From: an uncultured Acidimicrobiales bacterium
Lineage (GTDB): Bacteria; Actinomycetota; Acidimicrobiia; Acidimicrobiales; SHLQ01
DNA: 64,000 nt
Assembly (NCBI GenBank): GCA_938038815.1
Contig: CALHTF010000011.1
Coordinates: 33,063 to 97,062, forward strand
Direction of reading: 5' to 3'
Positions 1 to 64,000 of the stretch are shown here, one piece after another (position 1 is the first letter of the stretch; each line of letters begins with the position of its first letter). A program made the position numbers and the translations under genes. The notes below the pieces were generated by a model, which saw only the letters and a program-made list of their open reading frames with translations, did not search any database and had not been told where the DNA came from.

Positions 1-1168
1 CATCGCTGGCGAGTTGCGCGACGACACGCCGGTGTTCTTCTCCGAAACCCTGGGCTATCTCGTGGTGAACACGATGGACGAGATCGAGCGGATCTTCATG
101 GATCACGAAACGTTCGCCTCGGTAAACGTGCAAGACCCGGTGTTCCCCCTGAGCGACGATGCTCGCCACGTTCTGGCGGTGCCCGACTACAACCCGGTTG
201 CGGTGATGTCGAACCGCCCCGAACCCGACCATGGTGTTATCCGCCGGCACACCCGCGGCGGCTTCTCGAACCGGCGGATGAAAATTCTCGAGCCGTACAT
301 GCGCCAACGCAGCCATACGTTGATCGACGCGATGGAGGCCAACGGGTCGCCGCTCGAGTTCGTGAAGGCCTTTGCTTTTCCGTTGCCAGGCGAGACGGTC
401 TTTCGCTTCATCGGCTTCCCCGAGTCCGACGACGAAATGCTCAAGACCTGGTGCCTCGAACGCAAGGCGTTCTCGTGGGGCAACCCAACCGATGAAGAAC
501 AAGTGCGCATCGCCGAACAGATGGTCAGCTACTGGCGGTATTGCCGCGAGTTCACCGCCAACAAACGCGATAACCGGTCCGACGACTTTGCGTCGGAGCT
601 GTTGACCGCCCTCGACGAAAACCCCGACGAGATGACCTACAACGAGGTCGAGTCGATCATTTACGGGTTGTCGTTCGCCGGGCACGAAGCGGTGACCTCG
701 CTGATTGGCAACAGCTTGGTGACCTTGTTCGAGCATCGGCCGGCGTGGGAGGCGATCTGCGCCGACCCGTCGCTGATTCCCAACGCGATCGACGAGGTGC
801 TGCGCTACAACTCAAGCCAGATCTCGTGGCGGCGGCTGACGACCGCGGCGACCAGCATCGGCGGGTTCGATGTACCGGCCGGTACGCCCATTTTCCTCAA
901 CTTTGCTGCCGCCAACCGCGAGTCGGGTGTCTTCGATAACCCCGACAGCTTCGACATCTACCGGGCCAACGCCAACCGCCACATCTCCTTTGGCAAGGGC
1001 GTGCACTTCTGCCTTGGCGCCCGACTCGCCCGCTTTGAAACCCAAGTAGTGCTCGAGGTGCTGACCGATCGTTTGCCCTCGCTGCGCCGAGCCAACGATG
1101 CCCCGTTGAGCTACTTCCCGAACATCACATTCCGAGGACCACAGACGCTCGACGTCGCATGGGACTAA
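1..1168 (+). CDS. Cytochrome P450 monooxygenase, 5' end cut by window edge
   Basis: Reading frame is open from the window start (track ORF 14..1168). It has the ExxR motif (EVLRY) and the Cys-ligand heme loop FGKGVHFCLGARLAR near the C-terminus. The N-terminal ~30-40 aa typical of P450s are missing. Confidence 0.9.
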   Translation, partial: IAGELRDDTPVFFSETLGYLVVNTMDEIERIFMDHETFASVNVQDPVFPLSDDARHVLAVPDYNPVAVMSNRPEPDHGVIRRHTRGGFSNRRMKILEPYMRQRSHTLIDAMEANGSPLEFVKAFAFPLPGETVFRFIGFPESDDEMLKTWCLERKAFSWGNPTDEEQVRIAEQMVSYWRYCREFTANKRDNRSDDFASELLTALDENPDEMTYNEVESIIYGLSFAGHEAVTSLIGNSLVTLFEHRPAWEAICADPSLIPNAIDEVLRYNSSQISWRRLTTAATSIGGFDVPAGTPIFLNFAAANRESGVFDNPDSFDIYRANANRHISFGKGVHFCLGARLARFETQVVLEVLTDRLPSLRRANDAPLSYFPNITFRGPQTLDVAWD

Positions 1169-1190
1169 CGCACCCGACTAGGAAGGCCCT

Positions 1191-1844
1191 ATGAGCTACT
1201 ACACCGATGCCCAACGCGATGTGCAAGATCGATTCGAATCGAAGCCGCTCGCCGACGCGATGGAGGCCTCGATCATCGCGAACGAACTCGACGAACTTCA
1301 CGTCGCGTTCATAGCTACCCGCGACTTCTTCTTTCTCTCGACGGTTACCTCCGAAGGCGAACCTACGGTTAGCTACAAGGGCGGCGATGTCGGCACGGTC
1401 AAAGTGATCGACAACAAAACCTTGGCGTTCCCCGCCTATGACGGCAACGGCATGTTTCTGTCGCTCGGCAACATCGTCGACACGGCCAAGATCGGGATGT
1501 TGTTTATCGATTTCGAAACGCCTCACCGTGTCCGAGTGCAGGCCACCGCAACGCTGTCGACGAACGACGAACTCATGGGCGAGTACCCGGGGGCGATCGC
1601 TGTCGTTCGGGCCACGGTCGACCAAGTGTTCTTCAACTGTGCCCGGTACATCCATAAACACCAGCGAGTCGAGACGTCGCCCTATGTACCCGACGAGAAC
1701 GGCGAGCAACCGTTTCCGGCGTGGAAACGGATTGACGATTTCCAGGAAGCGCTCCACGAGCGCGATAAAGGTCGAGCCGCCGACGAAGGCGGCGTCATCA
1801 CCGAGCACGAGTATGGCGAGGCCTTGCTCGCCGGCGAATCGTAA
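1191..1844 (+). CDS. Pyridoxamine 5'-phosphate oxidase-family FMN-binding split-barrel protein
   Basis: 217-aa ORF starting 22 nt after the P450 stop. The N-terminal half (FFFLSTVTSEGEPTVSYKGGDVG...LAFPAYDGNGMFLSLGNI) resembles PNPOx-like split beta-barrel proteins. Family-level call only. Confidence 0.6.
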   Translation: MSYYTDAQRDVQDRFESKPLADAMEASIIANELDELHVAFIATRDFFFLSTVTSEGEPTVSYKGGDVGTVKVIDNKTLAFPAYDGNGMFLSLGNIVDTAKIGMLFIDFETPHRVRVQATATLSTNDELMGEYPGAIAVVRATVDQVFFNCARYIHKHQRVETSPYVPDENGEQPFPAWKRIDDFQEALHERDKGRAADEGGVITEHEYGEALLAGES

Positions 1845-1886
1845 GCATCTACAACAGCCCACCACGAACAAAGCAAAAAAGAGCGT

Positions 1887-3317
1887 ATGACCATGTTTGA
1901 ACAGCCCTATCTCGTTGGCGCCACTTGGGCGACTGGCGAGAGTGAATGTCTTCCCGTGCACAATCCGGCAACCGGTGAGGTCATCGGTAGTGTGCACCAC
2001 GGTGGACCCGCCGAGGCTGCCGCCGCGGTTGACGTGGCTGCGCAAGCTCAGCGCGACTGGTCCAAGCGGTCGCCCCGAGAGCGAAGCGAGATATTGCGTC
2101 GGTGCTTCGAGCTGATCAGCTCCGACGCTGGTCTGGCCGATCTGATCACCCTCGAACATGGCAAGCCGCTGTCTGACGCCAAGGGCGAAGTGGCGTACTC
2201 GGCCGAGTTCTTCCGGTGGAACGCCGAAGAAGCGGTGCGCATTTCGGGAACGATGGGTTCGTCGCCGTCGGGCAACAACCGGATTCTGGTTCGGCACCCA
2301 CCGCTCGGTGTGGTGGTCATCGTTACCCCGTGGAACTTCCCCGCCGCCATGATCGCCCGCAAGGTTGCCCCCGCGTTGGCGGCCGGCAATGCCGTGGTGA
2401 TCAAGCCCGCGCCCGAGACCCCGCTCACTGCGCTACGCCTTGGCCAGATCTTGCTCGACGCCGGCGTACCCGAAGGGCTGGTCAACATCATCCCGACCAG
2501 CGACGCAGCATCGTGGTTCGACGCCGCGGTCGAACAGCAGGCGACCCGGATGGTTTCGTTTACCGGCTCGACTGCGGTCGGCCGTTTGTTGTTGGCTCGC
2601 AGCGCCGAACGAGTGTTGAAGGTGGCCATGGAACTCGGTGGCAACGCGCCGTTTGTGGTGTTTGACGACGCCGATATCGAGGCCGCGGTCGAGGGCGCCA
2701 TGGTGGCCAAAATGCGCCACTCCGCTGAAACCTGCACCGCCGCCAACCGGTTCTTTGTGCACCGAGCCGTGCAAGACGAGTTCACCGAAGGGCTCGCCGC
2801 CGCGATGCGCGACGTCGTCGCCGGTCCCGGAAACGATCCCAACAGCACCTGTGGCCCGATGATCACGCCGGTGGCGCAAGGTCGCATCGACGAACTGGTG
2901 AAGGCCTCGGTCGCGTCGGGAGCCTCGGTGGTAACCGGCGGTTCCTCGATAGACGGGGGCGGCTACTTCTATCAACCGACCGTGCTCGCCAATGTGGCCG
3001 GCGACGATCCGGTAACCACCGCCGAGATCTTCGGCCCGGTCGCCCCGGTGATCGGGTTCGATAGCACCGACGAGATGATCGCCATGGCCAACAACACCGA
3101 AGCTGGTTTGGCGGGCTACGTGTACTCGGCCGATCTGGCGCGAGCGTTGTCGACCGCCGAAGCCCTCGAAGTCGGCATGGTCGGCGTAAACCGAGGCGCC
3201 ATGTCGGATCCGGCAGCACCGTTCGGTGGTGTGAAGCAATCGGGTCTCGGCCGAGAAGGCGGAACCGAAGGAATCTACGAGTTCTGCGAAACGCAGTACA
3301 TCGCCGTCAACTGGTAG
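1887..3317 (+). CDS. gabD: NAD(P)-dependent aldehyde dehydrogenase, succinate-semialdehyde dehydrogenase-like
   Basis: 476 aa. ALDH hallmarks are present: VTPWNFP, ELGGNAPFVVFDDAD (catalytic Glu) and the catalytic Cys region ETCTAANRFFV. Overall similarity pattern matches GabD/SSADH. Confidence 0.8.
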   Translation: MTMFEQPYLVGATWATGESECLPVHNPATGEVIGSVHHGGPAEAAAAVDVAAQAQRDWSKRSPRERSEILRRCFELISSDAGLADLITLEHGKPLSDAKGEVAYSAEFFRWNAEEAVRISGTMGSSPSGNNRILVRHPPLGVVVIVTPWNFPAAMIARKVAPALAAGNAVVIKPAPETPLTALRLGQILLDAGVPEGLVNIIPTSDAASWFDAAVEQQATRMVSFTGSTAVGRLLLARSAERVLKVAMELGGNAPFVVFDDADIEAAVEGAMVAKMRHSAETCTAANRFFVHRAVQDEFTEGLAAAMRDVVAGPGNDPNSTCGPMITPVAQGRIDELVKASVASGASVVTGGSSIDGGGYFYQPTVLANVAGDDPVTTAEIFGPVAPVIGFDSTDEMIAMANNTEAGLAGYVYSADLARALSTAEALEVGMVGVNRGAMSDPAAPFGGVKQSGLGREGGTEGIYEFCETQYIAVNW

Positions 3318-4050
3318 GGCGATAGCCGCGAGCTCGGTGGTCGACCGGAATGTAGGCGGGATCATTCGGCGGTTCGCCGGTTGATGAAGTGATGGCGACC
3401 AGGCACACAAACGCGGTGAGTAGACCACCAAAGGTAAACATCATCGCCGGATCTTCAATCACCAGTTTGGGGTGCAACGTAGATACGAGTGGCAGACAGA
3501 GTGCGGCGAAGAACACTCCTGTAGCAGCTGCAAGACCAAGTGCTTCGGAGTTGGTGTCGTTCGTCGAATGTTCCGCCAGCCACAACGCGAGTGCACCTTG
3601 GGCGAGCAGGTAGAAGGCCGAGGGGTCGACGGCGCCCGCCGCGAGGAAATGCAGGTTGAGCACCATCCCCACCGCCAGCCCAAGCGTCATCGACCGCCCG
3701 GTTACCAGACACAGGCCGGCGACCACTTGGCCGATGACTACGGTGATGATTACGGGTGGGGCGAGCGGTCCGACGACGAGTTCGAGAAACGGTTGATACC
3801 ACGCCAACGTTGCGCTGTGATGTTCGGCGACGAAGTCGTCGAGAACTCCGCCGGTCCACCACCGCCAATCGATGAACTTCTCGCTTGCTGCTCGAAGCCA
3901 ACCAAATCCAATGAAGAGTTGGGTCAATATGACCCACGCTGGTAGTCCGGCGAACCGGTCTTCGATCAAGGCTCTGGCCGGTTGAACCCACGCGAGGGTG
4001 GATTCGTGCTGGGCGGGCGTGGGTGGGGGGTTCGTTGTGGGGATGTTCAT
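3307..4050 (-). CDS. Polytopic integral membrane protein, function unknown (possibly DoxX/DoxD-like)
   Basis: 247 aa with several hydrophobic helices (ILTQLFIGFGWL, VVIGQVVAGLCLV, LGLAVGMVLNLHFLAAGA, GVFFAALCLPLV, FGGLLTAFVCLVAI). Its 3' end overlaps the convergent gabD-like gene by 11 nt. Confidence 0.6.
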   Translation of the reverse strand: MNIPTTNPPPTPAQHESTLAWVQPARALIEDRFAGLPAWVILTQLFIGFGWLRAASEKFIDWRWWTGGVLDDFVAEHHSATLAWYQPFLELVVGPLAPPVIITVVIGQVVAGLCLVTGRSMTLGLAVGMVLNLHFLAAGAVDPSAFYLLAQGALALWLAEHSTNDTNSEALGLAAATGVFFAALCLPLVSTLHPKLVIEDPAMMFTFGGLLTAFVCLVAITSSTGEPPNDPAYIPVDHRARGYRPTS

Positions 4051-4115
4051 CTACTCAGCCTCAAGGGGGCGAGTAAGGCCGCGGTTAGGGGTTTGGCAAG
4101 ACGTTGACAAGATCG

Positions 4116-5468
4116 TCATTTGTCGAGTTCGGAAGCCGCCGGGAACGAGAAGCCGATCCGAGCACCACCAAGATGCGAGTCAGTCACCACACAGGAGCCC
4201 CCGTGTTGGTCGACAATCCGGGCAACGATCGCCAGCCCTAAGCCTGATCCGGGCATCGATCGATCTTCGTCGCGCCGATAGAAGCGGTCGAACACTGCCT
4301 GGCGATCGTGTTCAGGAATCCCGGGGCCTGCGTCGTCGACAAACAGAAAGCCAGCGCCGACGTGTACCTCGATGGGTTTGTTGGCCGGGCTGTACTTATG
4401 TGCGTTGTTCAAAAGGTTGGTGACGGCGCGGGTAAGTCCGTCGTGGTCGCCAATCATGCTGGTCGGTGGTCCAACGATCGTGACGTCACGGTTTGTCCGG
4501 TCGACGAATCGGTCCACCGCCTGTTGCGCTAGTGCTACGAGGTCGAGTGGCAGAGGTTGTGCCGGTTCGTGGGCGTCGGTTGCTAGCTCGATGACCTCGG
4601 CCATGACATCGTTGAGTTCGCCGAGTTCGCGCCGAACGCTTGTGAGTGTTTCGTTGCGGGTATCGGAGTCGATATCTCCCGCTCGCAGTAGCCAATCGAC
4701 GTTGGCGGTCACGCTGGTAATCGGGGTGCGGAGCTCATGGGCAGCGTCTTGCACGAGTCGCCGCTGCTGATCTTCGGACCGTTGAAGTGCTTGGAGCATT
4801 TGGTTGAATTCGCGAGCCAGTCGACCGACCTCGTCGTTGCCAGACTCGGGCACGGGTGTGGAGAGGTCGCGAGTTTGTGCGACTTCATCGACGGCCGAAC
4901 TCAGTGCCCGAAGCGGCCGCGTAGTTCGCTGCGCGACGATCCATCCGACGACCCCGGCGAGCAGTGCAACTAGACCAGCAACGACCAACAGCCTGGTCCG
5001 CAATACGTCGAGCAGCCCTGCGGATTCGTCGAGCGATCGGGCGACCTGTATCGCCCCATCGTCACGGGAAAGATGGTCGGTGATGAGGCGGTAGTCGCTG
5101 CCATCGATGGCGACGGTTCGTAGTACGGCCGGTCCGTCCTTGTCGGCCAGCTGACGATCGATTTCGGTGACCGGCAGCGCGATGCCAGTGCTGGAGAGGA
5201 CTCGGCCGTCCGGGTCGAGGTATTGCACCACCGCGTCGGCGCTCACGATGTCGATCAGGTCGTCGTCATTGTCATCTTTGTTGTCGCGTCGATCCGAGCT
5301 GCGACCCCGCCGTCCTTCGTCTATGTCACCTACCCGCTGTTTCAGAAAGGTGTCGACCTCTGCAGTCACTTGCCGATTGGTGGTCAGATACGAGGCGCCG
5401 CCCACCGCGACTGCGGTGAGAGCGGCGACTGTGGCAACCACAAGTGCGAACCGAACGCCGAGGCTCAT
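4116..5468 (-). CDS. Sensor histidine kinase (TM-periplasmic loop-TM-HAMP-HisKA-HATPase_c)
   Basis: H-box HELRTPITS, N-box LLNNAHKYS, G-boxes DDAGPGIP and GSGLGLAIV. I moved the start to the internal ATG at 5468 (MSLGVRFALVV...), 2 nt downstream of the response-regulator stop. The longer track ORF (to 5612) overlaps the regulator gene. Confidence 0.9.
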   Translation of the reverse strand: MSLGVRFALVVATVAALTAVAVGGASYLTTNRQVTAEVDTFLKQRVGDIDEGRRGRSSDRRDNKDDNDDDLIDIVSADAVVQYLDPDGRVLSSTGIALPVTEIDRQLADKDGPAVLRTVAIDGSDYRLITDHLSRDDGAIQVARSLDESAGLLDVLRTRLLVVAGLVALLAGVVGWIVAQRTTRPLRALSSAVDEVAQTRDLSTPVPESGNDEVGRLAREFNQMLQALQRSEDQQRRLVQDAAHELRTPITSVTANVDWLLRAGDIDSDTRNETLTSVRRELGELNDVMAEVIELATDAHEPAQPLPLDLVALAQQAVDRFVDRTNRDVTIVGPPTSMIGDHDGLTRAVTNLLNNAHKYSPANKPIEVHVGAGFLFVDDAGPGIPEHDRQAVFDRFYRRDEDRSMPGSGLGLAIVARIVDQHGGSCVVTDSHLGGARIGFSFPAASELDK

Positions 5469-5470
5469 GA

Positions 5471-6184
5471 CTAGGTCGCCGCTCGAAGCACAAAGCCCAC
5501 GCCACGAACCGTCTCGATGATTCGAGGCGTACCGTCGGCTTCGAGTTTGCGGCGCAGGTACCCGATGTGAACGTCGAGCGACCGCGAGGAGTCGCCGAAG
5601 TCGTAGCCCCACACTCGGTCATAGATGGTCGAACGCTCGAGCACGATCCCGTCATTACGCATGAGCAGCTCGAGAATGGCGAATTCGGTGCGGGTGAGGT
5701 CGATATCGCCGCTGGGTCCGGTGAGTTGGTGTCGCGGGATGTCGAGGGTGAATGGCCCGGCAACCATGCGATCTGCGCCGGAGGTTTCGTTTCGGCGGAG
5801 CAGCGCTCGCACTCGCGCCAATAAGCCTTCAAGCTCGAATGGTTTGACCACGTAGTCGTCGGCACCTGCGTCTAGCCCCTCGACTTGGTCGCGAACCTCG
5901 TGTCGGGCGGTCAGCATGAGGATCGGGGTCCGGTCGCCCTGGGAACGCAAGCGGCGACAGACCTCTAGGCCATCGACGAACGGCATCATCACATCGAGCA
6001 GGATCGCCGCCGGTTGATGCTCTTTCACCGCTTCGAGGGCGGCGGCCCCGTCGTTCGCGGTCACAACGTCGTAGCCCTCGTAGGTGAGGATTCGAACAAG
6101 CGCTTGGCGAATTTCGGCGTCGTCTTCGGCGATCAAGAGACGTGCTGGTGGCGTCGGGCTGGTTGGGCTCGTCTGGCTGGTCAT
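5471..6184 (-). CDS. OmpR/PhoB-family response regulator
   Basis: 237 aa. Receiver domain (LLIAEDD...LLDVMMP...LTA) plus a winged-helix output domain (TRTEFAILELL...IETVRGVGFVL). Confidence 0.92.
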   Translation of the reverse strand: MTSQTSPTSPTPPARLLIAEDDAEIRQALVRILTYEGYDVVTANDGAAALEAVKEHQPAAILLDVMMPFVDGLEVCRRLRSQGDRTPILMLTARHEVRDQVEGLDAGADDYVVKPFELEGLLARVRALLRRNETSGADRMVAGPFTLDIPRHQLTGPSGDIDLTRTEFAILELLMRNDGIVLERSTIYDRVWGYDFGDSSRSLDVHIGYLRRKLEADGTPRIIETVRGVGFVLRAAT

Positions 6185-6219
6185 GGCTACCCAAGTCTAG
6201 GAGTGGTCGTTGCCCCAAA

Positions 6220-6248
6220 CTGCGGGACCACCAACGGTGGTCCCGCAG
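6220..6248 (-). terminator. Stem-loop terminator candidate between the secreted-protein gene and the two-component operon
   Basis: Perfect 13-bp stem CTGCGGGACCACC / GGTGGTCCCGCAG with a 3-nt loop. On the minus strand it is followed by TTTGGGG. Confidence 0.55.
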
Positions 6249-6328
6249 CGGGAATCTCCACAACTCAGCGAAGGAATCCGAGTTTGGGGGGAGTGGAGGT
6301 TATGAAATGTCAGGTTTGTTCGTTTGGA

Positions 6329-6880
6329 CTAGACCTCGTCACCGTCCTCGACACCGTTCACCCGATCGCTGGTGCGGGCTTCGACATCGGCCAGCTTCTC
6401 GTCAGCTTCCTCTTGGGTGATTCGGCCTTCGGCGACCTTTTCGGCGATGCGTTCTTCCTTTGCGTCGACCATGGCGTCGACTACGTCGTCAGCCGATACG
6501 CCGTTTTGCTCGGCTACCTCGGCGATGGTGGCGCCATCGTCGATCGCTGCCTTGAGGTCTGCTTCTTCGATGCCGATCGCTTCGGCGGCTGCTTCGAGGT
6601 TGCATCCTCCGCGGTGGCCTCGACGGCTGCGGCGGTCCTCGTTTTCGCCCTGGGTTTCACCCTCGGACTCCTCGACCTGAATCTGAATGATCGGCGCTTC
6701 GTCCTGGAAGGTGGAGTTGGTTTCGACCGATTCGACCGTTTCAACCGTTGCCGAAGTGTTGGCTTCTCCGCCTCCGTAGCCCTGGGCTGCGACTGCTGAG
6801 GTTGCGGTGAGTCCGCCGAGCGAAAGACCAGCGATCGTGGCGATGGTCAAAAGCTGCTTGTGCTTGTTGGTGATACTCAT
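6329..6880 (-). CDS. Secreted acidic protein of unknown function
   Basis: 183 aa. N-terminal signal peptide (LLTIATIAGLSLGGLTATSAVAAQG), then a very acidic Glu/Asp/Ala-rich, probably helical C-terminal half. No family recognised. Confidence 0.6.
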   Translation of the reverse strand: MSITNKHKQLLTIATIAGLSLGGLTATSAVAAQGYGGGEANTSATVETVESVETNSTFQDEAPIIQIQVEESEGETQGENEDRRSRRGHRGGCNLEAAAEAIGIEEADLKAAIDDGATIAEVAEQNGVSADDVVDAMVDAKEERIAEKVAEGRITQEEADEKLADVEARTSDRVNGVEDGDEV

Positions 6881-7077
6881 AGTGTCTTCTTTCTTTCCCT
6901 CCTAGGAGGGGGTTGGGGGTTGGTGTTGCTTGACAAGAACCACTCTGAACCTCACGTTGCAACGCTTTGACAGGCAACTAGCAAGACTTTGACAAGTTCG
7001 AAAAACGCTGCAGGAGCGACAAATTTCGGACATTTTTTCGCCGCGCCGGAATACCTGAGTGGTGCTTTGTCGTTAAA

Positions 7078-7098
7078 CTTGATAACACCACACTCAAC
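7078..7098 (+). promoter_or_regulatory. HAIR-like HspR operator candidate overlapping a TTGATA -35-like hexamer upstream of dnaK
   Basis: CTTGATA-N7-ACTCAAC compared with the published HAIR consensus CTTGAGT-N7-ACTCAAG (11/14 half-site positions). It lies about 165-185 nt upstream of the dnaK ATG in the most AT-rich part of the intergenic region. Confidence 0.5.
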
Positions 7099-7262
7099 TA
7101 TCCTTATAAACCCCTCATTCCGACCGTAGATAGTCCGATATGACGAGTACAGTCGGGGTTTCACAAGTCTCACACCCCCTACCAACATCCGCCGATCTAC
7201 CCCCTGAAACACGTCTTTGGCTCAGCTGAACCTGGGCCGCAACGAAAGAGAGATACATCACG

Positions 7263-9113
<1,851 letters not shown>

Positions 9114-9118
9114 ACATA

Positions 9119-9703
9119 GTGTCCGACAACCCCGAACCAGCGGGCGGCGAAGACCCGCCCGCCGAGGCGGCTGAGCCTGCTCAGCCCGCCCCCGAACCTG
9201 AAGCCCCGGTCGGCGACCAAGCGGTCGCCGACCCGGCGGCGGCTCCCGCCGACGAGGCTTCAGCCGAACCCATGAGTGTTGAGGACTTGATCGTCAACCT
9301 CGAAAAGGTCACCGAAGAACGCGACCAGTACATGCGGGTTGCCGCCGAGTACTCGAACTTTCGCAAGCAATCCGACAAGCGACAAGGCGATATGGCTCGC
9401 CAGGCCGCAGCCAGCACGGTCGAACGACTACTGCCGGTGCTCGATGCCTGCGACGGTGCGATGCTCCAAGGTGCCGCCGACGTCGCGCCAATCCACAAGC
9501 TGCTGCTTGAGACGCTCACCGCACTCGGGCTTGCCCCGATCGGAACCGCGGGCGAACCGTTCGACCCCAACCGTCACGAGGCAGTAATGACCGAACCCGC
9601 CGCCGAAGGCGACGAGGGTCAGGTTGTGGCCGAGGTGCTCCGTGCTGGGTACGCCTTTAACGAGCGCACCCTGCGGGCCGCCATGGTCAAGGTCCGCGGC
9701 TAA
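9119..9703 (+). CDS. grpE: Nucleotide exchange factor GrpE
   Basis: 194 aa, GTG start 5 nt after dnaK. GrpE core: YMRVAAEYSNFRKQ...FDPNRHEAV...GYAFNERTLRAAMVKV. Confidence 0.95.
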   Translation: MSDNPEPAGGEDPPAEAAEPAQPAPEPEAPVGDQAVADPAAAPADEASAEPMSVEDLIVNLEKVTEERDQYMRVAAEYSNFRKQSDKRQGDMARQAAASTVERLLPVLDACDGAMLQGAADVAPIHKLLLETLTALGLAPIGTAGEPFDPNRHEAVMTEPAAEGDEGQVVAEVLRAGYAFNERTLRAAMVKVRG

Positions 9704-9774
9704 CGCCACCCAACGACATCCCCCCCAATCAATCCCCCACCGCACATCTCAGTACAAGCCCAAGGAGGTGAGAG

Positions 9775-10920
9775 ATGACTGCCCAACGCGAATGGCTCGA
9801 CAAGGATTTCTACAAAGTGCTCGGCGTGTCGAAAGACGCGTCGGCCAAAGAGATCAAGAGCGAGTACCGAAAGCTGTCCCGCAAGTATCACCCCGACGCC
9901 AACCCCGATAATCCCAAAGCCGAAGATCGATTCAAGGAGATTTCGGCCGCCTACGACGTGCTCGGCGACGAAACCAAGCGCAAGGAATACGACGATATCC
10001 GACGCCTCGGTCCGCTGGGCGGTGCCTTTGGTGGTGGCGGTGGGCCAGGCCCCGGCGCGGGCGGTTTTAACTTCGATCCTTCCGGGGTTGGTGACATTGG
10101 CGACTTACTCGGCGGCTTGTTCGGTCGGGGTGGCGCTGGTCGTCAACAAGGACGTCAACGAGGTGCCGGGTCGGCGCAAAAAGGTCGCGACCTCGAGACC
10201 ACCTTGCACCTCTCGTTTGAAGACGCGGTGCACGGCATCACCACGGCGGTGAACCTGGTGAGCGAAGCCCAGTGCGAAACCTGTCGCGGCTCGGGCTCCA
10301 AGCCGGGCAGCCGGGCGAGTGCCTGCGGCCAGTGTCATGGCCAAGGCGTGGTCGACGACAACCAAGGCATGTTCTCGTTCAGTCGACCGTGCCCGATGTG
10401 CAGCGGCCGCGGGGTGCTCATCACCGATCCGTGTAACGACTGCTCGGGCAACGGAACCACCCGCCGGCCTCGCGACATCAAGGTCCGCATTCCGGCCGGG
10501 GTAAAGAACGGCCAACGCATCAAGGTCAAAGGCCGCGGCGAACCGGGCGCGTTCGGGGGCCCTGCGGGCGACCTGTTTGTGGTCATCGACGTGGCGGCCC
10601 ACGGCCTATTCGGTCGCAAGGCAAAGCACCTCACCATCAACGCGCCGGTCACGTTCGCCGAGGCGGCGCTGGGCACCAAGATCACCGTGCCGACCCTTGA
10701 GGGCGACACCGTCACGCTCAAGGTTCCCGCCGGGACCAAGACCGGCCAGACCTTTCGGGTCAAGGGCCGAGGCGTGAAGTCGAAGAAGTCGACGGGCGAT
10801 CTGCTCGTCACCGTCGAAGTCGATGTTCCTGCCGAGCTCACCGACAAACAACGCGAGGCGCTCGAGGCATACGCAGCTGCCACCTCGGATTCACCGAGAG
10901 CGCACTTCGAGGAGCGCTGA
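9775..10920 (+). CDS. dnaJ: Co-chaperone DnaJ (Hsp40)
   Basis: J-domain with YHPD, a G-rich linker and four CxxCxGxG zinc-finger repeats (CETCRGSG, CGQCHGQG, CPMCSGRG, CNDCSGNG). Confidence 0.97.
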   Translation: MTAQREWLDKDFYKVLGVSKDASAKEIKSEYRKLSRKYHPDANPDNPKAEDRFKEISAAYDVLGDETKRKEYDDIRRLGPLGGAFGGGGGPGPGAGGFNFDPSGVGDIGDLLGGLFGRGGAGRQQGRQRGAGSAQKGRDLETTLHLSFEDAVHGITTAVNLVSEAQCETCRGSGSKPGSRASACGQCHGQGVVDDNQGMFSFSRPCPMCSGRGVLITDPCNDCSGNGTTRRPRDIKVRIPAGVKNGQRIKVKGRGEPGAFGGPAGDLFVVIDVAAHGLFGRKAKHLTINAPVTFAEAALGTKITVPTLEGDTVTLKVPAGTKTGQTFRVKGRGVKSKKSTGDLLVTVEVDVPAELTDKQREALEAYAAATSDSPRAHFEER

Positions 10921-11315
10921 TGGCTAGCTCGCACGCTCCCGGATCCGAGCCTTCCCGCCAGGCCGTGTACGTGATCTCGGTCGCCGCCGAGCTCGCTGGT
11001 TGTCATCCCCAAACCTTGCGGATCTACGAACGCAAAGGTTTGGTGTCGCCGAGCCGAACCGGGGGCGGCAGCCGGCTCTACAGCGACGCCGATATCGCTG
11101 CACTGTCGCGCATCACGAGTCTCACCGCCGATGGCCTCACGTTGGCGGGGGTAAAGCGGGTGCTCGAACTTGAGGCCCAGGTCGCCAAATTGCAGGCCCA
11201 ACTCAGCCATTTGGAGACCGAGGCAACCAACGCCCTCAAGGCGGCAAAACGCGAGCACCGGCGCGATCTGGTGCCCCTTAGCCAAGAGATCACCCTGTAC
11301 CGCAAGCGACGTTAG
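10920..11315 (+). CDS. hspR: MerR-family heat-shock repressor HspR
   Basis: 131 aa. MerR HTH ([31 protein letters not shown]...RLYSDADI). The start overlaps the dnaJ stop (TGATG). The position after dnaJ is the classic actinobacterial arrangement. Confidence 0.9.
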
Positions 11316-11545
11316 GCCAGCCCAGTCATCCCCACCGGGGTGTGCATAAGTTTTCGCAAAAGTGGCCATTCTTCGACCGTCGTCCACAGTTATTCACAAG
11401 TAATTCCCAGTTTGGGGATGAGTTAGTCGCCAAATTTCCCGGATGGTGGGATTTCGCCACATTTCGGGATAGTCATCCCCAGTTCTACACAGGCGCAAAG
11501 GCGCCCCTTCCCACAAATCGCCAAGCAGAAGAAAGGCTGAAGCTC

Positions 11546-14026
<2,481 letters not shown>

Positions 14027-14158
14027 AAGCAAGAAGGCGGGGGCACCCGAGCGCCTAACCCCAAAAAGCCAGAGTCCCGAAAGCCCGGCGGGGGTAGAAA
14101 GCAAGGTCACCAGCCGACCACCGGGAAGAGTAGAAAACAACAACCACACAAAACTTGC

Positions 14159-14301
14159 GGGACCTGACCAGTTCACTCTCGCCCCACAAAAGTCGAGAGA
14201 GAACCTGTCAGGTCCCTATATGCCGTCCCTCGGAAAGTTTGCCCCAATCCCAAGGTCGGCTTGCTGAAGTGCATCCGATCGGCGCCTTTGCCCCAAGGCG
14301 C
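14159..14301. other. Three consecutive intergenic hairpins, each with a CCCC tract in the loop (terminators and/or a small structured RNA)
   Basis: A: GGGACCTGAC(14159-14168)/GTCAGGTCCC(14207-14216), with inner stem CTCTCG/CGAGAG and loop CCCCACAAAAGT. B: GCCGTCC(14222-14228)/GGTCGGC(14254-14260), whose loop contains TTTGCCCCAATCCC. C: GCGCCTT/AAGGCGC(14282-14301) with loop TGCCCC. The region lies between the convergent clpB and 14384..15589 genes. Confidence 0.4.
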
Positions 14302-14383
14302 TCTAGTGATCGTGCACAACATCTATGGCGGTTACGTGCGTTCTGGTGGTTCTCGGTTCAGTCGATGTGTTGGGTCGCCGGCT

Positions 14384-15589
14384 CTAGCCGGTGAAGTCGG
14401 GTTCGGCGCGAACGGGGTCGGCGGGCTCGGCTTCTTCTGCGGGTTCTTGGTCTTCGGGTTCTGACCGGGGTGGGTCGGTGGCCGGAGGTTGGGTTGGCGG
14501 CGGTGGGGTAGTGGTGGTGGTTGTCGAGGTCGACGGAGCCGGCGGCTCGGTCGCTGGCGGGGCCAGCGTCGTGTCGGGTGCGATGTCTTCGCCGGTGACG
14601 GTGCACGTGACGGTGACCACGATATCGAGACCGGTCGTTGGTACCTCAAGGGTTATCGAGGTTGCATCGATGATCGGGATGATCGAGTTGGGGCTTACCG
14701 AGAAGCTGATCTGCTCAATGTCCGAGGTTGCCGATTGGTCGATGCTGATCTCACAGACGTCGCCTGGTTCGAGGTTGCCGACGGCGAGGCCGGTATCGGC
14801 GCCGATTGCTGATCCGGCGGCGCCGCAGTCGAGGGTGATGGTGGCCGGGTTGTCGGTGGTTCCGGAGGTGACTTTGTTGACCGTTACCGAGCTTGGGCCG
14901 GGTGCTGGTGGCTCGCCGCTGGTTGGGGGTGCAGGTTCGGTGGTGGGTGGTTGGGTGGTTGGTGGCTCGGTGACCGGCGGGGTGGTTGGGGGCGGGGCCA
15001 GAAGGGTTGCGCCGATGCACACCGGGCGTACCGAGTTGATGGCCGGGGTTCCGGGTGCTGCGTGGTTGGCCCGGAGTTGGGTTGCGGTTTCGGTGAGGGT
15101 GACTTGGCCAACGCCGCCAACCCAGGTTGCTTCGATGATGCCGTCGGCGAGGTCGCCGGTGACCGAGGTCTGGGCGATGACTGCGCCACTCGAGCTGAGC
15201 AGCTCGCCGAACCATTGCTCTTGGGTTTGGCCTTGAGATTCCGCCCGACCGGTGTAGCCGTCGTAGCTGACTGCGGTGATCGAGTAGGTGCCGGCAGGAA
15301 TGGGGTTCGAGAGGTTGAAGGTTCGTGAGCTTGGCGAGGTCGACAAGATCTTGTCGCCAACCACGGTGTTGAATCCCACCGAGCCGAATGAGCTTGCGTA
15401 GTCGCCTCCGCAGGCGGCGGGCGAGGGGCCGGCCTGGGCGCCGACATCGCCGTCGTCGAACATCATCAAAACGAACCAGCCGGCGAGCAAGGCGACGAGC
15501 GCGCCAAAGGCGAGGGTGATGATTCGGGGTGTTCCCGTGGTTGTCCGGTCGCCCCGATGTGATGCGTTGTCTGTGTGGATTGACGCCAC
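14384..15589 (-). CDS. Membrane-anchored, Pro/Thr-rich extracytoplasmic protein of unknown function
   Basis: 401 aa. N-terminal TM anchor (IITLAFGALVALLAGWFVLMMF), a ~150-aa Cys-bracketed domain, a PT-rich linker (PPPTTPPVTEPPTTQPPTTEP), a ~105-aa beta-rich domain, then a PT-rich acidic tail. No family recognised. Confidence 0.65.
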   Translation of the reverse strand: MASIHTDNASHRGDRTTTGTPRIITLAFGALVALLAGWFVLMMFDDGDVGAQAGPSPAACGGDYASSFGSVGFNTVVGDKILSTSPSSRTFNLSNPIPAGTYSITAVSYDGYTGRAESQGQTQEQWFGELLSSSGAVIAQTSVTGDLADGIIEATWVGGVGQVTLTETATQLRANHAAPGTPAINSVRPVCIGATLLAPPPTTPPVTEPPTTQPPTTEPAPPTSGEPPAPGPSSVTVNKVTSGTTDNPATITLDCGAAGSAIGADTGLAVGNLEPGDVCEISIDQSATSDIEQISFSVSPNSIIPIIDATSITLEVPTTGLDIVVTVTCTVTGEDIAPDTTLAPPATEPPAPSTSTTTTTTPPPPTQPPATDPPRSEPEDQEPAEEAEPADPVRAEPDFTG

Positions 15590-15799
15590 GACAGTTACTC
15601 CCTACCCATTCGCCACTATCCCGCCTAGTCGCAAGGTACATCTTTAGCAACATTCTCCACAAGTCCCCCACTTTCAACTCCTGACCCATTACACTCACGC
15701 CGCTCAAAGGGGTGGGCCGATCGGTTGGTCGTGCGTTGCGCACAAAGGGGCGTTCCCAGTTCTCGTCCAACCGTCCAGCGCAGTAGGGTCGTTCTGTAA

Positions 15800-17113
<1,314 letters not shown>

Positions 17114-17125
17114 AGGACACCCGAC

Positions 17126-18346
17126 ATGACCACGGTTTGTGTTGTTGGTTCCGGAGCACGGGAGCATGCACTTGCCACCGTGCTCGGTCGGAACGCGGAG
17201 GTCATCGTGACCCCTGGGTCGCCTGCGATTGCTGGGTCGACCAACACCGACGCGCTCGAGATCGAAGCCGATCTATTTGTTATTGGCCCCGAGGTTCCGC
17301 TGGTCGACGGTCTCGCCGACGAGTTGCGGGCCCAAGGCAAGTTGGTCTTTGGACCGGGTGCCGATGGCGCCAAGCTCGAGGGCTCGAAGGCGTGGATGAA
17401 ACAGGTGTTGGCCAATGCCGAGGTTCCAACCGCTCGGTTCGAGGCCTTTACCGAGGTCGAGCCTGCCCTTGCGTACCTCGACACGATGCAGGATCTCTAC
17501 ATCGTCAAGACCGACGGATTAGCCGCCGGTAAAGGTGTGGTGGTTACCGAAAGTCTCACCGAAGCCCAAGACGCGGTGCGTAGCTACTTGTCGGGCGATG
17601 CGTTCGGCGACGCGGGGCGCCGGTTGGTCATCGAAGAGGGTCTGACCGGGCCCGAGGTTTCGTTGTTTGTGATCTGCGACGGCACAACCGCAGTGCCTCT
17701 GCAGTTGGCCCAGGACTTCAAGCGGATCGGGGTTGGCGACACCGGCCCCAACACCGGTGGCATGGGCGCTTATTCGCCAGTGCCGTGGGCGGCTGAGGGC
17801 TTGGTCGACGAGATTATGCAACGCAGCGTGCTGCCCACGCTGGCCGAGCTGACCCGCCAAGGGGTCGACTATCGGGGTGCGCTGTTCGCGGGCCTGATGC
17901 TGACGCCCGACGGCCCGAAGATGCTCGAGTACAACGTGCGGTTCGGCGACCCCGAAACTCAGGTGGTGTTGCCCCGGCTCGAATCCGACCTCGTCCAGCT
18001 GCTGTCCGAGGCGGCGGCTGGCAAGCTAGAATCGACCCCCGAGTTCACCACTGATGCGATGGTCACCGTCGTCTGTGCGGCCGAGGGTTACCCGGTCGCC
18101 CCGGTTAAGGGTGCGGTTATCTCGGGTATCGAGGAGGCGCAGGCGATCGATGGCGTCGAGATCTTCTTTGCGGGCGTTGCGTCCAACGGCGACAAGTTGG
18201 TTGTGAACGGCGGCCGCGTGCTCAACGTGGTTGGCCGGGGCGCCACCATCGCCGAAGCACGCGAGAAAGCCTTCGCCGGAGTCGACAAGATCTCCTGGCC
18301 CGGTATGCAGTTCCGAACCGACATCGCCGAGAAAGCCGCCGACTGA
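17126..18346 (+). CDS. purD: Phosphoribosylamine-glycine ligase
   Basis: 406 aa ATP-grasp protein with typical PurD blocks (VVGSGAREHAL, VKTDGLAAGKGV, LEYNVRFGDPE). Confidence 0.95.
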   Translation: MTTVCVVGSGAREHALATVLGRNAEVIVTPGSPAIAGSTNTDALEIEADLFVIGPEVPLVDGLADELRAQGKLVFGPGADGAKLEGSKAWMKQVLANAEVPTARFEAFTEVEPALAYLDTMQDLYIVKTDGLAAGKGVVVTESLTEAQDAVRSYLSGDAFGDAGRRLVIEEGLTGPEVSLFVICDGTTAVPLQLAQDFKRIGVGDTGPNTGGMGAYSPVPWAAEGLVDEIMQRSVLPTLAELTRQGVDYRGALFAGLMLTPDGPKMLEYNVRFGDPETQVVLPRLESDLVQLLSEAAAGKLESTPEFTTDAMVTVVCAAEGYPVAPVKGAVISGIEEAQAIDGVEIFFAGVASNGDKLVVNGGRVLNVVGRGATIAEAREKAFAGVDKISWPGMQFRTDIAEKAAD

Positions 18347-19770
18347 TGGCCCAGATCCCCAACGTGCTCGCCACCCGGTACGCCTCGCCCGAGATGGTTG
18401 CCATCTGGTCGGCCGAGAACAAGATCATCGCCGAGCGCCACCTGTGGCTTGCGGTCCTCGAGGCGCAGTCGGCGCTGGGCATCGATATCCCCGACGGCGT
18501 GGTCGACGATTACCGCAAGGTCATCGACCAGGTCGATCTCGAGTCGATCAAGCGACGCGAAGAGATCAGCCGCCACGATGTGAAGGCCCGAATCGAGGAG
18601 TTCTGCGCGCTCGCCGGGCACGAACACATCCATAAGGGCATGACGTCGCGCGACCTCACCGAGAATGTCGAGCAATTGCAGGTGAAGCAAAGCCTCGAAC
18701 TCGTGCGCGACCGGATGGTCGCGGTGCTGGGTCGGTTGGCGAGCCGCGCCGGCGAGTACGCCACCGTCCCGCTGACCGGTCGGTCGCACAACGTAGCCGC
18801 CCAGACCACCACGCTCGGCAAACGGTTCTCCAATACCGCCGAAGAGTTCTGGCAGGCGTTGCACCGGGTCGACGAACTTCTGCATCGGTATCCACTTCGC
18901 GGCATCAAGGGCCCCGTGGGTACCCAACAAGACATGCTCGACCTCTTTGAGGGCGACGCCGCCAAGGTGGCCGAGTTGGAAGCTCGGGTCGCCGCCCATC
19001 TCGGGTTCGAGTCGTCGCTTTCGAGCGTCGGCCAGGTGTACCCCCGATCGCTCGACTTCGATGTGGTGAGCGCACTCCTGCAGGCCGCATCGGGTCCGGC
19101 CAATTTGGCCACCACGATCCGGTTGATGGCCGGCCACGAACTGGTCACCGAAGGTTTCCAAGAAGGCCAGGTCGGCTCGTCGGCCATGCCGCACAAGATG
19201 AACACTCGCAGCACCGAGCGGGTGTGTGGCCTCCACACCATCCTCACCGGTCACGTCACCATGGCGGCGGGCCTGACCGGCGACCAATGGAACGAAGGCG
19301 ATGTCAGCTGCTCGGTGGTTCGCCGGGTCGTTCTGCCCGACGCCTTCTTTGCGATCGACGGGTTATTCGAAACCATGCTCACCGTGCTCGACGAGTTCGG
19401 CGCCTACCCGGCGGTCATCCAGCGCGAACTCGACCGGTACTTGCCGTTCCTCGCGACAACCAAGGTGTTGGTCGCTGCGGTGAAGAACGGTGCCGGCCGC
19501 GAGGTTGCCCACGAAGCCATAAAGGAACACGCGGTGGCCGTTGCGCTCGCCATGCGGGCCGAAGGCCTGGCCGAGAACGACCTGTTCGAGCGCCTGGCCG
19601 CCGATGATCGGCTGCCGCTATCGGTCGACGAAATCGAGGCTGCGCTCGGCAACCCGATCGATCTCGCCGGCACCGGGCCCGACCAGGTTGCAGAGTTGGT
19701 CGAGCGGGTCGCACCGGTGTTGTCCGAATTTGCCGACGCCGCCAACTATCAACCAGGCACCGTTCTGTAA
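18346..19770 (+). CDS. purB: Adenylosuccinate lyase
   Basis: 474 aa fumarate-lyase superfamily protein with signature GSSAMPHKMNTRS. The start overlaps the purD stop (ATGA-type coupling). Confidence 0.95.
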   Translation: MAQIPNVLATRYASPEMVAIWSAENKIIAERHLWLAVLEAQSALGIDIPDGVVDDYRKVIDQVDLESIKRREEISRHDVKARIEEFCALAGHEHIHKGMTSRDLTENVEQLQVKQSLELVRDRMVAVLGRLASRAGEYATVPLTGRSHNVAAQTTTLGKRFSNTAEEFWQALHRVDELLHRYPLRGIKGPVGTQQDMLDLFEGDAAKVAELEARVAAHLGFESSLSSVGQVYPRSLDFDVVSALLQAASGPANLATTIRLMAGHELVTEGFQEGQVGSSAMPHKMNTRSTERVCGLHTILTGHVTMAAGLTGDQWNEGDVSCSVVRRVVLPDAFFAIDGLFETMLTVLDEFGAYPAVIQRELDRYLPFLATTKVLVAAVKNGAGREVAHEAIKEHAVAVALAMRAEGLAENDLFERLAADDRLPLSVDEIEAALGNPIDLAGTGPDQVAELVERVAPVLSEFADAANYQPGTVL

Positions 19771-20660
19771 TGACTATCTCGCTGCCCCACATCTATTCGG
19801 GCAAAGTTCGCGACATGTACGACGCAGGCGACAACCAACTGCTGCTCGTTACCTCCGACCGCTTGTCGGCCTTCGACGTCGTGATGAACGAAACCGTGCC
19901 CGATAAGGGGCGGGTCCTGATGGCGATGTCGACGTTCTGGTTCGACCACCTCGCACATGTGGCGCCGAACCACGTCGTGTCGACCGACGTTGCCGATTTC
20001 CCCGAGGGCGCCCAAGACCCGAGTCTGGCCGGTCGGTCGGTTCTGGTTCGCAAAGCCGAAATGTTGTCGGTCGAGTGCATCGTGCGGGGCTACATCACCG
20101 GGTCGGCGTGGAAGCAGTACCAGGCCGACGGAACCATGCACGGCACCACCATGCCCACCGGGTTGCTCGAGGCATCGCAGTTGCCCGAGCCGGTGTTCAC
20201 GCCGTCGACCAAGGCCGAGGACGGCGAGCACGACATCAACATCACCTTCGCCGAGGCCGAGTCGCTCATCGGAACCGACCTGGCCAACCAGGCCCGCGAC
20301 CTGTGCCTTGGCCTCTACACCGAGGGTGCGCAGCGGGCGGCCGATCGGGGCATCATCGTCGCCGACACCAAGTTCGAGCTCGGCATCGTCGATGGTCAGC
20401 TGGTGGTGGCCGACGAGATGCTCACCTCAGATTCGTCGCGGTTCTGGGATGTAAACACTTGGTCACCTGGTACGACACCGCCCAGCTTCGACAAGCAGCC
20501 GGTGCGGGACTTTCTCGAAACCCTCGACTGGGACAAATCGCCTCCGCCCCCCACGCTGCCCGCCGAAGTCATCGACTCCACCCGGGCGCGCTACATCGAA
20601 GGCTACGAACGCATCACCGGCCTCAACTTCGCCGACTGGCCCGGCCAAGCCCAGAGCTAG
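19770..20660 (+). CDS. purC: Phosphoribosylaminoimidazole-succinocarboxamide (SAICAR) synthase
   Basis: 296 aa with YSGKVRDMY...LLLVTSDRLSAFD...IIVADTKFELG. The start overlaps the purB stop. Confidence 0.95.
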   Translation: MTISLPHIYSGKVRDMYDAGDNQLLLVTSDRLSAFDVVMNETVPDKGRVLMAMSTFWFDHLAHVAPNHVVSTDVADFPEGAQDPSLAGRSVLVRKAEMLSVECIVRGYITGSAWKQYQADGTMHGTTMPTGLLEASQLPEPVFTPSTKAEDGEHDINITFAEAESLIGTDLANQARDLCLGLYTEGAQRAADRGIIVADTKFELGIVDGQLVVADEMLTSDSSRFWDVNTWSPGTTPPSFDKQPVRDFLETLDWDKSPPPPTLPAEVIDSTRARYIEGYERITGLNFADWPGQAQS

Positions 20661-20676
20661 CTAGGTAACTACTCGC

Positions 20677-21240
20677 CTAGGCGGGTTTTGGCGTAAGGAA
20701 TTCGCGAATCAGCGGCTCGAAGTGTTCGAGCGGTTCGCTCTTGTAGTCGGCGTCGAAGGCCGTCTGGTCGTACTTGGCGCAGAATTCTTCGGTGTACTCG
20801 AAGAACTCGTGGTCGCGGAACTGCTCGCGGGCGTTGCCGTCGAGTCCGATGTAATCCCAGAAGTAGTAGCCCTGGAAGATGCCGTGCTTTTCGACCATCC
20901 AGTGGTTGGCGGGCGACACAAACGGCTTCAGGATGGCCGCCGCGATATCGGGATGGTTGTACGGGGTGAGGGTGTCGCCGATGTCGTGGATCAACGCACA
21001 CAAGATGTACTCGCCGTCGCGTCCGTCGCGCTCGGCCCGCGTCGCGGTCTGGAGGCAGTGCTCGAGCCGGTTGACGGGGAACCCGCCGTGGTCGTTTTCG
21101 AGATCACGCATGAGGCCGATCACCCGGTCGGCAACCAGTGCCTGACTGTGGGCCAACTGAGGCACGATCTTGGCCCAGTCTTCAGCGGTCGACTCGGCGA
21201 AGGACTTGAACGAGGTGAGGTTCTGCGCAGTATCGGTCAT
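20677..21240 (-). CDS. HD-domain protein, PhnZ/MIOX-like putative diiron oxygenase or phosphohydrolase
   Basis: 187 aa. The region NRLEHCLQTATRAERDGRDGEYILCALIHDIGD...NHPDIAA...MVEKHG has the same order of His/Asp ligand positions as the small HD-domain oxygenase family (PhnZ-type). Substrate unknown. Confidence 0.55.
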   Translation of the reverse strand: MTDTAQNLTSFKSFAESTAEDWAKIVPQLAHSQALVADRVIGLMRDLENDHGGFPVNRLEHCLQTATRAERDGRDGEYILCALIHDIGDTLTPYNHPDIAAAILKPFVSPANHWMVEKHGIFQGYYFWDYIGLDGNAREQFRDHEFFEYTEEFCAKYDQTAFDADYKSEPLEHFEPLIREFLTPKPA

Positions 21241-21297
21241 GGCTTCACAGTAAGACGGGAGGCCAGGCTCGTCCAGATAGGTGAGCGTGAGCGGTAG

Positions 21298-23043
21298 CTA
21301 CTCGTCGAGGATGGTGACGGTACCGGCGGTGCCATCGACCTCGACCATCATGCCGGTGGTGATCTTGTCGGTGGCCCCTTCGACCGCAACCACGCAAGGG
21401 ATGGCGAGCTCGCGAGCGACGATCACCGCATGGCTCATGAGGGCACCGACGTTCACCACCACTGCGGCGGCAGGCAAGAACAGCGGGGTCCACGATGGGT
21501 CGGTGAGCGGGGCGATGAGAACCTCGCCCGGTTCAAGGTCGAACGCTTCGGCCGGGTCGAGCACTACCCGTGCCCGTCCTTTCGCGACCCCACTACAACC
21601 GGCGCTGCCTTCGAGCACCGTGCCCGCCGAAACGGCGACAGCCGACGCGGCCTTCTCGGCCTCGAGTTCTTCGATGGTCGGAACATCGCCTTGGGCGGTA
21701 AGGAAGAACGGGGGCTCGATGCTGGCGAACCGGTCGAAGAGCGCCCGCCGCTCGGCGATGACATCGAGCATCGACGTTGGGTCTTCGAGGTACTTCGGCA
21801 GCTCGGCTTTCGGGTACAGCAGCGCGACGCTGACCGGATCGGGGTCGCCACCCTTTTCGGCGGCCCGACGTACCAGCTCGCGGTACACCTGCTTGAGCGG
21901 CATGTTGATCCGCACCGCCCGGTCGCGGGTCGCTTCGCGGGCCTGCGCCCAGAACGGTACCGCCTTGATGGCCTTGTCGAAGTTGAGGGCATCCATCTTG
22001 TTTAGATGCGGGCGCACCTTGGCGATCGCGGCCTGTCGTTTGGCGTCGTCGTCGCCGAGGCGGGTGCTCGGCGCAAGGTCGCCTTCGGCGCCACGCATGC
22101 GGTCAAGGGCCAGCAGGGCCAGGCTGGGGGTGTTGTCCCAGGTGCGGCTCGATAGCTCCCAGTCGTTGGGCCCCCGGTGACCATGTTCGGCCAAGAACTT
22201 GTCGAACTCGGTCACAAACTCGGTTGCCGACTCGTCGGCGCGTAGCTGGACGAGCAGGCCGTCGAGCGCCTCGGTCGTTCCGGCGCTTGCGTTGTCGAAG
22301 GCGGTGGTGAGCGCCGGATCGGCTTCGACCATCTGGGCTAGCCGGTACAGCTCTTGGGAGTACTCGGCCGACTTCACACTGCCGGCGGCACCGATGAGGT
22401 GGGTCACCAACCCCGGTTCGCCGGCGGCGGCACAGGCGTCGGCCAGGACACCCGAAACGATGGCGGCGAGCGCGGTCGACTTCATGTGGTTGCCGAACGC
22501 CCGGCGGAACGGCTTGGGGAACGCGTACATGTAGGCGAGCAGTTCGGCGTCGGGGGCGTCGAGCGATGGTCGTCTGGCTTCGTACTCGGCCACCACCTCG
22601 ATCGAGTCGGGAACAACGTCGGGCAGCGACTTGGTGCCCAGAGCGCCGAGCACCGTCTTGAGGATGCGCAGCGACGAGCCGATGCTCTTGTCGCCCTTGC
22701 GTGGCACGTACGGGGGTGGGTTGCCTTCGCCGAAGAACGAAACGTCGATCGCTTCGGCCGACGACCCGGGGGCTCGAACACCCATCATGCGCAGGTACGA
22801 AAGGTTGAGATACGCGTAGCCGCCGTAGAGCCCGATGATTACCGGGTCGTTGGTCGTGAAGTCCTTTGGGCTGCCAATGCCGAGCTCAAAGTACGCCTCG
22901 CGCCACGCCTGCTCAGCCGGGATGACGCCCAATTCGTATCCGAGGGCGGTGAGGACTTCGGGAAAGACCTCGCCAACGTTGCCGCGCGTGTTGATCGGCC
23001 ACCGTGGGTCGATCTTTCCTTCAATAATCCAACGCGTTCCCAT
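21298..23043 (-). CDS. PEP-utilising-enzyme family protein (C-terminal phosphohistidine swivel domain, no ATP-grasp domain)
   Basis: The C-terminus GVAKGRARVV...GEVLIAPLTDPSWTPLFLPAAAVVVNVGALMSHAVIVARELAIPCVV is a PEP-utilising mobile domain. I set the start at ATG 23043 (MGTRWIIEG). The 124 upstream codons of the track ORF are Arg/Gly/Pro-rich read-through that overlaps the upstream gene. Confidence 0.8.
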   Translation of the reverse strand: MGTRWIIEGKIDPRWPINTRGNVGEVFPEVLTALGYELGVIPAEQAWREAYFELGIGSPKDFTTNDPVIIGLYGGYAYLNLSYLRMMGVRAPGSSAEAIDVSFFGEGNPPPYVPRKGDKSIGSSLRILKTVLGALGTKSLPDVVPDSIEVVAEYEARRPSLDAPDAELLAYMYAFPKPFRRAFGNHMKSTALAAIVSGVLADACAAAGEPGLVTHLIGAAGSVKSAEYSQELYRLAQMVEADPALTTAFDNASAGTTEALDGLLVQLRADESATEFVTEFDKFLAEHGHRGPNDWELSSRTWDNTPSLALLALDRMRGAEGDLAPSTRLGDDDAKRQAAIAKVRPHLNKMDALNFDKAIKAVPFWAQAREATRDRAVRINMPLKQVYRELVRRAAEKGGDPDPVSVALLYPKAELPKYLEDPTSMLDVIAERRALFDRFASIEPPFFLTAQGDVPTIEELEAEKAASAVAVSAGTVLEGSAGCSGVAKGRARVVLDPAEAFDLEPGEVLIAPLTDPSWTPLFLPAAAVVVNVGALMSHAVIVARELAIPCVVAVEGATDKITTGMMVEVDGTAGTVTILDE

Positions 23044-23186
23044 GAGTCCCCCATGTGTGTTGCGAACGCCAGTACCAGGCGTTTGTCGCAGTTCCCCCTG
23101 CGAGAATCCCAACCCTACGCCACAACCCCAACCCCGTCTCTCCGAGAACCGGTGCGGGCGTACCCCGGGCCTTGCCCCTGGTGGCG

Positions 23187-24254
23187 CTAGGCGAGGAGCG
23201 GTTGGCCGGTGGCGGTGGGCATGGCGAACCCGCCGAGGGCGGCGAGCGTTGGAGCCCAATCGGCGCCGGTCGGTTGCCGGTCGGCCAAGGCCCGGGCAAC
23301 CCGGTGCACGTCGGGGTGGCCGCCGACCACCGCCGCCACCTGGGTTCGGGTGCGAGGCCCACCGTGCACCCCCTTCATTCCCATCGAGGGGCCAATCGTG
23401 TAGGTCGGCACCGGCCAAGCCAGCACCAGGTGGTCATCGACCTGCACCGCTCCTTCGATGTTGTCGATGGCGAGCAGGTCGGCCACCGCAGGACCATCGA
23501 CGATTGCGGCCGCGGTGTGTTCGTAGCGAACCTTTCCGGGCAGTCCGCGGGCGGCCAACTCGGCCTTGAGGTCGACCTCGTTTCCGTCGACGACCAGTTC
23601 GTGTTCGTGATCGCTCACCACACAGACGACCGTGTCGTTCCACCGGGGGCGCAGCCGGTCGAAGAGCTGGCGGAACGACTCGTCGGTCTTGGCGACTTGG
23701 GCGATGGTTTCGGGCGAGTCGGGCCCATGGATATGCATGGTCGTGTCGGGTTCGTTGAAGTGCACGACGGCGAGCTCGGCATCGAGGATGCGGTGCGTGT
23801 CGATCATCTCCAACACGACACCGTCGGTCACGTACCCAAACTCGTCGGTCGGGGTATCGGGTTCGGGTGTGTATCCCTTGGGCGGCCAGAAGGTGTCGGC
23901 CGCAAAGCCGCCCATCGACCCGACGATCTTCGCGTCGCCGGCCACGATCGAGGTCGAAAGCCCAGCGGCCCTTGCGGCATCGAAGAAGGTCGGCGTCGCC
24001 GGCCCGACATCGGCCGCCGCCTGCCACGTGTTGTCGTGCCAGACATCGTTGGTGAACAGCCGGTGGTCGACCGGTTCGGTGCCGGTGGCGAAGGTCGCAT
24101 GGTTTGGATAGGTCGACGAGGTCATCGACGAGATTCCACCCGCCGGGTGCCATCCGCCTTCGGCTATTTCGGCCCACAGGGTGGGCATGTGCTCGGGACC
24201 CACATACCGGTTCGGTAGTGCGTCGGCTATCGCAAAGACCAGCTTGGGCGCCAT
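23187..24254 (-). CDS. Alkaline-phosphatase-superfamily type I phosphodiesterase / nucleotide pyrophosphatase-like enzyme
   Basis: The nucleophile region SSTYPNHATFATG matches the NPP-type T-x-PNH-x-x-x-TG motif. Metal-ligand-like blocks HFNEPDTTMHIHG and VSDHEH are present. Start taken at ATG 24254 (MAPKLVF); 24296 is possible. Confidence 0.75.
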   Translation of the reverse strand: MAPKLVFAIADALPNRYVGPEHMPTLWAEIAEGGWHPAGGISSMTSSTYPNHATFATGTEPVDHRLFTNDVWHDNTWQAAADVGPATPTFFDAARAAGLSTSIVAGDAKIVGSMGGFAADTFWPPKGYTPEPDTPTDEFGYVTDGVVLEMIDTHRILDAELAVVHFNEPDTTMHIHGPDSPETIAQVAKTDESFRQLFDRLRPRWNDTVVCVVSDHEHELVVDGNEVDLKAELAARGLPGKVRYEHTAAAIVDGPAVADLLAIDNIEGAVQVDDHLVLAWPVPTYTIGPSMGMKGVHGGPRTRTQVAAVVGGHPDVHRVARALADRQPTGADWAPTLAALGGFAMPTATGQPLLA

Positions 24255-24379
24255 GCCCGCCAGTCTGCCAGCTCGTAGCCCCGGCCAGTGCCCCATACCC
24301 CGAACTGGTTCGCTCGATGGTCGTCAGAGCGACCATTTTGCGCACCAGTTCGGGGTGGAGGGGAGTTCGCTAGAAGGGG

Positions 24380-24598
24380 TTAGAAGGGATAGTGGTCAGC
24401 GCGGCCGTACAGATCGGTCCGACGCCGTTGGGGTCGGTGATACTCGTTGGCTCGCAGTTCGGCTAGGGCTCGCCGGTCGGCCAAGTGCGCTTGGAATCGG
24501 TTGAAAAGCCGTCGCCGAGACCGCGACTTGGGGTACGGGGTGTGCACCTTGGGAAGTGCGATTGGGCTGTGAGATGCCGCATGTACGAGATGACTCAT
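24380..24598 (-). CDS. Small Arg-rich hypothetical protein (72 aa)
   Basis: ATG preceded by AAGGCGG. Third-position GC is moderately elevated (about two thirds by my count). No homolog recognised, so it may be non-coding. Confidence 0.3.
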   Translation of the reverse strand: MSHLVHAASHSPIALPKVHTPYPKSRSRRRLFNRFQAHLADRRALAELRANEYHRPQRRRTDLYGRADHYPF

Positions 24599-24732
24599 GA
24601 TGTTTCCGCCTTAGGTGTGGGTTGCTTGGTTCGTGCTGTGGTTTCAGCATCGCGAACCCAGCCCACACCGTCTGTGCGCGTCGACACGCAGCAAGGGTGC
24701 TCGAGCGCGCGGTTGGTTTGTGGCGGTGTTGG

Positions 24733-25713
24733 TCAGTCAGAAATCTGACTACGGATCCCGGTGAGCCAATCGTTGGCTTCGGTCCAGGCCTGGGCCGTTT
24801 CTGACCGCGAGCCATCGCTCTCGCCTAGGGCCGGGTAACTCCCCAGCACCTTCACGTCGCCGTGCTTCATCTGCACGTCGCGCAGTGCGTCGCCTACCAC
24901 TTCATCGGAGATGTGACCCTCGAGATCGATGATAAAAGCGTATTCACCCAGGCGGGTCTTGGCCGGTCGGCTCACCAACGTGGAGAGGTTGACGTTTCGG
25001 CTGGCGAACTCGAGCAGAATGCCCACCAAACTTCCCGGCCGGTCGGCACGCTGATGGATGACGATCGAGGTTTTGTCGTGGCCGGTCGGTTTCGGAATGC
25101 CCGACGCAGCCACCAGCAAGAAGCGGGTTTGGTTCTCGGGGTGGTCTTCGATGTGCGGTGCCAAGATCTCGAGGCCGTAGACCTCGGCTGATCGAGCCGG
25201 CGCGATCGCGGCGATAGTTTTGTCGCCCTTTTCCGCCACCACCCGAGCGGCGCTGGCGGTCGAGTTGGCGGCTTCGAGTGGGATGCCGCTGAGGTTCTTG
25301 CCGAGCCATACCCGACATTGGGCAATGGCGACGTTGTGCGAGAGGACCTGCTCGATCTCGGTCACTTCGGTGCCCGGAACCCCCATGAGGTTCATCTGGA
25401 TCGGCAGCACGATCTCGCGCTGAATCTGCAGGTTGAGGTCGAACGCAATGGTATCGAGCGCCACGTTCACAGTGCCTTCGATGGCGTTCTCGATCGCCAC
25501 GAACCCCAGGTCGACTTCGCCCCGGTCGGTGGCCCGCAAAACCTCGCCCATCGTGTCCATTTGTCGGAGCTCGGCGGTTGCGAGGTCGGGCTGAGTAAAC
25601 AACGCCTGTTCGGTAAAGGTGCCGCTTGGGCCCAGGTAGGCGACGACGGGTGGTTCTCTGCGTTGTGCGTGTTCGCTCACACTGAGTGAGGATAGTGAGG
25701 TGAACGAGGACAC
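24733..25713 (-). CDS. pheA: Prephenate dehydratase (PDT domain + C-terminal ACT domain)
   Basis: VAYLGPSGTFTEQA start of the PDT domain, TRFLLV, and ACT-like region DRPGSLVGILLEFASRNVNLSTLVSRP (ESRP-type motif). The true start is probably a downstream GTG (for example near 25680). Confidence 0.9.
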   Translation of the reverse strand: MSSFTSLSSLSVSEHAQRREPPVVAYLGPSGTFTEQALFTQPDLATAELRQMDTMGEVLRATDRGEVDLGFVAIENAIEGTVNVALDTIAFDLNLQIQREIVLPIQMNLMGVPGTEVTEIEQVLSHNVAIAQCRVWLGKNLSGIPLEAANSTASAARVVAEKGDKTIAAIAPARSAEVYGLEILAPHIEDHPENQTRFLLVAASGIPKPTGHDKTSIVIHQRADRPGSLVGILLEFASRNVNLSTLVSRPAKTRLGEYAFIIDLEGHISDEVVGDALRDVQMKHGDVKVLGSYPALGESDGSRSETAQAWTEANDWLTGIRSQISD

Positions 25714-26440
25714 CCTCGGTCAATTATTGGCCAATGTAAAAAATGGTGAGCTGTCGATCGACGACGCGGTGCGCGAACTGCGTCGTCTTCCCTTTGTCGA
25801 CATTGGCCATACCAAGGTCGATCTGCATCGCCAGCTGCGCAACGGGATGGCCGAAGCGATTTACGGCCCCGGCAAATCACCCGTCGCCGTCGCCGACATC
25901 GTTACGGCGTTGTTGGCCGAAAGTTCGGGCCCGGTCGTGCTGACGCGCACCGACCAAGCCCAGCGCGACGCGGCGCTCGCCGTGGGTCCCGGAGCGATCG
26001 AGCGGGGTACCACCCTGTACTGGCGCCCCGCGCCCACCCGCGACGTTTCGGTCGTTGTTGCCTCGGGAGGAACCGCCGATCAGCCGGTGGTCGATGAGTG
26101 TGTCGCGACCTTGGCCGCCAACGGTGTTGAGGCCACGGTATTGCCCGATGTCGGCGTGGCCGGACTGCACCGCCTGCTGGCCAACCTCGATGTGTTCGTC
26201 GACGCTGATGCCATCGTCACCGTTGCGGGCATGGAGGGCGCGCTGGCCAGCGTGGTCACCGGTTTGGCGGCCGCTCCGGTGGTGGCCGTGCCGACGAGCG
26301 TCGGGTACGGATCGGGGCTCGACGGCGTTACCGCGTTGTTGTCGATGATGGCGTCGTGTGCCTCGGGACTCACCGTGGTTGGGATCGACAACGGCTTCGG
26401 TGCGGCGGCCGCGGTACTGCGAATGCTGCCCGAATCCTGA
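25700..26440 (+). CDS. larB: LarB-type AIR-carboxylase-like protein (pyridinium-3,5-biscarboxylic acid mononucleotide synthase)
   Basis: 246 aa. The N-terminal LarB-specific region (LRRLPFVDIGHTKVDLHRQLRNGMAEAIYGPGKSP) is followed by a PurE-like fold (VVVASGGTADQPVVDE...AGMEGALASVV). GTG start preceded by GAGGA. Confidence 0.8.
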   Translation: MNEDTLGQLLANVKNGELSIDDAVRELRRLPFVDIGHTKVDLHRQLRNGMAEAIYGPGKSPVAVADIVTALLAESSGPVVLTRTDQAQRDAALAVGPGAIERGTTLYWRPAPTRDVSVVVASGGTADQPVVDECVATLAANGVEATVLPDVGVAGLHRLLANLDVFVDADAIVTVAGMEGALASVVTGLAAAPVVAVPTSVGYGSGLDGVTALLSMMASCASGLTVVGIDNGFGAAAAVLRMLPES

Positions 26441-27159
26441 TGCCCCGGACCGCGTGGTTTCACGCCTTCTCCGGGATCGCGGGCGATATGGCCCTCGGAT
26501 CGCTTATCGACGCCGGTGCGCCGGTGGCCGACGTTCGTTCGATGCTCGAGAGTCTGCCGTTCGACGGTTGGAAGCTTCACGCCGAACCGGTTTCGCGGAA
26601 CGGAATCGCCGGCACGAATGTCACCGTCGAGGTCACCGACACCGCAACCCACCGAAACGCCTCGACCATCTTCGCCATGATCGCCGACTCGACCTTGCCT
26701 GATCGGGTGAAGCATCGCTCGACCGCCGTGTTCACCGCCCTAGCTACCGCCGAGGCTGCGCTCCACGACAGTTCGATCGACAACGTTCACTTTCACGAGG
26801 TTGGCGGCCACGACGCGATCGTCGACATTGTTGGCACCGTTGCCGCGCTCGAGGTGCTGGGTGTCGATGCGGTTGCCGTAAGTCCGGTTGCGGTCGGGAT
26901 GGGAATGGTCGGCAGTGCTCATGGCCGTATCCCGAACCCGGCTCCCGCAACCGTTCGCCTGCTGGCGGGCTTTGTGACCCACGGTGTCGACCTGGGTCTC
27001 GAACTCACAACCCCAACCGGTGCCGCGCTGCTCGCCGGACTCGATGCGACGTCGGGCCCGATGCCCGAGATGACGGTCGAGGCCAGCGGCTTTGGCGCTG
27101 GCGACGCCGTTTTGGAGAAACAACCAAACCTTCTTCAGGTGGTCATCGGCGAAGGTTGA
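26440..27159 (+). CDS. larC: LarC N-terminal-domain-only protein (DUF111, nickel insertion family), lacks the C-terminal domain
   Basis: AWFHAFSGIAGDMALGSLIDAG and VHFHEVGGHDAIVDIVG match LarC/DUF111. The ORF stops about 240 aa in, just after ...GFGAGD...PNLLQVVIGEG. Full-length LarC proteins continue for roughly another 150 aa. The start overlaps the larB stop (TGATG). Confidence 0.75.
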   Translation: MPRTAWFHAFSGIAGDMALGSLIDAGAPVADVRSMLESLPFDGWKLHAEPVSRNGIAGTNVTVEVTDTATHRNASTIFAMIADSTLPDRVKHRSTAVFTALATAEAALHDSSIDNVHFHEVGGHDAIVDIVGTVAALEVLGVDAVAVSPVAVGMGMVGSAHGRIPNPAPATVRLLAGFVTHGVDLGLELTTPTGAALLAGLDATSGPMPEMTVEASGFGAGDAVLEKQPNLLQVVIGEG

Positions 27160-27172
27160 TTACGCTGGGCCC

Positions 27173-27901
27173 ATGTCTGACGTACAACCCGAAGATCGCC
27201 TCTACTTTCGCCAGCTCTTGGCGGGCCGAGATGTGGCCGCCGACGATCCACTCGCTCGGCAGATGGTGAACTTCATCTACCTGATCGGCGACCGCCAAAC
27301 CGGCGAGGCCGTTGTGGTCGACCCCGCATACGATCCGGCGGGCATCGTTGCGGTAGCCGAGGCCGACGGGATGAAACTGACCGGCGCGTTAGCCACGCAC
27401 TACCACCCCGACCACGTAGGTGGAGAAATGATGGGCTACGAGCTCAAGGGCGTGGCCGAATTGCTCGAACACGTGTCGGTACCGATCCACGTGCAAAAGC
27501 CCGAAGCCGACCTCGTGACCAAGGTGACCGGGCTGGTCGACGCCGACCTCGTAACCCACGATTCGGGCGACACGGTGCAGGTGGGCGAGATCGAGATCGA
27601 ACTCATCCATACCCCCGGGCACACGCCCGGAAGTCAGTGCTTCTTGGTGGAAAACTGCCTCGTCGCCGGCGACACGCTGTTTCTCGATGGCTGCGGACGA
27701 ACCGATCTACCCGGTGGCGACCCGCGCGAGCTGTATCTCAGCCTCACCCAGCGGTTGGCCAAAGTTCCCGATGAAGCAGTGCTGTTTCCGGGGCACCTCT
27801 ATTCACCCGAGCCGTCGCAGAGCATGGGCGAGACCCGAGGTCGCAACGTGGTGTTTAGGCCCCAAACCGAGGAGCAGTGGATGATGATGTTTGGCCGCTA
27901 G
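27173..27901 (+). CDS. MBL-fold metallo-hydrolase (glyoxalase II / persulfide dioxygenase-like)
   Basis: Metal motif THYHPDHVGG, then HTPGHTPGS and a downstream Asp/His (GDTLF...FPGH). Start at ATG 27173, 14 nt after the larC stop. Confidence 0.85.
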   Translation: MSDVQPEDRLYFRQLLAGRDVAADDPLARQMVNFIYLIGDRQTGEAVVVDPAYDPAGIVAVAEADGMKLTGALATHYHPDHVGGEMMGYELKGVAELLEHVSVPIHVQKPEADLVTKVTGLVDADLVTHDSGDTVQVGEIEIELIHTPGHTPGSQCFLVENCLVAGDTLFLDGCGRTDLPGGDPRELYLSLTQRLAKVPDEAVLFPGHLYSPEPSQSMGETRGRNVVFRPQTEEQWMMMFGR

Positions 27902-29676
27902 GCCGACTTCTTCTCGGTCCACATCGCCGTGCACGCCGGGCAGCTGAGATGACGCTGCTCTAGGTCGATGTCGACCCGAGCGGCCGCGCCGCAGTTCGGG
28001 CAGATCGGACCCGTCACGGCTGGCGCTTCTTTCTTGCCCAGCAGCTTGCCGAAGAACGAGCTGCGTTTGTCTTTGCTGTCGTCGGCTGATTCTTCGTTGA
28101 AGCTAAAGAACGAGTCGGCGGTGTCGTCGAGAGTGTCGGCAACCGGGTGCACTTCGGGCGCCACAACTGGCATCGCGACAGGCTCCATGGCCTCGGCTAA
28201 GGGTGGGGTTTCCGCGTTGGGTGGGGCGGTCGGAAAGACGCTGGTCTCGCCGACGAGACTCGCCGGGGGCGGCGGAAGTTCGCCAAGTTCAGCTGGGTTG
28301 ACTGGCGCCTGGGGCCAATCAGCAACCGGGGTGACGGCGGCGTCGGAGGCACTGGTGGGCCAAGCATCGATCAAGGTGGCTGGCCCGGCGGTGATGGGGC
28401 TGCCTAATGGGTCTGGTGTCGCTGGTTCGAACCAACCGCCGGGAGTCGCCGGTTCAGGCGTCGCGAACGGATCGACCTCGGGTGCGGGGGCAGCCATTTC
28501 GGCTGGAGCCGTCTGCGGGGTCGAGGTGAACAGTCCGATGTTGTCGGTGGTGGCTGGTTCGGTCGGCGCAGCTTCGGGAACCTGCGCCACGTTGAGGTGG
28601 TCGGGTTCGGCCGGTGCCGCCTCGGTCATAAAGACCATCGATGGCGTCGTCGCGGTTGGGATTGGGGTGTCGGCTGGGGGTGCAGAGAACAGACCAGTGG
28701 TCGCGTCGTCGGTGGTGGGTGCTGGTTCGTTTACCGGCGCAACGGCGGTTGGAACCGGTTGATCCCAAGCACCTCCGAAGGCCGAGCTCGAAACGCCGCT
28801 GCCGGGCCACAGGCCGTCTTCTTCGGCGACGGCGGCAACCTCGTGGACCGGCGTCGGTGTGGCTGGTTGGGCCTCGGCGAAGAGAGAAACTGGTTGGGCT
28901 GGAGGTACTGGCGTCGCCGGTGCGGCCGGTGCCGCCGCAACAACTGTCGTCGTTGGTTCCTCGAACACCGGTGGCTCGGGCAAAACGGTCGGTGGCGGCG
29001 GTGGTGGGGGAGGCGGTGGCGGGGGCGCTTGGGCCTTCGTTTCACCAGGCAAGGCAGCGGTATCGGGCAGGGCGACTTCCTCCGGAAGCGAGATCTCGGG
29101 CACGCCAACCGACTCGGGGAGCGTGTGCTGGCTGATCAGCTCGCGGAGCTCTTGCTCGCTTGGGGCATCGACAAAGGCTTGGGCGTCGACGAAGGCGTCG
29201 GGCTCGTCGGTGGGTTCGGTGTCGAATTCGAGGGCAAGCGGTTCCATTTCTGGCTCGTCCTGGTCGGGTGCGGCGAGGAACTGGAGCTCCGATTGAACGG
29301 CTTCGGGCTCGGTTGCCGGCGAGAGCGAAGGCAAGGTGGAGAGAACCGGTGGGGCGGGGGGCAACGGGATATCGAGACTTGGCGGTGGGGTAGGCGGCGT
29401 GGGGATCTCCATGGCGTCGATACCGAGCGCCGCTTCGCTCACTCGGGCGACCGACGGTGTGGGTTCGGGCACCGGAATCGGCTTGAACAGCCCCTCGGTG
29501 TCGGGGCTGGCGGTCTGTATGGCTTCTTTGTCGGCTTCGGGTGCCCCGACCTCAGGTTGGGGTTTTACAGCAGAAAGCTCGCGCGCCCGTCGTGAGGCTT
29601 CGGCCCAGGTCAGAGGGGCGGTGGTTTCCACCGACTGCTCTGACAACGTTTGTTCTAGCTGACTCATGTATCCCAT
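27898..29676 (-). CDS. Proline-rich, acidic, intrinsically disordered protein with C-terminal CxxC-N17-CxxC zinc ribbon
   Basis: 592 aa with no TM segment or signal peptide. The C-terminus is GPICPNCGAAARVDIDLEQRHLSCPACTAMW. There is a run of 12 consecutive Pro codons at 28990..29025. No family recognised. Confidence 0.7.
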   Translation of the reverse strand: MGYMSQLEQTLSEQSVETTAPLTWAEASRRARELSAVKPQPEVGAPEADKEAIQTASPDTEGLFKPIPVPEPTPSVARVSEAALGIDAMEIPTPPTPPPSLDIPLPPAPPVLSTLPSLSPATEPEAVQSELQFLAAPDQDEPEMEPLALEFDTEPTDEPDAFVDAQAFVDAPSEQELRELISQHTLPESVGVPEISLPEEVALPDTAALPGETKAQAPPPPPPPPPPPPTVLPEPPVFEEPTTTVVAAAPAAPATPVPPAQPVSLFAEAQPATPTPVHEVAAVAEEDGLWPGSGVSSSAFGGAWDQPVPTAVAPVNEPAPTTDDATTGLFSAPPADTPIPTATTPSMVFMTEAAPAEPDHLNVAQVPEAAPTEPATTDNIGLFTSTPQTAPAEMAAPAPEVDPFATPEPATPGGWFEPATPDPLGSPITAGPATLIDAWPTSASDAAVTPVADWPQAPVNPAELGELPPPPASLVGETSVFPTAPPNAETPPLAEAMEPVAMPVVAPEVHPVADTLDDTADSFFSFNEESADDSKDKRSSFFGKLLGKKEAPAVTGPICPNCGAAARVDIDLEQRHLSCPACTAMWTEKKSA

Positions 29677-29912
29677 TTGCCTTGTGATTTTTCGCCGTTA
29701 GGTGGCCAAAGACTCGGGACAAACATTCAGGTCACGAGGCCAAGAGCCAAAGATCCATCGGCGCGGCGAGCACCCTCGTGAGCAGTTGACGAAAAGTTGC
29801 AACTTGCTGGTGACGAATCCTTTAGTCCGGGCCGTGGGGGCCGAATGAACTACTACCCCCGCACTACGCCTGGTCAGTTCCTGGCGAACTGGCTAACAAG
29901 GAGAGTTCTGAA

Positions 29913-30641
29913 ATGTCTGACAACGCCGAACCGCAATCAGGTGAAGGTCTTCACCGGATCGGTAGGACGCTGCGCGGATACAACCGCAACGCTGTGGATC
30001 GTTTGCTGACGCGCAAGGAGAACGAACTCTTAGAACTGCGTGGGCAGCTAAAGCACCAGAAGCTTCTGCTCACCCAGGCTCAGTCAGAGCGTGCGGCCTT
30101 TATGCGGTCGCTCGAGGTTGCCGCCCGGGCCGCCGACGAGTTGCTCGACGAAGCAACCCAAGAGGCCATCGACATCCGTGAGTCGGCGCTCGGCGAGGCC
30201 GAGGAAACGCTGACCGCCGCTCGCCAACACGCCGAACAAACTCAGGGTGTGGCGTCGCTTGCCGCCCGCGAGATTGTGTCGGTCGCCAAGGCCGACATCG
30301 CCGACTATCAGCGGGCCGAAGAAGAACGCATTCGCCACGATGCCTCAGAGGCGCTCGACGCCGCCAAGCGGATTGAAGAGGACAAAGAGGCCCTGACCAG
30401 GTATCAAGCCGAGCTCAGCCAGTACCTCTTCAAGCTGGGCCAGTACTTGATCTCGGCGTCGGCTGACCCGACGATCGCGCTGCCCGTTTCCGAACAACCG
30501 ACGATCACCCAGAAGCCGACCACCCTTTCCTCCCAGGAAATGATCGACTTGGCCGACGACGCCGACCACGATTTCAGCGAGTTCTTCAGCAGCGATATCG
30601 ACCACGACAAAAGCCGTCAGTGGATCCTCGATAACGGGTAA
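29913..30641 (+). CDS. DivIVA-domain-like coiled-coil protein
   Basis: 242 aa. The N-terminal GRTLRGYNRNAVDRLL resembles the DivIVA-domain F-x-x-x-x-RGY(D/N)-x-x-x-VD motif. It is followed by long heptad-like helical sequence and an acidic tail. Confidence 0.6.
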   Translation: MSDNAEPQSGEGLHRIGRTLRGYNRNAVDRLLTRKENELLELRGQLKHQKLLLTQAQSERAAFMRSLEVAARAADELLDEATQEAIDIRESALGEAEETLTAARQHAEQTQGVASLAAREIVSVAKADIADYQRAEEERIRHDASEALDAAKRIEEDKEALTRYQAELSQYLFKLGQYLISASADPTIALPVSEQPTITQKPTTLSSQEMIDLADDADHDFSEFFSSDIDHDKSRQWILDNG

Positions 30642-30659
30642 CTATGCAAAGCTGACCGG

Positions 30660-31472
30660 GTGCTTGCCCGGTCGATTTTGGTGTTCCTTGCCTTGACGAC
30701 CTTTGCCGTCGCCGGGTTTGTCATCACCGACACCGACACCGACCGTCGAACCATCGACGAGTCGCGCACCGACACCGGAACCGCCGAGCGCGGGGTTCGG
30801 ATCGTGCCGCCGACGTCGGAGACTACCGTCGCGTCATCCACGACGCCTGCTCCGTCGACCACTACAACCCTTGCAGTAGCACCCACGCTCGACCCAACCG
30901 TGGAAGCAACAACGTCGGTCCCGAGACCGCTCGAAGAACTTCCCAGGAGCGGTTCGGGGGAGTTCATCGCGGCGGCCGGAGAGGGTGAGTTGGTCGGAGC
31001 GGGCAACATCATCGAGTACTCGGTGGCGGCTGAAGATGGGATCGGCATCGATCCGAATCAAATCGCCGCCCGAGTTGAGCAGGTGCTGGCCGACCGACGT
31101 AGTTGGATCGCCGAAGGCGACATTGGTTTCCGGCGAGTATCGACCGGCGGGACGTTTCGGCTCATCGTCGCGTCGCCCGACACGGTCGACCAGATGTGTC
31201 GACCGCTGCGAACCAACGGGATCTTCTCGTGTGCTCAGAACGGCTTTGTGGCCATCAACTTGTTCCGGTGGGAGACCGCAACCGACTTCTGGGACACGGG
31301 CATCGAAAGCTACCGGGACTACGTGGTGAACCATGAGGTTGGTCATTACCTCGCTCGGCCCCATGTGGGTTGTCCGGCCGACGGCGCATGGGCACCGGTG
31401 ATGATGCAACAGACCAAAGGCGTTGGTTCGTGTCGAGCGAACGGGTGGCCTTACCCCGACCCGTTGGAGTAG
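30660..31472 (+). CDS. DUF3152-family secreted putative zinc metalloprotease
   Basis: GTG start, N-terminal TM/signal helix (ILVFLALTTFAVAGFVI). Conserved block YSVAAEDGIGIDP...RRSWI...FRLIVASPDTVDQMC...NHEVGHYL (HExxH). Confidence 0.7.
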   Translation: MLARSILVFLALTTFAVAGFVITDTDTDRRTIDESRTDTGTAERGVRIVPPTSETTVASSTTPAPSTTTTLAVAPTLDPTVEATTSVPRPLEELPRSGSGEFIAAAGEGELVGAGNIIEYSVAAEDGIGIDPNQIAARVEQVLADRRSWIAEGDIGFRRVSTGGTFRLIVASPDTVDQMCRPLRTNGIFSCAQNGFVAINLFRWETATDFWDTGIESYRDYVVNHEVGHYLARPHVGCPADGAWAPVMMQQTKGVGSCRANGWPYPDPLE

Positions 31473-31570
31473 CCGAACCGCCCTGTACAGATTCGTCGTG
31501 ACAAAATTCGCGACTTTTTGGGTTCTCAGACGTCTAGTGGTCGTACGCAAAGAATCAGGGCGCCGAATTT

Positions 31571-32779
31571 ATGACTGACAACGTTGGACCAGCATCACAC
31601 GATGACGACGATCGCAATAAGCCGATTCGTGATTGGTCGTGGTCGGCCGACGACCAGAACCTCACGCTTGGTATCGGCGTTTTGCTGTTTTTCTTGCTCG
31701 GCGCGTTTGGCCTGAGCCAGTGCTCGGCCGCCGAAGACGTTGCCTCCGACCTTGGAATTTCGGTCACCGATGACGATCTACTCGAGCGCACCGAAGACGA
31801 ACTGTCCGACGCCGACTTCGAGCTCGGCACCGACGCCATTAGTGCTCGCGAAAACGCCGGTGTGATCACCCTTACCGGTGTCGTAGCCAACGAGGCGATG
31901 AAAGCTCGGGCCGGCGAAGTTGCCGCCGACACCGATGGTGTTGCCCGGGTGCAGAACAACCTGACCATCGCAACGACTGTTCCGCCGGCCACTACCGAGG
32001 CCCCCGCTCCGGCGACTACTCAGGCGCCGCCGCCCGAGACCACCCAAGCCCCGCCGCCAGAAACCACCGAGGCCCCGGCCCCGATTGAGCCGGTTGCGTT
32101 CACCGGTACCTTTGCCGACAACGCCTTAACCATCAGCGGTGAGGTTCCCGACGAGGACACCCGCGCGGCGGTTATCGACGGCTTTACTGCCCAGTACGCA
32201 CCGGCCGGCATCACGGTAATCGACCAACTGACTATTGACGAGAACACCACCCTCGATGGCGGAACACTCGACCTAGTTGGCGAGGTCAGCAGCGAAGACG
32301 CACGGGTTGCCGTCGTCTCGAATGCGACCGCGGTCGCCGGCTCGGTCGGCATGACGGTTAACGATCAGCTGACGATCGGCGAACTCTCGCTCGACGAGGA
32401 AGTCCTTGCTCTCCAGGAAGAACTCGATGCCTTGCAGGCCGAGATCACCGAGAACGTTGTGTTCGATCAATCGAGCGACGCCATTACCCCGGTCGCTGCG
32501 GCAACCCTTGACAAAGTTGTGGCTGCCATGAACAAGTACCAGCGTCCGGTCGTCGAAGTCGGTGGTCACACCGACTCCGACGGCAGTGATCAGCTCAACC
32601 TCGAGCTGTCGGGTCGCCGGGCAACCGCGGTGGCGAACTATCTCACCGAAGCAGGCATCGATGCCGATCGCTTGATCGGTACGGGCTTTGGCGAAAGCGA
32701 TCCGGTCGCTCCCAACGACACCGACGAGAACAAGCGGATGAACCGTCGAGTTCAGTTCACCGCTCGACCCAGCTTCTAG
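31571..32779 (+). CDS. BON-domain / OmpA-C-like peptidoglycan-binding membrane protein (ArfA/OmpATb-like architecture)
   Basis: 402 aa. TM helix (LTLGIGVLLFFLLGAFGL), a BON-like segment (ITLTGVVANEAMKARAGEVAADTDGVARVQNNLTI), a PT linker and two further BON-like repeats. The C-terminal OmpA-like domain reads VVEVGGHTDSDGSDQLNLELSGRRATAVANYL...NRRVQF. Confidence 0.8.
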   Translation: MTDNVGPASHDDDDRNKPIRDWSWSADDQNLTLGIGVLLFFLLGAFGLSQCSAAEDVASDLGISVTDDDLLERTEDELSDADFELGTDAISARENAGVITLTGVVANEAMKARAGEVAADTDGVARVQNNLTIATTVPPATTEAPAPATTQAPPPETTQAPPPETTEAPAPIEPVAFTGTFADNALTISGEVPDEDTRAAVIDGFTAQYAPAGITVIDQLTIDENTTLDGGTLDLVGEVSSEDARVAVVSNATAVAGSVGMTVNDQLTIGELSLDEEVLALQEELDALQAEITENVVFDQSSDAITPVAAATLDKVVAAMNKYQRPVVEVGGHTDSDGSDQLNLELSGRRATAVANYLTEAGIDADRLIGTGFGESDPVAPNDTDENKRMNRRVQFTARPSF

Positions 32780-32801
32780 GGTTTCGCTACCATCGGAGGC
32801 A

Positions 32802-33770
32802 ATGGATACATCGGGAGCGCTTGGCGGGTTGTTACCCGACCCCAGTAGCTCGCCTCGGTGCGCACCGTTTACCGCTGATCTAGGTGTCGACCCTGCGGGC
32901 ACGGCCTTCGCGGCCCAGCTTGTGGTGGTCATCGAGGTTCCGTTGCCCTGGCCGAAACCAGTGAACGAACACCCCATCATGACCGGCCCGATGGCCTTGA
33001 TGAGAGGTGGGGCCATACCGACCCGAGTCCTTGCGGCGGTCGCCAAAACTGAGGTGAGCGATGGCATGGTTTTTGTGGTCGCCTACCGCCAGCTTGCGGG
33101 TTCGGCCACCATGTCGCGTACCAGCTTTGAGCTTCCCGAAGCCGAGGTGACCAGCCATGTAGCTCGTCTGGTTTCGGGCGATGAGCCCAACGAGTTGGCG
33201 ATGGTGGCATCGCACATCGACAAGGCGGGGCCAGCGGTGATGATCTGCACCCAGGGCTCTCATGATGTGTGTTGTGGTGAGTTGGGCGATGCACTGGCGA
33301 TCGAAACCGAGGACCGGTTCGGAGAGGTGGAGGTGTTTCGGGTGAGTCACACCGGTGGCCACCGGTTTGCGCCAACCGCGCTCACGTTGCCCGACGGCCG
33401 AATGTGGGCATACCTGTCGGCCGACGACTTGGCCAAGATCTTTGGCCGTTCGGGCCCACCGGTCGATGTGGCCGACAAGTGTCGGGGCTGGATCGGCGCC
33501 GCTCGCGGTGCCGCCCAAACTGCCGAACGGGCCGTGTTCGCTGCTGAACCGTGGGCATGGGACGACCTCGATCGAAGTGTGGAGGTTCTGGAAGGGCCGA
33601 CGCTGGAAAAGACCCACTGGCTCGTCGGCGTATCGGGAGGCGGTCGTCGCTGGGAGATTGGCGTCGAGGTCGTGCGGGAGATCCCGACTATCACCTGTGG
33701 TGCGTTGGGTGGGCAACCAGCGAAGCCAGCGCGAGAGCTGGGCGTGGTTTCGTTCCAGGAAGTCGGTTAG
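32802..33770 (+). CDS. Sucrase/ferredoxin-like (Suc_Fer-like, thioredoxin-like [2Fe-2S]) family protein
   Basis: VMICTQGSHDVCCGELG and FRVSHTGGHRFAPTALTLPDG are typical of the family. Confidence 0.65.
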   Translation: MDTSGALGGLLPDPSSSPRCAPFTADLGVDPAGTAFAAQLVVVIEVPLPWPKPVNEHPIMTGPMALMRGGAIPTRVLAAVAKTEVSDGMVFVVAYRQLAGSATMSRTSFELPEAEVTSHVARLVSGDEPNELAMVASHIDKAGPAVMICTQGSHDVCCGELGDALAIETEDRFGEVEVFRVSHTGGHRFAPTALTLPDGRMWAYLSADDLAKIFGRSGPPVDVADKCRGWIGAARGAAQTAERAVFAAEPWAWDDLDRSVEVLEGPTLEKTHWLVGVSGGGRRWEIGVEVVREIPTITCGALGGQPAKPARELGVVSFQEVG

Positions 33771-35287
33771 CCGTACAGGTCGGCGTGGTCGCGACGTAGC
33801 GCGACCTTTTGCACCTTGCTCATCGCATTGCGGGGGAGCTCGTCGATGAAGAGGTACCGCTTTGGTTGCTTGAACCGAGCGAGTCGGTCGCCGATGGCGG
33901 CTTCGATCGATGCCGCGTTCGTGGAATCGGTGCCTTGGAGCACCACGAACGCCGTGACCGCTTCGCCGAAGTCGTCGTGGGGCAGGCCGACAACCGCCGA
34001 CTCAAACACGCCGTCGACCTCGTTGATGCAGAGCTCGACTTCGCGGGGGTAGACGTTGTAGCCGCCGGTGATGATCATGTCGCCGGCCCGACCGTCGAGG
34101 GTGAGGCGGCCGTGGGCATCGAGCCGACCCACGTCGCCGGTGATGAACCAGCCGTCGTCGGTGTGCTCCGAAGCTGTCTTCTCGGGGAGTTGCCAATAGC
34201 CGGCGAACAGGGTGGTGCCCTTGATCTGCACGCTGCCAGGGGTGTTGGGTTCGATCGGTCGGTTGTTATCGTCGACCACCCGCAACTCGAGGCCCGGCAT
34301 CGCGAAGCCAACGGTGCCGGCTGGGCGGTCGCCGTCGAGGGGACTCGTGGTGATAATCCCGGCTTCGGTCATGCCGTACCGGTTGAGGATGACGTGTCCC
34401 GACTTTGTGGTGAACAGGTCGTGTTTATCGGCGGGCAGTGGCGCCGAGCCCGAGGTGAACAGTCGCATGTTGGTGCACTGCTCGGGGGTGAATCGGTCGG
34501 ACTGAAGCAACCGGTTGTAGATGGTTGGTACGCCCATCAGCACCGTGGCCTCGGGCAGCGCATCGATAGTGGCGTCGAGATCGAACGACTGATGAAACAG
34601 CACCGTCGATCCGCCGAGCATTGCCGGGTGCAACGCAACGAAAAGACCGTGAACGTGAAAGATCGGCAGCACGTGCAACAACACGTCGTCGCGCTGCCAG
34701 CCCCACTCTTGGTGGAGGCCGGTTGCGGTGGCGGCGAGGCCGCCGTGGGTCAACATGGCGCCCTTCGAACGCCCGGTGGTGCCCGAGGTGTACAGCATGC
34801 ACGCCTGGTCGGTGGGCTCGCGGTGAACAACCTCGTTGTGTGGTTCGCAGCGGTCGGCCAGCACGGCCAGCGAACCGCCCACGATGCCCAGCGTTTCGAG
34901 GTGGGCCACGTTGGCCTCGATGGCGACCGACTCGAACGCGCCTCGTCGTTCGGGGTCACACACGAAAACTCGCGGTGACGCATCGCCGAGGAAAAACGCT
35001 ACCTCATCGGTCGTGTATGCGGTATTGAGCGTGACAAACACGGCGCCAATTCGCAGACATGCCAGATACAACGCCACCCCATCGGCCGACTTTTCAACCT
35101 GGACGACCACCCGGTCGCCGGGTGTCACACCTTGGCCGAGCAGCGCTCCGGCGAACTGGGCGGATCGGCGGTCGAGGTCGCCATAGGTGAAGTCGCGGGT
35201 CTGGGTTCGGAGAAACACCTGGTCAAGACGGTCACTGAAGCCTTGGAAGAAGAGGCCATACAAGTTTGCCGACGGTGCAGAAGTCAC
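33767..35287 (-). CDS. matB: AMP-dependent acyl-CoA synthetase, malonyl-CoA synthetase (MatB)-like
   Basis: 506 aa. AMP-binding motif YTSGTTGRSKGAMLTH. The block GDRVVVQVEKSADGVALYLACLRIGAVFVTLNTAYT closely parallels rhizobial MatB. Confidence 0.7.
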   Translation of the reverse strand: MTSAPSANLYGLFFQGFSDRLDQVFLRTQTRDFTYGDLDRRSAQFAGALLGQGVTPGDRVVVQVEKSADGVALYLACLRIGAVFVTLNTAYTTDEVAFFLGDASPRVFVCDPERRGAFESVAIEANVAHLETLGIVGGSLAVLADRCEPHNEVVHREPTDQACMLYTSGTTGRSKGAMLTHGGLAATATGLHQEWGWQRDDVLLHVLPIFHVHGLFVALHPAMLGGSTVLFHQSFDLDATIDALPEATVLMGVPTIYNRLLQSDRFTPEQCTNMRLFTSGSAPLPADKHDLFTTKSGHVILNRYGMTEAGIITTSPLDGDRPAGTVGFAMPGLELRVVDDNNRPIEPNTPGSVQIKGTTLFAGYWQLPEKTASEHTDDGWFITGDVGRLDAHGRLTLDGRAGDMIITGGYNVYPREVELCINEVDGVFESAVVGLPHDDFGEAVTAFVVLQGTDSTNAASIEAAIGDRLARFKQPKRYLFIDELPRNAMSKVQKVALRRDHADLYG

Positions 35288-35374
35288 AGCGCAACTATAC
35301 GAGCACTACCAGGTACCGAAAGAAGCTGAAACCATGTCGCCCTGCGCCACCGTCCGTGAGATTTACCGTTACCG

Positions 35375-36886
35375 TTGTCTGCTGTGGTGATGCATCGGCA
35401 TACCTTCGGCGGTTGGTGGCGAACGCTTGTGTTCGTAGTCTTCGCCGCGCTCGTGGCCTCGGCGTGTTCATCGGATCCCGGCGAGTCGGGAGCGTCGACT
35501 GTTTCTCCCAGCGTTACCAAGGTCGACCCCTTTGCCGACCTCGATCTGGGCGGCGACGTGGGCGATGCCGTCGCACCAGGCATCGACTCGGCGACCGACA
35601 ACTCGGTGCCAACGACCGGGCAAGGCCTCGATAGCGAAGATTCGCTACCGGACAAGATCTTGCCTCCGCCCACCACGGCGCCGCCGCCAACGACCGAAGC
35701 ACCGCAAGCTGCGCCTGCCACCACCGTCGCCCCGATCACCACCCCCGATGGCAACACCACGCGGTACGTCGATGGGATAAACGGCGATGACAGCGCCGAC
35801 GGCACCTCGGTCGAACGGGCATGGCGAACGCTGGGTCGGGGCATCGACGCGCTTGCGCCCGGCACGACGGTTTTCGTGCTCGACGGCAACTACGACGAAC
35901 TTCGATCGCCCCGCCAGGCCCACTATGTGATTCGCGATAAGCGCGGTTCGGCCGATGCGTGGTCGCGTCTGCTGGCCTATCCGGGCCACCGGCCCAAGAT
36001 CGTGGCTAGCTCCACCAGCGGTATCGAGATCCTCTTTAGCGACTTTGTTGAGGTGAGTGGTTTCCGGATCGAGGGTGTGGGCTTTGGGCCCGACAACACC
36101 CAGGGTTACGGACTGTTGGCGCGCGACGGTCACCATTTTCTGTTCCAGGACAACGTTATTTCGGGGATGGGAAACAGCGGAATCGGTGGCGGAGAGAACT
36201 CATCGCACTTCAATATCGTGAACAACGTCATCCACGACAACGGGCTCTGGAGTCCCGACGGCAGCTCGGGTATTTCGCTATGGCGACTCAACAATGTGGC
36301 GGGTGGCGACGATGCCGACGGGTACTCCAACCGTATTCTTGGCAACACCTTGTACCGCAACGAGAACAAGGTGGCCTGTTCCTGCGCGAACTACTCAGCG
36401 ATCACCGACGGCAACGGCGTCATCATCGACCAGAGCAACCTCAATGGTTATGCGGGGCGGACGTTGATCGCCAACAACACGGTCTTTAACAACGGCGCCC
36501 GAGCGATCAACGTGCACGAGTCGTCGCGGGTCGACATCTTTAGCAACACGACCTACCGCAACTCGTTCACCGCGGAACTTTCGGGCGAGCGCGCCGAGAT
36601 CGCCGCCTACAACGCCAACGATGTTCGGATCGCCAACAACCTGCTCGAGCCCCTTGAGGGGATTTCGCCGATCTACGTTCGCGGCGACGCCAGCCAAGCC
36701 AACAATGTTCTGGTCGGGGGTGCTCCCGGGGCCGATGGGCCGAACTGGCGGGTTGCCTTTGCCGACTTTGTGAATCCTTCCGTCGACCCCGCGGTGGCTG
36801 ATTTTCGACTCAATCCCACGTCGCCGGTTTATAGCTTTTCTATTAACAACGCCGACGGTACCGGCGACCCGGTTGGTGCCAATTGA
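35375..36886 (+). CDS. Secreted (possible lipoprotein) right-handed parallel beta-helix repeat protein
   Basis: Signal peptide ending ALVASACSSD, a PT-rich linker, then repeated beta-helix-like units (NVISGMGNSGIGG, NNVIHDNG, GNTLYRNEN, NNTVFNNGARAINV, SNTTYRNS, ANNLL). Confidence 0.7.
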   Translation: MSAVVMHRHTFGGWWRTLVFVVFAALVASACSSDPGESGASTVSPSVTKVDPFADLDLGGDVGDAVAPGIDSATDNSVPTTGQGLDSEDSLPDKILPPPTTAPPPTTEAPQAAPATTVAPITTPDGNTTRYVDGINGDDSADGTSVERAWRTLGRGIDALAPGTTVFVLDGNYDELRSPRQAHYVIRDKRGSADAWSRLLAYPGHRPKIVASSTSGIEILFSDFVEVSGFRIEGVGFGPDNTQGYGLLARDGHHFLFQDNVISGMGNSGIGGGENSSHFNIVNNVIHDNGLWSPDGSSGISLWRLNNVAGGDDADGYSNRILGNTLYRNENKVACSCANYSAITDGNGVIIDQSNLNGYAGRTLIANNTVFNNGARAINVHESSRVDIFSNTTYRNSFTAELSGERAEIAAYNANDVRIANNLLEPLEGISPIYVRGDASQANNVLVGGAPGADGPNWRVAFADFVNPSVDPAVADFRLNPTSPVYSFSINNADGTGDPVGAN

Positions 36887-37073
36887 ACGAACTGCGGGCT
36901 GTGAAACGCTCGCTTTTTGCGAACGACGTTCTCAGTTGGACCGATTCGCTAGTCGTAAACCAAAACAGCTGCGAGGGTAAACGTTGTCAGCCGGGTGCCT
37001 TCGGATACGTCCCATCCGATGGCACTCGGCGACATCACGTTGGTTGGATGGCTCACCCTTTTCAAACGGGTGT

Positions 37074-37568
37074 TCAGGTAATCACCGTGAGGGCCCAACC
37101 GGCCCAGGCCAGCACGAGCACCAAGCCGATCGCTAGGTCGATGAGCGCACTCTTGCCGAACCCTCGGGCCACCCCTTTGGTGGCCCGCCACGCGGCGTTG
37201 AAGTCGCCGAGTTGGTAGTACTCGGCTCCGAGCACCCCGACCAGGCCGCCGATGGGTAGGCCGACGACCGGGATCACAAAGAAGCCAATGATGGCGCCGA
37301 GTAGTCCGACCCATTGCGACAACGTGCTTGCGCCATACTGGTCGGCGGCTTGTTTGGGCACGATCACGCTGCTGGCGAAGCTGAGTGCGAGGCCCAGGGT
37401 CATCACGATCATCACGATGATGCCCATCGGTCCGAAGCCGACGGCGAACCCGTAGACGAGGGCGGTCACCCAGAGCAAAAGGATTCCGGGTAGTACCGGT
37501 ACTACCACTCCGGCCAAGCCAACTGCCATGACCAGCGCTGCGATGATGGTCCACCCGACGTCGTCCAC
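37074..37568 (-). CDS. DUF456-family small membrane protein
   Basis: 164 aa with four hydrophobic helices and the typical GxxGxxxPxLPG start (GLAGVVVPVLPGILLLW). GTG start preceded by GGAG. Confidence 0.75.
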   Translation of the reverse strand: MDDVGWTIIAALVMAVGLAGVVVPVLPGILLLWVTALVYGFAVGFGPMGIIVMIVMTLGLALSFASSVIVPKQAADQYGASTLSQWVGLLGAIIGFFVIPVVGLPIGGLVGVLGAEYYQLGDFNAAWRATKGVARGFGKSALIDLAIGLVLVLAWAGWALTVIT

Positions 37569-37587
37569 CGCTCCACTCTAAAACCAC

Positions 37588-37615
37588 TGGTGCCCCAGCA
37601 ACATTGCTGGGGCAC
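37588..37615 (-). terminator. Intrinsic terminator candidate downstream of the ammonium transporter gene
   Basis: Perfect 12-bp stem GGTGCCCCAGCA / TGCTGGGGCACC with a 4-nt loop. On the minus strand it is followed by AGTGGTTTTAG. Confidence 0.6.
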
Positions 37616-37671
37616 CGTTGTCGTTTGCCGACCGGGTGGATAGAAACCGGCAAGCGCTACATCGGCGTTCG

Positions 37672-39141
37672 CTAGAGCGTGCCGAGATTTGGTTGGGTCA
37701 CGGGTGCGGTTGCGACCGACTCGCCAGGCGGGGCGGTAGCGACCGGGTGGGCCAGGCCGCCAAGCGATTCGCCGTGGTAACCGGGCGAGCCGTGTTCCAT
37801 AACGTCGAGACCCTTGATCTCTTCCTCGGCGTCGACCCGTAGACCGACCGTTGCTTTCAGCACGCCGAACAGCAGTCCCGAGGTAGAAAGCACCCATGCA
37901 GCGACGATGAGCACGAAGACCGCTTGCACGGCGAGCTGGGAGAAGCCGCCGCCGTAGATAAGGCCGGCGTTCTCTCGGCCGAGGAACGCATCGTCGTAGC
38001 GAGCGAACAGGCCGATCGCCAACGTTCCCCAGACGCCGCACACACCGTGAACCGAGATGGCGCCAACCGGGTCGTCGATCTTGAGCCGTTCGATGCCGAG
38101 CACTGCTGCGACCACCAACATGCCGCCGAGGAAGCCGGTGACCATCGCCCAGAACGGGGTCATCGTGCCGGTTCCGGCGGTGATGCTCACCAGGCCAGCG
38201 AGGATGCCGTTGGCGATCATGGCCACGTCGGGGAACCCGGTCTTGGCCCAGATGACAATTGCTGCACCGGCGCCACCAGCTGCGGCGGCGAGCAAGGTGT
38301 TGACGGCGATGAACGGCACGAGTTCGTCGGCCAGCAGCTCGGAACCAGCGTTGAACCCAAACCAGCCGAACCACAGGATGAACACACCAATGGCGGTGAA
38401 GGCAATGTTGTGACCGGGTAGGGCTCGAGGTTCGCCGTTCTTGCCGAACTTGCCCAGCCGTGGTCCCAAGATGATGGCGCCCATAAGAGCGGCCCAACCG
38501 CCGGTTGAGTGCACGATGGTCGACCCAGCGAAGTCACTGTAGGAAGCCCCGCCGATGGTGATCTCGGAGATGAAGCCGCCGCCCCACGTCCAGTGCACGA
38601 CGAGCGGATAGATGAACCCGGTCATCACCGCGGCGAAGATGAGATAGGTCGAGAACTTGGTTCGTTCGGCCATCGCTCCTGACGCAATGGTTACCGCAGT
38701 AGCGGCAAACACGACCTGGAAGAAGAACAGGGTGCCGTTGGTGAGTCCCCCGGCTTCTCCTGCACCGATACCGGCAACGATGTCGGCACCGAGCAGATCG
38801 GCGTCTTGTAGAAAGAACAGAGAATCGCCAAACAATGAGTTACCCCCACCGAAGGCCAGGCCAAAGCCAACGGCGAAGAAGGCGAGCACACCGATCACCA
38901 TGTCGGCCATGTTCTTCGCCATGATGTTGGCGATGTTCTTCGATCGGGTGAGCCCAGCTTCAACCAGGCCGAAGCCCGCCTGCATCAAGAAGACCAAGAT
39001 GCCGGCGATGAACACCCACAGGTTGTCGAGCACGAACTTGTTGTAGGTCGCGGCATCGACCTCCTGGGCAGCGGCGGGCGACGCCAGAACGACGACCATT
39101 CCACCGGCTGCCAAGGCACTTAATGCAATCTTGCGTTTCAC
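37672..39141 (-). CDS. amtB: Ammonium transporter (Amt family) with N-terminal signal peptide
   Basis: 489 aa, about 11 TM helices, Amt signature DFAGSTIVHSTGGWAALMGAIILGPR and GVCGVWGTLAIGLF. GTG start preceded by AGGAG. No glnK/glnB follows it. Confidence 0.93.
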   Translation of the reverse strand: MKRKIALSALAAGGMVVVLASPAAAQEVDAATYNKFVLDNLWVFIAGILVFLMQAGFGLVEAGLTRSKNIANIMAKNMADMVIGVLAFFAVGFGLAFGGGNSLFGDSLFFLQDADLLGADIVAGIGAGEAGGLTNGTLFFFQVVFAATAVTIASGAMAERTKFSTYLIFAAVMTGFIYPLVVHWTWGGGFISEITIGGASYSDFAGSTIVHSTGGWAALMGAIILGPRLGKFGKNGEPRALPGHNIAFTAIGVFILWFGWFGFNAGSELLADELVPFIAVNTLLAAAAGGAGAAIVIWAKTGFPDVAMIANGILAGLVSITAGTGTMTPFWAMVTGFLGGMLVVAAVLGIERLKIDDPVGAISVHGVCGVWGTLAIGLFARYDDAFLGRENAGLIYGGGFSQLAVQAVFVLIVAAWVLSTSGLLFGVLKATVGLRVDAEEEIKGLDVMEHGSPGYHGESLGGLAHPVATAPPGESVATAPVTQPNLGTL

Positions 39142-39189
39142 GAGTTTCTCCTGAGCTGTTTCTGTGAACAGTGCAGAAGGTAACGACGG

Positions 39190-39253
39190 GGTGTTTCTTG
39201 ATTGTGTTCAGTTCGTTATCGCTTGATGTAGAGCGTGTTTCACGAATGTGTCG
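39190..39253 (-). promoter_or_regulatory. Two direct 20-nt repeats (ACAC-N6-GAAACAC) upstream of amt, candidate GlnR-type operator
   Basis: Read on the amt strand: CGACACATTCGTGAAACACG (39253..39234) and GAACACAATCAAGAAACACC (39209..39190). They share 14/20 identity and start 44 nt apart. GAAAC matches the b-half of the actinobacterial GlnR box gTnAc-n6-GaAAc. Confidence 0.3.
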
Positions 39254-39264
39254 TCGCAGGTGAG

Positions 39265-42405
<3,141 letters not shown>

Positions 42406-43695
42406 CTAGACGGTTGGCTCCTCGGCCTCTCCGGTCGCCCGACCCAGATCCGAGACGGTTGCGCTCGCCAGCAGTTCGGCGATCTGCTTCTCGTTGTACC
42501 CGAGTTCGGTGAGCACTTCGACGGTGTGTTCGGCCAGCTGGGGTGACGGGCCGCTCACCGAGACCGGGGTGGCTCCGAGATCGAAGGGCATTCCGGCGGT
42601 GGTGTACCCACCGAAGGCCGGATGATCGAGGTCGACCGCATAGTCGTTGGCTCGCACTTGGGGGTCCTCGAGCGCGTTGGTACCGAGGTGGTACTTCCCG
42701 CACGGGTACCCGGCGGCCCGGAGTTGGGTGATCCACTCATCGGTCGTTCGGGTGGCAAACAGCGCTTCGGCCTCATCGACGATCGCCTGGAACTCCTCGC
42801 TGTGGGGCTTGTTGAGCGGAGCAGGCGCAATGCCGGTGATTTCGTGGAACCGGGCGATGAGCCCTGGCGACATCCCGGCGATCGAGATGAGTCCGTCGGC
42901 GGTGGGGTAGAAGCGGAAATACAACCGGTACACGCCGCTTGCCGACACCACACTCGACTCGTACATCTCGCGTTGCTCGGCAAAGGTGGCCCCCGCTTGC
43001 TGCAGCAGCTCGAGGTTCTCGTGGATGGTGTCGATCGTTCGCTTGTCGCGTTCGAAGCGGGCCAGCATCGGGGTACCCAACATCAGTGCTGTTCCGAGCA
43101 GTGACGCGTCGACCCGTTGTCCAACCCCAGTGGCGTCGGCGTGGCGCAGGGCCGAAACCACACCGAGGGCACTTACTGCCCCAGAGGCAAAGTCGATAAA
43201 CGCCGGGCGGGTCGGTAGGGGCGTGCCGTCGGCCGTGCGGTTCATCGCGAAACCGAGGCCGCTGAGGCCTTGGACCAGCACGTCGTACCCGCCCTCGGTT
43301 GCGTCGGGACCCTTCGGGCCGAACGCCGACATTTCGAGTTGCACCAGACGAGGGTTAAGCGTCCGGGTCCGAGCCCAGTCAAGGCCGAACCGTTCGAGGT
43401 CGCCGAGTTTGAGCCCGATGAGCGCAACGTCGGCCCACTCGAGCAACGAGTCGACCACCGGGCGTGCAGCCTCGGCGCTCAGGTCGAGGGTGATCGCCCG
43501 TTTGCCCGGGTTGATCGTGGCGTAGGCCCGACCTTCAGCGGGAGCCAGCTGGGCGATATGGCGCATCGAGTCGCCGGCCAGCGGTTCGACCTTCACCACA
43601 TCGGCGCCCATCCCGGCCAGCAGCCGCCCGCACTGGGGCACCGCGGCGTTTTGGGAGAACTCGACAACCTTCACGCCAGCCAGAACTTCGCTCAT
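42406..43695 (-). CDS. Family III CoA-transferase (CaiB/BaiF-type)
   Basis: 429 aa. N-terminus LAGVKVVEFSQNAAVPQCGRLLAGMGADVVKVEP is typical of the family. Substrate unknown. Confidence 0.85.
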   Translation of the reverse strand: MSEVLAGVKVVEFSQNAAVPQCGRLLAGMGADVVKVEPLAGDSMRHIAQLAPAEGRAYATINPGKRAITLDLSAEAARPVVDSLLEWADVALIGLKLGDLERFGLDWARTRTLNPRLVQLEMSAFGPKGPDATEGGYDVLVQGLSGLGFAMNRTADGTPLPTRPAFIDFASGAVSALGVVSALRHADATGVGQRVDASLLGTALMLGTPMLARFERDKRTIDTIHENLELLQQAGATFAEQREMYESSVVSASGVYRLYFRFYPTADGLISIAGMSPGLIARFHEITGIAPAPLNKPHSEEFQAIVDEAEALFATRTTDEWITQLRAAGYPCGKYHLGTNALEDPQVRANDYAVDLDHPAFGGYTTAGMPFDLGATPVSVSGPSPQLAEHTVEVLTELGYNEKQIAELLASATVSDLGRATGEAEEPTV

Positions 43696-43728
43696 GGGCC
43701 GACCCTACGCCGTGGGTTCATGCCTTAG

Positions 43729-44262
43729 CTAGAGCGTGAGCTTCATCCGGATCTCGTCCTTGCACGGATCGGACGGGAGCGGTTGGTGGTCGCCGGTGAG
43801 TTCGAACCCACAGCGTTCGTAGAGTCGTTCGGCCGGGGCGTTGCCGCGCAAAACCCAGAGTCCGATGGCTCCAATTTCGGGGGCCTCGTGGGCCCAATCG
43901 ATGCACGCCTGAACGAGTGCTTGCCCGACGCCGTGGCCTCGGGCTTCGGGGGCGGTCCACATCGAGACCAATTCGGCTTCGCCAGCAGCGCAATGTTCGG
44001 TGAGTGCCGACGTGATGATCGCAACCATGGCGACGAAGCCATCTTGGCTGGCGTCGGTGGCGGCGAACTGACCCGACACGAACCCGGCCGAACCGGTGCG
44101 GCATCGTTCGATCCACACGTCGTCGTCGTAGGCCCGTTCGGCCTCAAGGGTCGACGAGAAAGCCGACGGTGTGTCGGCGAGCGCTTGGAGGCGAGCATCA
44201 CGCCAGGGTTTCCAGTGGTCTTGCTGAACCCGCATGACCGTGAACGAGGGTGGCGTCGTCAT
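43729..44262 (-). CDS. GNAT-family N-acetyltransferase
   Basis: 177 aa with acetyl-CoA binding motif A: VSMWTAPEARGHGVGQALVQACIDWA. Confidence 0.85.
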   Translation of the reverse strand: MTTPPSFTVMRVQQDHWKPWRDARLQALADTPSAFSSTLEAERAYDDDVWIERCRTGSAGFVSGQFAATDASQDGFVAMVAIITSALTEHCAAGEAELVSMWTAPEARGHGVGQALVQACIDWAHEAPEIGAIGLWVLRGNAPAERLYERCGFELTGDHQPLPSDPCKDEIRMKLTL

Positions 44263-44366
44263 GCCCTAAGAGTGGCAAACCAGCCCGGACCGTGCCGAGG
44301 TTTTCGGCCGAGGGTGAGTCGCCGGTGTAGAACTACCAGGACAGATCATCGATTGGGGAAGACGTC

Positions 44367-45482
44367 GTGAACGTTCTGGTTATGGGTGGGTCGGCGTTTA
44401 ATGGCCGGGCACTCGTCAAGGTGCTGCTCGAAGAAGGCCACGAGGTGACGGTGTGCAACCGGGGACGCACGGTGGTTGAACACCCGGGTCCGGTCGCGCT
44501 GCTGGCCGCCGACCGCACCGACCACGATGCGCTGCGGGGTGTACTCGCCGGAACCGAGTGGGACGCCGTGATCGATATGACGGCGTATCACCCCGAAGAT
44601 GTCGAGCTGATGATCGAACTCTTCGAAGGCCGGGTGGGCCACTACATCTACGTCAGCTCGACGGTTACCTACGCCGAGGTGACACCCGATCGGCCCGGGC
44701 CGATCGACGAGTCCTACCCCGACGATCGAGGCCCGAACCAGTACGAATATGGCCTGCACAAACTGCTGGCGGAAGATGCTCTGGTAGCCGCCCATCGAGA
44801 CCGAGGCTTTCCGGGAACCACCGTGTCGCTGTCGATGGTGTTTGGTCCGCACAATGCTTTGCCCGGGCGCGAGCAACGCATGTTCAGCCGGCTGCTGCTG
44901 GGCCGGCCGGTCTTGGTGCCGGGCGACGGCTCGACCCTAGGCATCGTCGGCCATGTCGAAGATCAAGGCCGAGCCTTCGCCGCCCTGTTGGGGGTCGAGG
45001 CATCGTTCGGCAAGCGCTTTAACCTCACCGGCGACGATCCGCACACCGACAACCGGTATGTAGAGGTCTTGGCCGGCGTGGTTGGGGTCAGCCCAGAGGT
45101 AGTGCACATTCCGGCACCGCTCATGGACGACCTGTGGGACAACAAGATCTCACTGACGCGCGACGGCGGTGCCAGGGCGTCGATGGATATCCGCCCGACC
45201 GACGCGGCCATCGACCGCGTGCTGCCGCACCTCCACAAAGGGCCACTCGCCAACCTGATTCAGCGGATCCAACCATCGATTCATCGGTGGAGCAGCGATG
45301 TGGTGTTCGAGGTCGCCGCGCTTAAGGAGGTGACCGGCTGGTCGCCCTCGTTCAACTTTGAGCAAGCGGCCGAACACACCTTCGCCTGGTGGACCGAAGC
45401 CGGCCTGCACCACACCGTCGAGCAAGACTTCACCTACGAAGACGAAATCCTCGCCCTCGTAGCCAACCACGAAAAGATCTGA
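44367..45482 (+). CDS. NAD-dependent epimerase/dehydratase family protein
   Basis: 371 aa. Rossmann motif VLVMGGSAFNGRAL and an extended-SDR YxxxK-type region (YEYGLHK). Confidence 0.85.
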   Translation: MNVLVMGGSAFNGRALVKVLLEEGHEVTVCNRGRTVVEHPGPVALLAADRTDHDALRGVLAGTEWDAVIDMTAYHPEDVELMIELFEGRVGHYIYVSSTVTYAEVTPDRPGPIDESYPDDRGPNQYEYGLHKLLAEDALVAAHRDRGFPGTTVSLSMVFGPHNALPGREQRMFSRLLLGRPVLVPGDGSTLGIVGHVEDQGRAFAALLGVEASFGKRFNLTGDDPHTDNRYVEVLAGVVGVSPEVVHIPAPLMDDLWDNKISLTRDGGARASMDIRPTDAAIDRVLPHLHKGPLANLIQRIQPSIHRWSSDVVFEVAALKEVTGWSPSFNFEQAAEHTFAWWTEAGLHHTVEQDFTYEDEILALVANHEKI

Positions 45483-45491
45483 TCGCCTTTG

Positions 45492-45554
45492 ACGTTCTGA
45501 TTGCAGTTGAACCGCGCTTCGCGGCTCAACTGCAAAAATTTCGGGGCTCGGGGG
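45492..45554 (+). repeat. Intergenic hairpin repeat, copy 1
   Basis: GACGTTCTGATTGCAGTTGAACCGCGCTTCGCGGCTCAACTGCAAAAATTTCGGGGCTCGGGGG. Arms TTGCAGTTGAACCGCG / CGCGGCTCAACTGCAA pair at 15 of 16 positions. It lies between the convergent epimerase and RTX genes. Confidence 0.85.
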
Positions 45555-47123
45555 TTAGCAGTTGATGAGAGTATCGGTGCCGGCACCGCCTCGGCAGGTG
45601 TCGTTTCCGATTCCGCCGTTGAGTAGGTCGGGGCCTTTGCTGCCGCGGAGGATGTCTTTGCCTTGGTCTCCGAAGAGTTTGTCGGTTCCGACATTGCCGT
45701 TGAGGATGTCGTTTCCGGGTCCGCCCCAGAGTTTGTCTTTGCCGGCTTTGCCGTTGAGGATATCGTGACCTGACCCGCCGTGTAGTTGGTCGTTGCCGGC
45801 GTAGCCGCAGATGATGTCGTTGCCGCCGCCGGCGTCGATGATGTCGTCGCCATCGGTGCCCGCGATTCGGTCATCACCATTCGTTGCCAGCGGCAGGTCG
45901 GTTCGACGGGGAAGCACAAGGTCGTGGGTTGCGTATCGGCCCATGCACCTGGGTCGCTGGTACACGGTTACCGAGTTGTGCGACTGCATCACCACGGTTC
46001 GACCGTTCTTCGAGACCACCGCATCGACAAATGAGCGCCAACGATCGTCCTCGCCCAGGTAGTACGACAGGTTGATCTCTTCGCCGGTCTTACGATCGAT
46101 GATGTTCAGACCCGTGGTGGGATCGTTCACGTTTCCGGAGCTGACGATCGGCAGCCAGCGCCCGGTTGCCGATGGTCGGAACACCGCCCCACCGAGGTCG
46201 GAGTTATAGGTGATGCGGGTCGTTTCGCCCGTGGGGATGTCGTAGGTGTACTGGTCGCCGTATTGTCCGGCAGGTTCGACCCGGGGGTCGAGTGTTTTGT
46301 CGTCGGAGGAGAACACGAGCTCGTCGCCCTTCGGGGAGAGGAAGGCTCGATTGACTTCTCCGGTTGTCTCCGGGGTAACGCTTCGGTACGTGTCGGTGGC
46401 CGGGAAGTACAGGAAGGGTTGCTCGCCGAACTCGAAGTTGACCTTGGGTTCGGGGGTGAGATCCGACGACGAACTCACGAACGAGACGACCGACCCGTCG
46501 TCGCTGATCTCCGGACTTCGAGAAATGCCGTCGGATTGCCGAGTGATGTTGTCGGCCTCGCCAGAGACGGCGTCGAACAACAAGATGTCGTAGTACCAAC
46601 GGGGCGCACCGGGAATCACGAAGATGATCTCGGCAACCACGGTCCGATTGTCGGCCGCAACCCGGGCGCTGATGATCCTGACTTGGGCCCACCACGGCGA
46701 AGTGTCAAAGAGTTCGGTGAGGTCGGTGGTTATACCGGTGGCGATCTCATAGGAGTAGACCCGTGACTGGTTTGCCAGCAGGCTCAGATCGAGCAGCAGG
46801 TCGCTAAAGATCAGTCGCGAGGAATCTGGGCTGAAAGAGATCGATCCGGTGTTGAGCAGGATGTTTCGACTTACGTGGGTCGTTTCGCCGGTCTCGATGT
46901 CGTACAGGTACACCTCGGCCAAACCTTGGGCCGTGCCGTAGGCGACGTATCGGCCGTCGCGTGAAACGGCGACCTCGCGGATTCGGTGGGGGAGGATTGG
47001 GGTGACTTCGATAATCCGATCGTCCGAAGCGATCGGGGCTGCTTCGGCCACCGTTTGGCCGGCAGGTAGGCCGGTAGCAGCGACGGCGGCCGCCAGCAGG
47101 GCGACGAGGAATCGGAACAACAT
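45555..47123 (-). CDS. Secreted beta-propeller-like protein with C-terminal RTX (hemolysin-type Ca-binding) repeats
   Basis: Start set at ATG 47123 (MLFRFLVALLAAAVAATGLPAG... signal peptide). The middle region has repetitive blades resembling TolB/WD40-like propellers. The C-terminus carries at least 9 tandem nonapeptides of GGxGxD type (GTDGDDIID AGGGNDIIC GYAGNDQLH GGSGHDILN GKAGKDKLW GGPGNDILN ...). Confidence 0.8.
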   Translation of the reverse strand: MLFRFLVALLAAAVAATGLPAGQTVAEAAPIASDDRIIEVTPILPHRIREVAVSRDGRYVAYGTAQGLAEVYLYDIETGETTHVSRNILLNTGSISFSPDSSRLIFSDLLLDLSLLANQSRVYSYEIATGITTDLTELFDTSPWWAQVRIISARVAADNRTVVAEIIFVIPGAPRWYYDILLFDAVSGEADNITRQSDGISRSPEISDDGSVVSFVSSSSDLTPEPKVNFEFGEQPFLYFPATDTYRSVTPETTGEVNRAFLSPKGDELVFSSDDKTLDPRVEPAGQYGDQYTYDIPTGETTRITYNSDLGGAVFRPSATGRWLPIVSSGNVNDPTTGLNIIDRKTGEEINLSYYLGEDDRWRSFVDAVVSKNGRTVVMQSHNSVTVYQRPRCMGRYATHDLVLPRRTDLPLATNGDDRIAGTDGDDIIDAGGGNDIICGYAGNDQLHGGSGHDILNGKAGKDKLWGGPGNDILNGNVGTDKLFGDQGKDILRGSKGPDLLNGGIGNDTCRGGAGTDTLINC

Positions 47124-47165
47124 GGGGTTCCCGTCGGCTAATCGACCAAAACTTCCACCCAACCC

Positions 47166-47236
47166 ACGTTCTGATTGCCGTTGAACCGCGCCTGGCGGCT
47201 GAACTGCAAAAATTTCGGGGGTCGGGGGTCGGGGGT
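47166..47236 (+). repeat. Intergenic hairpin repeat, copy 2 (with extended G-run tail)
   Basis: ACGTTCTGATTGCCGTTGAACCGCGCCTGGCGGCTGAACTGCAAAAATTTCGGGGGTCGGGGGTCGGGGGT. It is about 90 percent identical to copy 1 over the core, in the same orientation, and lies immediately upstream of the RTX gene start. Confidence 0.85.
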
Positions 47237-47248
47237 AGGGAGTGGGGG

Positions 47249-47527
47249 TTAGAGACCGGCTTGGTTTCTTAGCCAGCGCCACTGGAGGAAGCGGCGGCCT
47301 ACCAACAAGATGTAGATCACCCCGGCGGCAATGATCAACCAACCCAACCAGCCCACCCAGAGCGAGATTGCGTAACCGATGGCGGCGATAAGGACGCCTA
47401 CGAAGGCGTCGGCGGCGAGCACCGACTTCCAGTTGACGGCGAAGGTCGCCTTGCGAGCATGACGGCCCATCGCCCCAAGGTCGAGGGCCTCGATGTCTAC
47501 ATCGGGAAGGTCGGCTGGGTCGGTCAT
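47249..47527 (-). CDS. Small two-TM membrane protein, unknown function
   Basis: 92 aa. Acidic N-terminus, then two hydrophobic helices (VLAADAFVGVLIAAIGYAISLWV, LGWLIIAAGVIYILLV). It starts 12 nt after the stop of the FAD-oxidase gene. Confidence 0.6.
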   Translation of the reverse strand: MTDPADLPDVDIEALDLGAMGRHARKATFAVNWKSVLAADAFVGVLIAAIGYAISLWVGWLGWLIIAAGVIYILLVGRRFLQWRWLRNQAGL

Positions 47528-47539
47528 GCGGTGGGGGTC

Positions 47540-48982
47540 CTAGTTCGGGATGATGGTTCCCATGTTCATGACCCCGTTCGGGTCATAGACCGCCTTGAGC
47601 TTTTCGAGCATCGGGTACGACGTGCCGTACTCGTCCTTCACCCACGGGGCCCGAGCCTTGCCCATGCCATGGTGGTGCACGATCGAGCCGCCATAACGCA
47701 GCGTCTCCTCGACGATGATCGAGATGATTGGCATATAGAGCTCTTCGGTCTCGTTCTCGGGAGCGGTGTCGCCAAGATCGAAGAAGTAGTTGAAGTACAG
47801 GTTCGTGCCGTTGATATAGCTATGGCTCGAATGGCCACCCAACAAGGTGATGCCATCGATCTCGGCCCGAATACGGGGGATCACGGCGTCGTAGATCTTC
47901 TGGATGCTGGTCCAGTCGGCCGAGACTTCGGTGGTCCGGTTGACGTTGCGTTCGTCGCGGATCCGGTTGGCCTCGCGCACGACCTTGGTTTCGTCCCACA
48001 CGAGGTCGTTAAACCACTCGTCGACCAGCCGTGGTTCGATTGGTTTGCAGCCCGGGTGCTTGGCCACGATCTCGCGGATTCCCTCGGCGGTCGCCTCGGC
48101 GATTCGGGCGTTGCCTTCGGTGGTGAAGATGATGGTCACCTCGTCGGGGTCGGCCATGTGCGAGAACTGGAGCTGGCCGTCCTCGTAGTCGTACAGCCGG
48201 GCGACGGCGGGTTTGAATCCAGCCACCATTACCTCGCGCAGCACCTCGAAGCCTTCGGACATTTCCTTGGTGGTCCAGCCGAGGTACTGGTTGTTCTCCG
48301 GCATAAACGGGAACAATTTCACCGTGACTTCGGTGATGTAACACAGCGCGCCTTCGTTGCCGATCACGATGTGGCGAATGTCGGGCCCGGCGGCGCGGCG
48401 GGGGATGCTCTTGATGCGCGACACCTCGCCACCGGCAAACACCACTTCGCAACCGACCACCATGTCTTCGATGCCGCCGTACAGGGTGGAGAGCTGACCT
48501 CGGCTGCGGGTGGCGACCAATCCACCCATGCTGGCGATTGGCTTGGATTGCGGCGAGTGGCCGGTGGTGAGGCCCACCTCGCGGCACGCGTCCTCAAGGG
48601 TTTGGAGCGGCACACCACAGCCGACGGTGGCTTGCATGTTGTAGGGGTCGATGTTGATGATCTCGTCAATCAGCGACCCGTCGACCACGATCGAGCGGTC
48701 GGTTCCGCTTTCGAGGCCGCCTTCGGTCGCGGTACCGCCGGTGCGGGCAACCACGTTGACATCATTGGCATCGGCGAAGGCCAAAATCTTCGACACTTCG
48801 TCGGTCGAGTTCGCCATAACCACGGCCACCGGAAGTTGGCGGGTGTGGGTGTCGAAGATGGTCTGGAGCTTGCGGAAGTGGTCGACACTGGCGAGCTTGA
48901 GCGTGGGTTCGTCGGTGATCACCCGGTCGGTGTCGACGATCTGGCCCAACTGTTCGATGACGGCTTCAGAGGTAAGAGACAT
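47540..48982 (-). CDS. FAD-linked oxidase (GlcD / D-lactate dehydrogenase / alkyl-DHAP synthase-like)
   Basis: 480 aa. FAD_binding_4-type N-terminal half (VVARTGGTATEGG...). The C-terminal HHHGMGKARAPW motif is typical of the vanillyl-alcohol-oxidase-fold FAD-oxidase C domain. Confidence 0.85.
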   Translation of the reverse strand: MSLTSEAVIEQLGQIVDTDRVITDEPTLKLASVDHFRKLQTIFDTHTRQLPVAVVMANSTDEVSKILAFADANDVNVVARTGGTATEGGLESGTDRSIVVDGSLIDEIINIDPYNMQATVGCGVPLQTLEDACREVGLTTGHSPQSKPIASMGGLVATRSRGQLSTLYGGIEDMVVGCEVVFAGGEVSRIKSIPRRAAGPDIRHIVIGNEGALCYITEVTVKLFPFMPENNQYLGWTTKEMSEGFEVLREVMVAGFKPAVARLYDYEDGQLQFSHMADPDEVTIIFTTEGNARIAEATAEGIREIVAKHPGCKPIEPRLVDEWFNDLVWDETKVVREANRIRDERNVNRTTEVSADWTSIQKIYDAVIPRIRAEIDGITLLGGHSSHSYINGTNLYFNYFFDLGDTAPENETEELYMPIISIIVEETLRYGGSIVHHHGMGKARAPWVKDEYGTSYPMLEKLKAVYDPNGVMNMGTIIPN

Positions 48983-48998
48983 GGGTCAACTTTCGGTC

Positions 48999-49035
48999 CA
49001 AACTGAATCAGGTGTCTGACACCTGATTCAGTTTG
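48999..49035. other. Perfect 17-bp inverted repeat with 3-nt loop (terminator/attenuator or operator)
   Basis: CAAACTGAATCAGGTGT ctg ACACCTGATTCAGTTTG. It overlaps the stop codon of the FGGY kinase gene and ends 17 nt upstream of the FAD-oxidase start codon. Confidence 0.7.
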
Positions 49036-50446
49036 CTCGTTGGTAGAACGGGTCGGTGTAGTCGCGGATACCGGGCAAGACCGTAGTGAGGATCTGCCGG
49101 TAGGTCGCGACATTGGTCGGATTCGGGGTGAAGGTTTCGCGGTCGCTGCCCATGGCGGCCGAGGCAGCTTCGATCGATGGGTGGATGCCAACCGCGCTGG
49201 CGGCACACATCGCGGCGCCCAGGCTCGCACCCGACGCGCCGGTGGCTCGAGAGGTCGGTAGGTCGAAAACGTCGGCGAAGATAGTCATGAAGAGGTCGCT
49301 GTTGCTGCCTCCACCCGACAAGACGATGTTGTCGATCGAGGCGCCGACGTCGTCGACCATGGCATCGACATGGGTCTTCATCGTGAGGGCGATCGCCTCA
49401 AGCACCGCCCGGTACAGGTGGCCGCGGGTGTGGCGGGCGTCGAAGCCCAATATGGTGGCCTTGCGGAATGGTTTGTCGGTTGGCGCCAAAAAGTCGAGCA
49501 CCATGACCAAGCCATCGCTGCCGGCCGGAAGGTCGACGGCCTCTTGTTCGAGGTAACGCTCGCGCCCTAGTCCGGAGGCTTCGGCCGCGGCGGCGAACTC
49601 GGGGCCCAACAGGTCGAGCAGCCACGTGAGGGTCCACATGCCGCGCCGGATGCCATTGCTCTCGTAGAGATACACGCCGGGCATGCTGGCGAAGTTGGTC
49701 CAGAAGCTTTTGGTGGCTGGCCGGTTTTCGGCGCCGTGCATCATGGCGGCGATGTAGGTGCCGAGCGAGATCAACACCGTGGAGTGGGCCAACGAACCGG
49801 CCCCCAACATCTCGACCGCTTTGTCGTTGGCGGTCGACACGACCGGGGTTCCTGCAGCGATGCCGGTGGCTGCCGCAGCCGCAGCGGTGATGGTGCCGAT
49901 GATCTCGCCCGGTTGTTGTAGCTCGAAGAGCTTTTCTTGCTTCGTGCCGTGATGGTGGTGGTGCTTGGGGTTGTCGCTCCACCGCCACGTATCGGTGTCG
50001 ATCGGCCACTGCAGTGCAATGTTGTTGGCGGCGGTGTCGATGAACGCCCCGGTCAGGCGGTGGCCGAGGTATCCCGACAGCGTGGTGGCCCAGACAACGT
50101 TGGGATTGTCGGGCGTGTAGGCGGTGTACGCGCGGTCGTCCATCCAGTTGATAACCGGTTCGGTGAGTTGGCCGTCGGTATCGAGGAACGCCTTGCAGCA
50201 CCGGATCGGGCACAGTCCAACGGCGGCGATCTCGACGTCGGGCGCCAGGCTCGACAACGCCTGCTTCGTTGCGGCACAGGTGGCGTCCCACAGGTCGTCG
50301 TCGGGGTGCACGACCACGCCGGGCGTGGGCCGCAGCGTGGGCCGCAGGGTTTGTTGGCCGCGGGCCACTTCGGTGCCGTGTTGATCGAACACCACGACCT
50401 TGGCGCTTTGGGTGCCGCAGTCGATGCCGAGCAGGTACTGGGTCAC
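49028..50446 (-). CDS. FGGY-family carbohydrate kinase (xylulokinase-like)
   Basis: LLGIDCGTQSAKVVVFD N-terminal motif and GGGSNSDLFMTIFADVFDLP C-terminal motif. I set the start at GTG 50446, overlapping the SDR stop (GTGA). The longer track ORF to 50689 overlaps the SDR gene. Confidence 0.88.
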   Translation of the reverse strand: MTQYLLGIDCGTQSAKVVVFDQHGTEVARGQQTLRPTLRPTPGVVVHPDDDLWDATCAATKQALSSLAPDVEIAAVGLCPIRCCKAFLDTDGQLTEPVINWMDDRAYTAYTPDNPNVVWATTLSGYLGHRLTGAFIDTAANNIALQWPIDTDTWRWSDNPKHHHHHGTKQEKLFELQQPGEIIGTITAAAAAATGIAAGTPVVSTANDKAVEMLGAGSLAHSTVLISLGTYIAAMMHGAENRPATKSFWTNFASMPGVYLYESNGIRRGMWTLTWLLDLLGPEFAAAAEASGLGRERYLEQEAVDLPAGSDGLVMVLDFLAPTDKPFRKATILGFDARHTRGHLYRAVLEAIALTMKTHVDAMVDDVGASIDNIVLSGGGSNSDLFMTIFADVFDLPTSRATGASGASLGAAMCAASAVGIHPSIEAASAAMGSDRETFTPNPTNVATYRQILTTVLPGIRDYTDPFYQRAN

Positions 50447-51219
50447 CGGACGAGGTAGCCGCCGTCGACGGCGAGGATGTGGCCGTTGACGTAATCCGAC
50501 GCTTGGCTGGCCAAAAACACCGCGGTACCCATGAGGTCGACTCGTTCGCCCCAGCGTTCGGCTGGGATGTGGTCGAGCACCCGTTGATTGGTTTCGGGGT
50601 TGCCGCGGGTGTTTTCGGTGATCGCCGTGGCGAAGTAGCCCGGGGCGATGCCGTTGACCTGAATGTTGTGCATCGCCAGTTCGTCGCAATACGCCTTGGT
50701 GAGCCCGGCGATGCCGTGCTTTGTGGCGGCGTAGGCGGGGGAGAGGCGTCCGCCAAGAAAGCTGAACATCGAGCAGATGTTGATGATCTTGCCCGAGCGT
50801 TGCGGGATCATCACCTTGGCGGCTTCATGGCTCATCTCGAACGCCGCGGTGAGGTTGACCGCCACGGTGGCATCCCACTTGTCGCGGCCGAAGTCGAGCA
50901 CGTCGTCGAGCGGGCACACGCCGGCGCTGTTGATCAGGATGTCGACCGACCCAAAGGCATCGATACACGAGGCGATGACCTTGGCGGGTTCGCCGTCTTG
51001 GGTGATGTCGGACTCGAGAAAGGCGTACTGCTGCCCGGTCGCCTCGATGAGTTCGGCGGTGGTTCCGTCGTCGTCGGCCAGGCTTGGCACGAACACGTTG
51101 GCGCCGGCGGTGGCGAGTGCGGTGGCAAACCCTTGGCCGAGCCCGGAGTTGCCTCCGGTGACAATCGCCGTCTTGCCGGCGAGGTCGAACCAGTTCATCG
51201 AAAAGTCGGTCAGCGACAT
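50443..51219 (-). CDS. Short-chain dehydrogenase/reductase, KduD (2-deoxy-D-gluconate 3-dehydrogenase)-like
   Basis: 258 aa with TGGNSGLGQG cofactor motif, the catalytic YAATKHG (YxxxK) and the PGYFAT region. Confidence 0.88.
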   Translation of the reverse strand: MSLTDFSMNWFDLAGKTAIVTGGNSGLGQGFATALATAGANVFVPSLADDDGTTAELIEATGQQYAFLESDITQDGEPAKVIASCIDAFGSVDILINSAGVCPLDDVLDFGRDKWDATVAVNLTAAFEMSHEAAKVMIPQRSGKIINICSMFSFLGGRLSPAYAATKHGIAGLTKAYCDELAMHNIQVNGIAPGYFATAITENTRGNPETNQRVLDHIPAERWGERVDLMGTAVFLASQASDYVNGHILAVDGGYLVR

Positions 51220-51293
51220 GGGGCCTCAGGTTAGACGCCGGTTGCCCCAGCGGGGTCGGTGGAGCTTTTTCGACGCCGTTACTTTACATACCT

Positions 51294-51303
51294 GTTAATT
51301 AAC
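51294..51303. promoter_or_regulatory. AT-rich palindrome GTTAATTAAC in the divergent promoter region upstream of the ArsR-family gene
   Basis: A perfect 10-bp palindrome inside ACATACCTGTTAATTAACTAGTAGGTTAACTG, about 20 nt upstream of the ArsR-family ATG. The AT-rich patch is unusual for this high-GC window. Confidence 0.4.
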
Positions 51304-51322
51304 TAGTAGGTTAACTGCCGAG

Positions 51323-51709
51323 ATGACAACCCTTACGCCCGTCGGGCGTGCCGACCGAGAAGACCGACTCGACGAAACCTTTGCTGCGCTGGCCAACTCG
51401 ACCCGCCGCGCCATCTTGGCCCGGCTCGCCAACGGCGAAGCGAACGTCACCGAACTGGCCGAACCGTTCGACATGACCCTGCCGGCGATCTCGCGTCACC
51501 TAAAGGTGCTCGAAGATGCGGGGCTCATCGTCCGAGGGCAACGAGCCCAGTATCGCCCGTGTGCGATCAACGCTGAACCCCTCGAAGAGGTAGCGAACTG
51601 GACCGAGGCGTACCGCCCGGTGTGGGAAGACCGGTTCGACCGGATGGACGCCTACCTCGAAAAAGTCGCCAAACAATCCAACGAAAAAACAGAGAGAGAA
51701 CAACCGTGA
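51323..51709 (+). CDS. ArsR/SmtB-family transcriptional regulator
   Basis: 128 aa. Winged HTH: FAALANSTRRAILARLANGEANVTELAEPFDMTLPAISRHLKVLEDAGLI. Confidence 0.9.
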   Translation: MTTLTPVGRADREDRLDETFAALANSTRRAILARLANGEANVTELAEPFDMTLPAISRHLKVLEDAGLIVRGQRAQYRPCAINAEPLEEVANWTEAYRPVWEDRFDRMDAYLEKVAKQSNEKTEREQP

Positions 51710-51711
51710 GT

Positions 51712-52194
51712 ATGTCCGCAGAAGAATCCATGCGCATCGAGCGCACCGTCGCCGCGCCGATCGACTTGGTGTGGCAAATGTGGACCAAGTCCGAGCACTT
51801 TGCTGCTTGGTACGGGCCGATGGGTGCCGAGATTCCGGTGGCCAACATGGACGTGCAGGTTGGCGGCAAGCGCCACATCTGTATGGCGATGCAAACCCCC
51901 AACGGCCCGATGAAGATGTGGTTTGTGGGCGAGTACCTCGAGATCGAGGAGCCCACTCGTCTCGTCTACACCGAATCGATGTCCGACGAGGACGGCAATG
52001 TCATGTCACCCGCCGATATGGGGATGCCTGAAGGATCGCCCGACACCACCCAGATCGTGGTCGAGCTGACCGCCGCCGGCGATCAGACCAACATGGTGCT
52101 GAGCCACGTGGGTGTGGCTCCCGATTCGCCTGGCGCAGGCGGTTGGGGCATGGCGATCGACAAGCTCGATGCGCTAGCGGTGTCACTCGCGTAA
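51712..52194 (+). CDS. SRPBCC-superfamily (Aha1/START-like) protein
   Basis: 161 aa with RTVAAPIDLVWQMWTKSEHFAAWYGP, typical of Aha1_N/SRPBCC proteins that are commonly paired with ArsR regulators. ATG sits 2 nt after the ArsR stop. Confidence 0.8.
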   Translation: MSAEESMRIERTVAAPIDLVWQMWTKSEHFAAWYGPMGAEIPVANMDVQVGGKRHICMAMQTPNGPMKMWFVGEYLEIEEPTRLVYTESMSDEDGNVMSPADMGMPEGSPDTTQIVVELTAAGDQTNMVLSHVGVAPDSPGAGGWGMAIDKLDALAVSLA

Positions 52195-52216
52195 CACCCG
52201 CCTGAGTGTCCGGCGA

Positions 52217-52528
52217 TTACATCTCCAAGCATTCCGAGATCTGCACACTGGATCCGGCCGCGAGAACTGGACAGCCCTTGGCGATCTCTTTGGCGTCGTC
52301 GAGCGAGTCGGCCTTCACCACCGTGTAGCCGGCCAGCGACGACGGCAGATCGATGTCGCCGTCGGGTCCGATTGCGGTGTGGGCACCGAACGGGTTACCG
52401 CCGTCAACCAGATTCTCGCCGATCGTTCCGTACCAGGATCCCCAGGCATCCATGATCGCTTGGACAGCAGTGGGGTCCTCTGGGAAGTCAGCTGGTTGTC
52501 CGTGGTAGGTGAGTACGTAAGTCGTCAT
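52217..52528 (-). CDS. YCII-related domain protein
   Basis: 103 aa, small alpha/beta protein with the pattern YVLTYHG...W..W.......GGNPF...........GYTVVKADSLDDAKEIAKGCP. Confidence 0.65.
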   Translation of the reverse strand: MTTYVLTYHGQPADFPEDPTAVQAIMDAWGSWYGTIGENLVDGGNPFGAHTAIGPDGDIDLPSSLAGYTVVKADSLDDAKEIAKGCPVLAAGSSVQISECLEM

Positions 52529-52647
52529 TGTCTTGGTTCCTTCTGTGTGTTTTGAGGGCGTGTCCCCCGGTTACCAAGACGTCGAACGACGGTGCCGAAA
52601 ATCGACACCGTCGTCCAAATTTCTTTCTGGTCATGGGTTTGGTGGAC

Positions 52648-53052
52648 CTAGACCGGCCCCATGGCGTGGTTTGAATGAATGCTGAGTTGGTTGCCGTCGG
52701 GATCGATGGCGCCAAACGAGTCGTGGGGGTGACCCCGCTTGATCTCGGTGACGGTTGCTCCGGCTTGACCAACGATCTCCCACGTTTCGTCGATGTCGTC
52801 GACGATGAAGTCGAGTGACGATGTTCCACTCTGCCCGGGGTGCACCACGATATGGGTGCCCCCGCGCAGTTCGAGGATCACGGTCTGTCCCATATCGACG
52901 ACAAGGCGCAGGCCGACTTCGGTATAGAAGTCGCGCAGCGCAGCGACGTTGGAGGATGGAACGGTTACGTGGCCGATCCCAAAGCGGGGTCGAGGGTCGG
53001 TTTCGCCTGGGGCGGATTGCAGTGCGGTGGTTTGAACTACTGGTAGTGACAA
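52648..53052 (-). CDS. VOC-family (glyoxalase/bleomycin-resistance/dioxygenase) protein
   Basis: 134 aa with GIGHVTVPSSNVAALRDFYTEVGL...ELRGGTHIVVH...GAIDPDGNQLSI. Confidence 0.8.
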   Translation of the reverse strand: MSLPVVQTTALQSAPGETDPRPRFGIGHVTVPSSNVAALRDFYTEVGLRLVVDMGQTVILELRGGTHIVVHPGQSGTSSLDFIVDDIDETWEIVGQAGATVTEIKRGHPHDSFGAIDPDGNQLSIHSNHAMGPV

Positions 53053-53161
53053 AAGTATTCCTTCTGGTTGTTGTTAGGTATGCTTAACAACCCTGCCGCC
53101 CCGGTTCCTATTCCGCCGCCGGGCGAAAACTGTAGTCCTGCGACATCCCGTGCCCGTCGAG

Positions 53162-53215
53162 CGTTCTGATTGCAGTTGGTCGGCCCAGAGCCGTTCAACT
53201 GCAAAAGTTTCACGG
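53162..53215 (+). repeat. Intergenic hairpin repeat, copy 3 (divergent apical stem)
   Basis: CGTTCTGATTGCAGTTGGTCGGCCCAGAGCCGTTCAACTGCAAAAGTTTCACGG. It shares the 5' flank, the basal stem TTGCAGTTG/CAACTGCAA and the 3' AAAGTTTC with copies 1 and 2. The apical stem is CGGC/GCCG instead. Confidence 0.8.
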
Positions 53216-53235
53216 TTTGCGCGGTCGGTGGCTGG

Positions 53236-53715
53236 TTAGCTTGCCGACGCCGTTGCCCGGTTGAGCCGCTCGGTGATGTCGTTGCAGTCTTCACAGCCCC
53301 AGAGGCGGTTGTAGATGATGCAGCCGAGGCAGATTGCGGCGGTGGCTTCGAGGGTTGCCGCGCCGACGAGTGCCAGGGCAACCAGCTTTGCTGCGCCGGT
53401 GAAACCAGCGAGGAACAATGCGGCGGTCGTGGTCGAGAACGCGAGGCCAATCGATTGGGCGAAGCGCTTGGGTGCGCCAGGGACGATGCGGTGTTCGCCC
53501 GGAAGGCGGGGGGTGATGACTCGGGTGACCAGTTGGCCAAGCGGGCTCAGCGTCGGGCCAGTAAGCACTCGGGCGGCAAAGCCGTACACCAGCGGGATGA
53601 GTACCCAGCCGCTGCCGGTGATCACAAAGGTCAGGCCCATGAGTACGACGCCGGTCGCTACCAAGCGGGCAGAGGTTTCGTTTACTTGGTCTGGGAAGGA
53701 GAACACGTTCGACAC
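53236..53715 (-). CDS. DUF4395-family membrane protein
   Basis: 159 aa. FPDQVNETSARLVATGVV start, four TM helices and a C-terminal Cys cluster (AAICLGCIIYNRLWGCEDC). Confidence 0.7.
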   Translation of the reverse strand: MSNVFSFPDQVNETSARLVATGVVLMGLTFVITGSGWVLIPLVYGFAARVLTGPTLSPLGQLVTRVITPRLPGEHRIVPGAPKRFAQSIGLAFSTTTAALFLAGFTGAAKLVALALVGAATLEATAAICLGCIIYNRLWGCEDCNDITERLNRATASAS

Positions 53716-53836
53716 CTTTCGAGTCTATAGAGGTATAAACCCGATAAGAATAGTCGGGTATTCCCTTTTTCGTCCCGAACCAAACGAATGCCTAGGTTGG
53801 ATCACAACGTAGGGATAAGGGAAGAAGGAAGAACCC

Positions 53837-55021
53837 ATGGCTGATGTCGTCATTGTTGAGGCCGGTCGGTCGCCGATCGGGAAACGGAACGGTTCGCTTT
53901 CTGGCGCCCACCCCAACGACATCCTTGGGCCGGTGATGATGGAGGTGCTCAACCGCGCCGGCGTTGCCTCGAGCGACGTCGGCCAGGTGGTTGGTGGGTG
54001 CATCAACAAGGTTGGCGCCCAAGCGATGAACATCACCCGCACTGCTTGGCTGAGCCACGGCGGCGCAGAAGAAGTGGCCGCCACGACGGTCGATGCCCAA
54101 TGTGGGTCGTCGCAGCACGCCGTCAACACCGCCCACGCGTTGATCGCCGCAGGTGTCGAAGACATTGTTTTGGCATGCGGCGTCGAGTCGATGAGCCTTA
54201 TCCCTATCGGCGCCGACGCTGGCGCAGGAGCAAAGGCTGGCTACGGCAAACCCGTGTCGCGCACCTACTTCGAGCACTACGAATTTGTGAGCCAGTTCGA
54301 AGGCGCGGAGCGAATCGCCGACAAGTACAAGATCAGTCGGTCCGACACCGACGCGTTCGGCCTCGAGTCCCAGGAGCGGGCCGCGGTCGCGGTTGCTGAG
54401 GGCCGATTCGAAACCCAGATTATCCCCGTCGAGGCACCCCTGCTCGACGACGAGGGCAACAGGACCGACGAGACGGTTACTGTCACCCGCGACGAAGTCC
54501 CTCGCGATACCAGCCTCGAACAGTTGGCCAAGCTCAAGCCGGTGGCCCGAGAAGACGGCGTGCATACCGCCGGGTCAGCATCGCAGATCTCCGATGGGGC
54601 GAGCGCAGTGCTGCTGATGAGCGCCGACAAAGCGGCCGAACTCGGCATCACACCACTCGCCCGAGTTCTTCAGACCGCATTGGTCGGCTGCGATCCCGTG
54701 CTGATGCTCGAAGGGCCGATTCCCGCAACCAAGAAGGTGTTGGAGCGTGAAGGGATCACCGTCGACGAGGTCGACGTGTTTGAGATCAACGAGGCCTTCG
54801 CCTCGGTGGTCCTGGCGTGGGCGAGCGAACTCGGACCCGACATGGCCAAAGTCAACCCGAACGGCGGAGCGATCTCGCTTGGGCATCCACTCGGCGGAAC
54901 CGGTTGCTTCCTCACCACCAAGGCCGTACACGAGCTGCAACGAAGCGGTGGCCGTTACGGCGTGATCAGCATGTGCTGTGGCGGCGGCTTAGGCACCGGG
55001 ACACTGATCGAGCGGATGTAG
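53837..55021 (+). CDS. Acetyl-CoA C-acyltransferase (thiolase)
   Basis: 394 aa. Active-site Cys region TVDAQCGSSQHAV, NPNGGAISLGHPLGGTG and the C-terminal CCGGGLGTGTLIE. Confidence 0.92.
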   Translation: MADVVIVEAGRSPIGKRNGSLSGAHPNDILGPVMMEVLNRAGVASSDVGQVVGGCINKVGAQAMNITRTAWLSHGGAEEVAATTVDAQCGSSQHAVNTAHALIAAGVEDIVLACGVESMSLIPIGADAGAGAKAGYGKPVSRTYFEHYEFVSQFEGAERIADKYKISRSDTDAFGLESQERAAVAVAEGRFETQIIPVEAPLLDDEGNRTDETVTVTRDEVPRDTSLEQLAKLKPVAREDGVHTAGSASQISDGASAVLLMSADKAAELGITPLARVLQTALVGCDPVLMLEGPIPATKKVLEREGITVDEVDVFEINEAFASVVLAWASELGPDMAKVNPNGGAISLGHPLGGTGCFLTTKAVHELQRSGGRYGVISMCCGGGLGTGTLIERM

Positions 55022-55045
55022 GGCTGCTCGCTTGGCCGGTTTGGG

Positions 55046-55429
55046 TTAGGTCGGCAGCTCGATGACCGCAAAGCTCGAGGTGGCGCTCGCGATGAGTCGG
55101 TCGTCGTCGTCGGTGACTCGCGCCTGAAGATGGATGATCCGCCGACCGGCGGTAAGCACCGTGGCCTCGGCGGTCAGCGTCCCTTCCGAAACGCCCTTGT
55201 GAAACCGGGTCTGCATCTCGATGGTGGCGCACATCTTTCCTTCGCCGAGCACGCTCATCACCGCCGCACCCATCGCGGTGTCCATCATGGCGAACGTCAC
55301 CGACCCATGCGGCACACCGTTCGGGTTCATGTGGCGCTCATCGAGTTCGAGAACGGCAGTGGCGTTGCCATCCCCTGGGGTCACCGAGAAACCCATGAAC
55401 TCTTGAATCGGAAAGCCCGCTGACGACAT
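55046..55429 (-). CDS. PaaI-family hotdog-fold thioesterase
   Basis: 127 aa with NPNGVPHGSVTFAMMDTAMGAAV, typical of the PaaI/uncharacterised-domain-1 thioesterases. Confidence 0.8.
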   Translation of the reverse strand: MSSAGFPIQEFMGFSVTPGDGNATAVLELDERHMNPNGVPHGSVTFAMMDTAMGAAVMSVLGEGKMCATIEMQTRFHKGVSEGTLTAEATVLTAGRRIIHLQARVTDDDDRLIASATSSFAVIELPT

Positions 55430-55449
55430 CGGCCGAATCTACCCGAGCG

Positions 55450-55505
55450 CCCGAACTCGGATGCAAAAGTGCTGCCAGAACGACAGGTCTGCATCCGAGT
55501 TCGGG
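55450..55505. other. 16-bp perfect inverted repeat with 24-nt spacer in a divergent promoter region
   Basis: CCCGAACTCGGATGCA (55450-55465) ... TGCATCCGAGTTCGGG (55490-55505). It lies between the divergently transcribed PaaI thioesterase and DJ-1/PfpI genes. Confidence 0.7.
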
Positions 55506-55601
55506 TGGGTAGTCCAACGTGGCGCACGTTTGGCCTAATTCGATGCATCTACGTCGCCATTGTCGGTTCCGTCGTTCGGCGTACAGGCTTAAGGTTGGTC
55601 C

Positions 55602-56210
55602 ATGACTACTCGTGTGCTGATCGTGTTGTTTGACCACGTCGACTTGCTCGACGTTGGTGGCCCCTACGAGGTGTTCCTTACCGCCAATCGCCTTGCCGAA
55701 CGCGATGGCCAGCCAGCTCCGTTCTCGGTAGCCACCGCGTCGGCCGATGGTCAACCGGTCACCGCCTACGGCGGCTTGGGGCTGGCGCCATCGGAGCCCG
55801 AAACCGATGGTCCGTACGATCTGGTGGTCGTCCCTGGAGCGGTCGATATTGACGCGGTCGTCGACGATCCAAAGGCGATGGATTTCATCGCCAAGCTGGT
55901 AGGCGAAGCGGCGCTCAAGTCGTCGGTGTGTACCGGGTCGCTGCTGCTCGGACACCTCGGAGTTCTGGCCGACCGACAATGGACGACCCATTGGGAGGAC
56001 ATCGCCCCTGCTGGAGAGAGGTTCGGTTCGCCAGGCGTGGAGGGCCGACGTTGGGTCGACGACGGCGACCTTGTTACCGCCGGTGGCCTGAGCTCGGGCA
56101 TCGCGATGGCGCTGCACTTGGTGGCCCGAATCGCCGACGGTGGGCTGGCCGAACGAACCGCCCGCCAGATCGAGTACGACTGGGATCCTTCGGGCGACCG
56201 TTCGTCCTAG
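55602..56210 (+). CDS. DJ-1/PfpI-family (class I glutamine amidotransferase-like) protein
   Basis: 202 aa with VLIVLFDHVDLLDVGGPYEVF and the nucleophile-elbow Cys in SVCTGSLLLG. Confidence 0.85.
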   Translation: MTTRVLIVLFDHVDLLDVGGPYEVFLTANRLAERDGQPAPFSVATASADGQPVTAYGGLGLAPSEPETDGPYDLVVVPGAVDIDAVVDDPKAMDFIAKLVGEAALKSSVCTGSLLLGHLGVLADRQWTTHWEDIAPAGERFGSPGVEGRRWVDDGDLVTAGGLSSGIAMALHLVARIADGGLAERTARQIEYDWDPSGDRSS

Positions 56211-57139
56211 GGCCCCGAAATACAGCCGGGCGAGGCATCCTCAAGCTGTGCCAATCGATCGGCAAACTCGGCATCGCTGATGGCGAGATCAGAGGTCGTT
56301 GGCTTCGAGTGTGAGTCACCGATGGAGAACAGCTCCTCACCACCGAAATAGGTGTCGGCGACCACGTCGTTCGACGCCTCGAACTTGCGCCGAATCATGG
56401 CGAGGACCTCGGGCGGCGGGACGAACTTGGGTTGGGATTGGTCGTCTTTGAGGGTCAACAGCACCTGCGCTTCCTGGTTCAGCCGGTATCCCTCGCGGTT
56501 CAACCGCAACTTAAAGGCCAACATGGGGGCGCTAAGCGTGGGGTTCTTCGAAGGGACCGACTCGAACCGAGCCTGTTGATCGGGGCTGAGCTGCAGGCTG
56601 AACTGCAGAAAGTCGGCGACGATGTCGCCACCGATGAGGGACTCGCGTTCGAATCGCCGCACGATTACTGGCCGATCGAACGCGTCGGTCCATCGCCGGA
56701 GGAAGGCGGCGTAGTTTGCACCGAAGGTTTGGCTGAAGTCGTCGAGCGAGTCGGTGAGTGTGGAGCGTTGTACTCGTTGGGCGTACGCCGATGTTACGTA
56801 CGAGCCTTGTTCGCGCAGGTAACAGACCGGCTGGGTGTCGAAGCCGTCGAGAAACGCGGCCACCTTTGCGGGTTCGCAATTTTGGAACGCTTCGCTGCTG
56901 AGCAGGATCGACTCTTCGGCCGCCGTCTGGAGCTGGGTTCGATAGTCCGATAGCGCAGCTTGGTCGTCGGCTTTCACCGCGTCGGCAACCGGGTGATGGG
57001 CGGCGTGAAACCCCATCGACAGATACAGGTACCCGAGCTCGCTCAGCAGCTCGCGGTTGTGGTGCAACGTGTACTGCAAGGTCGAGGTACCGGTCTTGTG
57101 TCGACCGATATGCAGCAGAACCTTTTGAGCCATCGACAC
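56207..57139 (-). CDS. Putative sulfotransferase-fold protein
   Basis: 310 aa. The N-terminal LLHIGRHKTGTSTLQ resembles the 5'-phosphosulfate-binding loop (K-T/S-G-T-T/S) of sulfotransferases. The rest is not recognised. Confidence 0.4.
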   Translation of the reverse strand: MSMAQKVLLHIGRHKTGTSTLQYTLHHNRELLSELGYLYLSMGFHAAHHPVADAVKADDQAALSDYRTQLQTAAEESILLSSEAFQNCEPAKVAAFLDGFDTQPVCYLREQGSYVTSAYAQRVQRSTLTDSLDDFSQTFGANYAAFLRRWTDAFDRPVIVRRFERESLIGGDIVADFLQFSLQLSPDQQARFESVPSKNPTLSAPMLAFKLRLNREGYRLNQEAQVLLTLKDDQSQPKFVPPPEVLAMIRRKFEASNDVVADTYFGGEELFSIGDSHSKPTTSDLAISDAEFADRLAQLEDASPGCISGP

Positions 57140-57191
57140 CGACTGTACGTGGGCGAGTGCCGGCCAAATTAGTCGGCGATAGGGTCAGGCG

Positions 57192-57830
57192 ATGACTACC
57201 CAACCGCGAGCTGTGCTGTTCGATGCCGCGGGAGTGTTGACCGCACCGTTCTCGTTCGAGTTGGTGGAGGCGGCGATCGAGGCCGGAGCCGATGCCGATG
57301 TGTTGGTCGAGGTGCTGCTTCCGATCTTCTCCGAAGCGGGCGACGGCGACTCGGTGGGCAACCGGCTTGAGCGGGGCGAGGTGAGCCTCGAAGAGTTCCT
57401 GGTGTCGTTGGGCGCCGCCGAGCCACACATTCGCAAGGTGATCGATCCAACCCAGTCGACCTTCTTCGGTGCGAAGTGGGGCCCAAACGAAGCGATGCAT
57501 GAGTTCGTCGCCGAGGTGCACGAGGCGGGGTTTGCCACGGCGCTGGTTTCGAACAACGTGCGCGAGTGGCAGTCGACCTGGGACCGGATCGTGCCAGCGA
57601 GCCTGCCGTTCGACGCCCGGGTCTTCTCGTGGGAGATCGGTGCTCGCAAACCCGAACCTGCGATGTATGCCCATGCGCTCGAAGCGTTGGGTGTTGCGCC
57701 GAACGAGGCGCTGTTCATCGACGACTTCGCCACCATGGCTCAGGGTGCACGCGACGTCGGAATGGCGGCGATCGACTTTGTCGATGCGGCCTCGGCGATC
57801 GAACAGGCGCGGTCGCTCCTCGGGCTCTAG
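57192..57830 (+). CDS. HAD-superfamily hydrolase
   Basis: 212 aa. Motif I AVLFDAAGVL, motif II LVSNN, motif IV FIDDF. Confidence 0.85.
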   Translation: MTTQPRAVLFDAAGVLTAPFSFELVEAAIEAGADADVLVEVLLPIFSEAGDGDSVGNRLERGEVSLEEFLVSLGAAEPHIRKVIDPTQSTFFGAKWGPNEAMHEFVAEVHEAGFATALVSNNVREWQSTWDRIVPASLPFDARVFSWEIGARKPEPAMYAHALEALGVAPNEALFIDDFATMAQGARDVGMAAIDFVDAASAIEQARSLLGL

Positions 57831-58291
57831 GCGGCGATCGGCGCTTTCGACAGCTGCTTGCGAAGGCGCAGCATCCCGACCCGGAACCCGGCCGAACCAA
57901 TCCAGGCGGCCACTGGGCTGAGGGGTCCGGGCAGGTACTTCATCTCGACATCCTCAACCCACATCACCTGACAACCCGACGCGGTCGGCGTTACCTCGAA
58001 GCGGGCCTTGCCGAGCAGGACCGGGCCGAGCTTGCGGACCTCGCACGTGCCGGACTCAGCGTCGTCGTCCCACGAGCATTCGGTGACTTCCATGCGGTCT
58101 TCAAGCGCCGCCGGACCGTAACCGGTGATGGCGGTGAAGGTGGCGCCGACCGCCGTCGGGTCGGCACTGTGGACCTCGACTCGGGTGGCCGGTATCCACG
58201 CTTCGTGGGCCTTCCAGTCGATGAGTTCGTCCCACACTCGTCGGGCGGGCTGATCGAAATCGATGGTGAGGGTGAAAGCTACTGGTGTCAT
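57827..58291 (-). CDS. SRPBCC-superfamily (polyketide cyclase/dehydrase-like) protein
   Basis: 154 aa with IDFDQPARRVWDELIDWKAHEAWIP..., typical of the SRPBCC ligand-binding fold. Confidence 0.7.
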   Translation of the reverse strand: MTPVAFTLTIDFDQPARRVWDELIDWKAHEAWIPATRVEVHSADPTAVGATFTAITGYGPAALEDRMEVTECSWDDDAESGTCEVRKLGPVLLGKARFEVTPTASGCQVMWVEDVEMKYLPGPLSPVAAWIGSAGFRVGMLRLRKQLSKAPIAA

Positions 58292-58300
58292 GAGAGTTCT

Positions 58301-59221
58301 CTATCGAGCGTTGGCGGGCAGCCCTTGTCGGAAAAGCCCTTCGGGTATTGGGGCGCCGCAGCGAACCAGCGAGATGTGCCACGACGGTGATGCGCCGAGT
58401 GCCCACCGCAGCGCGTCGATGGTTTTGCTACCGAACGTTTGGGCCCGACTCGACGGTTGAAGGTCGAGTTGGGTGAGTAGCGGTTCGGGGATCGTGGTGA
58501 GCGCCGCATCGAACAAGATGCGGTAGCCGACCTTGATGGGGGGCGACAGCGGGGGGCTTTTCAGAAAGCCGGTGGCGCTGGTCTGGTGCTTGGTGACCTG
58601 GCGGTCGGGGTGCTCAACGATCCACTCGGTGAGCTCGCGAGCGGTGCGGGGGAGCGGGTCGGCGCCGAGCAACTCGCCGATACGTGTTTGTTCAGCAACG
58701 AATTGGTCGGCGTCGGATTCGCTCATGTCCTCGGGTCCGAATTCGCGGTAGGCGGTGAGGAACGAGTCGGTGAGAACGTTGTGAACCCACGCCGCCATCT
58801 CGGGCCGGTTGGCGCTGTAGGGCAGGCCGCGCTCGGAGGTGCCGGTGACCGGTCGGTGGGCGTTGCGGACAACCTCGACCGCCGCTTCGACCTCGGGCAT
58901 GGCGCCGTAGGTGGTTTCGGTTACCCACACCGAGGTGCGCGACAGGCGGCCGAGCGGGTCGGCCCGGTAGGTCGAGTGATCTTCCACGCCGGCAACAACT
59001 TCGGGGTGGGCCGACTGAACGACCAGTGCCCGTATGCCGCCCAGGAACACCGACGAGTCGCCGAGCACCCGCCACGACACCGAATCGGGGCCGAGTAACC
59101 CCGGGTCGCCCTCGTAGTCGAGGGTGTGTTCGAGGGGCATCGGGCCGTGGGAGAACAAACCGGTGAGCGCCGAAACGACCGAGTCCTGCACGCCTCGAGT
59201 TAGCTGACTGAGCGGGTTCAC
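58301..59221 (-). CDS. DUF2236 (MpaB/rubber-oxygenase-like) family protein
   Basis: 306 aa with GGIRALVVQSAHPEVVAGVEDHSTYRADPLGRLSRTSVWV, matching the conserved DUF2236 core. Confidence 0.75.
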   Translation of the reverse strand: MNPLSQLTRGVQDSVVSALTGLFSHGPMPLEHTLDYEGDPGLLGPDSVSWRVLGDSSVFLGGIRALVVQSAHPEVVAGVEDHSTYRADPLGRLSRTSVWVTETTYGAMPEVEAAVEVVRNAHRPVTGTSERGLPYSANRPEMAAWVHNVLTDSFLTAYREFGPEDMSESDADQFVAEQTRIGELLGADPLPRTARELTEWIVEHPDRQVTKHQTSATGFLKSPPLSPPIKVGYRILFDAALTTIPEPLLTQLDLQPSSRAQTFGSKTIDALRWALGASPSWHISLVRCGAPIPEGLFRQGLPANAR

Positions 59222-59299
59222 CGGGTCTCCTTTCGCCGATTGTCCGAACCCGAAATGGTACGACGAAGTGGTTCGGGCAGCGCTGGCGAATGGGGGTTT

Positions 59300-59713
59300 C
59301 TAGCCGTCGGTGTGAGGCAGCATGTAGGTGCCTTGAGCGGTGGCGCACGGTGGGTTGTCGTCGGTCCAGATGCTCACCGTGCCGACCACCGAGCGGCGCC
59401 CCGCCTTGTCGAGGGTGGCCTTGGCCCACAGCGTGTTGCCCTGGCCCGGGCGCAGGTACCGGATCGAAAGTTCTGAGGTGAGCGCCATCGGCTCGATTCG
59501 GTCAAGTGCGCCAAACACCATGTACCAAAGCGCGGCGTCGGCCAGTGCGAACTGGCTCGGCCCGGGAACAAACCCACCGGGACGGGTCGAGGCTTGGCTG
59601 AGGTCGGTGCTGACCAGCGCATGGGTGAGCGACAGTTCGATGCACTGGTGGGCCGAGTTACCAGGCCACATTTCGGCCAACGCCTTGTTCACATCGTCAG
59701 GAGTAAGCGGCAT
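59300..59713 (-). CDS. PaaI-like hotdog-fold thioesterase (second copy)
   Basis: 137 aa with NSAHQCIELS...GGFVPGPSQFALADAALWYMVF...LSIRYLRPG... Confidence 0.65.
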   Translation of the reverse strand: MPLTPDDVNKALAEMWPGNSAHQCIELSLTHALVSTDLSQASTRPGGFVPGPSQFALADAALWYMVFGALDRIEPMALTSELSIRYLRPGQGNTLWAKATLDKAGRRSVVGTVSIWTDDNPPCATAQGTYMLPHTDG

Positions 59714-59755
59714 GGCTCGATACTACGAGTTGTGCATCGAGAGCGGTAAGAGGTT

Positions 59756-60532
59756 CTACGTCGGGCAGTTCGCAAAGGCCCGAACCGTGAAGGTGCCGGC
59801 GCCTTCGATCTTGGGTGGCACCGCGGTAAAGGTGAAGCCGGTGGCGGGCAGCGCTTCGAGGTTGGTGAGGTGTTCGATGATGGGGATGTCGGCCCGCAGC
59901 AGCGTGGTGTGAACCGGGCGCTGGCCTCCTTCGGTGGAGTCGATGTTCAGCGAATCGATCCCTACACACGCCACCTTTGCGTCGCGTAGCGCCTCGGCGG
60001 TGCCCGCCGACAGATACGCGTGGCCTTCGAGGTAACGCTCGGTTCCGAAGTGTTGGGAGTGGTCGGTACGAATCAGCACGGCATGGCCTTGCAGGCCCGC
60101 CACGTCGTCATCGGTCAACTCGATGCAGGTTTCACCCCGGTGGTCGAGACACACGGCGGGAACCCCGGCAACCGTTTCTAACGCCAGCTCGGTCAGGTCG
60201 TGCCCGTCGCCAAACCGGTGGAACGGAACGTCGATGTAGGTGCCGGTGTTGGTGCACATGGTGATCAGCCCGATCTGGAACGTGATTCCTGGCCCGTAGA
60301 TTTCCTCGGCCGCTGCTCGTGTGAGGTGGTCGGCGATAACCGGCACGGGCAGCCCGGGGTAGGTGACCATGCCATCGGTGATCGTGTGGCTGAGGTCTAC
60401 AAGAGAGGACAAGGGTGACGCTCCGAGTGGTGATGAAGGACTGACGCTGATTCTTGTCGAGTTTGGTCCGCCGACCCGTCGAATTTGTGGCGTTTCGATC
60501 GTCGCCGACGCGTTCCCTATGGTGAGGGGCAT
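59756..60532 (-). CDS. Cyclase-family (kynurenine formamidase-like) protein with a degenerate metal motif
   Basis: VDLSHTITDGMVTYPGLP start of the cyclase domain. The motif position reads NTGTYIDVPFH where the family consensus is HxGTHxDxPxH. The start is uncertain (ATG 60532 chosen; track ORF extends to 60610). Confidence 0.7.
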   Translation of the reverse strand: MPLTIGNASATIETPQIRRVGGPNSTRISVSPSSPLGASPLSSLVDLSHTITDGMVTYPGLPVPVIADHLTRAAAEEIYGPGITFQIGLITMCTNTGTYIDVPFHRFGDGHDLTELALETVAGVPAVCLDHRGETCIELTDDDVAGLQGHAVLIRTDHSQHFGTERYLEGHAYLSAGTAEALRDAKVACVGIDSLNIDSTEGGQRPVHTTLLRADIPIIEHLTNLEALPATGFTFTAVPPKIEGAGTFTVRAFANCPT

Positions 60533-60550
60533 GGCGAGGAGGGGTTTGAC

Positions 60551-61654
60551 GTGACCAACACCGAGGTTGAGTACAACGAGATTGCTATTGCCACCGCGGC
60601 CCGGCTCCATGATTTACGCACCGCGGCGGCCGCCGCTCGCAAGAAGTCCGACCGGCCCGCCCGAACGCTCGATCAGATGCTGCCGTCGTTCGACAAAACG
60701 GCGCTGGGCGTTGCCGCCGAATGGGAGCAGATGGGCGAGCGGTTGGTGTCGGCCGAACTCGAAGCCCAAGCGCAGGCCTTGGGTGCACGGTTTGAGCATC
60801 TTGGCGTCACCCTCGGCACCGTGATTCACGACGTCGATCTCACCAACCGAACCGATGATCTCATCGCCTTCATTCGAGCAACGTTGCTGGAACGCAAGGT
60901 CATCTTCTTTCGCGACCAGAACCTGAGCGAGGACGACCAGGTGGCGTTTGGACGGTGCTTTGGTGGGCTCGATGCCTTCCCGTTCGGCATGCCCGGCGAG
61001 AACCCGTACATCCTCGAGATTCACCACGGTCCACGATCCCCCGGGTTCGAGAACGGCTGGCACACCGATGTCACCTGGATGGAGCGCCCGTCGCTCGGGT
61101 CGATTGCGCAGCTCATCGAGAAGCCCGAGGTCGGAGGCGACACGCTGTTTGCCGACAGCCACGCGGCCTATCTCGGGTTACCCGTCGATCTTCGAGAACG
61201 GGTCGATCACCTTACCGGCGTCAACGACTATCGCAACTTCCTTGCGGGCTACGGCGGCAAACCGGTACCCGAAGAGGTGGCCGCCGATATCAAGGCATCG
61301 ATCCCCTTCGGTGTGACCCACCCGCTCGTGCGAACCCATCCCGAAACGGGCAAGCAGGCCCTCTATATCCATGGCGGATTCCTGCGCCACGATTCGCTTG
61401 CTGACTCCCGCACGGGCGAGTCGCTCGACCCGGGGGAATCTCGAGCGATCGTCAAACGGCTGCTCGAACAACACGCCAGGCCAGAATACGGATGCCGGTT
61501 CGCGTGGGAAGTCGGCTCGATTGCCTTCTGGGACAACCGAGCCGTGCAGCACTACGCCGCATCGGACTATTACCCCCACCGTCGAGTCCTACGGCGGGTC
61601 ACCGTGAGCGGCGACAAACCGTTTCACCGCTCGACTGGCTCGGCGGATACCTAG
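60551..61654 (+). CDS. TauD/TfdA-family Fe(II)/2-oxoglutarate-dependent dioxygenase
   Basis: WHTDVTWMERPSLGSI (HxD facial-triad region), GGDTLFAD and the distal His in WDNRAVQHYA. GTG 60551 is preceded by AGGAGG. Confidence 0.85.
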   Translation: MTNTEVEYNEIAIATAARLHDLRTAAAAARKKSDRPARTLDQMLPSFDKTALGVAAEWEQMGERLVSAELEAQAQALGARFEHLGVTLGTVIHDVDLTNRTDDLIAFIRATLLERKVIFFRDQNLSEDDQVAFGRCFGGLDAFPFGMPGENPYILEIHHGPRSPGFENGWHTDVTWMERPSLGSIAQLIEKPEVGGDTLFADSHAAYLGLPVDLRERVDHLTGVNDYRNFLAGYGGKPVPEEVAADIKASIPFGVTHPLVRTHPETGKQALYIHGGFLRHDSLADSRTGESLDPGESRAIVKRLLEQHARPEYGCRFAWEVGSIAFWDNRAVQHYAASDYYPHRRVLRRVTVSGDKPFHRSTGSADT

Positions 61655-63846
61655 GCGCTCACCGGCTCGACTCGATCTTCGTCGAAGGGGCGATCAGTTT
61701 CGTCGTCGCTCACATCATCGGGCTCGGCCATCGCTTCTGGCTGATCTGGCTGATCTGGGTGAGGTTTAACCTGTTGCGCCGCAGCATCGGCTTTGCGGCG
61801 GCGTCGACGACGACGAGCTATCAGCAGGGTCAGCAGGAGCAGGCCGCCGAGGACCCCGGCCGCCGTCTTGAGGATCCGCGCCTTTCCGTTCGCTTCGATC
61901 TCGTCCATGCGGCCGTCAACCGATGTCGCTATCGATCGAGCGTCGTCGGCGCGTTCTTCCTCGAACGCTTTGGTTGCATCCGAATACAGGACCTCGGGAT
62001 CTTCACCCCAAAGGCCAACCTGGGTAAGCAGGTTCGGCTCGATGTCGAGGCGAGCCCGAGCCGAGGCGATCGCATCGAGGCTGTCGATTTCGGTACGCAG
62101 ACGATCGGCGATGGGCTGGAATTCATCGACCTTTGTGACGGCTTGAAAATCGACCTCTATCGAGTCGGCCAACTGCAGGCCCATTGAGTCCGCCTTGTCG
62201 GCCCGCTCGTTGCGGATGTCGTGGACCATGGCCTCGTCGGCCATGAACTCGTCGGCGAGTTCGAAGTTCCAGTCGTTCATCGCTCGACGCAAGCCAAGAG
62301 ATGCTGCCCATTCGCCGCCCGCCTCAACGTGGGTCTGATAGTTGGTTCGTGCATCTGCACGATCGTCGAGCTTCGGAAAGTCGGTGGCTACCACGACGTG
62401 TTCTCGAAGAATTCCTTCTACGTCGGCGGTCGAGCCGCGCTCCTCCAGCAGGTCGAGCAGTCTTCGCCAGTTGTCAGGACCCCGGTGAACCAAATCGGGT
62501 TCGCCCTCGCCGAGATAGGAGATGTGATCGTTTGCCGCCGCGTCGACCACGTCGCGCAGCACTTGTTTGCCGCCGTCTTCGGTGGCGATTTGATGGATAA
62601 CCCACCACGACGCGTTGTACGCGTAGCTCTCGCGTTCTTCGTCTTGTTCGCCCAGCGGTTCAGCGTCCCAGGAGTTGAGGTCGAGCAGGGTTGACCGGGT
62701 TGGTTTGTCGGGCTTTCGGCCCTCGTCGAGTTCGAGAGCGACCAGGCCTTGGTGGGCGAACTCTTCGGTGAGTCCCTCGTTGATCCATCGCGAATTGAAG
62801 AGTTTGCGGTTGAACCAGGCATGACCGAGTTCGTGAAGCGTTACCTCGGCGTCGAGGCTTTCGCCGATCTCGATGTTGTCGTTGCTCGTGTCGTACCAAC
62901 CGGCGTAGCCATAGAGGTAGGGCGTAGAAGCTTCGGTGATCGTCAGCTGGCCCTCGACTGGCCACGGCTGACCGATCGCTTCCTCGAGGACCGGCAGGCC
63001 ATCTTCGACCAGTTCGGTGACGGTCTCGAGCCATTCGGTATCGTCGGGCCACGCTTTGACCACCACGTCGTAGTCCTCAACGTTGGCGACCGCCTCGACG
63101 AGCTCGTCGTCGTCACGAACGGTCACGTAGGTCCAGAAGTCTCGGGGCTCGTCGATGTCGACCGCTTCGTAAATGATGTATCCCTCGTCGTCGGGACTTG
63201 CTCTTTTGAGGTCGTCGCCGATCGATTCGACCACCATGCCGGGCGATACCCGCAGGCGCACGGTCGCTAACCCCGGATCGCCCGTGGTGAACACGCCGAA
63301 GGAGTGGTAGGCGCCGTTCGAGCGAAACAGGCTGTCGCCGCGAGGGGTGCCTGAGGGAATGAGGTAATCGGCTTCGAGGACTCGAGTCTGGTTGTAGCGA
63401 AGGTTCGAGAACCCAACCGATTGCCAACCAAAGTCGCCACCGTCGAACTCGGGGTCCTCCTCGATCCTGGGCGTCAGCGTTCCACCGCGGCTGGTGATGG
63501 TGAGGTCCTGGGCTTCATTAGGGATGAAGAAGTTGAACCGGTTGTAGAAGAAGTACTCGATGTAGTTTCCACGACGCCGGTCGCGGGTGACGTTCGTGAT
63601 CGTGTGTTGCTCGTGTACCCGGACCGCATCCAGGTCGTCATCGACGGTGTAGGTGGTTTCGGACTTCACCACGAGCCCGCCTTCGGCGCTAGCGGGGCGC
63701 TGGTCGGCGAGAAGCAGCAGCCCGATCGCTAGGGATGCCGCCATGAACAGTCGTAGTACTCCGCCGATACCAAAGGTCATGCTATTGCTAACGGCCAGGT
63801 CAGGCACTTGCTTTACCCGTCTTCGGTGTACCGCCTGGTTCGCCAT
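61651..63846 (-). CDS. Membrane-anchored M1-type (gluzincin) zinc metallopeptidase
   Basis: HELGHAW-X-WINEGLTEEF (HExxH-X18-E with the WxNEG block). N-terminal signal/TM (alternative start ATG 63780, MTFGIGGVLRLFMAASLAIGLLLLA). C-terminal TM (AAGVLGGLLLLTLLIA) followed by RRRRRRRK and an acidic tail. Confidence 0.8.
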   Translation of the reverse strand: MANQAVHRRRVKQVPDLAVSNSMTFGIGGVLRLFMAASLAIGLLLLADQRPASAEGGLVVKSETTYTVDDDLDAVRVHEQHTITNVTRDRRRGNYIEYFFYNRFNFFIPNEAQDLTITSRGGTLTPRIEEDPEFDGGDFGWQSVGFSNLRYNQTRVLEADYLIPSGTPRGDSLFRSNGAYHSFGVFTTGDPGLATVRLRVSPGMVVESIGDDLKRASPDDEGYIIYEAVDIDEPRDFWTYVTVRDDDELVEAVANVEDYDVVVKAWPDDTEWLETVTELVEDGLPVLEEAIGQPWPVEGQLTITEASTPYLYGYAGWYDTSNDNIEIGESLDAEVTLHELGHAWFNRKLFNSRWINEGLTEEFAHQGLVALELDEGRKPDKPTRSTLLDLNSWDAEPLGEQDEERESYAYNASWWVIHQIATEDGGKQVLRDVVDAAANDHISYLGEGEPDLVHRGPDNWRRLLDLLEERGSTADVEGILREHVVVATDFPKLDDRADARTNYQTHVEAGGEWAASLGLRRAMNDWNFELADEFMADEAMVHDIRNERADKADSMGLQLADSIEVDFQAVTKVDEFQPIADRLRTEIDSLDAIASARARLDIEPNLLTQVGLWGEDPEVLYSDATKAFEEERADDARSIATSVDGRMDEIEANGKARILKTAAGVLGGLLLLTLLIARRRRRRRKADAAAQQVKPHPDQPDQPEAMAEPDDVSDDETDRPFDEDRVEPVSA

Positions 63847-63941
63847 GAACTCATCAGGGCCGAAGAATCGCAGGTTGAGGGCGATGCAGAGTCATGGTCA
63901 GAGCCTGGTTTTGAACGCCGGGGGTGCGGTAGTTTGCGCCT

Positions 63942-64000
63942 ATGACCACCTTTGTTCTGATCCACGGTATGGGCCATGGCGGTTGGTGTTGGGAGGCGGT
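63942..64000 (+). CDS. Alpha/beta-hydrolase-fold protein, 5' fragment only
   Basis: My translation from ATG 63942 is MTTFVLIHGMGHGGWCWEA, a typical N-terminal strand plus oxyanion HG motif of alpha/beta hydrolases. The gene runs off the window. Confidence 0.5.
   Translation, partial: MTTFVLIHGMGHGGWCWEA

What the first reader, a model, noticed from the sequence alone, without database searches (positions are those of the whole stretch)
45492..53215. Hairpin-forming intergenic repeat family (three clear copies, one possible remnant)
Three intergenic sites carry the same element in the same orientation: 45492-45554, 47166-47236 and 53162-53215. The shared core is CGTTCTGATTGC(A/C)GTTG ... (C/G)AACTGCAAAA(A/G)TTTC.

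In copy 1 the arms TTGCAGTTGAACCGCG and CGCGGCTCAACTGCAA pair at 15 of 16 positions. Copy 3 keeps the 5' flank, the basal 9-bp stem (TTGCAGTTG/CAACTGCAA) and the 3' flank, but replaces the apical stem with a different self-complementary pair (CGGC/GCCG). The structure is therefore conserved while the sequence differs. Copy 2 has two non-compensated arm changes.

A possible degenerate 5' half lies at 36925-36943 (GACGTTCT-CAGTTGGACCG, which is copy 1 with a 5-nt deletion), also between convergent genes. The right arm of the 48999-49035 palindrome (CCTGATTCAGTTTG) also resembles the CTGATTGCAGTTG core.

This looks like a REP/MITE-like or terminator/sRNA module. I do not recognise it as any named element.
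Basis: seen in the sequence. Interest (0 to 1): 0.6.

Follow-up and report, generated by a model that had tools for sequence, protein, structure and literature searches.

The report
Repeated hairpin after three gene ends
Three nearly identical ~50-70-base hairpin modules sit just after the stop codons of three same-strand genes in an uncultured Acidimicrobiia bacterium; they are most likely a small, lineage-specific family of transcript-end stem-loops of the U-tract-less type already described in Actinobacteria, so they are real but fairly ordinary.

Summary
The core observation is real. Three same-orientation copies (45492-45554, 47166-47248, 53161-53235) share invariant flanks and a 15-16 bp hairpin. 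Profile and covariance-model scans find no fourth copy in the 64 kb window.

The proposed remnant (36925-36943) and the resemblance to the 48999-49035 palindrome are not above chance.

The window is ordinary chromosome of an Ilumatobacteraceae-like Acidimicrobiia MAG, with no transposase or integrase. Every neighbouring gene is on the minus strand, and each copy starts 13-33 nt after a minus-strand TAA stop (RTX protein, 92-aa membrane protein, DUF4395). The gene-sense strand is therefore the minus strand: C-rich tract, GAAAYUUU, hairpin, AUCAGAAC. G.U wobbles occur on that strand.

A congeneric relative (L017; epimerase 92% aa identity) has, at the orthologous RTX/epimerase junction, the same flanks around a hairpin of different sequence. 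The structure is conserved there through compensatory changes.

Pattern scans of 185,579 species genomes and of JGI metagenomes gave only chance matches; viral contigs, plasmids and phages gave nothing. Rfam has no match.

Best reading: 3'-end or intercistronic RNA stem-loops (terminator or 3'-end protector, no U-tract) that were copied or homogenised within this genome, in a REP-like way. They lack the REP tags, inverted doublets and any nearby RAYT. This is a new member of a known kind, of low to moderate interest.

The parts
45492..45554 (-). Copy 1, complete unit, read on the minus (gene-sense) strand: C-rich tract 45554-45545; 5' flank CGAAATTTT 45544-45536; hairpin 45535-45501 (16 bp including one G.U, loop AAG); 3' flank TCAGAACGT 45500-45492. 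It lies between the RTX-protein stop (45555-45557) and the convergent epimerase stop (45480-45482).
   Evidence: hairpin -27.0 kcal/mol on the minus strand against -22.7 on the plus strand; 83.2 bits.
47166..47248 (-). Copy 2, read on the minus strand: (CCCCCGA)n C-rich tract 47248-47219; 5' flank 47218-47210; weakened hairpin 47209-47175 (two internal mismatches); 3' flank 47174-47166. It starts right after the stop of the 92-aa membrane-protein gene (47249-47251) and ends 43 nt before the RTX gene start (47123).
   Evidence: -14.3 kcal/mol; 75.7 bits; gene calls.
53161..53235 (-). Copy 3, read on the minus strand: C-rich tract 53235-53214; 5' flank GTGAAACTT 53213-53205; hairpin 53204-53170 (9-bp basal stem identical to copy 1, a different apical CGGCU/GGCCG stem); 3' flank 53169-53161. 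It lies between the DUF4395 stop (53236-53238) and the glyoxalase-family gene start (53052).
   Evidence: 78 bits; Pfam results.
45555..47123 (-). Gene for a secreted beta-propeller/RTX-repeat protein (522 aa), flanked by copy 2 upstream and copy 1 downstream.
47249..47527 (-). 92-aa predicted membrane-protein gene whose TAA stop immediately precedes copy 2. It is 83% identical to its ortholog in L017.
53236..53640 (-). DUF4395 gene whose TAA stop immediately precedes copy 3.

Best explanation
The three sites are paralogous copies of a ~60-85 nt module that acts as RNA on the minus (gene-sense) strand. In the transcript of the upstream gene it reads: stop codon (TAA), a C-rich G-poor tract, GAAAYUUU, a stable 15-16 bp stem-loop, then AUCAGAAC.

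Proposed function: it defines or protects the 3' end of the upstream message. It would be an actinobacterial-type 3'-end stem-loop with a long stem and no U-tract. It either pauses or terminates RNA polymerase (alone or with Rho loading on the C-rich tract), or it blocks 3'->5' exonucleases after termination further downstream. At copies 2 and 3, which sit between co-directional genes, it would work as an intercistronic attenuator or stabiliser.

Proposed history: the copy at the RTX/epimerase junction is old, because it is present in a congeneric species. The near-identity of the three copies within this genome, against a strongly diverged ortholog, implies recent copying or gene conversion within the genome, as seen in REP-like families.

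Shown: the repeat, the fold, the position after stop codons, the ortholog with covariation, and the restricted distribution.
Inferred: the RNA-level function, termination or stabilisation, and the mode of spread.
For: 1. Position. All four known instances (three in the window plus L017:3533-3578) begin 7-33 nt after the stop codon of a gene on the same strand: two at convergent junctions and two between co-directional genes.
2. Structure. The folds have z-scores of -4.6, -2.5 and -3.6 on the minus strand.
3. Covariation. On alignment A4, 85.7% of cells pair, against 20-48% when the partner is slid. Four pairs change on both sides. Copy 3 and L017 replace stem sequence while keeping the pairing.
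4. Strand. G.U wobbles lie on the minus strand (they would be C.A mismatches on the plus strand), and the hairpin-only energy favours the minus strand in 3 of 4 instances.
5. Orthology. L017 is congeneric (epimerase 92%, 92-aa ORF 83% identity). At the same junction it keeps GAAACTTT and ATCAGA around a different hairpin; the covariance model scores it 58.7 bits.
6. Other genes in this genome are followed by unrelated long hairpins without a proper U-tract: Amt 37589-37616, DUF456 36984-37033 (conserved in L017 with a compensatory change) and FGGY 48999-49035. C-rich, G-poor sequence after stop codons is general here.
7. Published analysis reports that actinobacterial 3'-end stem-loops have long stems and often lack U-rich tails, that Actinobacteria have the highest Rho-dependency scores, and that hairpins may protect ends after Rho termination (PMC13613805, read).
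8. The paralogs are far more alike (copy 1 against copy 2: 92% over 63 nt) than copy 1 is to its own ortholog (about half of the stem positions differ).
Against: - No transcript data exist, so no 3' end has been observed.
- There is no U-tract on either strand, and mycobacterial RNA polymerase is reported (my own knowledge of the literature) to need one for intrinsic termination.
- Copy 2 has two stem mismatches and folds no better than shuffles on the plus strand, and only modestly better on the minus strand.
- Copy 2 ends only 43 nt before the RTX start codon. Full termination there would leave the RTX gene without an obvious promoter.
- A simple hairpin terminator does not explain the strong conservation of the unpaired flanks.
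- Only four sequences (three nearly identical) support the covariation, and about 5% of shuffles (24/500) reach the observed pairing.
- The mechanism of copying is unknown.
Confidence: 0.55

Rival explanations
1. A genuine mobile REP/MITE-like DNA element. The hairpin plus its conserved single-stranded flanks would be recognised as single-stranded DNA by a transposase encoded elsewhere in the genome (RAYT or IS200/IS605-like Y1, or another type). The family would then be abundant genome-wide, and any RNA effect would be secondary.
For: - The unpaired flanks are invariant among the copies, and the apical stem varies freely provided it still pairs. This pattern fits protein recognition of a hairpin foot plus flank.
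- The paralogs are much more similar to each other than to the ortholog, which implies intragenomic copying.
- The location, downstream of ORFs between unidirectional or convergent genes, matches what is described for REPs (PMC3733652).
- Copy 2 sits exactly where relative L017 has a 1.25 kb glyoxalase-WYL insertion or deletion.
Against: - There is no GTAG or CGTC tag. There are no inverted doublets, and all three copies have the same orientation.
- No target-site duplication is visible.
- No transposase or integrase was found in 64 kb (gene tables).
- There are only 3 copies in 64 kb, all within 8 kb, and 1 in 13.5 kb of the congener.
- Scans of 185,579 species genomes and of JGI metagenomes returned only chance matches with no hairpin; viral contigs, plasmids and phages returned no match at all.
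- One copy is vertically inherited at an orthologous site.
Confidence: 0.2
2. Neutral leftovers of a small local duplication or gene conversion among nearby terminator hairpins. The three-fold similarity would carry no family-specific function, and each hairpin would be just one of this genome's ordinary gene-end hairpins.
For: - All three copies lie within 7.7 kb, with none in the other 56 kb.
- Copy 2 is decaying, with uncompensated mismatches.
- No copies were found outside this genus.
Against: - The flanks are retained at the orthologous site in a different species while the stem diverged.
- Copy 3 keeps perfect flanks and basal stem despite a rebuilt, still-pairing apical stem, which argues for selection on the structure.
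- The repeat boundaries coincide with the stop codon, with no duplicated coding sequence.
Confidence: 0.12
3. A double-stranded DNA operator: a palindromic binding site for a dimeric transcription factor that regulates the neighbouring genes.
For: - The basal arms TTGCAGTTGA / TCAACTGCAA are perfect inverted repeats in copies 1 and 3.
- Copies 2 and 3 lie upstream of co-directional genes.
Against: - The ortholog in L017 has entirely different arms (TCGCGATGG...), yet it keeps the pairing and the flanks.
- A variable centre would not need to stay self-complementary for a protein operator, but it does in copy 3.
- Copy 1 and the L017 copy have no downstream gene on either strand (convergent junction).
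- The conserved flanks are asymmetric.
Confidence: 0.04
4. Recombination sites that delimit gene cassettes (attC-like, or the ends of a single-strand transposon). The RTX gene, bounded by direct copies 2 and 1, would be a cassette.
For: - Direct-orientation hairpins flank a single gene, the RTX gene.
- The genes next to the copies are small accessory-type genes (glyoxalase, DUF4395).
- Synteny with relatives breaks around these sites.
Against: - The attC R''/R' order (RYYYAAC ... GTTRRRY) is inverted here: GTTGA...TCAAC lies inside the stem (read directly from the sequence).
- At 35 nt the stem-loop is shorter than the 57-141 nt typical of attC sites (from my own knowledge).
- No integrase or Y1 transposase is present in 64 kb.
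- In L017 the RTX gene is at the same locus with only the downstream hairpin, so the gene is vertically inherited and not a mobile cassette.
Confidence: 0.04
5. A small RNA or antisense element expressed from the plus strand, the orientation in which the first reader described it.
For: - The hairpin also folds on the plus strand.
- Copy 1 also lies 10 nt after the plus-strand epimerase stop codon.
Against: - There is no promoter-like site on the plus strand near any copy.
- Copies 2 and 3 have no plus-strand gene context.
- The wobble positions become C.A mismatches on the plus strand, and the hairpin energy is weaker there in 3 of 4 instances.
- There is no terminator-like tail on the plus strand.
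Confidence: 0.05

Closest known systems
Actinobacterial 3'-end stem-loops without a U-tract ('I-shaped' terminators, or hairpins associated with Rho-dependent termination), as surveyed with BATTER (PMC13613805)
   Same: Both have a long GC-rich stem (15-16 bp), no U-rich tail, a position a few to a few tens of nucleotides after a sense-strand stop codon, and a C-rich G-poor upstream tract. The same genome has several unrelated hairpins of this type.
   Different: Those hairpins are individually unrelated in sequence. Here three sites share invariant unpaired flanks and a basal stem, so they form a sequence family. No 3'-end mapping exists for this organism.
REP / BIME / REPIN elements (GTAG- or CGTC-tagged palindromic repeats mobilised by RAYTs; PMC3733652, PMC3116915)
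   Same: Both are 20-40 bp imperfect palindromes with conserved unpaired nucleotides at the foot. Both are extragenic, downstream of ORFs between unidirectional or convergent genes, species-specific in sequence, more similar within a genome than between genomes, and proposed to act as RNA stabilisers or terminators.
   Different: This element has no GTAG or CGTC tag, no inverted doublets and no RAYT in 64 kb. Copy number is unknown (3 in 64 kb). The host is Actinomycetota, a phylum that does not appear in the main text of the tagged-REP survey read here.
Stem-loop-containing sequence (SLS) families of bacterial genomes (Cozzuto et al. 2008, PMC2267715)
   Same: It fits the generic class: short intergenic repeats that share a predicted hairpin and possibly function as RNA.
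   Different: That survey covered 40 genomes and defined its families by HMM. This family is not among any searchable collection used here, and it is tiny as far as can be seen.
Integron attC sites
   Same: Both are hairpin-forming imperfect palindromes placed after each of a series of same-strand genes, conserved in structure more than in sequence.
   Different: The order of the core sites is inverted, the hairpin is shorter, there are no recognisable extrahelical bases and no integrase, and the flanked RTX gene is vertically inherited.

Membership tests
REP / REPIN (RAYT-associated) | Imperfect palindrome of 20-40 bp, extragenic, downstream of ORFs | tested here: met
   The stem-loops are 35 nt, and all copies are intergenic and lie after stop codons.
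REP / REPIN (RAYT-associated) | Conserved unpaired GTAG or CGTC tetranucleotide at one end of the palindrome (PMC3733652) | tested here: not met
   The flanks are GAAAYTTT and ATCAGAAC(G) on the minus strand, i.e. (C)GTTCTGAT and AAARTTTC on the plus strand. No GTAG or CGTC is conserved in all copies.
REP / REPIN (RAYT-associated) | Frequent inverted doublets (REPINs/BIMEs) | tested here: not met
   All three copies are single and in the same orientation, 1.6 and 6 kb apart.
REP / REPIN (RAYT-associated) | High copy number across the genome | not testable with these tools
   The source genome is not in the searchable collections. There are 3 copies in 64 kb and 1 in 13.5 kb of the congener.
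REP / REPIN (RAYT-associated) | A RAYT (Y1 transposase) gene in the genome, flanked by REPs | tested here: inconclusive
   No Y1_Tnp or other transposase was found among the window's predicted proteins (gene tables). The rest of the genome was not seen.
Canonical intrinsic (Rho-independent) terminator | GC-rich hairpin immediately followed by a run of U | tested here: not met
   The consensus scan does not report the sites. The 3' flank is AAUCAGAACG on the minus strand and AAAAAUUUCG on the plus strand.
Actinobacterial U-tract-less 3'-end stem-loop | Long stable stem, no U-rich tail, just downstream of a sense-strand CDS | tested here: met
   The stems are 15-16 bp with energies of -14 to -27 kcal/mol, and lie 7-33 nt after TAA stops in 4 of 4 instances. 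The class description comes from PMC13613805.
Actinobacterial U-tract-less 3'-end stem-loop | Mapped transcript 3' end at the hairpin | not testable with these tools
   No transcriptome data are available here.
Integron attC | R'' (RYYYAAC) at the 5' end and R' (GTTRRRY) at the 3' end; extrahelical bases; an integrase or cassette array | tested here: not met
   The motif order is GTTGA...TCAAC, the inverse of attC, and lies inside the stem (sequence). No integrase is present in the window.
MITE | Terminal inverted repeats with flanking target-site duplication, and an empty site in relatives | tested here: inconclusive
   No direct repeat flanks any copy. The only comparable site for copy 2 in L017 carries 1.25 kb of other genes rather than an empty site. 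The copy 1 site is occupied in both species.
Any Rfam 15 family | Covariance-model match at the gathering score | tested here: not met
   There were 0 hits at gathering score in the whole window. Local E-value scans gave only chance miRNA or snoRNA hits.

The most novel reading that the evidence does not exclude
The element is a previously undescribed REP-like family in Actinomycetota (Acidimicrobiia). The hairpin is free to covary, while two asymmetric single-stranded tags (GAAAYUUU 5' and AUCAGAAC 3') are held constant because a dedicated, still unidentified factor reads them. That factor could be a nuclease, an RNA-binding protein, or a non-RAYT transposase. It would copy the module to the 3' ends of genes, or process transcripts there, so that the module works as a portable transcript-end cassette.
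Probability: 0.15. Interest if true: 0.5.

Novelty: new member of a known kind. Interest (0 to 1): 0.25.

Why it matters
If the reading is right, it gives a concrete, sequence-defined example of the U-tract-less transcript-end hairpins that dominate high-GC Actinobacteria and whose mechanism is still debated (intrinsic termination, Rho-assisted termination, or exonuclease block).

The family supplies natural variants for testing: an intact copy, a copy with a rebuilt apical stem, a decaying copy, and a diverged ortholog with the same flanks. These could show which parts matter, the stem or the flanks.

It would also extend REP-like intragenomic repeat dynamics to Acidimicrobiia. Beyond that it is a local annotation detail in an uncultured lineage.

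Tried and rejected
1. Wider distribution. A two-part exact pattern was scanned against one genome for each of 185,579 species, JGI metagenomes and IMG/VR. It gave 6, 6 and 0 hits. All the metagenome hits, and apparently the genome hits, are chance matches: one per contig in unrelated taxa, with weak profile scores, and low GC with no hairpin in the metagenome hits whose sequences were read. blastn against plasmids and phages found nothing. The genome and metagenome scans are single-use, so looser patterns could not be tried.
2. Fetching the rest of the source contig. Exact-protein look-ups from the window mostly failed or returned only short contigs. The 94.6 kb ENA contig is a 99.94%-identical strain, not the source itself.
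3. Orthologous loci of more distant relatives (L008, L009, L010, L021-L024; FAD oxidase or epimerase at 71-87% aa identity). They show no synteny at the relevant junctions, and nhmmer, regex and covariance-model scans find no copy.
4. A looser flank-plus-hairpin scan (GAAAYTT N18-55 ATCAGA, or either flank with 1 mismatch plus a fold) found no additional members.
5. The idea that the TAA stop codon is part of the element. All four instances have CTAACC, but TAA is 12 of 51 stops in this window and is often followed by C-rich sequence. This is suggestive only.
6. The idea that the glyoxalase gene beside copy 3 is the relocated L017 glyoxalase. The two proteins are unrelated.
7. Promoter within the element: no sigma-70-like match.
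8. A -1 frameshift signal (AAATTTT plus hairpin): rejected, because it lies after the stop codon and copy 3 has AAACTTT.
9. The remnant at 36925-36943 and the 48999-49035 similarity: rejected as chance.

Full report
**1. What is in the sequence**

The three sites exist as described.
- CGTTCTGATTGC[A/C]GTTG occurs exactly three times, at 45493, 47167 and 53162, all on the + strand. At up to 3 mismatches, 0.4 matches are expected by chance.
- Its partner [C/G]AACTGCAAAA[A/G]TTTC occurs at 45527, 47201 and 53196.
- The copy 1 arms are 16 nt and 94% complementary. Copy 3 keeps the flanks and the 9-bp basal stem and has a different, still self-complementary apical stem. Copy 2 carries uncompensated changes.
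- An nhmmer profile and a covariance model run with filters off find only these three copies in the 64 kb window. The model scores them 83, 78 and 76 bits, and the next hit scores 12.5 bits at E of about 1.

The two tentative extras are not supported. The 36925-36943 'remnant' and the resemblance to the 48999-49035 palindrome appear neither in nhmmer at E<=100 nor among the top 200 blastn-short hits of copy 1. The orthologous stretch of a relative looks less like the element, not more.

**2. Source and gene context**

FAD-oxidase homologues place the window in an Ilumatobacteraceae-like Acidimicrobiia MAG. Two strain-level contigs exist, of 94.6 kb and 102.7 kb. The fetched one is 99.94% identical to the window, and the profile scores of its three elements are identical to those in the window. 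Two Logan assemblies also carry copies 1 and 2 unchanged.

The window is ordinary chromosome: dnaK-grpE-dnaJ-hspR-clpB, purA/D/B/C, pheA, a beta-galactosidase, an ammonium transporter and so on. It contains no transposase, integrase or Y1 transposase (gene tables).

Around the elements every gene is on the minus strand:
- DUF4395 (53640..53236), then copy 3, then a glyoxalase-family gene (53052..52648).
- FAD oxidase, then a 92-aa membrane protein (47527..47249), then copy 2, then the beta-propeller/RTX protein (47123..45555), then copy 1, then the convergent epimerase, which ends at 45482.

Each copy therefore begins 13-33 nt after a minus-strand stop codon. Read on that strand the unit is: TAA, a C-rich G-poor tract ((CCCCCGA)n), GAAAYTTT, the hairpin, then ATCAGAACG.

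**3. Which strand, and is the structure selected?**

- On the minus strand the single 'mismatch' of copy 1 is a G.U wobble. Copy 3 gains a U.G closing pair.
- Hairpin-only energies favour the minus strand in three of four instances: -27.0 against -22.7, -14.3 against -13.9, -19.5 against -19.8, and -17.9 against -15.2 kcal/mol.
- The key comparative result comes from L017, a contig of a congeneric species (epimerase 92%, 92-aa ORF 83%, RTX protein 57% aa identity).
  - At the orthologous RTX/epimerase junction it reads GAAACTTT-CGCGATGGGCGGGC-GGAGA-GCCCTTCAGCGCG-ATCAGACCC.
  - The flanks are the same and the hairpin has a different sequence. The basal UGCA/UGCA becomes CGCG/CGCG, for example.
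- On the four-sequence alignment A4, 85.7% of cells pair, against 20-48% when the partner is slid. Four pairs change on both sides. With only four sequences this is supportive, not conclusive: about 5% of shuffles (24/500) reach the observed pairing.
- A loose flank pattern finds this L017 site and the three window copies and nothing else. The covariance model scores the L017 site 58.7 bits.

**4. Distribution**

- A two-part exact pattern scanned against one genome for each of 185,579 species, against JGI metagenomes and against IMG/VR gave 6, 6 and 0 hits. The metagenome hits are low-GC contigs with no hairpin. The genome hits are single sites in unrelated taxa with weak profile scores. All look like chance matches.
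- blastn against plasmids and phages found nothing.
- Rfam has no match.
- More distant relatives (71-87% aa identity for neighbouring enzymes) have neither the synteny nor the element.
- As far as these data reach, the family is confined to one sparsely sampled genus.

**5. How it most likely works**

This genome places long hairpins without a proper U-tract after other genes too:
- A 13-bp stem after the ammonium transporter gene (37589-37616).
- A 20-bp stem after the DUF456 gene (36984-37033), conserved in L017 with a compensatory change.
- A perfect 18-bp palindrome over the FGGY kinase stop codon (48999-49035).

C-rich, G-poor sequence right after stop codons is also general here. This matches a published description: actinobacterial 3'-end stem-loops have long stems and often lack U-rich tails, Actinobacteria have the highest Rho-dependency scores, and such hairpins may protect ends after Rho-dependent termination (PMC13613805).

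I therefore read the module as a transcript-end or intercistronic RNA stem-loop acting on the minus-strand mRNAs. It would cause termination or pausing, possibly Rho-assisted through the C-rich tract, and/or block 3' exonucleases. That step is inference, because no 3' ends have been mapped.

Three sites share the same sequence, and paralogs are 92% identical (copy 1 against copy 2) while copy 1's own ortholog differs at about half of the stem positions. This shows copying or homogenisation within the genome after the two species split, the dynamics known from REP-like families. The mechanism of that copying is unknown. All three copies lie within 7.7 kb, which fits local gene conversion or duplication at least as well as transposition.

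**6. Rivals**

- A true mobile REP/MITE (confidence 0.2). It would explain the invariant unpaired flanks. However, the GTAG/CGTC tag that defines the tagged REP superfamilies (PMC3733652) is absent. There are no inverted doublets, no target-site duplication and no transposase in 64 kb, and one copy is vertically inherited.
- A double-stranded DNA operator. Excluded, because the L017 arms differ completely while the pairing is kept.
- attC-like cassette sites. The core motif order is inverted, there is no integrase, and the RTX 'cassette' is at the same locus in L017.
- A plus-strand sRNA. It has no promoter, no gene context for copies 2 and 3, and weaker pairing.
- A neutral local duplication remains possible (0.12). 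The retained flanks in L017 and the rebuilt but still pairing apical stem of copy 3 count against it.

**7. Unexplained**

- Why the single-stranded flanks (GAAAYUUU and AUCAGAAC, AU-rich in a 62% GC genome) are conserved.
- Why all four upstream genes end in CTAACC. TAA is only 12 of 51 stops in the window.
- Whether it is meaningful that copy 2 occupies the position where L017 carries a 1.25 kb glyoxalase-WYL segment.

**8. Verdict**

The finding is real and is more than chance. It is conserved at one orthologous site with compensatory change. It is best filed as a small lineage-specific family of 3'-end stem-loop repeats: REP-like in behaviour, not a tagged REP by membership, and not in Rfam. 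This is a new member of a known kind. Interest is 0.25.

Noticed in passing
window 36984-37033 (minus strand), within the conserved block ~36955-37045: A ~20-bp long hairpin lies 40 nt downstream of the DUF456 gene stop. It is far better conserved against the congener (L017:12150-12250) than the surrounding intergenic DNA. It has one compensatory pair (C-G to U-A) and one G-U to A-U change. There is no Rfam match. It is probably another gene-end stem-loop or a small structured RNA.
   Followed up: partly
window 48999-49035: A perfect 18-bp palindrome with a 1-nt centre (CAAACTGAATCAGGTGTC/GACACCTGATTCAGTTTG) overlaps the FGGY kinase stop codon, in the 45-nt gap before the FAD oxidase start. 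It is unrelated to the repeat family by alignment. It may be an intercistronic hairpin or an operator.
   Followed up: partly
window 55450-55465 / 55490-55505: A 16-nt perfect inverted repeat with a 24-nt spacer sits in the divergent intergenic region between the DJ-1/PfpI gene and the 4HBT thioesterase gene. It could be an operator or a structured leader.
   Followed up: no
window 37589-37616 (minus strand): A 13-bp perfect hairpin (GGTGCCCCAGCAA..TTGCTGGGGCACC) lies 56 nt after the ammonium transporter stop codon and is followed by AGUGGUUUUAG. It is the nearest thing to a canonical terminator seen in this region.
   Followed up: no
window 47124-47248 compared with L017:689-1956: Between the 92-aa ORF and the RTX gene, the congener carries a 1.25 kb segment (a glyoxalase on the opposite strand plus an HTH-WYL regulator). 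The window has only copy 2 at that position. The last ~30-45 nt of the RTX 5' UTR are homologous in both. The direction of the insertion or deletion is unknown.
   Followed up: partly
window 47217-47248 (+ strand): On the plus strand the C-rich tract of copy 2 reads GGGGGTCGGGGGTCGGGGGTAGGGAGTGGGGG. That is five G-runs, a canonical G-quadruplex motif. Copies 1 and 3 do not have it.
   Followed up: no
whole window (53 predicted gene ends): The 25 nt after stop codons are on average C-rich and G-poor on the sense strand (mean C minus G of +2.3, with several sites at +10 or more). Stop-codon usage is TAG 25, TGA 14, TAA 12. All four element-bearing genes end in CTAACC.
   Followed up: partly
window 45558-47123 (minus strand): The beta-propeller/RTX protein is only 57% identical to its syntenic ortholog in L017, while the neighbouring genes are 83-92% identical. 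It is a fast-evolving secreted protein.
   Followed up: no
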